From NCBI GenBank assembly GCA_010093605.1, contig MU004181.1, positions 2,790,001-2,854,000 of the forward strand: a stretch of DNA of 64,000 nucleotides. Direction: 5' to 3'. The stretch is from Lophium mytilinum (taxonomy: Eukaryota). A model generated the notes under the pieces. The model was given only the letters and a program-made list of their open reading frames with translations. It made no database searches and was not told the DNA's origin. Made by a program: the position numbers and the translations under genes. Positions 1 to 64,000 of the stretch are shown in pieces; the stretch's first letter is position 1, and every line of letters begins with the position of its first letter.

Positions 1-1405
1 CCCGCCCCTCCTGACCTCGTCTGATGCTAGGGTTGGGACTGCCTACTCTCGGTGTCCCTGCAACAGACACACTGGGCACCCACCCTCTCATGAACCCACT
101 GACCCTACGCCACCTCCAGCGCATGCCTCTCCCATCCGCGCCTCGCTCTCTGTCAGCTCCCGAACCATCTACGACAATAACGACTTCCCCATCGCGCTCG
201 CTACCTCGTCCCCGGCCCTCGTCGCCAAAGTACCAGAATTGCACGCCCACTGCAGCGTCCATGACCAGCACGCCCGCTGCACCGAGGAAGAAGGGCATGG
301 CGCGCGCAACCCAGTCGCCCTTGACGGATCCGGAAGGACCAACCCAGCCGCCGCCTTCGCCTGGTGCATAAGTGTGCCAGGCGCAGGGATTGGTGAGGAT
401 GGAGGAGGAGTAGAACAGGTTTCCGAAGAAAGCCGCGACGAACAGAGTGGGAGAAAGACCGGCCGTTGAGCGGCGAAGGTGGTTCTTGTAGAGCTGGGGT
501 AGACGGGAGCCGAGGTAGAGGAGGGTGGAAAGCCATGAAAGGATTGTTCCGGCAGCTTCAATTGGAGAGATGTGAGAGTGAATAGGCTCCATGGAGATGG
601 AGAGGGTGGTCTTCGTGGGAGATGCGGATGTATTGGATACTAGCGCGAGAAGCAGCGAAATGTATAGGACCGTTCTCGGCGATGGCATGGGCGAGTTGCC
701 TCGAATGCGATGTATCGTACGGTCCGTCGGTGTGGGCGTATTGCTTGCGCTCGACCTCTCTTTGGTAGAGCTCGGCGAGCGGGCAAAGTTTGGAATTCGG
801 AAGACATCCATAGGGTTCGAGCGGTTTACAGGGACATTCAGACTCGAATTAGATGATTGAGGCTTCTTGGCCTGGCTGCTTGGCGTATCAGGCCTGGTGT
901 TCGTAGGTGTGCTGCCAATGCTAACACCCTCCAGCACTTCTTCCATTCCAGCTCTTCTGTCATCGGTGCCATCCGAGTTGTTATTTGGGCGCGCCCATGC
1001 GCTCCGGAGAGGTCTCCCATGCTTCAGTTTTTCATACCAGACCCATTGCCCCACTAGCATGCAATCCACAAAGCAATAATAACCCGCGATTATGATTTGC
1101 CAAAGCGCTTGTCTGGTGAAGACTGACCCAAGCAAATTGGACACATCCCCAAGCAACCATTCCGCCAGAAAGAATATACTTAGTCCCGATGTTGATTTCA
1201 GTTGAAGATTCTTGTATATTTGTGGTAGCTGGGCGAAAAGCCATGACACTATGCTTAATGTGCCTAGGGTGGTAGATATGAATGCGAGGTTGGTTGGCAC
1301 GCAGGTGTGAAACGTCGAAGAGACGCGGTATAGGAAGTCGTTATCAGGCTCGCAGTAGGCAGGCAGTGCAGGCGAGATCAAGTGGAGGGGGGAGAATTGC
1401 GACAT
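1..1405 (-). CDS. PQ-loop repeat membrane protein (YPQ-type vacuolar amino-acid transporter family); 3' end lies outside the window
   Basis: Manual translation from ATG at 1405: MSQFSPLH...LGTLSIVSWLFAQLPQIYKNLQLKSTSGLSIFFLAEWLLGDVSNLLG...YYCFVD, and a second PQ loop SWLSTLLYLGSRLPQLYKNHLRRSTAGLS; the frame is still open at base 1. Missing from the ORF track because no stop falls inside the window. Confidence 0.9.
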   Translation of the reverse strand, partial: MSQFSPLHLISPALPAYCEPDNDFLYRVSSTFHTCVPTNLAFISTTLGTLSIVSWLFAQLPQIYKNLQLKSTSGLSIFFLAEWLLGDVSNLLGSVFTRQALWQIIIAGYYCFVDCMLVGQWVWYEKLKHGRPLRSAWARPNNNSDGTDDRRAGMEEVLEGVSIGSTPTNTRPDTPSSQAKKPQSSNSSLNVPVNRSNPMDVFRIPNFARSPSSTKERSSASNTPTPTDRTIHRIRGNSPMPSPRTVLYISLLLALVSNTSASPTKTTLSISMEPIHSHISPIEAAGTILSWLSTLLYLGSRLPQLYKNHLRRSTAGLSPTLFVAAFFGNLFYSSSILTNPCAWHTYAPGEGGGWVGPSGSVKGDWVARAMPFFLGAAGVLVMDAAVGVQFWYFGDEGRGRGSERDGEVVIVVDGSGADRERGADGRGMRWRWRRVSGFMRGWVPSVSVAGTPRVGSPNPSIRRGQEGR

Positions 1406-2622
1406 GGTGTCATAGGCGGAGAGGATGGCGGGACCGATGTCGTGTGCAACCCTGGTATGGGAGAACAGGAGCTATAAGAGGCGCACTGCCTGCACTCTCA
1501 GCTTCCTTCTGCCTTGCCGTCGTAGGGATCAACCCCTTTACCCCCGGTGTCTCGCGAAACCGCAGACAGTCAGATGCTGAGGACAGGTGGTGACTGGTGT
1601 TGGGACTCAGCCACGAGATCGCGCAGCTCCGGATGTCTCAGCCACCGGAATGCAGCTGATGTGGATCGACAAAGGCCCAAATTTGAGGGAGGAAGCTGTT
1701 CGATGTGCTGAGAATAGGCTTTCTCTCTGGGTAAGTAAGGTAAAGATATCGGGTTCCGGGCAGGTGATAGGTATATGTTGACGGCGCACAGTTCCAAGGT
1801 TGGGGTTCCGGAGATAAGCGCCTGGCCGAGCAAAAGAAAGTAGCAATGAGTCAAATGGAATTATGGGCAGACGGGCAAGAAGAAAGTCGACAGCGAAACT
1901 CTATCAGGAAGAAGAAAGCATAGGAGTAAAGGACGCGATGAGGAGAGCGAGGAGTCGAAGCATGTGTGGGCGAGGGGCCAGCATCTCCGTCCTGGACCCC
2001 CTCGGCATCGGATGGCCGGTTTAGGCATGAGAAGGAAGCGGCGGCGGGAAGCCCCAGAGTCTCGCGCATGATCTGGGCTGCCGAGGGCGATCGGGGCGCG
2101 ATAAGTGAGTGATTGCGGCCTGTCACTGGAGCAATCGTGTGACGGAGAGCGTGGTGGTGGAGGAGAGCTGCTGCTGATAAGCCGCAACGCGTTAGCCGCA
2201 GAGATATCGGGCGGAGCGGACCCTTAAAGCCCAGCCCGGGAGGCACGCGTCCACGCTGCATCGTGAGCCCTCCGCGAACACGCTATTACTCACACATACA
2301 TACGCCGTCACAGCCGTCGCGAGCCCCGGATTGTGCATCGTCTTGCATTTCAAACTGTCTCCCGAGTGTTCTTCCGCCGACTTGCGCTACTCGCCGCTTT
2401 CGGAGGGCTACTCTTTCAATCGCAGTCAATCCATACACGCACTCTCATACAGGCACGGAGATCAATCCCGAGATTCCAACTAACAACTAGTTCGCATTAA
2501 CCTCCCTCAGACGCCCTCCTCCTGATTGACCCCCTCATACCCAACCTCCACCGTCTCCTTCACGTACGGCGGACTGCCACAATTAGCTTCACTCCACACT
2601 CCCCACGGGGCAGTCACACCTA

Positions 2623-3392
2623 CTAAACCAGATTCTTCGCTGCCACTATTGCCGCCGTGCCCACCGCATACGCCCCGAGCAGCATCCTCCACCCCCCGCT
2701 CTGCCCCGCCGCGAGCCCCGCCAAGTCATACACAAGACATCCGCCGAAGATCCAGTCGCTCATGCTAGCCGCGCCCGCGAAGCCCACCCCTGTTGCGATC
2801 TTGACGAGCGTGCTCGGCGGGACGTCCTTGAAGTAGGCGGCCGAGGTGTTGTGAAGCAGGTCGAGAACGCCGATGCCGGCGAAGGTCTTGGCGACCACGT
2901 GGGTGAGGATCGAGGGGGTGGAGTTGGTGTTCATGGGCTTGAGGGTGGTGGTGATGAAGAAGAGCTGGGACAGGGTGTTGATCACGACGAAGATGTTAGA
3001 GGTCTGAAGGTTGTTGGCGTTCCAGAAGAACATCCATGCTGGGGAGACGCGTTAGTATGAATGATGTGTAAAGGTAGGCATCTTCTCGGATGGAGCTCAC
3101 TTCCTATACAGACGTTCCCGAGGATGTAGTACGGCGCGTAGCTGGTCATTTCTTGCACCTCTGCGCGCGTCCCCTGGCCCTTCCAGAGCTTATAGAGCCA
3201 GACGAGCTGGAAGATCTGCTGCGGGAAGAAGAAGCCGGCAATCGCGAACGGCTGCGGACTAAACGCCGCGAGGTTTGCATCGTGGATGTCTTTCATGTTC
3301 GGCGACGAGAACATGCCGTATTGCTGGAGCGCGAAGTCATACGCAAACGACGCAGGCGCGAGGTACCGCGCGGTGCTGTGAGAGATGCCCAT
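2623..3392 (-). CDS. Conserved fungal multi-pass membrane protein (DUF1774-like), 2 exons
   Basis: ORFs 2982-3407 and 2623-3033 are joined by intron 3039-3100 (GTGAGC...CTAAC...CAG); several hydrophobic helices; FSPQPFAIAGFFFPQQIFQLVWL motif. Confidence 0.75.
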
Positions 3393-3915
3393 CTTGATAG
3401 TAATCAAAAGATTGAAACAGAGATTATTGGATGTGTAAGCTTTTAGAGCTGCGATATTCAGAAGATAATAGACTCTTATATACTATTAATTGATACTTAC
3501 ATCTGGTGGTCTGGCATTCCGTCAATGCTACGTTCAAAGCTGCTTTCAAGGGTCATGCACGTCATCAATGGACCCTTAGTCCCCATATCACGGGATCTTC
3601 GCTGGGATCTCGGATAGGTAACTCCCTGCCCTCCATGCTCTCTCTGTTCTCCATACTTTTCCAAATGTCGATCCCATCCAGGACAGGTATTTCAGCCACA
3701 CTTCCCCGCAATGGATTAGCCCTTGCATTTCAAGCCCCAAGAACCATATTGACAGTTGAGAAGAGTCAACCTTTGTTTTCGAAATGTATGTGCGGATGGC
3801 AGCCTATGTAGCGCAATCGGAATCTTCTCGTTTTAGTCTCTATGTATTGATATCTATTAGCGGCCAAAGATTTGACGTCTGGCACTCTCCCCAATCTATC
3901 ACCTTCTTCTGCCAC

Positions 3916-5556
3916 CTACTTCCCCTTTTCTCTTTCTGTGAGCACTCCTTCGGCCGTCTCCACCAGCACTTCGAACACCCGCCTCAGATACTTCTCCTCG
4001 GCCATAGGATTCGCACTGACAACTCGGATCGTGAAGATCCCTTCCATAGTCGTACTCGTCAAGAAAAATTCCCCTCCCGAGTTAATCCTCTCATACACCT
4101 CCTTCGTGACCGTATTCGCGTTCGCCAAGTACTGGCTCTCAGCATCCGACGTGAAATCATTCAAGTAAGCTTCGTGATTGGGATCCGGACTCGAGGCCGG
4201 CGTCACCCGCGCGCCCTTCGCAGCGCCACGCTTTTCCGGGTTGACAGTGAGCACTGTTAGCGCAAACGCCGGTCCAGCAACCACAGTGAAGAGGTCGGGT
4301 CTGGATACAACGAGCGAGTGGAAGAGCTCGCCGAGCTTGATCGTGTTCCGAAGATGCGCTTGGATGCCATCGACGCCGTACGTCCGCAGCACGAACCAGA
4401 TCTTCAACGCCCTGAAGCGGCGGCCGAGCGGGATCTGCCAGTCGCGGTAGTCGGTGACGAGGCCCGAGTCGGAGAACTCGTTGCGGAGATAGGAGGGAGT
4501 GATGCTGAGGGCGTCGGTGAGCGAGCGGCGTTGCTTCACCCACAGAACACTAGCATCGAAGTTCGTTAGCAGCCACTTGTGCATGTTTGTGTTGAAGCTG
4601 TCAAAGGCAGCGAATGGGGCGGCAAGGTGCTGGTACTCTGGTAGAGCAAGAGCAGCGCCCGCGTAGGCGGCGTCAACGTGGATCCAAACATCGGGATAGT
4701 CTTTTGCTACGGCCACTATTTCTTCGAACTCGTCGACAGCGCAAGTGTTAGTAGTCCCGAGAGTCAGCCCCATGAAGAAGGGTTCTATCCCTTTGCTCTT
4801 GCATTCTTCGATCTTCTGTCGGAGAGATTGCGCGGTGACCCTGAATCCTGAGCTCTTTGGTGCGGGTACGGAGCGGAACCTGACGCCAGCGATGTTCGCA
4901 GCCTTTTGCACTGAGCTGTGGGAGTGCTCGCCCCCGAGTGCAACTAGCTTGATCCGCTCCTCGCCCATCTTCTGCTCTTTCTCCTCCCCTTCCTCCAGAT
5001 GCCCGCACCTCCTCTGTACTATGCGCTCTCTCGCTGCCACCATGACTGTGACGACCGCCTCGCTCGCACTTCCCTGAATGACGCCGCCTCCTTCTCCTTT
5101 ACTTAGAAAGCATTCCGGTAGAGCGAAGAGCCCCGCAAGCCAGTCCAGTACCACTGTTTCCAGCTCCGTCACCGCGGGTGAGCACAGCCAGTTGAAAGCC
5201 GGTGCTGTGAAAGCGGCACTATACATCTCGCCCAGCATGCTAGGGAAGGTCGAGCTGGCCGGGAAGAAAGCCATGAAGTTGGGCGACTGCCAATGTGTGA
5301 GACCGGGCATTATGACACGCTCAATGTCGGACTGGATGGCGGGCCAGGACTCCCCCGTCTGTGGAGGGCCATTGGGCAGGAGAGGGCGGAGGTAGCCCGG
5401 CGAGACGGTTGAGAGGACTGGACGTGAGGCAAGCGTGTCGTAGTACTGTATTACTAGGGGTCAGGGTTAGTGGGACACCCCAATGGCTTCACGACGGGGA
5501 CATTTACTCTCTTCAATGGCCGCGTGTGAGGCTTCTCTGAACTGGGAGGAATTCAT
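3916..5556 (-). CDS. Aromatic-L-amino-acid decarboxylase (group II PLP-dependent)
   Basis: MPGLTHWQSPNFMAFFP, HVDAAYAG, PLP lysine in NMHKW, DYRDWQIPLGRRFRALK. Short first exon MNSSQFREASHAAIEE (ATG 5556) and intron about 5454-5507. Confidence 0.93.
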
Positions 5557-6326
5557 AGCGGGGTACTTTTAGATGGGGAGCGTGTGATGAAGACAGAACG
5601 AATGAAGAAGTGAAGTAAGACTAGAGTATGTTCAAGGCAGTTTTATATCTACATACATGTACAGTACAAGAAAAAAGAAGTGGCAAGGTTATGACCTGCG
5701 GCACAGTGAAGGGCCTGAGAGGGAAAGTTTTGATGGAGAATCATGCTCCCCTTGCTAGACCTGCTATTTCTAGCTTGGTGCCGCGCCTTATCGATAGTGA
5801 AAGCCACGCTGCGATTGGTGCCCGGTTTGACATTGCGGAAATAGTGGGCATGGCGCGGAATATCGCCGTTGAGACTTCAACCTCGATATGCAGTCAGCTT
5901 AGCGATGTGGTGATAGTATGATCTATAATCAGTCTTGATCCAGAATATAGATCATCAAAAGCTGGCCCGCAAAGCTTTCAGACATCCCGTGTGACCATAA
6001 GGTGTCTTCTCCATATTGGTTGATTGCGTCGCCGTTATCGGGCCATCATACTGGACGTACAAAACGATCACTCTATATACGCTCCGTCCAGATGTGTGAA
6101 ACCTTGTCCGAGGACTTTACAGTGGGTGAAAACTGTATGCAGACCCGAATTATGATAATGGCTCTTGACTAAGCATGCGTAGATTACCTTCATTAAGTGT
6201 GTTTGATAAGTGCAAACCATGAGTCCTCCAAGTTTTAGGATTGACGTCGAAGCACCTCAGACAGCGATAAAATAGTGTGATTAGCACTGAAGCGGAATCG
6301 GATTTGGGACAATAAGATGAATTGTC

Positions 6327-7500
6327 TTATTTTCTGTAGGCGTTGGAACTCCCAGGTCCCGTTGTACACTTGTATACAAACACCAATTCTTCATATCGAA
6401 GAAAGGAGTCTTTTCTAATTAAGAGCTCCCAACCATTAGTAAACCTTAGCCAAGCATGCTTGGTGCCGAATGAAGTTCCACGAGCTTGTTCTGCTGTAGA
6501 ATTCCCGTATGTGTTATATTCATCCTCGAAACCATCCGTGAGTGTCAACCCAGGGAACCTCGACATAAGCTGGTTCGCCAGTCTCCTACGAACGAGCACA
6601 TGTAAGTTAGCGATTGCCGAATGCTCACTGGCGGGCTTTCTGTACCAGTATCTTCAGGATAGCCTGCCAGTCACTCAGGTCCAAATAGAAGGAGCCGATG
6701 AGTCTCTTGCGAACACAAGCGTCCAGATACTGTGTCAAGGCTTTCAAGACCCGTCCGAGCTTCTTTCCCATCTGTTCTTCTTGATACCGAGATGCATTCG
6801 TCGTGACCTTGAATAATGACCTCTTCCTATCCAGCATGACGCGGATTCTGACGTAGCTGTCGTAGTCACGCAACGGCGTGACCCGAATATTGGTCCAGAA
6901 AACGATGTCGCGGATGCAGTTGACACCATAATTGGTCCCCGCCGGGTCCTGAGCGTCGCCAATGTCGTTAAACCAAGCGAGAATGAGGCGGATGTTCGTT
7001 CGGTTGTTGACGTAGGCCGCGAAAGTTGACTTGCTGTGAAAGAGGGCTAATAGCATGTCTATGTCCCCGGATATGCGAGGTTTGTGAGCCTCTTTGAGGT
7101 TTTTGATGATGGGGGACTCCATGCCACAAACGTCCGAATTGGCATCGAGAGTCTTGTCGCGCTTGCTGAACGCATGCGGGTTATGTTTGTGAGACAGAGG
7201 AATGACACCTAAGAAGTCGCCGACTTCCAACCAAAGCTCTGGAGGGAGACGCGATTTTCCCATCTCAGGAGGGCGTTTCTCCATGAGCACAGATTGAAGC
7301 TTGTTTGGCGCAGCGGCGATAATGTCCTGTTCGCGAGCCATCTTGGTGGAGACCTTAGGGGCGATTTGGGAGGAGCTGCCAGGGCTGTTTCGGGACGTGA
7401 AGTAGTTCGTGACCAAGGAGCGAAGTGGTATGGTCGGAGCTTTGTACGGCGAGTAGCGGTTTGTTGATGCTGGTCGATTGTTTGAACGGTGAGGTGCCAT
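6327..7500 (-). CDS. Hypothetical protein with a weak F-box-like motif, 2 exons
   Basis: 293-aa ORF containing SRLPPELWLEVGDFL; a 43-nt intron at 6586-6628 (GTGAGC...GCTAAC...TAG) joins it in frame to the 6327-6599 ORF. Confidence 0.55.
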
Positions 7501-8807
7501 CCTCACCGCCGATACAGGAACTACAGATGAGTCCTAGGAACTGATGAGATGCAATCCTCTCACCGGCGAGCGCAGGCGAAGGTGGGGTTGTGCGGTGTGT
7601 TTCCAAGGTTGATGTCACCTACAAACGCAGAATGTGGCTGGCGCTAACCCGGTTGGGCGCTTCGTGAGAGGCGTGGCCTTCAGGGAAGGAAAATCCGTCA
7701 CGGACCTGTGTAAAGCTTCATGCGAATGACATCAGTTCTTCAATCTGCTTTCGGATATATGCACGTGAGAGAAGATTATTATTTGAACAGGTAGCAAGCT
7801 CACCAGACGACCTCAGACAGCGTCTGATAGGTGTACATGTGTAGGAAACACGAAAACAGCCTACTTACTAGCCTTACGGAGTGGCATCAGAGCGGAAAAA
7901 CATCCAATAGTAGTCAAGCAGTAGTTCATGGAAGCGGCCGACAAAGCCCCGTTCTAGTTCTGTGTGACCTATCTCGCCGTAGTCATGGCTGCTCCAGCAT
8001 GTTTTCCAAGTTTGAGCGCGAATGAGAAGTCCGTCACTTTGAACGATCAAAAAGCTCACCAGGGCACCTCAGTCAGCTATACGCAAGTGTATACATGTTG
8101 TACTGGTGATCCATCACTCTGGCTCCTCATCGATACAATGATATGGTACACTCTATAGAACGAGTAGAAAAGCGGACACAGACTTAACACAAAGTCTATA
8201 GGAAAGAATGTGCAGGTTGTTTTCCCTCTCCGTTTTGGATTTTCTTCCTGGAAGGAACGATATCACTGGGGATTATTCCTTGGGGTGGACAGGCGGGTTT
8301 GACAGGAGCAAGCGTGAATTTCAGCCATTCTGAGGTCTGAAGCCCCGAGGCAGTTCAATGGATGTATTGCAACCATGCCTTGCGAATACTGAAATAGAGT
8401 GGTGGGATGAGCTGAGCGGAGACGTACCTGTGGACCTTTCTACCTTCCAGTAACACAAAGAGGCTAGAGCCTTTCCATATTTGTACTTGAGTACTCAGAC
8501 ATCTCACCACGACTTTCTGGTTGTGTAACAAGGCCTCCATCGCAGAGAGTAATCATGCTGGACGCACGAGAATGCCCCGCGGTGATTCCAAATCGACCCC
8601 GCAGTCACGTAGCACTAGCTGCGTCACCGGGAACACTTACCAAGCCATTCGAACCTAGATATAATAGCTAGAAGCTTTTGCCTGTCCAACTGTCGTCTTC
8701 TTCGGTCTATGAAACGTGCGCTTCAAGCTTCATTCAACGTCCATCTGCTGTTTCCAAGATCTTTTCCGCGCACTCGAAGGAGCTTTAGCACCGTCTCGAA
8801 AGCAGCC

Positions 8808-9329
8808 ATGCCGCACGCAACAGCTAAGGTCGGCGGCACCGTCGTTGCAGACACGGAGAGTTACGAGGTAGTTGAAGGAAATATCTATGTAAGTTCTTTT
8901 GGACTGTGGTGCAGTCTCACTTGACCCTGCTAATGCGATATGGCAGTTCCCGCCCTCGTAAGTCTCCACAACCATTTCCAGCCACTTAAACTCTTCTTCT
9001 TCTGATATGTGAAGCGATGGGCAATGTGTAGCCTTCTGGCACAATGCTGATGGCTCAACCTAGTTCAATCACCAAGTCCTACTTCACGCCTACCGACACC
9101 ACCACGTTCTGTCCTTGGAAGGGCAATGCGTCCTACTATACTATTGCAGTTGATGGCACAGAATTGAAGGATGCGGCGTGGTACTATCCGGAGGTCAAGG
9201 AGAAGGCGAAGAATATTGAGGGATATGTGGCGTTCTGTAAGTACCCGGATCGGTCGTTGGCAGTAGTATACGAAGGTCTGGAGCTAACTGAGCATAGACA
9301 AAACCAAAGTCGACGTTACGTCGGACTGA
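8808..9329 (+). CDS. DUF427 domain protein, 4 exons (possible upstream in-frame start at 8709)
   Basis: Spliced product MPHATAKVGGTVVADTESYEVVEGNIY|FPP|SSITKSYF...TFCPWKGNASYY...AAWYYPE...VAF|YKTKVDVTSD; 11-nt exon at 8947-8957; CPWKG signature. Confidence 0.88.
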
Positions 9330-10175
9330 GAGAGGGTAAGGCTGGAGGCTGGCTGTTGCAGTTGTGACGAAAGTTGGAGGCCTCGAAGGAACAAGATCGA
9401 AGCGTTCCTCTCCTCCTGAAGACAATGTGGAGAAAGCTGAGTAGGCTAGTCATACAAGCTTCCACGTTAAGTGTTTGATTCCTTTCTCGCCGGATAATCC
9501 CCTCGTTAGATAACATGAAATTGAGATGCGAGCTTGTTTCTTAGCGGTGCCGCCGCGAACTTCCGTCAAGGTTCCATTACGGTGATTAGGATAATCTAGT
9601 GGTGGGAACACCGCACCCGGCGTATATGCATGCAATCAAAATATTATTCCAAAAATAGATGCCTTAACAAAGATGGCAGGCCGCGAGTAGGTAGGAATTT
9701 AAAGTATAGCGAAGGGGGCGGTAGAAGCTTCTCTTTAGGGGTTGCAAAGATGATAAAGCAGTGGCAGAACTGGGACAGCCGCCTGTGCCGCCTTGCCCAC
9801 CGCCCAGCAATTAATGCACATCTTGGCTGCACATCCCTGAACGCCCGGCCGTGGCGCGTGTGGATACGCTCACCATCATCGTTCCCAATTTCCCGTAGCA
9901 GCCATCACCACGCCCGCCCCCAATCTGCCCAGCTCTGCCTCTTCTCACCTTGGCAGCGCTGCCTCAAACTCTCTGGCCGCCCGTTACCCTATTTACTATT
10001 CACCCCCGCCAACCCGGTCCATGCTGCCCTCATAGATTGTAGAGCTAATTACTGAGGCGTGTAGAAGGCTTGGGGCTTTGCGTTTTCCACGACGACTTGA
10101 GACAATCTGCCCAGCAGTCGTTCTCGAGTTCTCCGACACGTCCTTCTTCTCCGCGCCCTCCACATCTTCTCAGCT

Positions 10176-13100
10176 ATGGCAGCTACTCGAGATGATAGCG
10201 TCTCGCCTGGTACCCTCAGCCCTCGCCCAGAATCCCCCTTCCTCGAGCTAGATGGCGCCAACGCCAATAGCAAGGACTACACGCGCACTTTGTCTTCCCT
10301 CTCGTCTACGCAGACTGCACCTAAGAATCAAAAGCTGCGGCTGAATACAAACGGCAGCACGAGACAGCCACCGCCGGCTAAGGAGAAGGAGCATACCATA
10401 CCCACCACACAGCCAGTGGACCCGGAGGGCTTTCCGTTTGGCGCACCGAATGGGACCGTTGGTCCGCACCCCATGGAAGAAAATGTCAATGGCAACCGGC
10501 AGCAGAATTTACCCAATGGAACCCATAGCAAGGGTTCAGAACAGCCTTGTACGTTCCCCGAGAAGCCCACTTCCCTTGCACCAATCTCGAGGAAAGATAC
10601 TGGAGAGCAAGGAACGATGACGCCCCCGGGCCGCCGGAGTGTGCAGTTCGCTCGTGCCCTGACCACCGAACCGACCGCTTTCCATTCGAGAGAACAATCA
10701 TGGGAGGCAGATGGCGGAGAAATAAAGGGCAAAGACAGACAGACGTCGTCACTGATGACTAAACTGAAGGCGCTGGCTACACCGATATCTATGCAGAGCT
10801 ATGGAAGCCATTCGAGGACTCAAAGCACAAATGCGATCGGTGGAAGCTCAACGACGGCTGACGGTCTTGCTTTATCGCCTCCTTATGAAATAGACGAGCC
10901 CAGGTATATGGAGGGCGACAGCGAAGCTGACGCTGATGCCGAAGAAAGTGCTGGGGAAGGTCCATCTCGCCCTCCCCGAAGAAGAAGGAAAAGCCGTCGA
11001 GCGACCGACGAGGGCACTCAGACTGCGCCCACCACGCCCAAGACTACTAAAGCGGGTCAATTCTTCTTTCGAGATTCGCCTGGTACTACACCTACATCAG
11101 CTCGACCAAACATCTTCCGCCGCGGTACCATGAGTGACATACCAGAGAACCAAAGGCAAGGCGTGTCAGAGGATGAAGGCCGCGACAGGCTTGCCAAAGA
11201 AAGTACATGGACAAGAGGCCTACACAGCGCACGTGGCCTATCGTATGGTGGAATCCGCAGACATCAAGATGAAAATCAAGACGCAACAGGTGAAAAGAGA
11301 CCTAGCAACCTGAGGCGACTGACCGGTTTCGCCATCAACAATGCGGACGGCACTCCATCACACTGGAGAGCGCGCAGTGACCGGACGCAGAGCATGGGCG
11401 CGGCAAAGTGGTCAAGAGTCATAGCTGGTTTGAAGATACTAGGGCAGAAACACAAGGCAGAGAGAACCGGCGACCATCTCAAATCTGCAGAGCTCATGGC
11501 CGAGCTCCTTGCGGGCGCACCGGCAGCATTGTTCCTTGCTAGCATGTTTCAAAGGGACGAAGCGGGCCATAAGAGAATTCCAGTCCTTCTGGAGCAACTC
11601 AAATTCAACATCGTAGATATTACCAAAGAAAGCGACACCAAGGGCGGAGAACGACACTTGCATTTTCGAATCAACCTTGAATATGGAAGTGGCCTTACCC
11701 GTATGAAGTGGTTTGTGAACCGGACGGTGGGAGATTTCTTCAATCTACACTCAAAGTACAAGGCACAGCAGAATATCAGACAATACATTCAGCTGAAGCC
11801 AGACGATAAGAAAGGGAAGATTCCTCGCTTTCCTAGGTCGACTATTCCGTATCTGCGAGGCATAAGAGGGATGATGGATATTATGGACGAAGATGAAGAT
11901 GACGAGGACGATGGAGACATCGATCACGAAGCTAGCGGCCCAGACGGTAGTGCCAGTGCAACAGACCGACCAGCGAAAGCCAAACGAAGGCAATCTTCTT
12001 TTGCATACAACCGGAGAAAATCCAGCATAGGCAGCCCTCAAGCACCCGGCGCCCCCGGCCAGTCGGTGACACGTACTGGTAGTTTTGCTGGAGTTGTGGG
12101 CGCAACACTCGATAGAGTCAATTATGCGGAACGAGTACGCAAGAAGCTGGAAGCATACCTTCACCAGCTGATCACCTGGCTTATTTTCCGGCCTGGGAGC
12201 AACAGACTGTGCAAATTCCTAGAGCTATCATCGCTCGGTGTCCGACTTGCTACCGAGGGCGGCTATCATGGAAAGGAGGGATTTCTGACCGTCATGTCAT
12301 CAGGAAAGGGGACCGATCTCCGGAAGAGAATGGTGCCGACGTCGTTCAAAGCTCGGCATACCACTAAGTGGTTCATGGTTAGGCAGAGCTATATCATATG
12401 TGTCGATTCCCCAGAAGAGATGAACGTCCACGATGTCATCTTAGTGGACCCGAGCTTCTCTATACAGGCAAAAGGCAGGCTCCGAGACCAAAAACCAAAA
12501 GAGATCGCAAGTCAGGCTAAAGCGTCTGCTACTCACCCTAATCACCACCGTCTTCGCCTTCAAAATACTGAGCGAACGATAAAACTGTTGGCCAAAAGTG
12601 AGAAACTTTTGGTGCAGTTCGAAGATTCTATCACCTTCATGCTGCAGAACAACGAGTGGGCGAAGCCACATCGATTTGGCAGCTTTGCGCCTGTTCGTCA
12701 CAAGGTATTCGCACAAGCGCTGGTAGACGGACGCGACTACATGTGGAACGTATCTCGCGCCATCAGCATGGCTCGAGATGTCATTTACATTCACGACTGG
12801 TGGTTGAGCCCCGAGCTGTACATGCGTCGACCAGCTGCGATTAGCCAGAAGTGGAGACTCGACAGACTTCTGAAGCGAAAGGCTCAGGAAGGAGTTAAGA
12901 TTTTCATCATTATGTATCGGAACATCAATACCGCGATCCCAATTGACTCGGAACACTCCAAGCTGTCGCTTCTCGGCTTGCATCCCAACATCTTCGTACA
13001 GCGGTCTCCCAACCAATTCCGCCAGAACACATTCTTCTGGGCACACCACGAGAAACTTCTGATAGTCGACCACGCCATAGCGTTCTGTGGCGGCATCGAT

Positions 13101-15447
13101 CTTTGTTTCGGCCGATGGGATACTCCTCAGCACGCTGTGGTGGACGACAAGCTGACTGGATTTGAGTTGAGTGATGCTCCCAAGGACGCAGACCACTGCC
13201 AACTCTGGCCCGGGAAAGATTACTCGAACCCCCGCGTACAAGACTTTTACGGTCTCGATAAACCATATGAAGAAATGTACGATCGCACCCAGGTTCCGCG
13301 CATGCCGTGGCACGACATTTCGATGCAGATGGTCGGGCAGCCAGCGCGAGATCTCACCAGACACTTTGTGCAACGATGGAATTACATCCTTCGGCAGCGT
13401 AAAACCTCAAGACCGACACCTACTCTCCTACCTCCTCCAGATTTCGTCCCTGCCGAAATCGAGGCACTAGGGCTCGAGGGAACCTGCGAAGTTCAAGTAC
13501 TCCGATCCGCTACCTCTTGGTCCATTGGCACACCGGACAAGATCGAGCACAGCATCATGACAGCATATGTTAAAATGATTAGCAACTCAGAACATTTTGT
13601 CTACATCGAGAATCAGTTTTTCATTAGCAGTTGCGACGTCCTGGGCCAAAAAATGGAAAACACGATTGGGGACGCCCTTGTCAACCGGATAATTCGTGCC
13701 CATGAGAACCAGGAGGACTGGAGGGCATGTCTCGTCATCCCCTTGATGCCTGGCTTTCAGAACACGGTGGACAGCCAGGACGGTAGTAGCGTACGCCTGA
13801 TCATGACTTGTCAATATCGCAGTATCTGCCGGGGCGAGACGTCTATATTTGGCAAGTTGCGAGAAGCAGGCATCGAGCCTGAGGACTACATCCAGTTCTA
13901 TGCCTTGAGATCATGGGGTGCCATCGGTCCTACGAAAACACTTGTCACCGAACAACTCTATATTCATGCCAAATGCATGATTGTGGATGACAGAATTGCG
14001 ATCATTGGCTCGGCCAATATCAACGAGCGTTCCATGCTCGGATCAAGAGATTCCGAAATTGCGACAATAGTAACAGACACAGATATGATACCTTCTCATA
14101 TGGGCGGGGAACCCTACATGGTTGGTAGATTCGCTCATGAGCTCCGTGTACGACTCATGCGCGAACATCTAGGAGTCGACGTGGATGAATTGTCGAGGTC
14201 TGAATTCGAAGGTGAAGATTCTGACTCCTCAGTTCCGCAATCTCCAACAGCCGATCGCGCGACAGAGCAGAGTTTGATTGAGTCTCGCCACCGCGCCCAG
14301 GACGAGTTGATATCGAGAGCCGAGAATTTGCACAGGTTCAGCCAAGAAGTTTCACCGATAAGGTCCTCGAAGCTCGTTAGGGAGCGTAACAGTGCGCCGC
14401 TTCCGCCGCCAATGCCGCCGCGGATGAATACAACTGCGCTCGGCTTGTCACAACTCAGCCAACTTCCTGCCCTCCCTACGGGTGACGACACCGACATCGG
14501 TGGGCCCCCACTTCAGCGCGCTGGCAGCTTCTCTTCGTCGAATACCATCAACCCACTTCTCGCAGAATTGCGTCGACCTGTTGTCTCTGACGATTGTATG
14601 CGAGACCCGCTGAATGACTCTTTCTACCTGGACACCTGGCATACTGTGGCGGAGAACAACACCAAACTATTCCGTCAAGTTTTCCGTTGCATGCCGGATA
14701 ATGAAGTCAAGAATTGGAAGGAATACAAAGAATATGCGGCGTTTGGTGAACGCTTCCAACAAGCTCAAGGTGGTGGGAAGAGCTCGACCCGCAAGCAGCA
14801 AGAAGCTACCGGGAAGACTGGCCCTCCAGGTTCGGGGCTCGCAGAGAAACTATCTCTGGATACCAAAAGCTCGAATGCGCCCATGGGCAAAGTAGAGGAT
14901 TGGGCAGTCGCACAAGAGAAAGACGCTGCTGTCCCGGCGGTCCAACAAGTTAACAGTCCTACCGCAAATTCGGGCGATGAGAAGGCGTCACTGAAGGCCG
15001 AGGACGACAGGCTGTCGGGGAAAATGTCGCCATTCCCGCCACCTGCTCCAATCCCGAACACTACTGGTATCGAAGACTTCGCACCAGATGTAGGCGTAGG
15101 CCGCTCACGGACGGTCACATACAGCGAGCCTAACCAAGCGGACCGCAGCCATCGAAACACTATTAATTCGCAAGGCTCGCAGAAACGCCGCAGGCGGGCA
15201 ACTACAAAGTCATCGATGCGCCCTTTCCACGCTACCGACGACAATGCGCTCTTGGATAGAGAAGAGGCGGAGAATGTATTGAAGTCTGTACAGGGCCATC
15301 TTGTGCTGTGGCCATACGAGTGGTTGTCGACCGAGGAGAGGGGTGGTGGTTGGCTTTATGCTGTTGATCAGCTTGCGCCGCTTGAGATCTAGTAAGTGTC
15401 GCCTCAATATTTTCATATAGAAGACTAACAGGTATGATAGTTCGTGA
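10176..15447 (+). CDS. SPO14: Phospholipase D1 (PX/PH region plus two HKD motifs)
   Basis: 1738-aa ORF with HHEKLLIVD and HAKCMIVD, plus WWLSPE, PRMPWHD and GSANINERS. A GTAAGT donor at 15392 suggests a tiny last exon (…LEIYS*); the unspliced frame stops at 15392. Confidence 0.95.
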
Positions 15448-15556
15448 TTAGCATAGCTTCGGCATGGCGGGTGTATGGGGATACCAGTGTGTACGTTAGA
15501 ATTGACTAGATTATTGCCATTTCGTCCGGAGGCAATCTTGATCTTATCCGTATATT

Positions 15557-15726
15557 CGTTTACCACTGCATGAAGGGCCTCGTAGATTTTTCAGCATTTC
15601 GAACGAGAGGGGATTTCGGCGTTTGAATAACTAGTAAGCTCGTTTACCACCGCATGAGGGCATGGTAGCTTTTCAGCATTCCGAATAAGAGGCATTTTCG
15701 GCGTTGTGAACAACTAGTAAGCTCGT
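15557..15726. repeat. Degenerate tandem duplication, 2 x ~84 bp
   Basis: CGTTTACCACYGCATGA...TTTTCAGCATT...TTTCGGCGTT...AACTAGTAAGCT occurs at 15557-15640 and 15641-15723. Confidence 0.85.
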
Positions 15727-16753
15727 GAGGCTACCTCAGCCAGTGTCAGGACGCTGTGTGCAGATTGGAAGTGTATCCGTTTGCTATGATGAAGCATTGT
15801 ATGTACACCAACTACTCCCGAACTCAACCAAAGACCCATCACTTAGTACAGCTCCGCCACCACGCGACGCGTCGTCGTCGCCGGTTCGTCTTTTGCCAAG
15901 ACACGATTCAGCGTCTAAACAGCACCCATTCCTTCAATGCATTTCTAAGCGGCTAACCGAACACGGAAATGCCGTACGAACCACCCAATCAGAAACCACC
16001 AAAGCCATCCCCTTTTCGAACGTAGGGCCCACATCGGCTCGATTCTGCCAGTCTGATACCCAAGCGAGGTGTATTATAGGCATATCAGAAACAACAGGCG
16101 GGAGCACCCTTGCGCCGGCCAGGGCAAACACCGTGTCGAACCAGGGCTGACACGCTGAATGCCGGCCAGGGTTGACACGCTTGTAATCGACCGTGCCCAG
16201 GATATGGTGCGCTATCCCTAGACGGGACGCGGGTACGAGTGGGCCAATCGCAGCGTCCAAAGTACGTCGCGCTAGGCCATGTTGGGGAATGAACGAAGCG
16301 GACGAGGAGAGGATAAAGTCAGGGAAGAATGGAAGCCAAGGATAGTAGTAGGTGGGTAGTTATTTTTGGACGCATATAAGGGTTTGAGGGGGTGCTGTCT
16401 GCTGGCTTGAGGTGTCTTTCTTCTGCTACCGACTGTCGTTATCTGGAAGTTCCTGAGCTGAGATACTACTTCAGTTCAACGCAAACGCTCACGCTTATAA
16501 GGAGACTATCTTCATCCATACCGGATCTCTTCTGCTTGCTGTTGGCTTCAACCCCTTCGGATACTACCTCCACCGAACGGAATACCGCCATTCAAACAAC
16601 CTCAACACCACCTCTCAACCGGCTTCGCTATCCTTCAGTACACTCCTGAGCACCACATCACGCGCTTAGGACTCTCTCGCCACCTCTTAAACACCCCAAC
16701 ACACACTCTGACCATTCCATCACTCAACCTCGTCGCGTCACAGAGTCTCCGAA

Positions 16754-17077
16754 ATGGCACCCACCGCGCTCCTCCACTCCCTCGCCGGCGCCGTGCACGA
16801 TGCCGCCTCACACCACCTCCACAAGCGCGACAACATGGGCTACGCCATCCCGCCCTCCCTCATCGTCCTGATCTGCATGTTCGGCGCCGGCATCATGGTA
16901 TGCCTAGGCTTCGCGGTCCACAGCCAGTTCTTCGGTACCTCGAGGAATGAATTACCGTCAATGTCTCCCGAGCAGATGGACTACATGCGTGAGGTCCGGG
17001 AGCGAAACATGTCGGCGCTACACGACGCGATGGGGCGCAGGGGGATGAAGCGGCCGGTTGTTAGTAACATGAGCTGA
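16754..17077 (+). CDS. Small single-pass membrane protein (107 aa)
   Basis: ATG in a good context, C-rich third positions, one TM helix (SLIVLICMFGAGIMVCLGFAV), EQMDYMREVRERN tail typical of small fungal membrane proteins, TATA-like box at about 16374. Confidence 0.7.
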   Translation: MAPTALLHSLAGAVHDAASHHLHKRDNMGYAIPPSLIVLICMFGAGIMVCLGFAVHSQFFGTSRNELPSMSPEQMDYMREVRERNMSALHDAMGRRGMKRPVVSNMS

Positions 17078-17404
17078 GTGGGAGGGATAGGGGGGTGGGG
17101 AGGATGATGGTGGAGAGGCTTGAGACACTGAGTGGCGAGGAGGTTGTGTGATTATACGGGCGCGATGGATCGTTGCGTTCGGAGTTTACTATCTTTTGAG
17201 GCTTTCTTTTGTATAGGGTACAATCGGTATGGGTTATGGATACACATGGTCTCTGTTCAAGGTGGATGATAGCATGTAGAAGCAACATCTCCAAGCATTG
17301 ACGCTTTCTCTTGAACGTGCTTGGTATACAATACAAAGATGTGATACATCTGGATGCTTTCAACATGAAAGGAGGCTGATAATATATGGACAAGAATACA
17401 AAAG

Positions 17405-19080
17405 TTAACGAGAGCTTAGTACACACATACCAAAGCCTTCCAGTAGGATACTCTCGGAAAAGAGTACACGTGGCAGGCCTCCGCTCATCTGGACTTTGAC
17501 TTCGCCGTTTGTGTCGGCGGTGTACTTGTCACAGGTGAAAACCTCTACTACTGTTTCTCCACTCTCGAAGCCCATTCCCTCAGTTGTGAGGGAGTAGCTG
17601 CCGCCGGATTCGCCTTGGTTCGTCAAGATAGTGCGTACAATGTCCTTGCGCATCATTATCGTGTCAGCCGTATAGTTGGTGACCCAATTCTTATAAGTCA
17701 GGTAAGACGACGATTGACTTTGAGCGAAGTTCCGCATTTGATTTATGTAGGCGATATGACCGTACAGGGGCGTAGAAGTGTTGTATCTATTTAGATATGT
17801 TAGCTTCCCATGACTGAGTTCCGCGTCTTATCTCACAGAGCTTACCCAGTTGGCCAGATAGCCTCTCGGCATCCCGGGTCATCAGCTCCAGCAAGATGCT
17901 GTTCCTGCCCTTGGTAGATGATTGGAATCCCATCACTCAGGATTGTGAAAGCGATTGCATTCTTGACTAAGCTCATGTCATCCGTAGACCAAGGAAACCT
18001 TGGATTGTCATGGTTCTCGATGAATGTTCCGAGGAGGGTGTTGTCTTTGGAGCCTCCAGTCCCACCATTTTTGCTGAGTTCCAGGTTGTACTTCAGATCA
18101 GACATGTCTGATTGCTGCTGGAATGTGCGATTGATGGAGAAGTACATGGGGTAATCAAGTATACTGTCCATGTAATCTTGATATGCGTAGGCGTAGTCTG
18201 CTCTCCCGTCTGCCACCTCGCCCATGCAAAAGACGCCCGCGGCAGAACAAAAGCCTGGGAAGAAGTCCTTGTTGACATCTTTGACAGAGTCCATGCGGAG
18301 ACCGTCTATGCTGTAGTTGCTGACCAGTGATTTGATCCAGTCTTGCATACCAGCTGCAACTGTTGCGTCTTCAGTCTTGAGGTCGGGCATCTCGGTGTTA
18401 CAGTCCCCTAACCAGCAAACTTCCGCTTCAGTCTGATTATCATAATTGTTGAGCGGGCAGTAAGGATGGTAGTAAGAGGCATCGTTGAAGGGGTGCAGTT
18501 GAGAGAAATCGACTGTGTCGGGACATCCTGGCCAACCCATATGATTGGGAACTACATCGACCATAAGATACATGCCTCTAGATTTGAGGTCAGCCGCAAG
18601 CGATTTGAGATCATCAGCGGTCCCAAAGTGATCATTGAGGTGGTACAGATCCGTTTGATAGTATCCGTGGTATCCGCCAGGTACTTGTAACGTGATAGGA
18701 GAGATCCAAATCTGGATTCAAGATTAGTACAGCGCCCCAACAGCTACGAAAAATCCTCTCGTTGCTCACAGCAGTGAATCCCATTCCCTGGATATAGTCC
18801 AGCCTGCTTTGAACTCCCTTCCATGTCCCCCCGCAGTACTCATTCTTCGTCACATCACAGGCATCAGTTGAGCCCGTGCTTGTAAGAGAAAACCTATTTG
18901 GAATATTAGCAGTCCATAGTATTTTAGTGCTGTAATTTTAATGCTGGAAGCGAATTTAAGAGACGGAGCGAACCTATCGGTAAAGACTTGATATATCGAC
19001 TTTCCTCTCCAGTCGGCTGCCGTAGCGGCTAAACTAACACTCGAGAACGAGGCTAGCGACAAAAACCAGCAGAACCTCAT
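17405..19080 (-). CDS. Secreted alpha-amylase (GH13, Taka-amylase-like), 4 exons
   Basis: Signal peptide, then WRGKSIYQVFTDRF, YCGGTWKG, LDYIQGMGFTA|IWISP, YHGYY, DVVPNH, DGLRMD, GEV, FIENHDNPR, and C-terminal GGLPRV. Exons splice in frame. Confidence 0.93.
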
Positions 19081-19796
19081 ATTCCGTGAGGTCTAGATGA
19101 AGCTTAACTGACCAGCAGATGAGATTAGGTTTGATAATTGCAGAAGATGTCGTCAAAAGAGGGTAAGAAGAGAATAAACAAAAGTAAGCATCGATAATAA
19201 CAAGGCGAAGTCAGCCCATAGCCATCTAGTTGTATTGGTGGAGTGTAATTGCTTGGCCGCGCAACGGATAGTCCTAGCTACAATATCAAACAAGCTAAGG
19301 AGTAGATACAGCAGGGGGGCCTGGAAAACAGGAACATCTGGCGATCATCCAAATTAGAAGACGCCATGAAACATATTGGTGTAGTCGACTCTAACAGACC
19401 CTAAATGTGTCGACTAATCTTTAGGCATGTACAATACACGAGCGATTGATACCTATCGAGAATCCTCGAGTATAGCGTGCTCAATTGGTGATAGCGCTGG
19501 CATGAGTCGCGCGTGAGCTCCCACGGTATGCGCTAACGCATGCGCGGATTAGAGGCTACAGGTGGTGAATCCTTCCTTCGCGAATGGAAAGAAACATGCG
19601 ACAGCGGGACGAGGGCTAGGTAGTTCCTTGCGGGGGACGTTGGAGCAGGAACCGTGCGAGAACCCTGAATTTCGGCGTTCACATCGGGCCGTTTGCGCGA
19701 CTACTGACGTCCCCTCACCGGTCTTCTTCTTTCACACCCTCTCGAGTCTGCCGATTCTCACATAACATCGCTTTCTATTGGTCTCTCAACCTCATC

Positions 19797-20405
19797 ATGC
19801 CAGACAAAACGTTTCGAAGTACCAGCACATATTCGGACAATCACCAAATTCCCGAATCTGGGCCCACCATAGACCTCGACAGAGCTGCACAGATCTCATT
19901 CGCGCAGCCCATGGCTGTAAGACCTCCAATCTGGATACTGCTACTGCTACCGCTGCTCCCAATCATCCCGGTGCTCCTAATCATACAGCTAGCAACAGCT
20001 GGCTCGGATGAGGGGGGGATTAGTAAATGTACGTTCATCGGTCTCTTTGCAACATATCACTTACACTTGCACATTTGCTTTGGATAGGCCTCTACACAAT
20101 GCCCCTCTCAAGAAATCTTCATTTGATAGACTGTCCATCCTACCACGTGACCTACACGTGTCTCTTTCATCATCTGGAGCTTTCGCGCAAAACAAGCTGA
20201 CCAAGTAGTAGTCCTTGTTGGCTTTGAGCTGGGCTTGTTAGCGGTTGGGGTGATAGCCTGCTTGGCAATTCGACGGATGCGACGGACGGACGGGGCGATG
20301 TTAGAGCTCAACACGATGGAACAAGAAAACAGCCGATCTTTAAGATCTTTGCGACGCGGGAACGAAGCTGTGCGTATGCAGCTAGCTAGGAGGACAGATT
20401 CGTGA
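19797..20405 (+). CDS. Putative orphan two-TM protein (~142 aa), 2 exons
   Basis: Exon 19797-20028, intron GTACGT(20029)...GCTGAC...TAG(20208), exon 20209-20405. Splicing adds a second hydrophobic helix (LVLVGFELGLLAVGVIACLAI-RR) and a charged tail. Confidence 0.5.
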
Positions 20406-20605
20406 CAGGCATTGGGAGAGAAGTATCGCTTATCAAGCTGGTCTAAAGCGTAGCAAAATCTTGTTCTGGTAATATCCAATTGCTCATCGGAGTACTATAT
20501 GGACAAAACTCCCGAACTTTCGTTGGAACCCTGCCTGAGCCCCCACAGCTTCCTACGCCTCCTGCCACTTCCGATCAAACCTTTTGCTCCATCGCCTCGA
20601 TGTCG

Positions 20606-22578
20606 CTACGCGCCGATAACCTTGTCCGAATTCCTCTCATGAATAGGAACATTCACATTTCTCGTGAGAAGGTGATTGACATTTAGTGCCCAGATCGTGA
20701 TGATCATCAAGACGACGCTCAACGATATCGTAGTCAAGAAGACAGTGCCATACGCCGCGGCGCTAGCCTCTTGGTACGCCCGAACGCCAACTTGTGCGAT
20801 AGCCGGCGTGACGCCAGCAATCGATGTGAAACTCGCACCGGGGTCTACGCTAACGGCTAGGATGAAAGCAGGAATAGATGAGGCTGGTACTCCGGCCTTA
20901 AGGAGCGCTGGGGGTACTCTTTCAGGTACGTTTCGAGTCATCCGGATAGAAAGAACGGTGGTGAAAATACTGAAAGCCTGTTAGATTGTAATGGAGTACT
21001 GGGTAGCTCTTCGAAACCACTCACGTGCTACCAATGACAGAGAAGAGCTGGCGAGTCGCCCCGCTAGTTCCTACTGCGGTACCAATCTCACGTTGGTCGT
21101 CGATACTGATGGATGACACCGTCGAATTAATCATTTCGCACCACCCGATGAAGTACGATGCCAGGAAGATTATGATGGTAGATCGTACTACGGAGTCGGG
21201 ATTGCTGGTTGCCATGCCCTCATTCAGATATCAGCACTGTTCTAGGATGGCACAGAGACCAGTCGGGGCTGTCTGGTGTACCATCCAATCGACAAATGAA
21301 GTCGAGTCCGAAAGCAACTTACATGCTAATATAACACCAACGATTGGAAATAGGATCCGCAATTCAACATTGGTGTATTTTTTAAGCAAAGGGGTAGTAA
21401 ACTATCCGAGGACGATTGCTGCCCCTGGAACGCTGGCGAGGAACCCATTGCGGACCCAGCCATGACCTGGTGCATACAAGACCGAGACCATTGCAGGCCA
21501 CAAGATGGCGTTAGCGTAGTATAATGCAGAGCCTGTCCCCCAAAGAAGCGTTGTGGCGACCCATCTGCGATTCCCGTACAAACTCAGAGGGACCAAAGGC
21601 TCTCTGAGATTTGCGTAAGCCTCATACACAAAGAAAGTAACCAGGAGGAAGAACCCTATGACGATAGTCGAGATAACATGCGCATATTTCCATGGATGCA
21701 GAACTCCTCCCCATGAGAGGCCCATGAGCAATAGCAGAAGTCCGGATACTGCAAGCACCACACCAAAATTAATCGAAGTTCTTGATGAATTCCCGTTTTC
21801 GAGCAGCATCGTGTTTCATTGCGAATGACGGCGGGTGGTAGAAGACGTAGAAGAGTAGAGTCGACAGCGCGTTCAGTGCTATAAGCATGTAGAAGATCCC
21901 TCTCCAACCGGCTTTGGTGTTGAATATAAAGGCATAGCTCACAGCAGGGCCTACGGCGGAGACGGGAATGATAAAGATGAAGACAACTGCAATCGCCGCG
22001 AAGCGATACCTGATGGGTACGAGCTCGGTGACAACGACTTTGATACTACCAGTAATAGGTCCGAGAGCGGTTCAAGGTGCGGATTGGACTTACAAGCGTA
22101 GGATAACTGGCAGCTTGCGCCCAGCCTTGATTGCTGGACAGACCTTGATAAGGCTGGGACAATCTGCGCGGTTGCGCATACGACGGCTCCGACTGTTGCG
22201 ATACCGCTCGATGAGATGAACCACCATCGCCGACCGAATATATCCGTAACGCGACCGACGATGAGGAGACCGATGGAGGTTGTTGAGAAGGTAGCATAGC
22301 GCAACCCATGTCAGATTACTGTCGGGGCCAATGTCCTGGTTGATTTGAGGAAGCACAGGAGCAATGAGAGCGAAGCCTCCCTGGCCACAAGCCATTGCTA
22401 CGCTTATGGCCAAAATTGCACCCACAAACCCAAAGCTTGTGAAGTAACCAGGCGGCATTTCCTCCGCTGCGACTGTGAAGTCGCGGCACTTCACATCATC
22501 GGGGTCGAAGGTGTACCCCTTGGGATTACTGTCCTCAATATGGAAAACATCTTCGTTTGGGGCTTTCTCTGTCGACAT
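20606..22578 (-). pseudogene. TRI12/trichothecene-efflux-type MFS transporter pseudogene
   Basis: Motifs GRVTDIFGRRW, ELVPIRYR, GWRGIFY, FYHPP, GLSWGG, DQREIGTA. Disrupted by +1 frameshifts at about 22284 and about 21770 and an in-frame TAG at 21402-21404; none of these sits in an intron. Confidence 0.8.
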
Positions 22579-23410
22579 GATTTAAGGGTCAGGATGAAGG
22601 CGAACGCAAATGATGTTTTGAACAAATCTTGATGAGTTGAAAGATGCTTTCGTTCCATATATAGGACAACGAGCGCAATGTACCCGAAGCTCCAAGAACA
22701 TGGATCTGTTTTCCCGCGTTCGAGGCTGTTCGCAGAGAATAGGCAGACTATCATAGTCACTACCTGTGAGTAGTCTCCAGTAATAAGCGAGGACATATGC
22801 AGTCAAGGTGCTAGTGTTGCTTTGAAGGGGTCCCATGAACCTAATTTCCCACATTTGAGATCGTTCGCGGGGTAGAATCTTGGGTAAGAGCATGAGACTC
22901 CGAGATATGATATCTCATACCGCTGGTTGGGTCACTAGAGCCGGTAAATCATCGTCAGCTGACTCTTGGGCCGTCACCGGGTCGACGCTCCGCGAGTTTA
23001 GGAACAAGCCAGAACCTAGTTCAAGTAAGTTCACCCTGGCTCTTTCACGCATTCCTCTTATCGAGGCTCCGCAAACCTACTCAGAGTAATAAGCAAGTGG
23101 TCCATTTAGGCAAGTTGTCAAAATTTACTCACTAGTCTTGGCTTCTCAACGCGTGGAAATCTGAGGCTACTCGTAGCACTCGGTAAAAGTTTCAACCACA
23201 ATCACTCTAAACAAGGTGCAGAATTAAGGGCAATATAAGAGAACAAGTAATTCAGTAATCAGAACAGATACAAGTTGAAAGAAGCCTATTGACTTCATCA
23301 AGCTCGGCGACTAATGCTCAAGTCTCTTAATGCCTATCCTGTTGAATGGGAGAGCTATCTATCGAGCACTTTTTCTTTCAAGCGACCGGACTGGTTAGCC
23401 ACCATCGTGT

Positions 23411-24379
23411 CTAAGGCGCTCGCGTTGGTCGTGGTATTCGAGATGGTCGTGGTATTCGAGACGGACGGGGAGCCTTGAAGCGGGATGGGCGAGGTAAGCG
23501 AGAAGGTTTACGAGAGGGATAAATGGGAGGGAACTGACCAAGTTGCTCGGATCGCGTCTCCTTGATAACGCTAGGCGGCGTCCCCACTTTAATAAAGCAT
23601 GAAATGCTGCTTCGGAAACTTCGGGGCGATGGTGTCTCATATCTGGTCGCAGAATGGTCGCGCGTCCTGGGCGGTGTGGATAGAGTTGACGCGCGATGCC
23701 TAGTAGGCATAGATAGGCTCGACACGCTATGCTCGTTGAGTCGATGCTGCATTTCAGCTGATTGTTTCTCTTCAGCGATACGCTCTGCAAGCTTCAGACC
23801 CTTCATTCCCTTCCAGATTTTATCTCCAGGGGAAGGTTGTTTGTCCGCGAGGCGTTGCCTTTCAGATTTACGTTTCTCCTTAAGCTGAAGTTCTTCTTCA
23901 ACGTTCCGCCGTCTTCTGATCTCCCGCTCAACCAGTTCCAGCTTCCTTGGACTCGTCCCGTGTATCTGAACTGGAGTCCATAATCTGATGCTCGTCGGAG
24001 ATTGGCTCGCAATCATTTTCTCCAAGAGCCTTCCTCTTTCGCGCTTGCCCATGTTCCGTCCTATGCTCATCACCGAGTCCTTCCTTAATCCAGCCATTGA
24101 TATCGAGTAGCTTGAGTCGTCAGAAGAGCGACGTAGACTTCTGCTAGGACCGCGGTCAGAGAGGCTCGTGACTGAGGATCTTGGTGAAATGGCAAGAGGT
24201 GGAGTGAATGGAAGAGGGGGCATGTGGGAGATTGGTCCTGGGCAGCTTTCTCTGGGCGTACGAAGAGGGATCTTTGGCAACGCGGATGGGAGTAGAGTGG
24301 GTGCTGGGTCTGATTGCCTAGAACCTCCTTGAGATTCATTCCGAAAGGTAGGGTTCCCATTGGGCTCCTTGGATGCCAT
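23411..24379 (-). CDS. Hypothetical Ser/Pro/Arg-rich protein (322 aa) with a central coiled coil and C-terminal PRPSRI repeats
   Basis: Single long ATG-initiated ORF; low complexity; 18-bp DNA repeats near 23427-23462. Confidence 0.55.
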   Translation of the reverse strand: MASKEPNGNPTFRNESQGGSRQSDPAPTLLPSALPKIPLRTPRESCPGPISHMPPLPFTPPLAISPRSSVTSLSDRGPSRSLRRSSDDSSYSISMAGLRKDSVMSIGRNMGKRERGRLLEKMIASQSPTSIRLWTPVQIHGTSPRKLELVEREIRRRRNVEEELQLKEKRKSERQRLADKQPSPGDKIWKGMKGLKLAERIAEEKQSAEMQHRLNEHSVSSLSMPTRHRASTLSTPPRTRDHSATRYETPSPRSFRSSISCFIKVGTPPSVIKETRSEQLGQFPPIYPSRKPSRLPRPSRFKAPRPSRIPRPSRIPRPTRAP

Positions 24380-25352
24380 GATGGATTTTATCGATCGAAC
24401 GCAAGATAGCCTCTGGGTGAGAGACTACGATGGATTTTCTGCTTCCCTAGCCTGTTGTGCCGATGAGATGTGGTGCGATGTCAGAAAGTATGAGGAAACA
24501 ATTGACTGGCAGCGGTGAAAATGTTCCCCATGACGGTGCTTAAGTGTACGGTGATAACAATGTCCTCCTAAGACATCAAAGTTGAGAGTAAGCGAAGTTC
24601 TTAGGACATTGTGAATGATCTTGTCTGCTTTGTTCGTTTTGTCGTAAAGTGGCACGATGTGTTGTCCAATGAACAGGGTGATGAATGAATGACTTGCTCG
24701 CGCGCAGTACCTAGAGACGACGAAAAGACGAAAACCTAGCGAATGACGTGTGGGAGGTTATAAGTAAGTTGACGGTTGGAGGTTCAAATAAGTTCCAGAT
24801 GAGTTGGCGTCCCAAAGTTGCCCGGCGAATCAGAACGCAGAAAGCTCTCAACGAACGAGCGTTTAATAGATATTCAGTCAGCGTGACAGGCGACGGAATG
24901 CTGCAAAAGAGTACTTACGCGCCTCAATCTCTAAATTTCTCCAAGTTTGGATTACATCGCTGCTACGCATTTGTAGTAGGACTAGTATGAATTTAGGCCG
25001 CAAGACAAACGTAAAGCTACTTACTACACTATCTAACATCCCTTTTTTTCTCCACTGCCTTCGAATACTTACATTTCAGAGGATGTGCGCCGCTGTGCCT
25101 GGCAGTCAGGACGATTAGTCTTCCGACTCTCTGCCACACTCCGAGAACTCATCCTGACGCAGCACCATAAAGCAGCACTACATTTTGTGCATGAGATATC
25201 ATGACTACAGCGGGCTGAGCATAACATTTCCATCCCTTTCATACTCATCGAATCCAGATCATAGGACTCAGTCCGCCTGAACCCATCTATACGCCCAAAA
25301 CTCCGCTTCCAAAACTCCACAGCAATATTGACCCACGAAAACAGACCCCTCC

Positions 25353-26027
25353 TCATCTCCGATTTCTGACATTGAACGGACTCTCCTCCGCCGCCTTATA
25401 CCCATCGAATGACGCCAAGCTCGTCAGATACAGCGCCACGAATCTAACCAGCATATCCATAACGCCTGGTCCGCCAAAGCCCCCCAAGCTCTGGCCCCAC
25501 GACTGCGCAACAGGCCGACTCGGTGCATCCGCTCCCCCGAGCGTATATCCCTTGGACTGGAACACGGCCGCAGTCTTCCCAGGGCCCTTTGCGGCATCCG
25601 CGGCGGCCTTGCGGACGGCGGCTGTGAGGGCGGGAGGATTTGCGCCGCGGATGGTGTCGACGACGGAGCCAGATTTGAAGATTAGGAAAGTGGGCATGCT
25701 GTAATGTTCTTGTTAGTAGAAGTTCGTGGGATGGGTAAGTAGTGAAAGCTCATAGTTGAGGTTGGCGGCGAACGCGGAAGAGACATCCAGAATTACGTAC
25801 GCTGAAACTGAGTACTTCTGCGCAACATCTTGCTGCGCGTCGACATCTACCTTGCAGAAAGCTACACGTCCTGGCTTTGCTTCTGCTGTCGCGAGCTTGT
25901 CGAATACGGGTGCGATGGCTTTGCAGGGACCGCACCAGTCCGCATGGAAGTCAACAATAACATAGGAGTTCGAGGTCAGGAGAGTGTTGAAGTGCGCAGA
26001 CGAAGTGACGATAGTGATCTTCGACAT
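25353..26027 (-). CDS. Thioredoxin with C-terminal extension, 2 exons
   Basis: [23 protein letters not shown]; intron 25699-25800 (GTACGT...CTAAC...CAG); about 80-aa tail with a hydrophobic helix. Confidence 0.9.
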
Positions 26028-26342
26028 GTTTGCTAGTAGGTGTGGGGTTTCTGGGAGATCTCATGCGGGTTGAAGTGGTTTGACCACATTGCGCGAGGTA
26101 AGCTTCAAGGACACGAATCAGCTAGATATCACGTGCTACTTTATCCCGAGTCATGAACTCAACACCACCACTCCTGGTTGATAACGACTTATCGTGAAGC
26201 TTTACACTCTTCGCTGACTTTTTTTCTTCACAAAACCCCAAACGGGAACAATTCAATGTCTCTAGACCTTATAGCCTAGTACTGTATATCTTGCCACAAC
26301 CTCATACTATTTCCACATCCCATACTCTCCAAGACCGCAACC

Positions 26343-27356
26343 ATGACCTCAAAAGCTTCATTTATCGCCGGCCTTCCAAAAGCCGAGCTCCACCTCCACA
26401 TCGAAGGTACCCTAGAGCCAGCCCTCGTCCGACAACTAGCGTCCCGCAACAAAATTCCCATCCCCGACGCCATATCCTCCCTAACATCCACCTCTTCCGG
26501 CTACACCTTCAACGACCTCACCTCCTTCCTAGCCGTCTACTACCCAAACATGGCCGTCCTACTCACCTCCACCGACTTCTTCGATATGGCCTACGCCTAC
26601 CTGACCAAAGCCCACTCCCAGAACGTCATCCACGCGGAGATCTTCTTCGACCCGCAAGCGCACACGTCACGGGGCGTGCCATTCTCCACCGTCATCAGCG
26701 GCCTGCGCCAAGCAATCATCAAAGCAGAACGAGAACTGGGGATGAGTGCGAGCTTGATCATGTGTTTTCTCCGCGACATGTCGCCCGAATTTGCGATGGC
26801 GACGCTCACTGAAGCACTGCCGTATAAAGACTACATCATCGGCGTCGGTCTCGACTCCGACGAACGCCAGAACCCGCCGGCCAAGTTTGCGGCAGTGTTT
26901 GCAAGAGCACGGCAGGAAGGGTGGTTGGTGACCTGCCACTGCGACATCGATCAGCAGGATAGCATTAAGCACATCCGTCAGGTGTTGAATGAGATTCAGG
27001 TTGACCGGATCGATCACGGGACGAACATTGTTGAAGATGCTAGTCTCGTGGAGTTGGTGAAGGAGAAGAGAATTGGGTTAACGTGTTGCCCGGTTAGTAA
27101 TTCCGTTGTTACTAAGGACTTCAAAGGGGAGGAAATTTTGCAGCTGTTGCGGGCTGGGGTGAAGGTGACGGTGAATTCGGATGATCCGGCTTACTTTAGG
27201 GGGTACATGAATGAGAATCTAATGAAGACGATGGACGAGACAGATATCACGAGAGAGGAGATTGTGCAGTTGCAGCGGAATGCATTTGAGGTGGCTTGGA
27301 TTTCGGAAAGAAAGAGAGAACGGTTCTTGGGGCTGTTAGATAGTCATGCAAAGTAG
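26343..27356 (+). CDS. Adenine/adenosine deaminase-family amidohydrolase, intronless, atypical active-site motif
   Basis: LPKAELHLHIEGTLEP, EIFFDPQAH, CFLRD, RIDHG, CPVSN, NSDDPAYF; HCDIDQ sits where HAGEE is expected. Confidence 0.9.
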   Translation: MTSKASFIAGLPKAELHLHIEGTLEPALVRQLASRNKIPIPDAISSLTSTSSGYTFNDLTSFLAVYYPNMAVLLTSTDFFDMAYAYLTKAHSQNVIHAEIFFDPQAHTSRGVPFSTVISGLRQAIIKAERELGMSASLIMCFLRDMSPEFAMATLTEALPYKDYIIGVGLDSDERQNPPAKFAAVFARARQEGWLVTCHCDIDQQDSIKHIRQVLNEIQVDRIDHGTNIVEDASLVELVKEKRIGLTCCPVSNSVVTKDFKGEEILQLLRAGVKVTVNSDDPAYFRGYMNENLMKTMDETDITREEIVQLQRNAFEVAWISERKRERFLGLLDSHAK

Positions 27357-27621
27357 GTCCGTCTTCGTTGATTGGCACTTGGATTACTCTCTGAGATAAG
27401 TACCCTGGGGAAGCCTATTCGTCGACCAAGCCATGCCTATATGAAAGCATTCCCTATGCTTACATCGACGTTCGGAAGGAAAGAGCCTGTACGCCAGCCA
27501 TGATGCACGCCGTACACCTTTTGCAATACCCTAACCAATGCCCATAATCGCCCATAACCCAATACACTGTCATATACACGTTTCCCAAAGACCTCCAGCT
27601 CCGCTTTTTGTAAGCGACATA

Positions 27622-29221
27622 TCACCGCCTCTTCATCTCATACACGTTCTTTCTCCACCTACCCTGCCCGTCCCCACTTTCTCTTCTCATTTGCACCTCT
27701 GTCTTGAACTCTCGTTCCACCACAATCGTATTCGGCGGCGGGGATCCCATCGCCCCCTCTTCGTCCATGTCTTTCTCCCGCTCCTGCGTCTCGACCTTAT
27801 TCCAAAACTCTGCCGGCTTCGCCTGCGTTATCCCTTCGCGTGCAAGCCCGAGCCCGTCTGTTGTGAGCTCTTCTTGCGAAGTTGATGGGGGTAACGGGAG
27901 CCAGCGGTTGGGGGATTCGTCACCGAGTACAGGGCGTCCGCTGAGGGAGATAGACGGCACCGTGAAGCGCGAAGGACGAGAGCTGGATTGTTCGGTGGGC
28001 TTGGTTTTGGAGGAAGCTTCTTCCTTTCGTAGTTTTCGGACCATGTGGTAAATGATTGGGAGATTGTTGCATAAAATACCACCCAGCGGCTCATAGACGC
28101 TGTATGCACCAAGGGGAACAGCCGCCCATGTAAAATCAGGGTCGCCGTGGTTCAATACGACTCGTAATCTGAGGCAGGAGACTACGCAGGTGCTGCGGGT
28201 TGGTCGGTTAATTTGGGACGTTCTGACATATCAAAAACACGCATGTCCATGAGAGCGAAAATGAGAAGGGAGAGAACGTACGCAAGGCCGATGGAGAATA
28301 TGAAGCAGAGTGCTATCTTCTTGTTCCGGGGAAGTTGTAACCGCAGGATGACTGGGACCGGTAACAAGAAGACCCATATGTCGGTGACCAGATTTGAGAT
28401 ATTGGTGAAATACGTAAAGGTATCTGGGAAAGGGTGTCAGTTTCACACTAATTATCTAATTCAGAGATGTTAACGGCTGACCTATGTTTAGGCATTTTCC
28501 CTTTACTCTGTCATCCCAGTACGCATTGATCGGAATACAGAAGACCGCCCAAGCGACCGTTATGCCAATGCCCCATGATAGGACGAAGGCGGCCGTCCCA
28601 AGGACGACGCGTCGGAAAATGGGTTGCACGAAGACCCTATAGTAAAATGCTAGGATGGCTAACTTTACAGTAGCTAGAGCAATGCTTCAAATCAGTCAGC
28701 GTAGCTCCGTCAAGTAAATGGTAGAATAATGTGCACCCACTCGTAAAAGTGACTTAGAACATAATCCCCTTTGCGGAATGTCATCAGATCGTACGCTGAC
28801 ACGGCGGTCACATGGCGACCCTGTAGCATAGCCATGTAAGTAGATAGACTACGTGTAGGGCATATGGGAAGTGCCTACCATACCATGAGGAGGTCCATAT
28901 CCGAGTCCGGAAGCACACTCGCCCACTAGACATATCTACTCCTGTCAGTATAATGTCGGAAATTCTATACACCATAACATGGGTTTATTGATCTCAGCTC
29001 TTTCAAGAAATGTTAGAGGCACGTACTGTTGCGAAGGTGATCAGATAATCATCCAGAGTAATCCCGTTTCTTCCTGCCTTCTTCGCCCATAGTCTCAAGG
29101 CGGTCGTGATAATAGAAACGGGAATCGGCACTGAATAGGCCCAATTTATTGCAGTGGCGCGACTGTCGTTCTTGTGGAGTTCTAGCCACGCGAGCTTCTC
29201 CGGCGTGAAAGGGCTAGCCAT
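27622..29221 (-). CDS. PTH11/SAT4-like integral membrane protein (fungal rhodopsin domain), multi-exon
   Basis: TALRLWAK...ITLDDYLI, HGMGRH, VKLAILAFYYRVF, FCIPINAYWD, LLPVPVILRLQL, EPLGGILCNNLP; no CFEM domain seen. Confidence 0.85.
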
Positions 29222-30870
29222 GCGCGCCAAGCTACACAAAAGATCGTGATCGAATCAACGAGCACAGAAAGCTATACGAATGGGAAAAACAAGGTTAACA
29301 GTGACGCAGAGAGCGGGACAGTCTCTTGGTAAAGGTCAAAGCATAGCCCTCGTGACCAACATGTCGAAAGGCGTGTTCGAAGACCGGAGGTTTGCAAACG
29401 GCGGCGCATTCGCAATGTAGCAGGGCGTACTGACTACACTTATTACGGAGACGGAGGGGAAATCGCCATCGAGAGTCGAGACGGGAACTACGGCCGGGGC
29501 TCTAGGTGCTGCCAGACCTTGGTTTGCTCGACCCCCATGCAACGCAGTCGCGTTCAAACAAATGGCGGAATCGAACGATCGTTAAAAAGGCCTGCATTTT
29601 TGTGTCGCGCCTGGTAAGAGCAAAAGGTAACGGCATGATTGGGTGAGAAAGATGTCTCGCAAGGGTGGCGCCGCGGATACGACGGGTAGGGTTATATGAA
29701 TGCCCAGGATAGACGAGCAGGACCAAGGGCGAGCTGCCTGTTTTCGGTCGCGAGCCTGACCAGGCGGCGGCATTGGGATTGGGCCCCTGGAAAGATGCTG
29801 TTGCACTACATCTGCCGCATAAATTAGGCTGCATGTGAGAAACCGGCAGCACTGGTGCGGAGCCGGTCAGAGAAGGCCGACCGTCCGGCGGTAGCTGGGC
29901 TCGGGAAAGCACGCAAGCGGTGAGTTGTACATACAAAGGTACAGTGAGGCTGTTATAGGTGGTGACGACTTTGTTCATCGCGAGCTGGGTTAATGCGCTT
30001 CGATGCCTTTGGTCTCTTCGTAGATCAAATAGATGGCAATGCTGGATCAAACTGCCATCGCGCTCCACATGAAGCACCCGAACCTAGCTCTGTGCGTCCC
30101 GAGGGATTGAGGAGGATGCATTAGCATGGTGAACCTGGGATCGAGCGAGAGAGGTTGGTGGTGGGCCAATGCGTCGGGCATTCGATTTCTTAACGCCACC
30201 ACCGTAACATCCCGTCCCTCCGATCCGCCTTTTGCCCAGCTGCTCCCGTTCATACGTTTGTATCTCTATGACAAGTCTTTAGCCTCATACAGCTGTGCTG
30301 TAGCCAGCGACTCCCAAGCCCTCTAAAAGGCTTCCGTGAACGCTGGCGAACTCGGTATTTGTTTGTTGCATTCGTCCGTTGATTAAAGCGGGATTTTTCT
30401 TAGCGGCTGTCAGCTTTGTGAGGAAAGAGGGGTGCAAATCCTCTGCGTGGGATGATCCCCGTGGGATACTACTCTCAGACTGCAGAACGACTGGTGCTCA
30501 TCGGAGGGAGGCTAAGGTGGACTCAATGCGCCGTCACCCCGGTCCAACGTCCGTTAGACTCCCTGGCTCCAATCTCCACCACCTTTTAATATGTGACAGG
30601 GAAATCTCCAACTGTGGATTCAAAGAACTCGGGTGTTTATGACGAGATAGGAAGTCCGGGATGAAGCTGGGAACAAGACTGCGGAATGTTCCATAGTTGG
30701 ACTTGATGCCTTAATGCGATGAAACGCTTGAGGGTGCTTGGTAGGACGAAACACGGGGCCAAAACGGGCTCTAGAATACTATATACAGTCGAAGAGAATC
30801 CCTTCTATCTGAATCGAGACTCGTACTTCTGACCGAGTCCGATCACTCAAAATTTATTCTTCTGAGCTCT

Positions 30871-33014
30871 TTACACCGGCACTTTCGCCGCAACACTCTT
30901 CCACCAATTACATCGGTCTCCACGGCCCCCTTCCCAGCTTCTGGCATTCACCAATTTGAACGAGTTCGTGATTCCGGGCTCCAGCACCACATTGTATTTG
31001 AGGTGATCAGTCACCACAACTGGTGTGACGACGCCCCCTGTCGTATTCAGACTCATCATGTTTGGATTTTGTGGAGTGTATTTAGGCCAGTTAATCTGCC
31101 CATAGCCTCCCACGGGAACAGTCGCGTTCGCTAGTCCGTCTTTCGCGTCGGCAACTGAAATCACTGGCGAGTTTTGCGTGATGAAGCTACCCCAGATCTT
31201 CTGGAAGGCGTGGATAAAGGATGTCCCCGGCACAGAGGCACCATCACTCCAGTATGCACTCAAGTCGGCGCCATGGTAAGCGGGTACCACGCTGTACTGA
31301 TACTTCCAGGCTTCAGAGAATGCCTCCGCGAGCCAATATGACGGGCACACGAACGTGGATTCTGCGAATACGTTGAAAAGTCTCTGTTGTTGCCCTGTCG
31401 CAAAACCAGATTGGTTTACTGCAGTGGGTCCGGTGTCTCCCAAAGTGTCGAAGACGGGGTCTTTAGGATCCACAGAGGAGTGATCACCTGCGTAGGCATA
31501 CTCGTCTTGCAGTGATGAGACATCAGACTTCGTGAACGACGGGAATGTGGTATCTGTTGATAATCAACATCTGGAGCACTGCTTCTAGGAACTTCAACGA
31601 CTGCTTACCCACGTAGTCCAGGAATCCTTGTTCCGTGGTGACGTCGGGCGGGCTAAGAGGCACGCCTTCGTTCGCGTTGTTCTAGACAAGTCAGTATCAA
31701 AGAGACGTATTTGAGGGTACAGTTCTTACCCCGGAGAGAATACGCTTTCCCTGCAGCTTTTTCGTCAAGAGCTGAACGGTAGGCCGCTGTTGGATGAAGC
31801 TTCCATCGATAACGGGCAGGAAAGCAAAGGTACCAAAGGCTCCGGATTCAGAGACAGTCCCACTAGCGTTTTGAAGTGCAGCAGTGTCTGCCTTCACTAG
31901 ACATTGAAATACTGATTTCGCCGAGGCACACCCGGCAGCTTTCGCAAATGCTTTGTAGTGTGTAACCGGGACTGGGTCGCTGTATGTGTAGACGCTCGGC
32001 ACCTGATTATAGTCAGCAACTGAAACCTTATCTCGATAGATCAAGCTCAGGGATAGTTACCCATGGGGACGCTGCGATAATCTGACACGAATTAGCTAAC
32101 AGCCAAGACCATTAAAGGACCAGAGGGGCCTACATTTTGGAAAAGAGTCTTGTCCTTGCCCCCATATGCCATTGCTTGGTACATAACAGCTCCAGCTCCA
32201 GCACTCTCGCCTCCAATGGTTACCCTGCTTGGATCTCCGCCGAATTTCTGAATGTACTTCTGAACCCATTGGAGGGCGAAATTCATGTCCAGTAGCCCAG
32301 CATTGAGCGTACCCGACGCCTTGACGTCTGGAGAAGACAGGAAACCGAATGCGCCTAAGCGGTACTGAATCACGACGGTGATGAAGTTGCCACCATTTTC
32401 TTGTATCATCGGACCCTGGCAGCTGTTAGAGAACTGGAGGGATAACCATCCAAAAGAACTTACGGCATTCAGTCCCTGCGCTGAGAAAAGGGCGTATCCG
32501 CCTCCATCTACAAACGATTAGAAGGGGCTTGTGAGATTTGCGTCAGAGAACCCACGAATCCAAAAGAAGACGGGCAGATTCTTCGCATTTGGCGGCGCAT
32601 AGACATTGAGGAATAAGCAGTCCTCGTCGCCAGGCCCCGAGTTGAATCCGTACGCAGGAGGAGTACCAGCGGCACCGGACTGAGGGCAAATTGGTGGGTC
32701 TTCTGCTGCCGAGATGATTGTTGCGTTCTTCACAGGAGCTTGGGGTGCTTGCCAGCGCAGTTTGCCGACAGGCGCGGCCGCCTTGGGGGTTGTGTTAGTT
32801 TTGAAAAACGCAAGACAGAGGCGGTATTTACATAGCGAATGCCCTTGAAAACATTGACCGAGTAGTTGGAATCCAGATAGCCCTGATACTTGGAGTAGCC
32901 AAGATCCACCACCGGCGACGCGACAGCACGCGCAGCAGCAGGAATGGGCTCTGCTAAGACAGCATTGAGTGACGAAAGCGCACCGAGAGTCCTTAGGAAC
33001 GATGCGAATTTCAT
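30871..33014 (-). CDS. Secreted type-B carboxylesterase/lipase, multi-exon
   Basis: Signal peptide MKFASFL..., VVDLGY, FKGIRY, EDCLFLNVY, QYRLGAFGFL, FGGDPSRVTIGGESAGA (catalytic Ser), YHGADL (catalytic His). Confidence 0.92.
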
Positions 33015-33769
33015 CTTAGCCGGCCCGGGTGCGTCCAACAGCTCAAAGACTCCCAGGAAAATCAGTCGAAGGTGTAGAAGGAAACAGGAACTAGGCCCAT
33101 GGAGAAGATGCGCAGAGATGTACCCTGCGTGCAGTGGTATCCCAGTTCGTCCGTTCCGACGGGTCTCCGTCCCACATGGTGATTACACGACCCTCAGTTC
33201 GCGCGGGCAGGGAGTGGCATCATGTCCCTGTGCTTCTTTCCTGCAGGTCCGAGGCGAAGGAGCTGGGCGTCGGTTGTGTAGATGCATGCAGAAGGTCTCA
33301 TGAATCGCACGTCGGGGCGCCCATCCGTGCAGGGAACCAAGCCGCTTGATGGACGGAGCTTGCCTTCTTTCTCCTCTTCGAAGATAGTCGCGTCCGCATC
33401 CATGCCCTCGGGAGTGCACAAGACACAAGGGCTGACCAAGACAAGGATCAGCTGTATGAAACTACTCACGTGACGTACTTACCGTCCTAGGTTTAGCGAA
33501 CTTTTAACTAGTTCTATGTAGAGTAGAAGTCGCTGAAGCCCTTTCGATCCAGCAGATACAGTCCTATTGCTACCGGAACAATCGCTAAATGTACGGACAA
33601 CTCTATGCAATTCCACACAGGCGGAGAGAAGAGGCGATAGCGAGTATATATTATTATCGAGTCTAAATCAACCACTACTATCCAAAAAATCGCTACTCCA
33701 ACCTTTACCTGCCCTGTCTTTCTGTAGAATCAGTTCTCCCTCTTCCCTCTATCAAGCATCTGTAGTCTT

Positions 33770-36228
33770 CTAAGCAAACATGGCATGTTCCCATCCGAAC
33801 CACTTATTCATCCTCTTTCCCATAGATCTTATCATGACCGAATCAATCTTTGTAACGGGATGTGGTTTGTGAAAGACGATACGACCCTCCCATCCCCGAG
33901 GGTTACCCTTGATAGGCTCGAAAACCACAGCGGAACCACCACCATGGCTGGCAGAGAAATGCAGCTCAGCCATAGCATTAACAAAGTCGTTCCATTCGAC
34001 GGACTTAGAGGACTCCTCAGTGATGCTTGGATACATCATCGATATGATGTCCAACGTCCGTTGGCGCACGGTGATCTTGGGCTGTTGAGATTGCCGAGGG
34101 ACGTCTTCTGCTTCACGTATGATCTTGATCGGCTCCGCAGTCTCATTGGGCCGAGTCTTGACCTTGGCTTTCGATTCTGCAGATCGCGATTCCTTCTCTG
34201 TGTCAGCCTTACCCCAGAAGGACTGAGGCGCTTTCGAATCCTCTTCTTCCTTTCGTTGGACTTCAATCAAGACATTCCGCCGCTCTGCCTCGATGGCAGC
34301 TTTGTACTGCGGAGTAGTTTCAGCGCAAAGCACCTGACTATCTTCGTCAATATCTTTTGGCACTGCTTTTCCATACGTGTCGTAAAACGATACGAGAATC
34401 ATTCTCCAGATGGAGTTTTGCATTTTGCGACTTTCTTCCTCGGCCAGTAGCCAATTTCTATTCTTCGTGAGTCCTGGCTGCGGGAGCTCCGAGAACTTTT
34501 CGAGAAGGTTTCCTATCGCGTGGTTTGGGGCCCATGAAAGTTCCAGATCCCGATTTGAGGCCATTCTACACCTGAAATATCTGAAAGCTTTGCGGTCATC
34601 AGTCACCTTCATGATGTCTCGTGCTCGGTATAAAGGTCGATGTAACCGAACCATCCCCAACATGTAGGCATTGGCAGAGAAGTTGGACAGCTTTTCGTAC
34701 AGCAGAGAGTCGATGCGAGCCTTTTCCTTCGGCGGACTGTTGAGAGATGCTCATCCAGAAACGCAAAGACCATTTCGAAGGGGTAGCGCCTTTGCGAATC
34801 GGGATCTCCCTGCAATTGGAGCAAGCACCAATGGAGGGGATCTCGCTCGTACTCGTCTTCTATAGGAGTCGCCTGCTTTCTACGGAAAAAGAACTCGCCG
34901 GGCGAAGAACCACGTTCAGGTTCCCAGATGTGGCGGAAACCAGGCCTCTGCGGGACAAGCGCAGTTATTTGTTTTGCCCTGCTGTGCATCAAGTTGACAA
35001 GTACAAGCTCCAAAGCACCCAACGCGTCTTCGTACCTAGGAGGTAGGCGCTGTCCAGGATGAATGCTGTCTCTGAATCGAAGGTACTGCTCTTGAACATT
35101 CCTGCACTCCACTAGAACCCACTGCCACCAGAGGTATTCGTGGAAGTCTTGAAAGATTTCTCCAGCCAATCCGATGCCCACGACATTTGGGTCTCGGAGA
35201 GCTGGATTCTTATAGACTGCACAGTCTCTCACTATCTTGAGGTGCCGACTTAGGTATTTGGAATCCGTCTGAAGAAGCCACAAATGGTCACCCATCGCTT
35301 CGACTCTACTTTGAGCAATAGCCAGTAATGCATCAATGTTGAAGACTGGCGGGGCCGAAAAGGGTTGGTGGGTAAAGGGAGACCAGACTTCCAAGCTGCC
35401 AGATTGTTTGAAGCCTCCTTGAGTGAGCTCTATCCATTTGCTCGAAGACCCTGGCTTTCCGAGGTCAACACCATCCAATATTTCGGTGACAAGATTACGC
35501 AGGAACTTCATGAGGCGACCCTGAGCTTCCATGATAAGCCGTCCCCTAGGAAACCCAATAATGTCTGCCCTATGAGCAGCAGCCGCGTCGAAGTTGGCCG
35601 TCTCTCCATAATGTGTTCCTTGGACAGACACACAGAGATCTGAGAATTCTGGGTACATGAATCCTTGGAACCATGGCACAACAAATTGACGGCTGTCATA
35701 GGGCGCCCATTCCTGGGGATGGTAATGGGCCCTATTGTGGAGAAGGCTAAGGAAAAGGGCCGGGTCCGATTTGAGGCCTTCGACACTTAGGTATGGCAGC
35801 AAGAATGTCTTGCGTTCTCTGCGACCTTCCTTCCAGGACGGGAAGTTAGCCATGTATCGGAACGTAAACCACTTATGTTCGCACAAGGTAGGGTTTGCTT
35901 TTAGTATCCATGCTTCGCGTTTATCGCGGCTTCGTTTCTTCCAGCGGCTCAGGATTGTGTCTCCATGTGACGCACAGACTTCTTGCAGGTATTTACGGTC
36001 CTCGAAAATCTGGGTTTGATAGTGCGATATCATCTTTTTGACCTCTTCCGCAGCTACTCGAGTCTCGTAGGCCTGGCGGTCTACACTCTGTTCCTCTCGC
36101 GTGTACCAAAATTCTTGACAGTCTAGGCAGTCGCATGGCGGATCATAAATGGAGAAGGTAGACTCTATAAAACGCACATTGTCTTCGCCGGGGGCTTTGC
36201 GCATTGGGAGGTGGTTATCTACACGCAT
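33770..36228 (-). CDS. Large uncharacterised fungal protein with a C-terminal HicA-like module; split by a 1-nt frameshift at about 34740 (pseudogenised allele or sequence error)
   Basis: The 566-aa and 297-aa ORFs join into about 820 aa if one base is restored at CTCTCAACAGT (…EHLS-NSPPKEKARIDSLLYEKLS…). C-terminus WNDFVNAM…GGGSAVVF…FHKPHP. Confidence 0.75.
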
Positions 36229-36843
36229 TGTTGCAGAGGTTAGGGGTTTATGGTCGGGCAAGGGGGTATGATGTTGAGACGGGATGAACTTAAAAAGACG
36301 GAAAATCAATCCTCCGGCGTTAAGATAGTATTCACGCCACCTTATTGGACGAAAATAGTAACTAAGCCTTATAGGAGCAGACTTCGGCTGCTGCTCTCTG
36401 TCAATTTCTATTATTTGTAGCTTTCTTATTTGATCGTTCTTCTTTCGAGCTACTGCATGGCGATAACACTCGTCCTGTATATGGATACTTTAATGGTAAG
36501 CGTAGAGTTGTGATTCATCTTGCGGTCAACAGCTAATAAATACTTAACCCAGTGCACTTCATTGCCCACTTAGATCCGATACGAGCGATGATAGAACTAG
36601 TCTTTCTGTTGATTGCAGGCTGTAGCGTCTGATATTAGGTGGAAGACCACTCTAATATACAGGAATGGACCCAAGTTTGCTACCGTGATTGCTTGCTGTG
36701 GTGATTGTCCTAATCTAACACTTTCGGGCACTGGGAAACTATAGAAGTTTGGCGGATACCTCTCAATATTTTTTAAAAGCCCTAAAACTACCTCCCACTT
36801 TCTCGCCATGCCACATTTTGAATCGAAGCCGTTCCAATATCTT

Positions 36844-39112
36844 TCAACCCCTTCTCACAGGCAGATCCCCCAATTCAACCCCCTCCTCACCACGGAAACT
36901 TGCCCTTCTTACGGCACCCCGGCCCTGCTCCCCAATACCCGCCGTTCTCTTCCTCCCAGCCCCAGCCTCTCCTCTCTCCGCCTCATCGCTCTCATCCAAA
37001 ATGGCATCTGCATCACCCGCAGCTTCCTCAGCACTAGAAGCCTCCGCCTCAACAACCTCCCCAAAGTTGCCCCCCACACTCTCCATCGTGAACGGGCTCG
37101 CAGTCGGACCATCCAGTACCGCCAACTCGCTCGCCTTGAACCACCTAGGCAGCACCCACGTCCTTAGTGGCACAAGCAACAAGATAAACACCGGAAACCC
37201 GATCGCCGCAATCGTTTGCGTAATCGCAAATGTAGCCCCAAAACCGGTGAGTTCAAGAAGCACAAACGCCCAGATAGCACCGCGGCGTTCGATGCTCTTC
37301 AGAGGGTCAGACCGAGGCGTGAGGGAGGCATCTTTAGCGAGAAAGATAAGTTTGAGGGTGATCCCATTAGCTTCGAGGGCTTGGACGCCCATGACGAAGA
37401 ATAAGCCTGCTAGCACACCCTGTGGGATAAGGTGGATAACAATGAGTAAGGGACCTGTCATTGTTCCGAGAGTGAGGAGACCCTGGGCGAGATTTGATAC
37501 ACGCTGCTCGACGACGTGGTCGGTCACGCGGCGAGTGTGCCCTTTGTGCTCTTCGTCTTCGTCGGAGACAGTGCGGGTTACGCATAGTGCTTGGGTGTGG
37601 AATGGTGCTTGAGGGATGAGCCCGTTTGGGAAGGGGATTCCTAGTAATCCAGCGACACCGGTGGTGAGACCGAGCAGGAAAAGGTCCCAGTGGAAGCCGG
37701 CCGGCTTTCGAAGTGGAAACTCAGTACCTTGGGCCATGAGAGAGGAAACTGGGAATGGTCAGAGTTGAACCTATGTTGCAGTGCAAAAGAGTGGTATACC
37801 GTTATGGTCAAAATAGAAGAGAATCGTGAGAAGAATAGCGAAGGGGATAGCAAGGAACACGTCCCCAACGTTGATGTCCCAGAAATGAATAAACCAGGAA
37901 CGGTCGGTGGTAGGATAGAAAGCTTTGCTAATTGGTAAGGTGAGCAGGTCTACCCCTCGCATCTTCCCGATGTGGACGAAGCCGGTAAAGAAGATGACTG
38001 TCAAAGGCGTGCCGTAATCCTCGATAAACTTGCGAAAGTGTCGCTGGAAGAGGTTACTATGGCCCACGACACCGCATCCGTAGGCTACCATGAGAACCAG
38101 AAGAGCGATCATAATGGCAAGATAGGCCGATTCGCCATCAGCCTCCCATTGACGGGTCAGAACCTGGACTCCCTTCTGGAGGTAAATAGCTGCAACGTAG
38201 AAGCCGAAGATATCACAGGGGAATCGAGTGACATAAGTGAGAGCATTGCAAGCATTCGTAATAGCCAGAATCCAGTGCATAACCAATGACCATCTGTAGC
38301 GATTAGTGGGAGATCCTGAGGCGGAACTCTGCACTTACAGTCCGATCCAGCACATGAAGGCAAAGTAGTTGGTCCCTTGCGGAGTAATAATGTCGTATAC
38401 TGTATAATTAAAGACGGTGATGGGACCTGTTAAAATTAGTGTGCTAGACGGAGACTATTGGCCCGAAGCATCTCACCCGTCACGCCGACAATGACAAGAG
38501 GCTGAGCGGCTGCTATAGAGAAAACCACAGCCCCTAAAACTGACGCTAGGAGGACTTCGTTGACGCCAAAGCTCATCTTGGTTTTGGCAAACATGTCTAG
38601 AGAGAACGCTAAAGCAGGGAGAATACTGGATTTCGATTAGTCGTTGGAGCTCAATGCATTGTATGCTCAGAAACGGAAGATAGCGCTGTCTTTTGAACTC
38701 TTTGATGGGGGGCATGTCGAGAAGTCACGAGAAAGATGAATGAAGCGTGTACGCTATCCTTTGTTGGTACATACTTCGCAAAATACATGTATACGGTTGC
38801 CGGTACGACTCGGTAGTCCCAAGCGTCCGTCCAGTCACTGAGATAGTACGGAGCTCGCCTCCTTACATCGTTGATCATGCCCCGGAACAGCTGGACCTTC
38901 CACCAATCTGTCTTTCGAGAGCTCGTTGTTCGGGCAGACGCTCGAGTATTGGCTCGGTTTAGACCATCATCACTGCCGGTGACTTCGCGATTCTTCGCGA
39001 TGAAGGGCATCCGGTGCTGCCATGGTTTCTTGGACTTTCTCGAGCCCGTCGAGGAAGGTATTGAAACACCATGGCGCTGTGTAGGGACAGTCAAAGTCTC
39101 GGATGGCGCCAT
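36844..39112 (-). CDS. BOR1: SLC4/HCO3- transporter family, boron transporter, multi-exon
   Basis: DVRRRAPYYLSDWTDAW, YMYFA, AQPLVIVGVTGPI, LTILFYFDHN, LRKPAGFHWDLFLLG, NGLIPQAPFHT, VVEQRVSN. Confidence 0.92.
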
Positions 39113-39771
39113 TATGGACAACTCGAGCGCAAAGGGACAGGTTTGCAACGCTATCAATGCGCCGGTGGATGAAGTGCCATGGAGGTGATTGGTTCCGTTG
39201 AGAAGGAAACCCGAAAGGCTTTAAGGAACAAAAGTGAAGTAAGTGAGGAGACGCAGATATGCAACATACCTATATGTGGGGAAGAGCTTTGTGGGGCCAA
39301 CCGGTTCGAGGCGCTTGGCACGCGTCATGAATCGGCGAATCGGCTTTGTTTCCGCGCTGGTGATTTTGTGCATGAGGTGCCGCGGAGAGGGATTGAATTA
39401 GCGAAAGGGAAAGAACCACAGTATGTAATTGTGGACAAATTATAAGTATCGAGGCCGACGTGGTTGAGGTTCAACCTTGAACTAGTGCGGAATTTCCCGA
39501 GAGGTGGAACTACACATCCTTTTCAACCTCAGACCAGCTTAATAGTAAATCTACAGTTGCGAATCTCAGCGTGGTTCACTTAACGAACGTCGCAGCAAAG
39601 TTCAAATCGTGGACGCCGCGCAACCAAATCACGGCCTGCAGAAATTTACATTCACAGACCCCAACCTTTGCACAGCAGCCCTCCCGCATGGTATCTACAG
39701 CCCCTCGCACAACTAGGATATGATTCAGACAGAGAGACGCTTCAAGAAAGAAATGATATACTAGGAAGCGC

Positions 39772-42700
39772 TCAGTACGGCGGCGTTCTCGCCCCACCAC
39801 TACCAACATCATCCTCTTCGCCATTACTATCATCCTCCACTCCAATCGCATCCAACAAGCTGTGGAAGTCTACCCTGCCCTTGGCATCTTTTAGCCTCGC
39901 ACCATCTCGACTGCCACTCTCTGATCTCCTGTCGCCTCTTTTCAGACTGCGACTCTGTCTTAGGCTACGCACACTCCCGTTCGAAATCTCTCTCTTGCCA
40001 CCATGTGTGTTCTTTCCGGGCGCGGTCCTTGGCCTCCCACTTGCACCCTGTGTAGATATCGGGGCAGGTGAGACTGAATTTGCCCTCAAGCTTGGCGGCA
40101 AGGGAGGAACCGGCGGCACTGCATCTCTTTGGCCCCCAAAATCTTTGGTTGACGTGCTCACAGGCGGCTGCGTGCTCGATACTTTTGGCGTCGCACTACC
40201 ATCGCTATTCACACCGTCACCGCCGCCAAACGTGGCAGCGTCGGCTTCACGTTCACGATCGTTGGCGGTAGCATAGCTCATCTCGCTAACGGATACCATG
40301 CTTTCGCTGCTTGTGTCATCGTCGTATCCCGCAGAGCCACGGACACTGCCGTGCGCCGTGTAGCTACTCCGGGGTGCCCTTCCCTCCAGTACGCGCTTTA
40401 GATCCTCGACACGTACAGCAGAATGCACGCTTGACGAACTGAGACCACTGCGCATAGGGCTACCGTTGCGATTTGGGGAGCTGGAATGACCAACGAGACC
40501 ATACGCTGTAGAAGGCGGGCGCGAATGGTGTCTAGCGGTGCTACTATCGAGGGTACCGTTGGGAATGGATACCGCGAGAAGATTGTTAGGCCGTGCCGTA
40601 CCACCGGTAGTGCCAGTACGGGAGTTGGATATGGACGCCGAGGAGGATGAGTCTTTGGTTGTAGAGGCGATGCAAGCGGCTTTAGACCAGTCGGCCATCA
40701 TTTGGTCCTTTACTTTCGTAGGAAGTGTACTACTATTGTCCAATTGGAGTGTCCGTGTAGTCTTGATCATAGAAGCAGATCTCTGGCGACTAGTTTGGCG
40801 AGTAGGGGGGCCGGGAGAGGCTGGAGGACTAGAAGGTGGCGATGCGAGAGATGTGGTATAGCCGTCTGATATTAGGTTTACGAGTGCTTCTCTATTATCA
40901 AATGGCTTGAGCGCCTCGGTTTGAACTAAGTCGGGCGAAAGTTTGCCCAAGCCTGGATATGTGGCAGGTAGCTCAATCTGATTTAAAGGCACCGGAGGGA
41001 TCCGCACTGAACTTAGCCACAGCCCTGTATCGTTTCTTCGTGTGATTTCGCTGTGCAGTGCTCTTCCTACCGGGGATGTTTCAAAGTCGAATGCCATACT
41101 GAGGGCCCAGAAGTAGCCGTGAACAAGACTGCCCAGTCTGATCTTGGACTCCGGGACCTCGACAAGCTGGATATCTTCTTGAAGTCGCATGATCATCGGT
41201 AGCCCTGATTTGACACTGTTGACACCCAATCTCTCGATTAGGTTGGTAAGAAGGAGGTGCAAGAGCAGGATGTCAGGTTCAGAATCAACGTATTGATGAG
41301 CATTCTCATAGATCGCAAGATGGAGCATCGTAAGAAAGGTCGCTTGGGATCGTTTCACGGCCTTTTCCCGGTGTGAAGCATTGGAGACTGCCCTCTTCGC
41401 GAGATTGGCGCTGATACCGTTCTCCTTCTCTTTGATCTCGGCATTGGCCGCGCGACTTTCTTGCACTACTCTCAAGTTTTTCTTTCTCAGCTCTAGATTG
41501 AGCCAGGTGAGGAGTGCGTCGGCGTAAGCCTTTCTTACTTGTCCATTTGGATCGTGTATTAGCCATTGAGTGCCCTCCCAGACTCCTACTTCCACCTGTC
41601 TTCGGTTGTCAGAGGTAGATGAGCCATCTGGTTTCTTCGAATTTGCAACGATTAGTATCTCTTTAACAGCAGCTAACGCCGTAATCCTTGCAGTCTCAAA
41701 AGAGAAGAAACTGTCCACATAACCGGTCTTCTCCTGAAGGTTTGCGGAATTGGCAACAGCATCAACAGCACCAACGGGGTCTTCTATTGCTGCTGCGGTT
41801 GTGGGAATTTCCGATTGCGACGAAGGTTTCAGTCGTGAGAGGACAGCTCTCAGCATGTCGGCGACCTGGTCCGTGTAGTAAACATGAGTCGCTAGACTCG
41901 CCATGCATTTTTGAAGAGTGGCAAGCAGTTGAAGACGATAGTCCGAAGGCATTTTGACGAGCTCCATTACAACTGCACCTGTTAAGCTTCCGGACGATGT
42001 CGGTCCCTTCTCTTTCAACGACCCGACGGCGTCTGCTTGTTGGGGGTGCGGGTGGATATTAGAGCCATGTCCTCCTAGTTGAAGCAGCAGCAAGGTATGC
42101 GATATTAGGCCAATCAAGACATCCATGACACTCAGACCAATGAAGTTGATCTGAGAACTCAGGAGATAGTCGATGATAGTTGCTAGGACAAGTTGTCTCT
42201 CGATGTCTTCCTCCTTGATTGGGCTTCGCACAAGGGTATCCATGGCCCCAACGAGGATTACGAATCGATCTTGGACTGAAGCCCAGCCGCAGGTCATAGC
42301 GAAAAGAGTAGTGGGCCAGCTGCCGTTATGGCACGGGCGATTGTCGTGGGTTTTGAAATGATCGTGAGGTTTGACTCGGCTGGCGATGAAATTCAGTACT
42401 ACCGATGTTGCGAGCCGGAGCTGGTTTCGATTCACTTCTTTGAAAATGTTCCTAAACGCCTGCAGTGCCACAACTCCCACTTCCTCTTCTGCTATCTTGT
42501 CTGCGTCTTCAGTGGTCCCTGAAGCAGCAACTGGGTCACCCTCGTCGGCGTCGGCTGTCAGCACCGTGGAAATACTCTGTCGTCGTCGGAGAGTGGCTTC
42601 CCTCTCCAGATCCCCTTTTTCTCCTTCTCTGCGCACCAATTGGTCCAAATATTCCCCGTTGTCCGAATATATATTGAGCAGGATTGCGGGTAGAATGGCG

Positions 42701-43360
42701 GCCAATTGTCGGCCAGTCTCCGATCCTAGAGACTCTGAGGATGCGATTCCTTTTATCGCCTCGAGGCCAGCTTTCCGAAATCTGATAGCCACGGGCCAGC
42801 TGATAGGGGTCTTTGCATGCGACACGGCCTCCTTGGACGCGAATTCGGCATACAATCGCACTGTATCTTCATACTGCTTTATGTATTCCTGGTCTGCCGC
42901 AAGTGTCGCAGGGTCCTGGTGTGCGCAGAAAGTCTCGAATGTTGGAACCGACTCTTCCACCATAGTAATGTCATTGGACCGAAGGATCGTACGGAGTATG
43001 CTCAGCACGGAACCAGCATACAAGGGGAGGTCGCGGGGGCATTTTTCAATGATCGCTTTTAATATCTCGAGAGTGACTTGTACGTTGCTGCGGAGGGACA
43101 CTTTTAGCAAAGAAGCGCGGATTTGACAGTATCAAACGCGCATACCCTAGGCGTCCCTTCCATACATCGCTGGTAGCCCGTTTGTCCAGAAAGTCGCCGA
43201 CCTTCTGCAGCTTACTGCGTCGCGTGCTGGCATAGTAGAGGAGGTAGCTGAGCTCGCTCGAGTTTGGCTTGACGTCGGTGTTGTTCTTCTGGAATTTGGG
43301 ATAGCACTTCAGGACCAGGACCTGGTGTTTTGGGCGACATGCCTGCCGTGCAGCGTGCAT
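39772..43360 (-). CDS. EFR3: EFR3 (PI4-kinase plasma-membrane anchor), 2 exons
   Basis: CRPKHQVLVLKCYP, SSELSYLLYYASTRRSKLQKVG, intron 43088-43145, NFIGLSVMDVL, LATHVYYTDQV. Confidence 0.93.
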
Positions 43361-44563
43361 GGAAACCGATATTGAGCAGGGTTGACGAACACGGCGGAAA
43401 TGTGAGGGCTGGGGCGCGAGGGGCAAGTAGAGTATTTAGGGCTCATAAGGAAGGGCAGAAGGATGAGAGCTGGCACACTGGTGAAAGTAATTGTGGTGAT
43501 TGCCCGCGAGCGTCCCGTCAGCCCCAAAGCCCTCTCTCACCTCGCCAAGCACAGGGTGCACGATGACGACGTCCGCAGACAGCCGCGAGTCAATATCAAC
43601 ACCAACTTTCTCCCGGCTGTTCCAACGGCTGCTTTCTATGTCTATCATAGCTAGCGACCACCAGCCGAAAAGATTTTTCTCGGCATCGCCAGTGCTGTGT
43701 TGAGATAGTACGCGCACACTTTCCTAGGTCAACGTCGTGTTCACCACATGCATTATGCTGTCCACCGCAATCCTCCAGCTAAATGTCCTGGTCCCTCACC
43801 GATGTTGATACATGGAACTAGAGCTCGTTCGAGCTCGTGCCATGCTCCGTTGAACGATCATGGCAGTCCAACATCGGACAACTTAAGCAGTGAGTTATCA
43901 GGCTTGCTGAACTAGCCCTTCACATTATTCAATACGTACCAGACGCCTCGAGCAGTGCCAGACAAGTACAGTAAGATTGATTATCTCAAACATACAAAGT
44001 CCTATGTCGAAACTACGAACATGTAGATAGCTACTTCTTGTTCAACGGAACCTAAAAGGCGAACCTAAGAGCATTGGCCATACAACTGACTGAAGATCTC
44101 TCTGATATGATGGGTTGTGCTAATATACGAATTGGGCAATTCCCTTTGGTAAAAAGCTTGTCATCATCGAGCCCCACCAAGGTTTCATGGTCGGCAACTC
44201 ATGGTTTTGACAATGTGGTTATAGAGTTCCAAAACATAGATTTCACTACATTAGACAGATCCCGCCTATTGGATGTGCCCAATCGTCTGACACTTGACAC
44301 TTTTATCCCTATGACCACCTCTTCCCTAGATATAATCTCTAATATGACACAACAATACGAAGGCAACTTGGGGGAAAACTTAGTCACGTGTAGATTAGAT
44401 CAACCGCGGATCTAGCGTGCACCTCTCCAACCACCGCCCACCTACTCGAATAGTCAGGTACGCAATTGAAGAGGCTGTACTTCATTCCAGCCCACTGAAC
44501 TCCATAGGTCCCGAGAGATTCCACGGAAATACGCTTTATAAGCTAATGCCCTCGAAGAACATC

Positions 44564-45277
44564 ATGTCTTCATCTCTCATAACGCTCCCCACCGAACTAC
44601 GTCTTCAAATACTCCGATACGCCCTGACGCCCATCCGTTTCGACTGGTGGACCCACAAATCATTGCCCCTCATCTCGGTCGACGGTCGCGGTATTCCCGC
44701 TTGCCACAAGACCCTGAAGAAACGCGTCGCCGCTGGCAAACTCCCAAGTAGCTTCTTCTACGTAAACTCCAACGCTCCCTACTTCCAAGGCACTAGCCCC
44801 TCGGACATTCTTTGTATATGCAGAAAAATCCATGCCGAGGTGGAGGAGATATTGTATACCGAGTTCGCGCTGCTGTTCGTGGCCAACAATACCAAGCGAT
44901 TTGCGAACTCGATCAGCCCTCGTGCGAGCAGGCTGGTGAGACACGCGGTCATTCAAGTGCCTCTGTATGCCGTGTGGGCGCAAGATAGAGGCTCAGCCTG
45001 GTTGGAGTTGGATCAGCGCGCGGCATGGCTAAGAGAGTGGGCTGCGCAATATAAGGGTGTACTCAATGTGGTTGTCGTCGTCCAGCTGCTAGGAATGAAT
45101 CGTCTGGATTATGATGGCCAAGACGATAGAATAGTGCGTATGATCGTGGATCTTATCAGTATTCTCAAGGGTGTGCCTGCGCTGGAAGTCAGGAAGGATG
45201 GTGACTTTGCGACTCCAGTGAAGGATCGCCTTATTCTGCTTGCTATAGAGGAGGTCAATCAGTGGAAGAACCTTTAA
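44564..45277 (+). CDS. Hypothetical protein with an N-terminal F-box-like motif
   Basis: SLITLPTELRLQILRYAL and ILCICRKIHAEVEEILY, a pattern common in ascomycete F-box-like hypothetical proteins. Alternative ATG at 44546. Confidence 0.65.
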   Translation: MSSSLITLPTELRLQILRYALTPIRFDWWTHKSLPLISVDGRGIPACHKTLKKRVAAGKLPSSFFYVNSNAPYFQGTSPSDILCICRKIHAEVEEILYTEFALLFVANNTKRFANSISPRASRLVRHAVIQVPLYAVWAQDRGSAWLELDQRAAWLREWAAQYKGVLNVVVVVQLLGMNRLDYDGQDDRIVRMIVDLISILKGVPALEVRKDGDFATPVKDRLILLAIEEVNQWKNL

Positions 45278-47356
45278 AGTACTATATACATGCCGGAAAA
45301 GAGGACGGACTAGGATGTTATGAGCGACTCTTTAAGGACTTAGGTATTTTCTCAGTTGTCTCAAGTCTATCGTGCTTTCATTATTCTATCCTCGTTTTCG
45401 TACCTGGCGGTCCTCCAAGTCCGTACCAATAACAGGTTCAACTGGCCCGTATCCATACCCGTAGCGTATCTCACAAGTCTCTCATTATCCGAACGTTCCG
45501 CGACGATCGCCTAGCACATTATTCCCGTCTCCAATTGCACAGACTGCAAGAGGAGGTCGTCATCGAAGAGGAGTCAAGCAATATGGGTTGGTTCCGATGA
45601 CCTGCGTTCAGAAGGTGACAGCGAGCGTGTAGAAGCTGACAAAAGGAGCTAGCAGGCTGTTGAGGGTCTCTACTTCGCATTTGACAGCGTATCGCGCCAA
45701 ATCTTATCGACATTTGCTGGACGAAGACCATCTCCTGCTTGATAATTCACCCTTGGATCTTGGGCGCAATGTCAATGTAGCCTGAAGTTCCGCTAGCTGA
45801 TGAACGGTCCAGCGTAAGGTCTAGAGGACTTGGTGAATAGGTTTCGCTACTCTTGACCTATGAACCTTGCACGTGGCACGGTAAAGGCATTTGGATTGCT
45901 GGCCATACTTCTCGTAGGACTCTCTTCGAGAACGAAAGACCCACGACGAGGCCCTGTAGAACTCGGCGCTCGCGGGACCCCCAACTCCTCCTTCGAAAAC
46001 TCGGGCAAGAAAGGTGGCGACAATTTCAGCGTCGTCTGATCGACAGAGGCTTCTGGCCCGAGTTAAATCTCTCGATCAATAATGCTTAGACAGCCTCATA
46101 CGACATCTAGTTACTCTTAGCCTGACCGACAGGCCGGCATCATGGCGTTCTCAGTTCCCGGCGGCCCTAAGTTCTCCCTACCCTAATTCATAGCGCATGC
46201 CTTGGGTCCTCTAGTCTTGACTCTATATTTGAACGTACTAATGCAGTGTCGATGCAACATCCCTTCATCAAAAGCGGCGGGAGCTGACATAAACTCTGTT
46301 GTACTTCCCGTATCTGCACCTTCTGTCCTTCGAGTATGAGGTCATCAATACTGAAGCATCCAATCTCACGGCGGTGTCTATCGTTTAGTCTGCCACTAGG
46401 GATGCCTCTACCACATACGGAAATCCGTCGTCAATAAGGTGTCATAATGATGGATACAGACCCGGACCCCCATAGCATCCGTGCCGTAGTTGAGAGAGCG
46501 ATCATACTACCACTGATTCGATACTGAACATAAGCATAAATTTGAGCCTCGAAATGGACCTTATGGTGAATAGATCGTCCTCTCCCATGCTCAACGATAC
46601 AAGAGAAGACCCCGAACAGTAGAAAAGAGGTGACAAGACTCGATCCCGTTTTGAAGCCACAGTCATTCGACCCCGCAAAATGCAACCATCAGCCCGTATT
46701 CCAACGCATTTTTCACGGATGCATCTGGGTTCTAACTTTCCCGCTAGAGCACCATCGTACCATGGATGCCTTCGGACCCTACTTGAGACTAGGGTCAGCC
46801 TAGTATCAACTATCAAATCACGTCAAGCCACGCCCCTTCTTACCCCTCAGACTTGAACGACCGACTTTTGCCCCCCGCAATCCCTAAATCCCCGCTGCTG
46901 GAAGCCAATGCACGAATTCAATAGCTTCGATGCACAATCCATGTGGCATCCGGAATCGTGGCATTTACTATTTTGGTGAAGTAACGCTGAGGCTCGCAGT
47001 GTCAGTTGTTTCCATGGAGACCGGAAGCTCTCCGAAAACGGCCGGATGTGGCGGCAGCCCCAGACTTTCAGCTTGAAGATTCGCGCTCGAAGCAGAACGT
47101 CAAGGCGAGCATCGACTGCGCGAGTGATGGTGGTAGAAACCTGACATCTCAATTCACGACAAGCAAGAATGAAGCTCGATTTTACACATGGTTGACTTCG
47201 AAGATTTGTTATATTACTGATTATTCCATTCAAGATGCCTTTTCCTAGCCACTTTGTGTGTCCATGCTGATTATATACTAAGGAATGTGTTCTCTCCCAT
47301 CGCTAGTTGCTCGTAAATGGACGTGAAATCGTAATGCGCTGTGCGGGTGCAGCAGT

Positions 47357-47960
47357 TTACCAGCCCCCTTTCTTGCTGGAGGTGGCGCATTGGGTCTCCG
47401 CTAGAGACATGTCAGTGGCTGTAGAACAGCAGAAGAACAGAACACTTACGGTATGTCTTGGTCTTGGTGTCGACCTTGGTTTCTTGCTTCTCCGTGGTGT
47501 ATACCTCCGGAATGGTCTTGTACTCAGTCTTCTCCGTCGTGTAAACAGAGCTAGCACACAGTCAATCAATGTCGCAGGCTGATCTAAAGGTGAGCACTTA
47601 CGTGTAAGGAACTTCTGTGGTCTTTGTCTTGTAGTATGTTTCAACCCAAGTCTTGGTGTATTCGCCGGTACTAGTTTCGACGCAGGGGACATCCGTGGTC
47701 TTCACAGTATAGGTAGTGTAGACGTAAGGGACCTGAATATCCATTAGTATTTGGAAGTATTCAGAGATCAGCTCTGAGCATAGTACCTCGACAGTCTTGG
47801 TCTCGAGCCACGTAGACGTCTTGTACTCAGTGGTGCAGGTGCTCTCCCCCCAGCCTTTGCTGCTCCCCCAGCCTTTGCTGTTCCCCCAGTCTCCTCCGGG
47901 CGCAGCAGCAACAAAGGAGCCGGAAGCGACCAATGCGATGAGGGCGTTGGTGAACTGCAT
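47357..47960 (-). CDS. Small secreted Thr/Tyr/Lys-rich repeat protein (cell-wall-like), 4 exons
   Basis: Signal peptide MQFTNALIALVASGSFVAAAP, WG(N/S)SKG repeats, VPY/YTT repeats, canonical introns; ends TQCATSSKKGGW. Confidence 0.75.
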
Positions 47961-49309
47961 CTTGATGAATGAAGCGAAGGTTTTAGATTGCAACGATTGT
48001 GTTGAGGCGACTGGTGGATGGTTGAGGAAAGCGATGGATGGGTTACAATTTACCTCTGGAATTGGTCCGTCTTTATAGAAATTCCGCAGCCTTCAGCGAC
48101 GTCCCAATTCAGATGAGTGACCTTGAGGTAAGCCGAACTAGATAAATCCTAGCCTAGAACTAAGACTTTTAATGACTGATGATCTACTGAACTCCGCAGG
48201 CATGTTGGAGTAGGCCTCCATGTAGGAGAGCTAAGCGCATACCTACCGCAGCATTCGCAAAGCTAAGAAGGCCGAGGGAGGCCAATAGAGCAGACGAGAA
48301 GAGCCATAGAAGTGGGCTGGAAGCCATGCCGCCCGAGTGTAATTGGAACGCTTGGGTCAGAGTGAAATCATATTGGTGAGAAAAACGGCAAAATCCATGA
48401 TCTCCACAACTAGGCAGGCATAGTATGGAGTAGTGGGTGGGGTAGCCGGGCATCGAGGAGCCGTTAAGGCAGACCAAGGCGAGCCAGCCGGGAGAGGCTG
48501 AGGCTCACGGCCACCATGCACATACAACCCCAAAATAGTAGCATAGGCTAAGGAAACCTACCAACCACAATGAAGCGCCTGAACATCAGAAGTTGACACA
48601 TCGAAATAGGTAGTCTATGCTACCCTGCGGAGTAAACGACTGAGGTCACCATGCAGATGTCAGAAAGCTAGGGATATAGCGTATCGAATCGGGTTCTGTT
48701 GCTGGTTATTGTCTTGCTAGACGGCACAAGGGTGGTTTGTGCTCAAACTCCGACGCAGTAGAGAGCGGGTCCAGGAACGGCACACAGGGCCACGCATTTA
48801 CAAGCGGGGCATTTGGTGACATCGAGAGTAAATCAGTACTTTTAGCAGCGTCGAGAAACTCCAGCCGAATCCCATGATGTAGCGCAAGCATGGTCGTAAG
48901 CTCTAGGAGTGCACCGGACCGATGGTGAAGACGACAGCTAGGAATAGCTGCTAAGCCAGCTTCACTGAAATGGAGGAAAGGTCAAATAACAAGCTGTCAT
49001 GAATGGATATGCCTAGTCTGCTATTGCGTCGAAGTAGCTTTCATCAAGGTCAATGAATGGGTGATGCTAGGAAGAAGAACTTAATAATCAAATAGTCTCT
49101 CATCGAATACGACGCATGCGGATCGAAAGAGGTAGAGTTGGTGCTAGAGTATGCGAGCCGAACAGGGCCCCTGGGCCAATTTGGGGTTGGAGAGCCGGCT
49201 ATGAAGCGATTCCGACGGATTGACAAGCGTGAGATCTAGGGTAGTAAGATCACTAGTAGAGCGAGGAGTTCGATGTATCGTATCATCGTGCCTAGTGCCA
49301 CCTGCACTC

Positions 49310-49543
49310 TCATGACCACCACGAGCCCTTCTTCCTTAATGCTTCCAGTTCCCCCCTGATCCCTTTCAACTCCTGCAGCCGCCGGTCCTCCCCTTCCTTC
49401 GCGTAGCGCAAATGCTCCGCTTTCAACTCGGTGAAGTCGTCATCTAGACGTTGGTGCCAGGGGTATAGTACGAAAACTTGAAATGCGAGTGCTGAGCTGG
49501 CAATGGCGAAATTTGTGAATGAGAAGCCTCGAGTTATCCGCAT
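49310..49543 (-). CDS. Conserved small fungal protein (77 aa, 1 TM plus coiled coil)
   Basis: TNFAIASSALAFQVFVLYPWH motif that I recognise from a widespread fungal small-protein family. Confidence 0.75.
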   Translation of the reverse strand: MRITRGFSFTNFAIASSALAFQVFVLYPWHQRLDDDFTELKAEHLRYAKEGEDRRLQELKGIRGELEALRKKGSWWS

Positions 49544-50483
49544 GGTGTTTCAAAGATGGTTTGTTTGTGAGGTGAGAATTGTGTGTGAATGGGGTGGGTT
49601 GTGAGTTTCTGCTCGTTCGACGAAGAAATACCGCATAGAATAGTAACTTGCTAGCACTAATGGAGATTACTCGGTCATTTGTACCCGTCCCCTGGTGTTA
49701 GGTAGGGATTTGGGCCTTGTTCCCGAGGTCGGTGCCGAAAGATTTCCGGAATATTACGCCTTACCACGCCTCTATGGCTACGGGTGTCGTGGTCAACGTG
49801 TTCGTCCCTCAATCGACTCTACAGCAAGCGAATATGATAACAGAATGCTTCCATAGTGCTTACAGCGTGCTGAATGGGTCAAGGAAGCGTGAACTGTCTT
49901 GGTCCGCTTTACAGGAAGCATTGGCGACTCCGAGGTTGCCAATGTTTTGAACTGCTAGAGATGATGTTAGTCAGCTTAAATAGCCAATTTTAGGCTAGGC
50001 TTCTTTGAACACAAAGTGGCATTCCCCAAATCTCTAATTTTAGCTTCAACGTTCTAATAGTTTAGATATACGCCCTTTTAGACTTATATACACTTGTCTA
50101 GCAGCGCTTAAGGCCATCCAGGACATTCTCAAGAACCGAAGACCGTCCATTTTGATAGGCCTGATAGCTCCAGCTCTCTTGGCTGCCTCAGAGAACCTTG
50201 AAAACAGAGAAAGCTTGACTAGAACTGCCACTTTCATGTTCAACGAAGTCTGCGTGGCTACTGTACAGCATCAAGACCACCACATCTCACGCGCCAATCG
50301 CTGCGCCAATTGCTTCACCTCTACATCTGTGTTGCCTTGGGCCATATGAGCCTTCCCATAGATCCAGCTTGACCCTCTCGACGAGGCTGCCCCCTGCTCG
50401 TTTTACTACTACTCCGCCACAAGTCTTCCTCCATCCGACGACCTCTTCCCGAGACCACCGCCCACGGCTTTCTTACCTTCACA

Positions 50484-51047
50484 ATGGCACTACTGCAGCG
50501 CGGCTCTGCTGATGCCAGCGCACCACCACCTGCAGAATTGCCTGCGCCCGCCTCCCGCCCGTCCGCAGATGCTGCCTCGTCAAGCTCCTCGCTCACATCA
50601 CCCCGATCTCGGAAGCAATTGGGACTCTTCGTCGCTGGCGCGTCCTTCTTCATGATCTCTACAATCATCACCAGGCGTTCCATGGTCCGGCGATACAAGC
50701 AGGTCCAGCCCACCTTCTACCAGCCGAACACAAAACCCAACCTCTCCTTCAATGCGGGCCTGGAAGCCTTCGAAGCTCTGAACATCGCGACTATGAACGT
50801 CGCTAGCTTCTCCATGATGGTGGCGGGCGGTACACTGTGGACTTTCGACATATCGAGTATGGATGACCTGCGGCGGAAGATACGAGGCGGCCTGGGCGTC
50901 GACGGCACCGGCAGATCGGAGCAAGACGCGGAAGAGGAGATTGAGGAGTGGCTGGCTACAGTGCTTGCGCGGAAGGATGACAAGGAGCGAAAAAGAAAAG
51001 GCGGTGCGGATGAGCAGAGGACTAACGACCGGGGTGCGCCTCGGTAG
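50484..51047 (+). CDS. AIM11: Altered inheritance of mitochondria protein 11
   Basis: RKQLGLFVAGASF, AFEALNIATMNV, WTFDISSMDDLRRKIR; two TM segments. Confidence 0.8.
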   Translation: MALLQRGSADASAPPPAELPAPASRPSADAASSSSSLTSPRSRKQLGLFVAGASFFMISTIITRRSMVRRYKQVQPTFYQPNTKPNLSFNAGLEAFEALNIATMNVASFSMMVAGGTLWTFDISSMDDLRRKIRGGLGVDGTGRSEQDAEEEIEEWLATVLARKDDKERKRKGGADEQRTNDRGAPR

Positions 51048-51438
51048 GCTCGAAGGATTGTTACTGTTATGCATACTGGCTGGTTGTACAGATACTGTAC
51101 AAATATACGTCACATTGGAGTTAGGTGATGAAAGCCTTCACTTTCCGCATTATACCACACTCTAAGGATGGCCTTGAAACGCTTATGTGCTATATCTGAA
51201 GCTTCTGGATACATTTCTTATCCATATCCAGCGCTGGTATATCACCGCAGCTCCGAGATTATGGGGAATAAATGAAATGCCTCTAATCCTGAAAGCCCCG
51301 TTCTTGACTTCGCGTATAGTATTACACCACCCGACCCTCGCCGATTCCGTGATTATCTCCTAGGCTCATCCCTTCATGCAGTCCATCCCAAATAGCTTCA
51401 ACCTATCATTTCTCCGCCCTCAGCGATTACCCACTCAC

Positions 51439-51951
51439 TCATAACCTTCCTTCCCCTCCCTCCACATCCACCTTCACCCCCATAACCCCATCTCGATTCG
51501 CCCTCCACACCCCCTCCCCGCCCACAAAATTCTCCAGCTTCCAAATCTCCGCCCGCTTCTTCGTCTCCTCCAGCGCCTCCTCGCCCGCGCGCCATGCCGC
51601 CTGCCGATGCGGCGCACTGACCGCTATCAGGATGCTCTCCTCCCCCACCGGGACCTCGCCCAGCCGATGCACGATAGCGACGCCGAGGAGGCCGTGCTTG
51701 GTTTTCAGCGCCGTGGCGATGGAGAGGAGGGTGGTGAGGGCGAGGGGCGCGTAGGCCTCGTAGGCGAGGGTGGCGACAGGGCGGGCGTCGAAAGAGTCGC
51801 GGGTGGTGCCAGCGAAGAGGACGACGGCGCCGGCTTTGGGGGATTTAACGAAGGCGAGGGGTGTGAGGGGGTTGAGAGGGGAGTGCGTGAGGGAGACGGT
51901 GATGGCGGGGGCGGTGCGGGTTAGGGGGTCGGAGGGTGGGAAGGAGGACAT
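51439..51951 (-). CDS. cnxH: Molybdopterin synthase catalytic subunit (MoaE/MOCS2B)
   Basis: AGAVVLFAGTTRD, LAYEAY, HRLGEVPVGEESILIAVSAPHR, AEIWKLE. Confidence 0.93.
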   Translation of the reverse strand: MSSFPPSDPLTRTAPAITVSLTHSPLNPLTPLAFVKSPKAGAVVLFAGTTRDSFDARPVATLAYEAYAPLALTTLLSIATALKTKHGLLGVAIVHRLGEVPVGEESILIAVSAPHRQAAWRAGEEALEETKKRAEIWKLENFVGGEGVWRANRDGVMGVKVDVEGGEGRL

Positions 51952-52855
51952 TGTGGGAGGGGTGTGGTGAGGGTACTCGGGTAGGTTGAGGGAAGTATTG
52001 GTGCTTTGCGGTTGGTTAGTGGGTCTTGATGCTATGGATTGTGGTGCGCTCAAATAATTGACATAGGTGGTTTTGGAGAACTAAGACACTCGAGGATTGT
52101 GCTAGTCGACGTTGGCTAGTGTCGGTAGACCGCTTGCTGGTGGTCAGATTTGTGAAAGAGGTCAGAAAAGCGTGTGTTTTGCTTAAGGAGAGGTATTTGG
52201 AAAGGTATTGCTTGCCTAGAATGTCTCGTAGTTAAACCCTGTACGCTGCTTGCAGTTGAAGGCGGAAGAAGCGTTCGAAAAAGATGGCGGGGTAAAGCAT
52301 ACCTAATGGTGGGGTAAATTGGGAAACTCAAATCTCTCCAAGATTCATGATTGGAGAGATAGTCACGATTTCTCGGACTCTATAATCAACATAGAGTTGA
52401 TGCGGGATTGAGGAGAGACCTATCTCTGATAAAATCGAAAAAGACCTACCTTGGTAGGTAACCATGACCGGATCTCGGAGACATTTACGCTGGCAAGTCA
52501 TGAGCATGCTTCAGTTCAACAATCATAATTGGTGAAAAGTGAACACTGGCATTTCTCAGAGCTGATAGCTCTTAATTGTGGAAAGTAAGTACCTCAGTAG
52601 ATTCGCGGGTAGCGGTTCCAGATGCGATTCCATACGCCTGATCTTCCATGCATATACTGTACATTAATTCTATACTTGAAGACGTACTCCCAGAGGTCTC
52701 CGAGATCCTCTTGCTCCGTAATCTCTACATGTTCGAAGTAGAACATGCAAAATTGCGTTCGTATGTTTCTGGCCCACATGGTGCGGATGGACTCGACATG
52801 CTAGCTATGTTTACCGCGTGGTTGACCCGGGCATGGATTGGCCGCTTCTTCACTC

Positions 52856-53973
52856 TCACATCAACAGAGCCTCCTTCTTGCTGCTACTTGAGCTTGGAAA
52901 TTGGCGACCCGATTGGGGACCTTTCCTGCTGCTATCTATCAAGAGCCCGCGAGTTCGAAGCGTCTGACTAAGGGATACGTTCGTAGTGCTCTGTCCGTTT
53001 GTTACAGAGTCCGCAGCCGAAGGGTGGGTATTGTCAAAGGGAGATTTGAACGAGCCAATACCTGCCTCGTTGGTATTGCTACGACTGTTGACAACGGACT
53101 GCTCGCAGGCTTTCTCTGACGAGTACACAAAGCAGGAAGAGAGGAGGAAGGTGACAAGTCCTACACCAGCGACGACAAGATAGACAATGGCGATCTATAG
53201 AATAGTTAGAGAGCTGTAGCAAAACAACGGTACGACTAGGGAACACTCTGTACCTTTGAGTCGTCGCCCCATGCCTGTCGTCGGATGAACGGTGTGCAGA
53301 TATACACCGTCAAGCCGGCCAGAAAGGTGCACCACGCGTAGCTCATCTGCATTGATGGGAATTGCCAGAAGAACAGCATCAACCAATGGCCTATCCCTGG
53401 CCTCTTCTTGTATCGCAGGATCACGCGGCGTGTTCGTTTGAGGTCGTATTCGGGAATGGAAGCGTCGTTCAGCACGTCCTTGTCTGGTAGATCATCGAGG
53501 ATGCTCTTCTGCTGGATTGATGTGATGATGCCCCAGATTGAGCAGGACAAACTAGTGTACCACAAAGCTGACGCCGCCCAGTGTGGAGACTGCTCCTGGT
53601 TCCATGATAGCGTTGCGAGGGATGCTCCGGCGCAAAAAGAGGCCTATATCAATTAGTATTGTAGTCTTTGAAAATAATCCGAAGCGTTCAAAGCGACAGA
53701 AGCACTCACCGCTACCTGAACTGATTGCAGTTCTTGGTACTTATCCTCCCTCCAGTCAGCGACAAGCCGGCAGACGGCCTTGCGGTCTCCATCCGCAGCC
53801 CTGATCTCTTTCAGGGGTTTCCATGTATAGAGCTTGAAGGTTCGACGGTATGGCGCGGTGAGGAAGCCCAAGAAGATCTTTCCGGGGACAGCATACCAGG
53901 CAGGCTTGTTATAGACACGATGGGGAGTCGACGAGGGCTCTTCACGCGTTGGAGGGGAGCTGGCGTCGGCCAT
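52856..53973 (-). CDS. Hypothetical multi-pass membrane protein, at least 3 exons
   Basis: ORFs 53653-53973, 53236-53565 and 52856-53128 link through GT-AG introns; four hydrophobic segments; WQFPSMQMSYAW motif. The 3' end is uncertain. Confidence 0.65.
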
Positions 53974-54590
53974 CAGTCTAGCCGACTTGGTATCCAGGTT
54001 CCACAGCAGTTTTAGGCGACCCTGAAACTCTCATCCACCCTTCTCTCCTTCGTTGATAGCAACTGATGGCTTCATATACCCGCAGACGCTCTTTGTCCCA
54101 GGCTGAGAAGGCAACTGAAGTCGTTGGATCAAGGTGTGTGCGTCAGCTGCGCCTTGCACAAGCTATGGGAAGTACTAGGTTCGAATTCGGCCGCCAGCAA
54201 AGCACTTTGAGGACCTCGCGTGGTCATGTGGTTTCACGAAACATGACATTCGCGGGTCTAACAACAACTAGCTGCGTACGTCTGCTAGCGCTTTCTAGGG
54301 TAATTCAGCTCTATAGGTAAATTACTATGCCCGAAGTCAAATTCGAGAGGTTATCACAAATAGTTGCTGATATGCTGCTTAATAATAAGCACGTATTAGC
54401 CATTGTTGATTCTTGACTATATGAGCTAGGTACTCTTCGGCAGGTCGGTCTCTCGAAAGTGACTCAAACGCTCTAGGCTTGGGATACGTTTCACACAAAT
54501 ACTTGAAGTTTGCTCAGGTGCTCCCACTATATCTAGAACCAAGAACTCTTACGTTCAAATCTTTGTTCGTCTTCATTCGCGTACGCCATA

Positions 54591-55097
54591 ATGTCATCGT
54601 CCGCCTATGTCCTTCGAAATCACACCCCCAGCCCGCAAGAGTATCATGATATTCGAAAGGCGGCCGGTCTCACGCCCCCACCACTGGAGGCCAGCATACC
54701 GGCCCTAGCGGCCTCTTGGGTCTGCTATAGTGCCTTTGAGAAATCCAAAATAGACACAGAGGAGAAGCCGCCAGTTGTTGCCATGGGTCGCGTCATTGGC
54801 GACGGCGCGCTATTCCTTCAAATTGTCGACATTGCGGTCCATCCTGACCACCAGCGCAAAGGTCTGGGGAAAGAGATCATGCGCAATCTCGTCGAGTACA
54901 TTGACAAACATGCCCCCGACGCGTATGTGTCTCTGGTCGCAGAACCTAAGGGACAGAAATTGTATCGCCAGTACGGATTCGAGGACTGTGCCCCTAGCCT
55001 TGGAATGTGGCGGTCTGAGCGCGTCAAGCAGTACAGAGCGGCGAAGAATGCTAGAGAGGATGAAGCGGCTCCGTTGGTAGAGTCTAGAAGCTCATAA
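54591..55097 (+). CDS. GNAT-family N-acetyltransferase
   Basis: MGRVIGDG, IVDIAVHPDHQRKGLGK (acetyl-CoA motif A), LYRQYGF. Confidence 0.9.
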   Translation: MSSSAYVLRNHTPSPQEYHDIRKAAGLTPPPLEASIPALAASWVCYSAFEKSKIDTEEKPPVVAMGRVIGDGALFLQIVDIAVHPDHQRKGLGKEIMRNLVEYIDKHAPDAYVSLVAEPKGQKLYRQYGFEDCAPSLGMWRSERVKQYRAAKNAREDEAAPLVESRSS

Positions 55098-55665
55098 TTG
55101 GGGAAGCAAGGGTCATGTTGTCAATGCATCGGCGGTTGGAGATAATACCACGTACAGGGTATCTTGGCAGTCGGCATCCAAGTCATCGAGGCAAGTTACC
55201 GATGAGGTTGGATAGCTTTTCTTCGAAATGTCGCAAATGCTGTTATACCAGCAATAGACGGAATAATTACCAATTCGAACAAGCTTGGTGAAGACGTTGT
55301 ACCTAGGTACAGAGCTTGCGGAGAATTCAGTGAGCCAACCGCGGCGAAAATCGAGGTTGAAACGTAAACAATCGAAGCTATAGCCCGCTCAGCAGTACCT
55401 TTCAAGAGGGTGAAATAGTAGAAATAGGAAAACGACCCCCTGGAAGCTCGCACAGGAACCCCGATGTAGTGAGGGCAGGGAGGGGAGAGGGGCACTGCGA
55501 ATCGATAGATTATCGCTACAAGGGGAGGGATAACACCCCCGCCACAACAAGGCGTGGTTGAAGTGACCAGGAATCGTCACTATTCAACTTCACTGCCGCG
55601 CGCTCTCTGCTATGCTTCCTCCACAACTTCACGCGTTTTTCAAAGCTCCATGAAAGACACATCAA

Positions 55666-58276
55666 ATGGCAACTCTCACGGCAACTCCTCCAAGTACAGG
55701 GCGGTGCGAGAAGCCAGTATTTCCAGTACGTATCCTCCAGGGCACTCCTTGTAAGCCGCCGTGGTACCACTGCTGCTGGCCTTGACTTCCACGCACCAGA
55801 ACAATATCGCAGACACGACTGACCGGATACCCAGATTCTAGAGCTTCCAGATGAGCTACGCGACCTTGTCCTGGGCTATGTAGCCCCACCAGACCTCCGC
55901 AACATCTGCCTTGCCGGCCGCTCAATTTACGCCGCTGCCGTAGCCTTCCTCTGGAAACATGTTGTCTTGGTGGACGCCTGGACACTCTATTCTGGGGCCC
56001 CAGATTACCAAAAATGGGGAGAGCGCGGTTGCGGCGATCCTGACGAGCACGATGATACCCCAATAATACGGCGATTGCTCGTGCTGGCCAGGTAAGGCAT
56101 CGTGCATGCGTCTTCAAAGACCATGCTAACTTGAGGCAGGAACCCGCTCATCGCGTCCAAGGTCCAGAAGCTTACCCACCGGTGCCATCTTCCAACTCCT
56201 GGCATCTTTAATGAGCTCCCCAAGATGTTCTTCCACGCCCAAACACTGTCGCAAGATCCGCGCACTCGACGGCTTGTTCACCTAGCGATTCAGAATATGG
56301 TCAACCTGCAGACTCTGAGGATCGTTTTTGGCCATTGGCACCTCACAAAGGCCCTGTTGGAGGGATTTCTGGATCCAGCCCGGCCAAAGCGCGTACCCCT
56401 CCGAAAGCTCTGGTTGGAGAGTGTGTCTCTGGATAACGCGGAAATCGATTTCGGAGACAACATGGACCTTTCCGGATTGAAGAGCATTCGGATTCGGCGA
56501 CTCAGAGCTCAGAATGCGAATGAGGTCGCCATGTCCTTTCCAGAATTCCAACTCAATCGCGGAGGGCACCCAATGAACATGCACAACGGTGCTGGCGGCT
56601 ACTATCAGACGACTGTCAGTTTTGAGGAATTGCCGGGTCCGCACAGGGGAAGGATACATGACGTCGAAGCACTGGTGAAGATCGCGGAAGGGTTCGATGA
56701 CCGTATTTACGATGCTCTACCGGAAGCGAAAGAGTTTATCGAGCAATCCCTCCAGAACTATCTGATACCGACGAGTAGAAGTGGTCAGACATCTGCAACC
56801 CCTTTCATTCGAATACTGCAAATGTCAGCACAAAGTCTTACCAATCTAAATCTGGACTGGGTGCTATGGCGAAGATTAGACCCGAGCAAGAGTCCTGATG
56901 ATGAGCGCAAGGCTGCGGAGATGATTGACCTCCTTTCGAAATTGAGGTTTCCCAGCCTGCGAGCGTTCCAAATCCGTAATGCGGTTGTGGAGCCCACCAA
57001 GCTACCCGAGGGAAACTACCTTCTAGACCGAAACAACCACGGCGCCACGCCATTCCTTGACTTCATAGAAGCTCACTCTAAGCTTCAGTGCTTAGCATGG
57101 CCAATGGATAGATTCTATTCATTGAGACGAGCCCCCGCAATTGTGGCATATAGAGCCCGCGAAGTCGTCGCCCACCTTGGAAGAACCTTGTTAGACTTGA
57201 GAGTCGATTCCTACTACGATCAGCAAGGAGAGCCAATGACTGACGAGAGCACGACATCTTTGGGTTTGGAGGCAAAAGCTCGAAGGCGACGATTCATCGC
57301 CGAATTTGCTCCCCAGCTGACGAAGCTAAAGCAGATAAAGATGGAAGGCGGAATCCCGCGAGACGAAAAGAGAGAGATCATCCGAGCTCTGCATTACTCT
57401 CCCTTGGAAAAACTTGTACTCATCGGCGTATCTTGCCCCATAGGTAACACTTGGGGCTTAAATGCCGAGGACCTCAAGCGGATAGATGAAGGAGAACACG
57501 AATATCTTGGAGTACTGGAAGAAGAGCACAAGGACTGCCTCCTTTCTTTGACCTACGGAGCTCCTACGGTATCACGCGATTTCAAATTCGAGCCGGCATA
57601 CGGATGGCCACCAGGCCCACCCATGATGTACACCATTGCCGCACATCACGCCTCAACAGTCACCGAACTGAAATTCTGTGGCTACAACGGCTCGCCAATC
57701 CTCTCTCAATCGACGCCAATCACACAAAGCCTTCTGTCGCACCTCCGCTGTTTCCATAACCTAAAACAGCTCGTCCTCTCCATGTGGATCCTTACGTACT
57801 TCGACCACGAAGACCGCGATGACGAGATCATCTCTTCATGGTTGAATACCCGTTCTCCCTCTTCCACCGCGATGGTCGTTGTCACGCCCGCCGGAGCATC
57901 GCCGAACCCCTCTCCGACTAGTTCTCAAGAAGCTCCACCGCTCGTCGCACCCACCGTTGCTCCAAACACCCCGCCAGACGGGCCTGCTCCCGAGTTCGAC
58001 AGATGGGCCGTCCTCCTCCGCACCAAGTTCTCGCCCTCCGCCCTCGCGTACCGCGTCGCGGCAGACATCGGCCCGTACCTCAGCGAGCAAGCGAAGGAGA
58101 GCCCCGGAGGCGTGCGCGTGCGTGCTAGCTTCTGCCTAGGGACATCAACGGGGGACATCTTCGATCTAGACCTCCGAATCGGGCGTGGTGATCAGGTGCT
58201 CGAGTTTGTAGGGCCGCGAGAAGAGGGGGAGAAAGGTAGGTGGTGGGATAAGTTGGAGGCGAGGAGGTGGTTTTAA
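55666..58276 (+). CDS. F-box protein with an LRR-like body, 3 exons
   Basis: Upstream exons give FP|ILELPDELRDLVLGYVAPPDLRNICLAGRSIYAAAVAFLWKHV (F-box) and splice into the 683-aa ORF, which has LRKLWL/LTNLNL/LEKLVL repeats. Confidence 0.8.
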
Positions 58277-58480
58277 GTGTGGAATGTGAGTTTTGAAAAT
58301 GGATTAGCCACGGAGTTTGGGTGTCTCGTTTAGGTGTTACTCCCCCTTCAATGGGGCAGCTGGTGGGATAAGTTGGAGGCGAGGAGGTGGTTTTAAGTGT
58401 GGAATGTGAGTTTTGAAAATGGATTAGCCACGGAGTTTGGGTGTCTCGTTTAGGTGTTACTCCCCCTTCAATGGGGCAGC
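58241..58480. repeat. Perfect tandem duplication, 2 x 120 bp
   Basis: 58241-58360 and 58361-58480 read identical base for base. Confidence 0.95.
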
Positions 58481-58743
58481 TAATCGGTTTCTTTCGAATA
58501 ATTGCCTTGGATGCATTGCGGCATGCAAGGGTACGTGGAGGGCTGAATGGATCTCGGCGGAGGAGTGAGGGAGGAGGACTGCTTAATGGGACTAGGAGGG
58601 GCTATGGTCTTTTGTAGATAATTGTAATAAGAGTAGATAAGTTCGATTACCTGTCGGTAGTTTTCAATGTGCTCTTGATTTCAGGTTGTGTTTAACGTGC
58701 ACTTTAAATCAGGTCCGAAGAAGTCGGTTGATTTGAATGCGGC

Positions 58744-59062
58744 GAGATGCACAACCGGGAGCCGGTCCATGCGATTCGGGTTCGATCCGGACTTATTATT
58801 GACAGACGCCCTAGATCATGTCATTGAAATGGGGTTGTGTTCATCGTTACAAGATGTATGAACGGGAGCCAGTCCGTGCGAACTGAACAAGATTTTGGCA
58901 CGTTATGGACGCACAATCTAGATCGGAACATGGAAACGAGGTAGATTTCAGTGTTCCGAGATGTATACGGGAGCCTGTCCGTGCGATTTGAACTCGATCT
59001 TGGCTTGTAATTGACGAACACCCTGGATTAGAACAAGGGCGATAGGCTGAGTCCGATGTTTG
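58744..59062. repeat. Degenerate tandem array, 3 x ~107 bp
   Basis: Units start at 58744, 58851 and 58958; shared core AGATGYA…CGGGAGCCNGTCCRTGCGA. Confidence 0.8.
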
Positions 59063-59192
59063 GCACTGCCAGTGGTCTTTCACACAGTCTCTGACCTCGA
59101 TGTATCGGTGATCTTGGTGGTGCTAGATGGTATGTTTTACAGCTAATATACAGCCAAGAACGCTATGCATTACCTGCCAGATTTCCAGAACC

Positions 59193-60920
59193 CTATATCA
59201 CAAACATTCTCGCAGCGGCCCTGTCTGCTTCTTCATACCTTTCCTTCATAATGAGGTCACTCACTTTCTCTAGGCGTTGAAGCACATCCTTCTCTTCAGA
59301 CTCTAGCTTCTCCACAACTTCGGAATTCCTGCCTAGGCCAATCCAGCCCTTCCAGCTAGGTGAATCCTCGGCTTTCGCCTTTGCGTCTTTCACCAATCGT
59401 CCCATCATCTTAGACCAATTGTCCAACCCCGCCTCTTCGCACTCCATGCACTTCCTGCGAGCCTTTTGATCTGTAGGTTCGGATGCGGTGTACGATTTCG
59501 CGGTTTGCACGGCCTCGCGCGCCCAGCTCAGGCCTGCTGAGCGCTGTGCATCGGAGGATGCGGAGGCGAAGAGGATCTCGCTGATGAAGTTCATGAGCGT
59601 AGCTTCTTCGCACACGTCCGATGGAGAGCGTAGTAGCGGCTCGTCACCTGTGGGAGGAAGTGCAGGGTAAGGGGGTGTCTCCACAAATTGGCGGATTGAA
59701 TTCCATATTGAGGACTCCACCTTTGGCGGAGGTGGAGCAATGGGGGCAGGTGGAGCAGCGCGTCGTGCGCGTAGAACAGAGAGAAATATTGGAAGAGCGG
59801 TGGCGACATTGCCCGTTGTCGCGTAGTGCGTTGCCATAGTTGTCGCGGCGAGCACGACGTTGGGCGTCACAGAAGGCGCGGAGGCGAGTATCACGCCCGT
59901 TTTTCCGTTGATTATGTTCGTGGCATCGGGGAGACCGGCGCACGCGATGTCAAGGCCCCATTGGTACATTTCCTCGGCAGATTCATTCAGACCTTTGAAT
60001 GCTAACCAGTCCGCATAGCTAAGAGCAGCGGTGAGCCGTTGGTGAGAGGTGAAGCCTGGCGTCGTAAGAATCTTGAGGTAATAAGTCTCCGGAGGTCTCG
60101 ATATCAGCTCGCAGTTCTCTTCTAGTGGCGGATCAGGGGCGCGCGGAGGTGGTGGCCGAGGTTTTGGGTTCGAAGCGGTTTTTATGTGCTCCGGTGGCCA
60201 TGCAAGTTTGTGGCCCCTTTTGGTCGTCTTTTCCACTACCCATCCGTCGATGTGCTCCGCTGCGCGTCCCATGCCTATTAAAACCTCGTAGTACCCCTGA
60301 CGCCATTCCTCGCTTTTCCCAGTGATGTCAAATCCAGCTTTTCCAACGCCAGGTACAAGGATGCCTCCCTCTTCCTGCTCTTTCAGCCCAGCGCCATCCT
60401 TGCTCGTATCTTCAAGCCTATCGAGAGCACCCATGAACTGGAAGTAAGTCTTCACCCAGTCTGGAACACCGCTCTGATTATTTTCGGGCACCTCCTCCCA
60501 GCGTCCATTACGAAAGTAATATTTTGTGATTAAGCTCCATTCCGGGGGTGAGGGGAAAGCGCGTTCTTGTTGCTCCGATAGGATAGCCAAACTGGCTATT
60601 GTACCAAGTGACGATATTGCGAAGAAGATGATCGAGAACTTAACAGAAAGCTTCGCGGTGTCTTTTATGTATTTTTTCCGTTCAGTGGTAAGTAGTCGAT
60701 TTAATTGCCACTGTCCATTGCGAACCCGTGGATGTAACCGGTGTGAGGATGGGTATAGGAACGGGAGCTGCGGTCGAGGGGAAGCAGGCGATACGACGAG
60801 CAGGAGCTGTGAGTTGTGGGAGAACTGCCGTGGTGTTGGAGATCGAGAGCTTGGGTTGCGACATCGTGACGGTAGCGTGTGAGGTATGAGGCGACAAGCT
60901 GGGAGGCGCGATGTAGGCAT
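59193..60920 (-). CDS. Uncharacterised, probably mitochondrial membrane protein (presequence, 1 TM, helical domain)
   Basis: 575-aa intronless ORF; Arg/Ser-rich, acid-free N-terminus; TM FSIIFFAISSLGTIASLAIL; FPSPPEWS motif. Confidence 0.75.
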   Translation of the reverse strand: MPTSRLPACRLIPHTLPSRCRNPSSRSPTPRQFSHNSQLLLVVSPASPRPQLPFLYPSSHRLHPRVRNGQWQLNRLLTTERKKYIKDTAKLSVKFSIIFFAISSLGTIASLAILSEQQERAFPSPPEWSLITKYYFRNGRWEEVPENNQSGVPDWVKTYFQFMGALDRLEDTSKDGAGLKEQEEGGILVPGVGKAGFDITGKSEEWRQGYYEVLIGMGRAAEHIDGWVVEKTTKRGHKLAWPPEHIKTASNPKPRPPPPRAPDPPLEENCELISRPPETYYLKILTTPGFTSHQRLTAALSYADWLAFKGLNESAEEMYQWGLDIACAGLPDATNIINGKTGVILASAPSVTPNVVLAATTMATHYATTGNVATALPIFLSVLRARRAAPPAPIAPPPPKVESSIWNSIRQFVETPPYPALPPTGDEPLLRSPSDVCEEATLMNFISEILFASASSDAQRSAGLSWAREAVQTAKSYTASEPTDQKARRKCMECEEAGLDNWSKMMGRLVKDAKAKAEDSPSWKGWIGLGRNSEVVEKLESEEKDVLQRLEKVSDLIMKERYEEADRAAARMFVI

Positions 60921-61167
60921 TGCGCTCGGGGAGGCGGAAGTGCGAATGGGCCGTCGAATGTCTCCGCCTGTATAGAATCATGGTGTTGAGTTGGGATTCG
61001 GCCACTCCAAGCGCATATCTCAGCACGCCAGACAAAGCGGTGAAGAAATTCTGCCCCGCTAAAAAAGTTCGGGGCCTCAATTTTCCCACCAGGCCACCTT
61101 AGCTCGAGCTTCAATTCTATACACTACTCTTCGACATTTCAATTTTGGATAGAACCTACCATCCAAC

Positions 61168-62442
61168 ATGTCCAAGGAACCGAAAGATAAGCAAGCAAAA
61201 CAAGAGAAGGAGGAGAAGCGGGCACGGAAAGAAGCCAAACGTGAGAAGAAACGGCTGGCTGAAGAGGCTGCCGCCGCGGTAGCAGAGCCGGTACAAGCTG
61301 TGCAGGAAGTCGACGCGAAAGGATTGAAGGAGAGCAAAAGGTCGAAGAAAAGGAAGCTTGAGGATGAGGTAGCAGAAGAGCCTAAGAAAAAGAAGAAGTC
61401 AAAGAAGAGCAGCAATGACAACGAAGCCATGCAAGACGCCGCCGTAGCTCCGATTGAGGCCGCGGAAGAGGTCAAGAAGCCAAAGAAGTCCAAGAAAGCC
61501 AAGAAAGAGGACGTTATCGAGGACGACGCCGCTGTAACTTCCACCGAACCTGAACGAGAATCCAAGAAGTCCAAAAAGTTGAAGAAGACGAAGTCGGAGG
61601 CAGACACTTCGAAGGCGACAGAAAAGGCCACAAACGGAGTATCGGAGGTAGACGGCGACGTTTCTGAGAGCCAACTCAAGGCGCTGAAGAAGAAAGCGAA
61701 GCGAGATGGCAAGGCCGGGAAAAAAGCCTCGAATGGTGTGTCTGGGGAGACACCCGCGGATAGTGAAGTTGCAGATGCCGATGCGCCCGTGGCGAAGAAG
61801 CAGCGCTTCATCGTCTTCATAGGTACGGTATTCGCACAACTTGCCTGCGACAGTCCACTAATAGATTAAATTTCCAGGTAATCTTCCCTATAGTGCAACA
61901 GAAGAGTCGATCAAGCAGCACTTCATCAAAATACGCCCAACATCTATTCGCCCTAGAAAGGGCTATGCGTTCATGGACTTCAACGACTACGACCGTATGA
62001 AGACCTGTCTATCTCTATATCACCATAGTTCGTTTGATGATGGAACTTCGCCAGCACGGGAAATAAACGTGGAATTGACGTGAGTTATGACCCTTTCCAC
62101 AATATTGTCAATGAGACCACTAAGTACATGATTTCTTTACTATCAATTACATTTGACTAATACGACTCCTCATCCAGAGCTGGTGGAGGCGGAAATACTG
62201 TAGAGCGAAAAGCCAAAATCGACGCCAAGAACGAGAGACTCAACGAACAACGCGAGCGTCGCAAGGTCGAGGAAGAACGCCAGAAGAATGAGGGAGATAC
62301 CAAGGGATCGCGACCGCTTTCAGGCAAGAAGGCAGAGAAAACGGCAGAGAAGAAGCCACGACCTACACCGGAGAAGAAGCCTGCGAAGGGCGAGGCACAC
62401 GTTGGTATCCATCCAAGTCGATTGGGCCGGTTACTATTCTAA
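61168..62442 (+). CDS. NOP6: Nucleolar RRM protein (Nop6-like), 3 exons
   Basis: Lys/Glu-rich N-terminus, RFIVFIG|NLPY (RNP2), KGYAFMDF (RNP1), INVELT|AGGGG, C-terminal GIHPSR; introns 61823-61877 and about 62080-62177. Confidence 0.8.
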
Positions 62443-63872
62443 GAACTTTCAACAATTTGAATGGCGATATGGCTGTCCAGCTGGTGTATTATACCAACGT
62501 GCATTGCGTTTACAGGACTGTCGTCATCATGGGGTTATAGAAAAGTCGACTTGATCTGAAAATATCCGGGGCTCCGGATTGCCTACTTTACTCGGCGGAG
62601 TCTATTTGCTTGTGTTCAAGTCCGCGAGACTCACCCTTGGACGTTTGGACTCTAGGTACCGCAAGTCTGTTAGTAGATACCTTCAAAGCGCTACTACAAA
62701 GTACGAACGAGTGGACGAAGTCACTTGTACTAACGGATCCTTTTGGCGTCAGTCAAATATCCTCAAACATTCGCCCCATTTCCTAGTCGAGAAAATTGAG
62801 CGTTAGAGCACTCCCACTCGGTTATACCAAATTGATCCGTGTCTTTAGGCTAGCTTGAGGATGTTGCTGGCGTCATGGTGTGCCTTCAGTTGATCACTTT
62901 GTACAACATGCTAGAGCACGGATGGTAGTGGTTGAATGTCCATCAGTTACTTGATATTATGCAATTACCATTTATTCCAATGGAAAGCCCCTTAAGACGC
63001 AGCCGAATTGCTCTGAGCTGCGTGCAGCTTCTCGAAAATGGTGTAGAAAGGCGTGATGCTCTCTTCTTTAACTACGAAATGGCCTTTCACATCTGCTCAG
63101 CCTTGATACAATCGATTGAAAAGCAACGGATTCATGTTAATGCAACAGCCAACCACCCATTTCGGACTTTCGCTACATCACTACTACCATCCTTGTCCCC
63201 GTTAATTAATCACGGCGACTCCGTCGCAAAACTACTCGAGAAACCTGGCAGCAAATCAGTGCCACATTTATGCCCACGCCGCCAGGGTCCAAGCCGCACA
63301 CAGCAGCTGGGTGGTGGGCGCCATGCCTAAAGGTCGTTGGCGCCATCTCGCCTCCGCTAGAGTCAATCTAAAGCGTAGCATCGCCTGAACCACTCAACAC
63401 CAGGGACCCCTATCACGACCTCGGATACACGGCCCTTCTTTTGGCTTGTGCGCACTTTCCCCTCCACGACCCGCCACAACACCACGGTTGCCTCCCTGTT
63501 ATGGAAGGGCACGCGGTGGCCCCCTTGCAGCGGGCAGTAGGCCGTGGCGCCCTATCAGTGCCGGTAAGTGCGGAGCAGGTGCAGGTGCGCTTGATTTGAG
63601 CCCTGTAAGATGATCGCAACCCGGAGGCGAGCTCTGCACGGCGAATAGGCCGTGCGATCGTCAGGGCGTGCAGCTCGGCGGTGGAAATGCTGCCGTGAGG
63701 GGGAGGGGACTCGAGGCCAGCCCTGAGTCGGATATTATATATAAAGGGATCGTTCTGCGGGATTTAGTAAGGACGTGTAGGCTGTGACCTTGTGGCTTCA
63801 ACTTGACTTTCTTTTCACTCTTTCTTTTTTCTTCTATTCTATACATTCGCTCTCCTAATACAACTCATCATC

Positions 63873-63981
63873 ATGATATCCAAAATATTGATCACGGCTG
63901 CGCTTTTTGGAGGGGCGGTGATGGGTGCGCCACTTAGGGAGAAAAGGCAGGCAGCAGTGCCTCAGTTCGTTCTAGATTATG
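63873..63981 (+). CDS. First exon of a secreted, probably Vps62-like protein (continues beyond the window)
   Basis: Signal peptide MISKILITAALFGGAVMGAP, KR site, then VPQFVLDY (resembles the Vps62 'PQYVLDYAP' start) followed by a GT donor; TATA box at about 63737. Confidence 0.55.
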
Positions 63982-64000
63982 GTATTTACTCTTCAGAATA

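Follow-up and report, generated by a model that had tools for sequence, protein, structure and literature searches.

A frameshifted gene on the minus strand

The window that we analysed, a stretch of 64,000 nt, carries on its minus strand a gene of about 820 codons, for which the best database match was from Lophium mytilinum (99% identity). The gene consists of 496 N-terminal and 322 C-terminal codons, and their reading frames are separated at 34739-34740. The N-terminal frame (34741..36228) runs from an ATG at 36226-36228 to ...FLDEHLS and shares 49% identity with residues 1-494 of P0004, an intact homologue, and the C-terminal frame (33773..34738), which is still open and is closed by a stop codon at 33770-33772, is 38% identical to residues 496-811. 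With tblastn, P0004 residues 1-494 were placed at 36228->34741 in frame -2 and residues 496-811 at 34738->33776 in frame -1. Two bases (34739..34740) thus stand where the homologues have one codon, corresponding to P0004 residue 495, which amounts to a net deletion of 1 nt. The tblastn search with P0004 found a single copy of the gene in the window, and no tandem repeats were found in 33,000-37,500.

Near the N terminus lies a CxCxxC motif, CDCLDC (36118..36135), as the earlier note had described; the family consensus at this place is PPCxCxDC. A second conserved element, KVKTRP (34148..34165), is located in a variable linker rich in Lys and Glu, and both Lys residues of its family consensus KxKTRP were invariant in 52 of 52 sequences in alignment A5. 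The N-terminal frame matched no Pfam family at E<=10 and nothing in NCBIfam or PADLOC, and an Atlas search with the N-terminal region gave a top score of 0.88, which we regard as a lead only. The minus-strand translation of 33770-34750 contains the C-terminal peptide RQRTLDII..., SVEWNDFVNAMAELHFSASHGGGSAVVF, GRIVFHKPHP and IDSVMIRSMGKRM; the peptide quoted in the earlier note was indeed found at 33773-34078.

When translation from the ATG is followed past the frameshift, it reads an out-of-frame tail of 43 codons and a stop at 34609-34611 (34609..34740), so that the predicted product has 539 aa and is without the HicA-like domain at the C-terminal end of the gene. One contig of run X1, with a length of 2,567 nt, was exactly coextensive with 33672..36238 on the minus strand and matched it with no mismatches, gaps or splice joints. 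We consider this a transcript-like unit; the RNA nature of X1 is a presumption, no run with matching contigs being on record as RNA. Contigs of the DNA runs X2 and X3 extend beyond both ends of this unit. These two runs may also be the source of the assembly. The frameshift sequence was identical in the contigs of X1, X2 and X3, which represent three runs from two studies, with no gaps against the window.

The public gene model for this locus (P0003, 780 aa, annotated as a hypothetical protein) contains a 116-nt GT..AG intron at 34737..34852 on the minus strand. A comparison of P0003 with P0004, P0017 and P0022 indicated that this intron restores the frame by deleting 38 conserved codons and 2 nt (YERDPLHWCLLQLQG...FLDEHLS), and the intron sequence is retained in the X1 contig, which has no splice joint there. 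The public model therefore masks the frameshift behind an intron that is unspliced in the sole transcript-like contig, which is relevant to genome annotation. An uninterrupted reading frame, as expected for members of the fungal ycfA/Ipa family, is missing in the window gene. Because of the net 1-nt deletion and because the locus is apparently transcribed unspliced, translation started at the ATG should end after 539 aa and leave out the domain. The frameshift in the Lophium mytilinum genome uncouples the HicA-like domain from the N-terminal part. As a correction to the earlier note's picture of a large protein with the fold at its end, the gene is split and does not form one open frame. Since the downstream frame is fully open and homologous, the break is recent. 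With its 322 codons intact, the C-terminal frame may still be in use, for instance through an internal start.

The 92 stop-to-stop ORFs of at least 75 aa in 25,000-45,000 contained no HicB-type Pfam family, in agreement with the earlier note. A HicAB type II module has an adjacent hicB gene and a small stand-alone toxin, and here the domain ends a gene of about 820 codons. The flanking genes are ordinary and non-defence. A Pfam search of both frames detected no HET, HeLo or NACHT domain in the window protein and gave a weak HicA match alone, so the protein has none of the HET, HeLo, NACHT/NB-ARC or similar domains by which fungal NLR/HET-type proteins are recognised.

Relationship of the C-terminal domain to HicA

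The last 113 aa matched the Pfam family HicA_toxin (PF07927) with E=9.2e-4 and 19.7 bits, over profile positions 1-54 of 58 and model residues 40-99, a score below the gathering cut-off of 27 bits. Among the sequences of alignment A1, 36 of 52 matched PF07927 at E<=0.01, with a best value of 3.8e-7; for further relatives, 22 of 38 matched at E<=0.001 and seven exceeded the 27-bit cut-off. Many database relatives of the window protein also carry a precomputed PF07927 assignment. Profile-profile comparison by hhalign of 260 fungal domains with 29 bacterial HicAs gave a Prob of 85.5% and an E of 5.7e-6 over 51 columns; this bacterial set comprised 29 of 30 loci, L031 being left out as a partial match. 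An earlier hhalign run against 17 close E. coli-type HicAs had given a Prob of 0.2%. Searching PDB sequences by phmmer with the domain yielded two weak matches, neither of them a HicA, and the whole-family profile gave no PDB match at E<=10. The best score in an Atlas search with the domain was 0.83, to fungal clusters.

The AF2 model of the domain (pLDDT 91.8) shows the alpha1-beta1-beta2-beta3-alpha2 order of a dsRBD-like fold. Based on AF2, VIA-align and Pfam, the HicA-like core (33791..34006, minus strand) consists of a helix at residues 40-49 of the 113-aa model, strands at 52-58, 61-66 and 78-81, and a helix at 91-105. It is preceded by a fungus-specific N-terminal extension (34007..34078) of two short helices, residues 17-26 and 31-35, with a conserved M-[FY]-P. 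When the model was compared by VIA-align with 48,161 PDB representative chains, only four reached Z>=5 and all of them belong to the HicA family: 1whz (Z 6.2), 6g26_E (5.4), 5yrz_D (5.1) and 4p78_D (5.1), with 56-68 residues aligned at an rmsd of 2.4-3.2 A. A second VIA-align inspection listed 1whz at 6.2 and 6g26_F at 5.6, and the next row at 3.3. For a domain this small, a Z of 5-6 is modest. No PDB chain was matched by Foldseek at E<=0.001; all E values were above 0.3 and HicA chains appeared at E 0.7-1.9. Of the Pfam and Foldseek comparisons suggested by the earlier note, the former thus returned the expected family, at a score under the cut-off, and the latter returned nothing at E<=0.001.

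The domain encoded by the C-terminal approximately 100 codons is truly homologous to the HicA/YcfA fold, and the proposal of a HicA-type fold at the C terminus of a large fungal protein is borne out by the AF2 model, the four HicA chains at Z>=5 in VIA-align and the hhalign result.

Loss of the catalytic histidine in a large fungal family

Both the hmmsearch and the hhalign alignments place the Gly-Ser-His catalytic turn of bacterial HicA on Gly59-Ser60-Ala61 (33929..33937), with the His replaced by Ala. In a MAFFT co-alignment E. coli His23 was found on Ser60, one column away from the profile alignments, and the residue opposite is not a His in either case. The column holds His in 29 of 29 bacterial HicAs and in 0 of 260 fungal domains; the fungal residues are Ala (215), Ile (11), Ser (6), Met (5), Glu (5) and others (18). 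Passages of PMC6159526 and PMC11594946 state that HicA can neither act as an RNase nor be toxic without the His that follows the Gly-Ser turn. In an active HicA mRNA interferase this catalytic His stands at the beginning of strand 2, where the window protein has Ala61. For the fungal proteins the toxin name inherited from Pfam is misleading, since the whole fungal branch lacks the residue by which HicA catalysis is defined.

The fungal domains share motifs of their own, with FH[KR]PHP and G[KR]RMxKWFGW being near-invariant. F-H-K-P-H-P is located at 33857..33874 and K-W-F-G-W, a fungus-specific end of the last helix, at 33791..33805. Of the 260 fungal domains, 253 have His81 and 258 have His84. 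In the hhalign alignment, His81-Lys82 is inserted in the fungal sequence and has no counterpart in bacterial HicA, and Pro-His-Pro aligns with the bacterial V-P-x-H; the attribution of F-H-x-P-H-P to bacterial HicA in the earlier note has thus to be corrected. Basic residues are similarly conserved, with Lys/Arg at position 82 in 255, Lys/Arg99 in 245, Arg100 in 251 and Lys/Arg103 in 255 of the 260 domains. Because the near-invariant His81 and His84 could make up a substitute active site, the absence of the canonical His is no proof that catalysis was lost.

The domain family comprises at least 1,890 clusters at 50% identity (E<=1e-3), and the domain was at the C terminus in nearly all of the 150 matches listed. 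It is present in ascomycetes and basidiomycetes, the latter including Mycena, and is broadly conserved rather than patchy, with collinearity across several ascomycete classes. Some members are named 'ycfA domain-containing' in the databases. HicA is regarded as a prokaryotic toxin family; in fungi it forms a C-terminal module of at least 1,890 protein clusters. A search for the fungal signature across 185,579 prokaryote genomes returned 34 stretches. Only one of them was confirmed by tblastn, and we judged it spurious, as it falls within another gene and in a different frame. Among 123 long homologues, one (P0065) was fused to a PNP_UDP-NACHT-ankyrin NLR; the P0065 entry may represent two merged gene models. 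A literature search, with supplementary tables that possibly hold PF07927 counts outside its scope, gave no paper on fungal HicA-like proteins and no functional study of a fungal HicA-type module. Four retrieved papers were rejected: in PMC12773724, PMC10483032 and PMC13170202 the matching text was the word 'HiCanu', and the main text of PMC7501697 had no occurrence of HicA.

Interpretation and comparison with known systems

We consider it probable, on balance, that the domain is a non-canonical and presumably RNA-binding HicA-fold module of a fungus-specific and very large subfamily, located in a recently broken gene. In this subfamily the catalytic His of HicA is replaced, mostly by Ala, and new near-invariant motifs and the two-helix extension are present. 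The fungal domain has probably lost the role of a HicB-controlled mRNA interferase, and it would more likely bind RNA or another ligand through its conserved Lys/Arg surface, as a putative ligand-binding module within a conserved multi-domain protein. The question raised is whether the module binds RNA or is a nuclease with a rebuilt active site, and the two invariant His residues are central to it.

The idea of an RNase toxin or immunity effector, put forward in the earlier note, would require that the catalytic His had moved to His81 and/or His84, with the N-terminal approximately 650 aa acting as an inhibitor or sensor as in cell-death and allorecognition effectors. The two near-invariant His residues do adjoin the strand that bears the catalytic His in bacteria, a separate antitoxin is absent, P0065 is fused to an NLR, and a frameshifted copy would be in keeping with a costly gene. 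We nevertheless regard an active toxin as unlikely, since the canonical His is missing in all 260 fungal domains, the window protein is without HET, HeLo and NACHT and has ordinary non-defence neighbours, the family is collinear and conserved over ascomycete classes, unlike typical polymorphic het genes, and the lone NLR fusion is possibly two merged gene models. The bolder version, in which a eukaryotic HicA branch would have built a two-His RNase site from the His-Lys inserted where strand 3 ends and the older Pro-His, the N-terminal approximately 650 aa would restrain the nuclease until a stress or non-self signal arrives, and the window copy would be a disarmed allele, appears less likely still. 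A module for protein-protein interaction or a structural role without nucleic-acid ligand, with the HicA fold re-used as a scaffold, would agree with the loss of the catalytic residue, and the hydrophobic KWFGW, the M-F-P and the two-helix extension could form an interface; the conserved Lys/Arg positions, however, favour an acidic ligand such as RNA, and we hold this reading to be a minor possibility.

It is quite improbable that the gene is unbroken in the organism, the frameshift being bypassed by a true intron or ribosomal frameshifting, or being an error, and the full-length protein being made. Such a reading could draw on the downstream frame, whose 322 codons are open and homologous throughout, and on the GT..AG intron proposed by P0003. 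However, that intron deletes 38 codons which the homologues conserve in frame, the gene-length X1 contig keeps the 116 nt without a joint, and the contigs of three runs from two studies match the window with no gaps. The sequence at the frameshift site, CTC TCA ACA, is presumably not a recognised slippery heptamer, which counts against ribosomal frameshifting. That a small alpha/beta unit converged on HicA by chance, without homology, is hardly credible. The window sequence does fall under the Pfam cut-off, the Foldseek E values exceed 0.3, phmmer and the family profile retrieved no HicA chain from the PDB, and the first hhalign run against E. coli-type HicA stood at a Prob of 0.2%; but seven of 38 relatives pass the Pfam cut-off, one of them at 86 bits, hhalign with the broader bacterial set gave an E of 5.7e-6, and HicA-family chains fill the top four places among 48,161 structures.

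The bacterial and archaeal HicA mRNA interferases (PF07927; 1WHZ, 6G26, 5YRZ, 4P78, 6HPB) have in common with the fungal domain a dsRBD-like fold of one helix, three strands and a helix, a conserved Gly-Ser turn joining strand 1 to strand 2, and a conserved Pro-(x)-His that follows strand 3. Whereas the HicA toxins are stand-alone proteins of about 60 aa with a HicB partner, the fungal domain forms the C terminus of a protein of about 820 aa and has no HicB; its catalytic His is replaced, and it has an extra FHKPHP insertion, KWFGW and the two-helix N-terminal extension. Fungal proteins named 'ycfA domain-containing', 'YcfA-like protein domain-containing' or 'Ipa' are uncharacterised and occur, for example, in Fusarium, Colletotrichum, Hypoxylon, Hortaea and Botrytis. 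The window gene belongs to this ycfA/Ipa family and is collinear with its members, covering 811 of the 815 residues of P0004 and sharing the motifs throughout, from the N-terminal CxCxxC over the conserved central blocks to the C-terminal domain, but its copy is frameshifted and the nearest other member is just 38% identical over the C-terminal part. The fungal-type domain is also present in basidiomycete tandem HicA-like proteins such as P0270 of Mycena capillaripes (514 aa), which lacks the large N-terminal region of the window gene and has three to four tandem domains with [FY][HC]KPH[PL] motifs, matching PF07927 with 86 bits over the repeats.

The C-terminal domain and HicA

The earlier note had described a HicA-toxin-like module at the end of a large fungal protein, and the peptide it quoted is the exact end of the open frame P0001 (33770-34750, minus strand). 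Searching the last 113 aa with the Pfam model HicA_toxin (PF07927) gave a match at residues 40-99 (E 9.2e-4, 19.7 bits), which, however, falls below the 27-bit cut-off. In an alignment (A1) of the window domain and 51 homologues, hand-picked for spread from 120 listed, 36 of the 52 sequences matched PF07927 at E<=0.01, the best at 3.8e-7. Among 38 further relatives, 22 matched at E<=0.001 and 7 scored above the cut-off, up to 86 bits.

The AlphaFold2 model built from A1 (pLDDT 91.8) shows two extra N-terminal helices, a helix at 40-49, strands at 52-58, 61-66 and 78-81, and a helix at 91-105. With Foldseek, this domain model had no PDB match at E<=0.001; HicA chains did appear, with target-normalised TM-scores of 0.65-0.67. 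Based on a second structure search, independent of Foldseek, in which all 48,161 PDB representatives were aligned, only four chains had a Z of at least 5 and all of them were HicA-family proteins (1whz 6.2, 6g26_E 5.4, 5yrz_D 5.1 and 4p78_D 5.1), with E. coli HicA (6hpb_C) at 3.4. A repeat comparison gave 6.2 for 1whz, 5.6 for 6g26_F and 3.3 for the next entry. For a bacterial profile, PF07927 loci were collected from a bacterial phylum in which 38 of 81 genomes had them, and 29 HicA domains from 30 loci were used, L031 being left out as partial. Aligned to this profile with hhalign, 260 fungal domain stretches gave a probability of 85.5% and an E of 5.7e-6 over 51 columns. Homology of the domain to HicA is thus well supported, and the proposed HicA fold was confirmed.

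Reading frames and surroundings of the gene

P0001 overlaps with a second open frame, P0002 (34609-36489, minus strand, ATG at 36226-36228), and together they represent one gene, whose translated sequence includes the previously noticed N-terminal CxCxxC as CDCLDC (36118-36135, minus strand). The best database match was the public gene model P0003 (Lophium mytilinum, 780 aa, 99% identity), annotated as a 'hypothetical protein'; none of the other relatives among the matches listed exceeded 39% identity over the C-terminal part. With the intact homologue P0004 (815 aa), tblastn produced two collinear pieces in the window, residues 1-494 at 36228->34741 (frame -2, 49% identity) and residues 496-811 at 34738->33776 (frame -1, 38% identity). 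At 34739-34740 two bases stand in place of one homologue codon, a net 1-nt deletion. The predicted product from the ATG would comprise 496 native residues and then 43 out-of-frame residues, with a stop at 34609-34611.

P0003 bridges the two frames across the frameshift by a 116-nt GT..AG 'intron' (34852-34737, minus strand), dropping 38 codons (YERDPLHWCLLQLQG...FLDEHLS) that are conserved and in frame in P0004, P0017 and P0022. Contigs of three public sequencing runs from two studies (X1, X2 and X3) aligned to the window with neither mismatches nor gaps; the DNA runs X2 and X3 may themselves be what the assembly was made from, and X1 carries the label 'RNA?', which is a guess. A single X1 contig of 2,567 nt spans exactly 33672-36238, starting 10 nt before the ATG and ending 98 nt beyond the stop, with no joint and no X1 contig on either side. 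It retains the 116 nt of the P0003 intron (34737-34852) and looks like an unspliced transcript carrying the frameshift. As the run contigs match the window and the gene-length X1 contig keeps the frameshift, we take the frameshift to be genuine in the sequenced strain. It is a recent break, since the 322 codons beyond it still form an open frame with homology up to its end.

The N-terminal 496 aa and the next ~200 aa matched no family in Pfam, NCBIfam or PADLOC and nothing among PDB sequences, and an Atlas search with the N-terminal region gave sub-threshold leads only. Ahead of the domain, in a linker of acidic and basic (Lys/Glu-rich) residues that otherwise varies, there is a conserved K-x-K-T-R-P motif (34148-34165, minus strand), both Lys being invariant in 52/52 aligned family members; the motif might serve as a signal for localisation or processing.

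An HCO3-/borate-type transporter (36844-39220, minus strand) and EFR3 (39772-43435, minus strand) are located upstream of the gene. Directly downstream is a carboxylesterase (PF00135) gene (30871-33182, minus strand), which lies in pieces in several frames and is presumably interrupted by introns. Thioredoxin, adenosine deaminase, a fungal-rhodopsin-domain gene and a DUF7730 protein are also neighbours. As had been noted, no HicB gene is nearby: none of the 92 ORFs of at least 75 aa at 25-45 kb of the window belonged to a HicB-type family. Just upstream of the gene, at ~36603-36700, the depth was ~20x that of the surroundings in both DNA runs (3,584 vs 171 and 3,166 vs 136) and many short contigs end there; this stretch looks like a dispersed repeat.

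Distribution of the family

With the domain-only profile A2, 1,890 clusters at 50% identity were found at E<=1e-3, 954 at E<=1e-10 and 136 at E<=1e-30. Among the 150 clusters listed, the domain was almost always at the extreme C-terminus, the proteins being 94-1,137 aa long. The species of the named members are ones that we take to belong to Dothideomycetes, Sordariomycetes, Leotiomycetes and Lecanoromycetes, and in the basidiomycete Mycena three to four tandem domain copies occur (P0270, Mycena capillaripes, 514 aa). Two domain copies are present in P0254 (Fulvia fulva, 1,137 aa), which resembles a family unit and a half. P0065 (Fusarium acutatum, 1,629 aa) combines a PNP_UDP-NACHT-ankyrin NLR (residues 1-813) with a complete family member whose HicA-like domain is at 1547-1601; such joining was seen in 1 of 123 long homologues and could be a real fusion or come from two adjacent gene models merged into one.

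A scan of 185,579 prokaryote genomes did not find the fungal signature peptides, so the fungal HicA-like domains form a branch that is fungus-specific and old rather than recently transferred. The sole confirmed prokaryote stretch with the fungal signature lay out of frame inside another gene and was rejected. Source databases call several members 'ycfA domain-containing protein', and for one short member the name given is 'Type II toxin-antitoxin system HicA family toxin'; the domain assignment is therefore already in databases. No studies of these fungal proteins were found in the article texts searched.

The catalytic histidine

One conserved His in strand 2 of HicA, with a conserved Gly (and Ser) before it, is described as essential for toxicity and RNase activity (PMC6159526, PMC11594946); it is His36 in S. 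pneumoniae, His28 in YpHicA3, His24 in B. pseudomallei and His23 in E. coli. The hmmsearch and hhalign alignments both place bacterial G-S-H over fungal G-S-A. Since this column is His in 29/29 bacterial HicA domains and in 0 of the 260 fungal ones (Ala 215, Ile 11, Ser 6, Met 5, Glu 5, others 18), the HicA-defining catalytic residue is, as judged from the alignments, missing across the whole fungal branch, the window copy included. One His was present among the 260 in the Ser column just before. The proposal of a toxin or immunity effector was not upheld; the built-in inhibitor that it invoked is hypothetical.

Near-invariant in the 260 fungal domains are, in the numbering of the 113-aa model, Trp40 (258), His81 (253), Pro83 (258), His84 (258) and Arg100 (251). 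The main alternative, which we consider unlikely, is that the domain is an RNase with a new active site of two His (His81 and His84), controlled by the N-terminal region. We favour, with reasonable though limited confidence, a HicA-fold module without the HicA active site, probably binding RNA or another ligand, in a conserved fungal protein whose gene was recently frameshifted here. The fungal branch is further characterised by a K-W-F-G-W motif and the two-helix N-terminal extension. In comparison to bacterial HicA, the fungal His81-Lys82 is an insertion, and the fungal Pro-His-Pro is aligned with the bacterial V-P-x-H.
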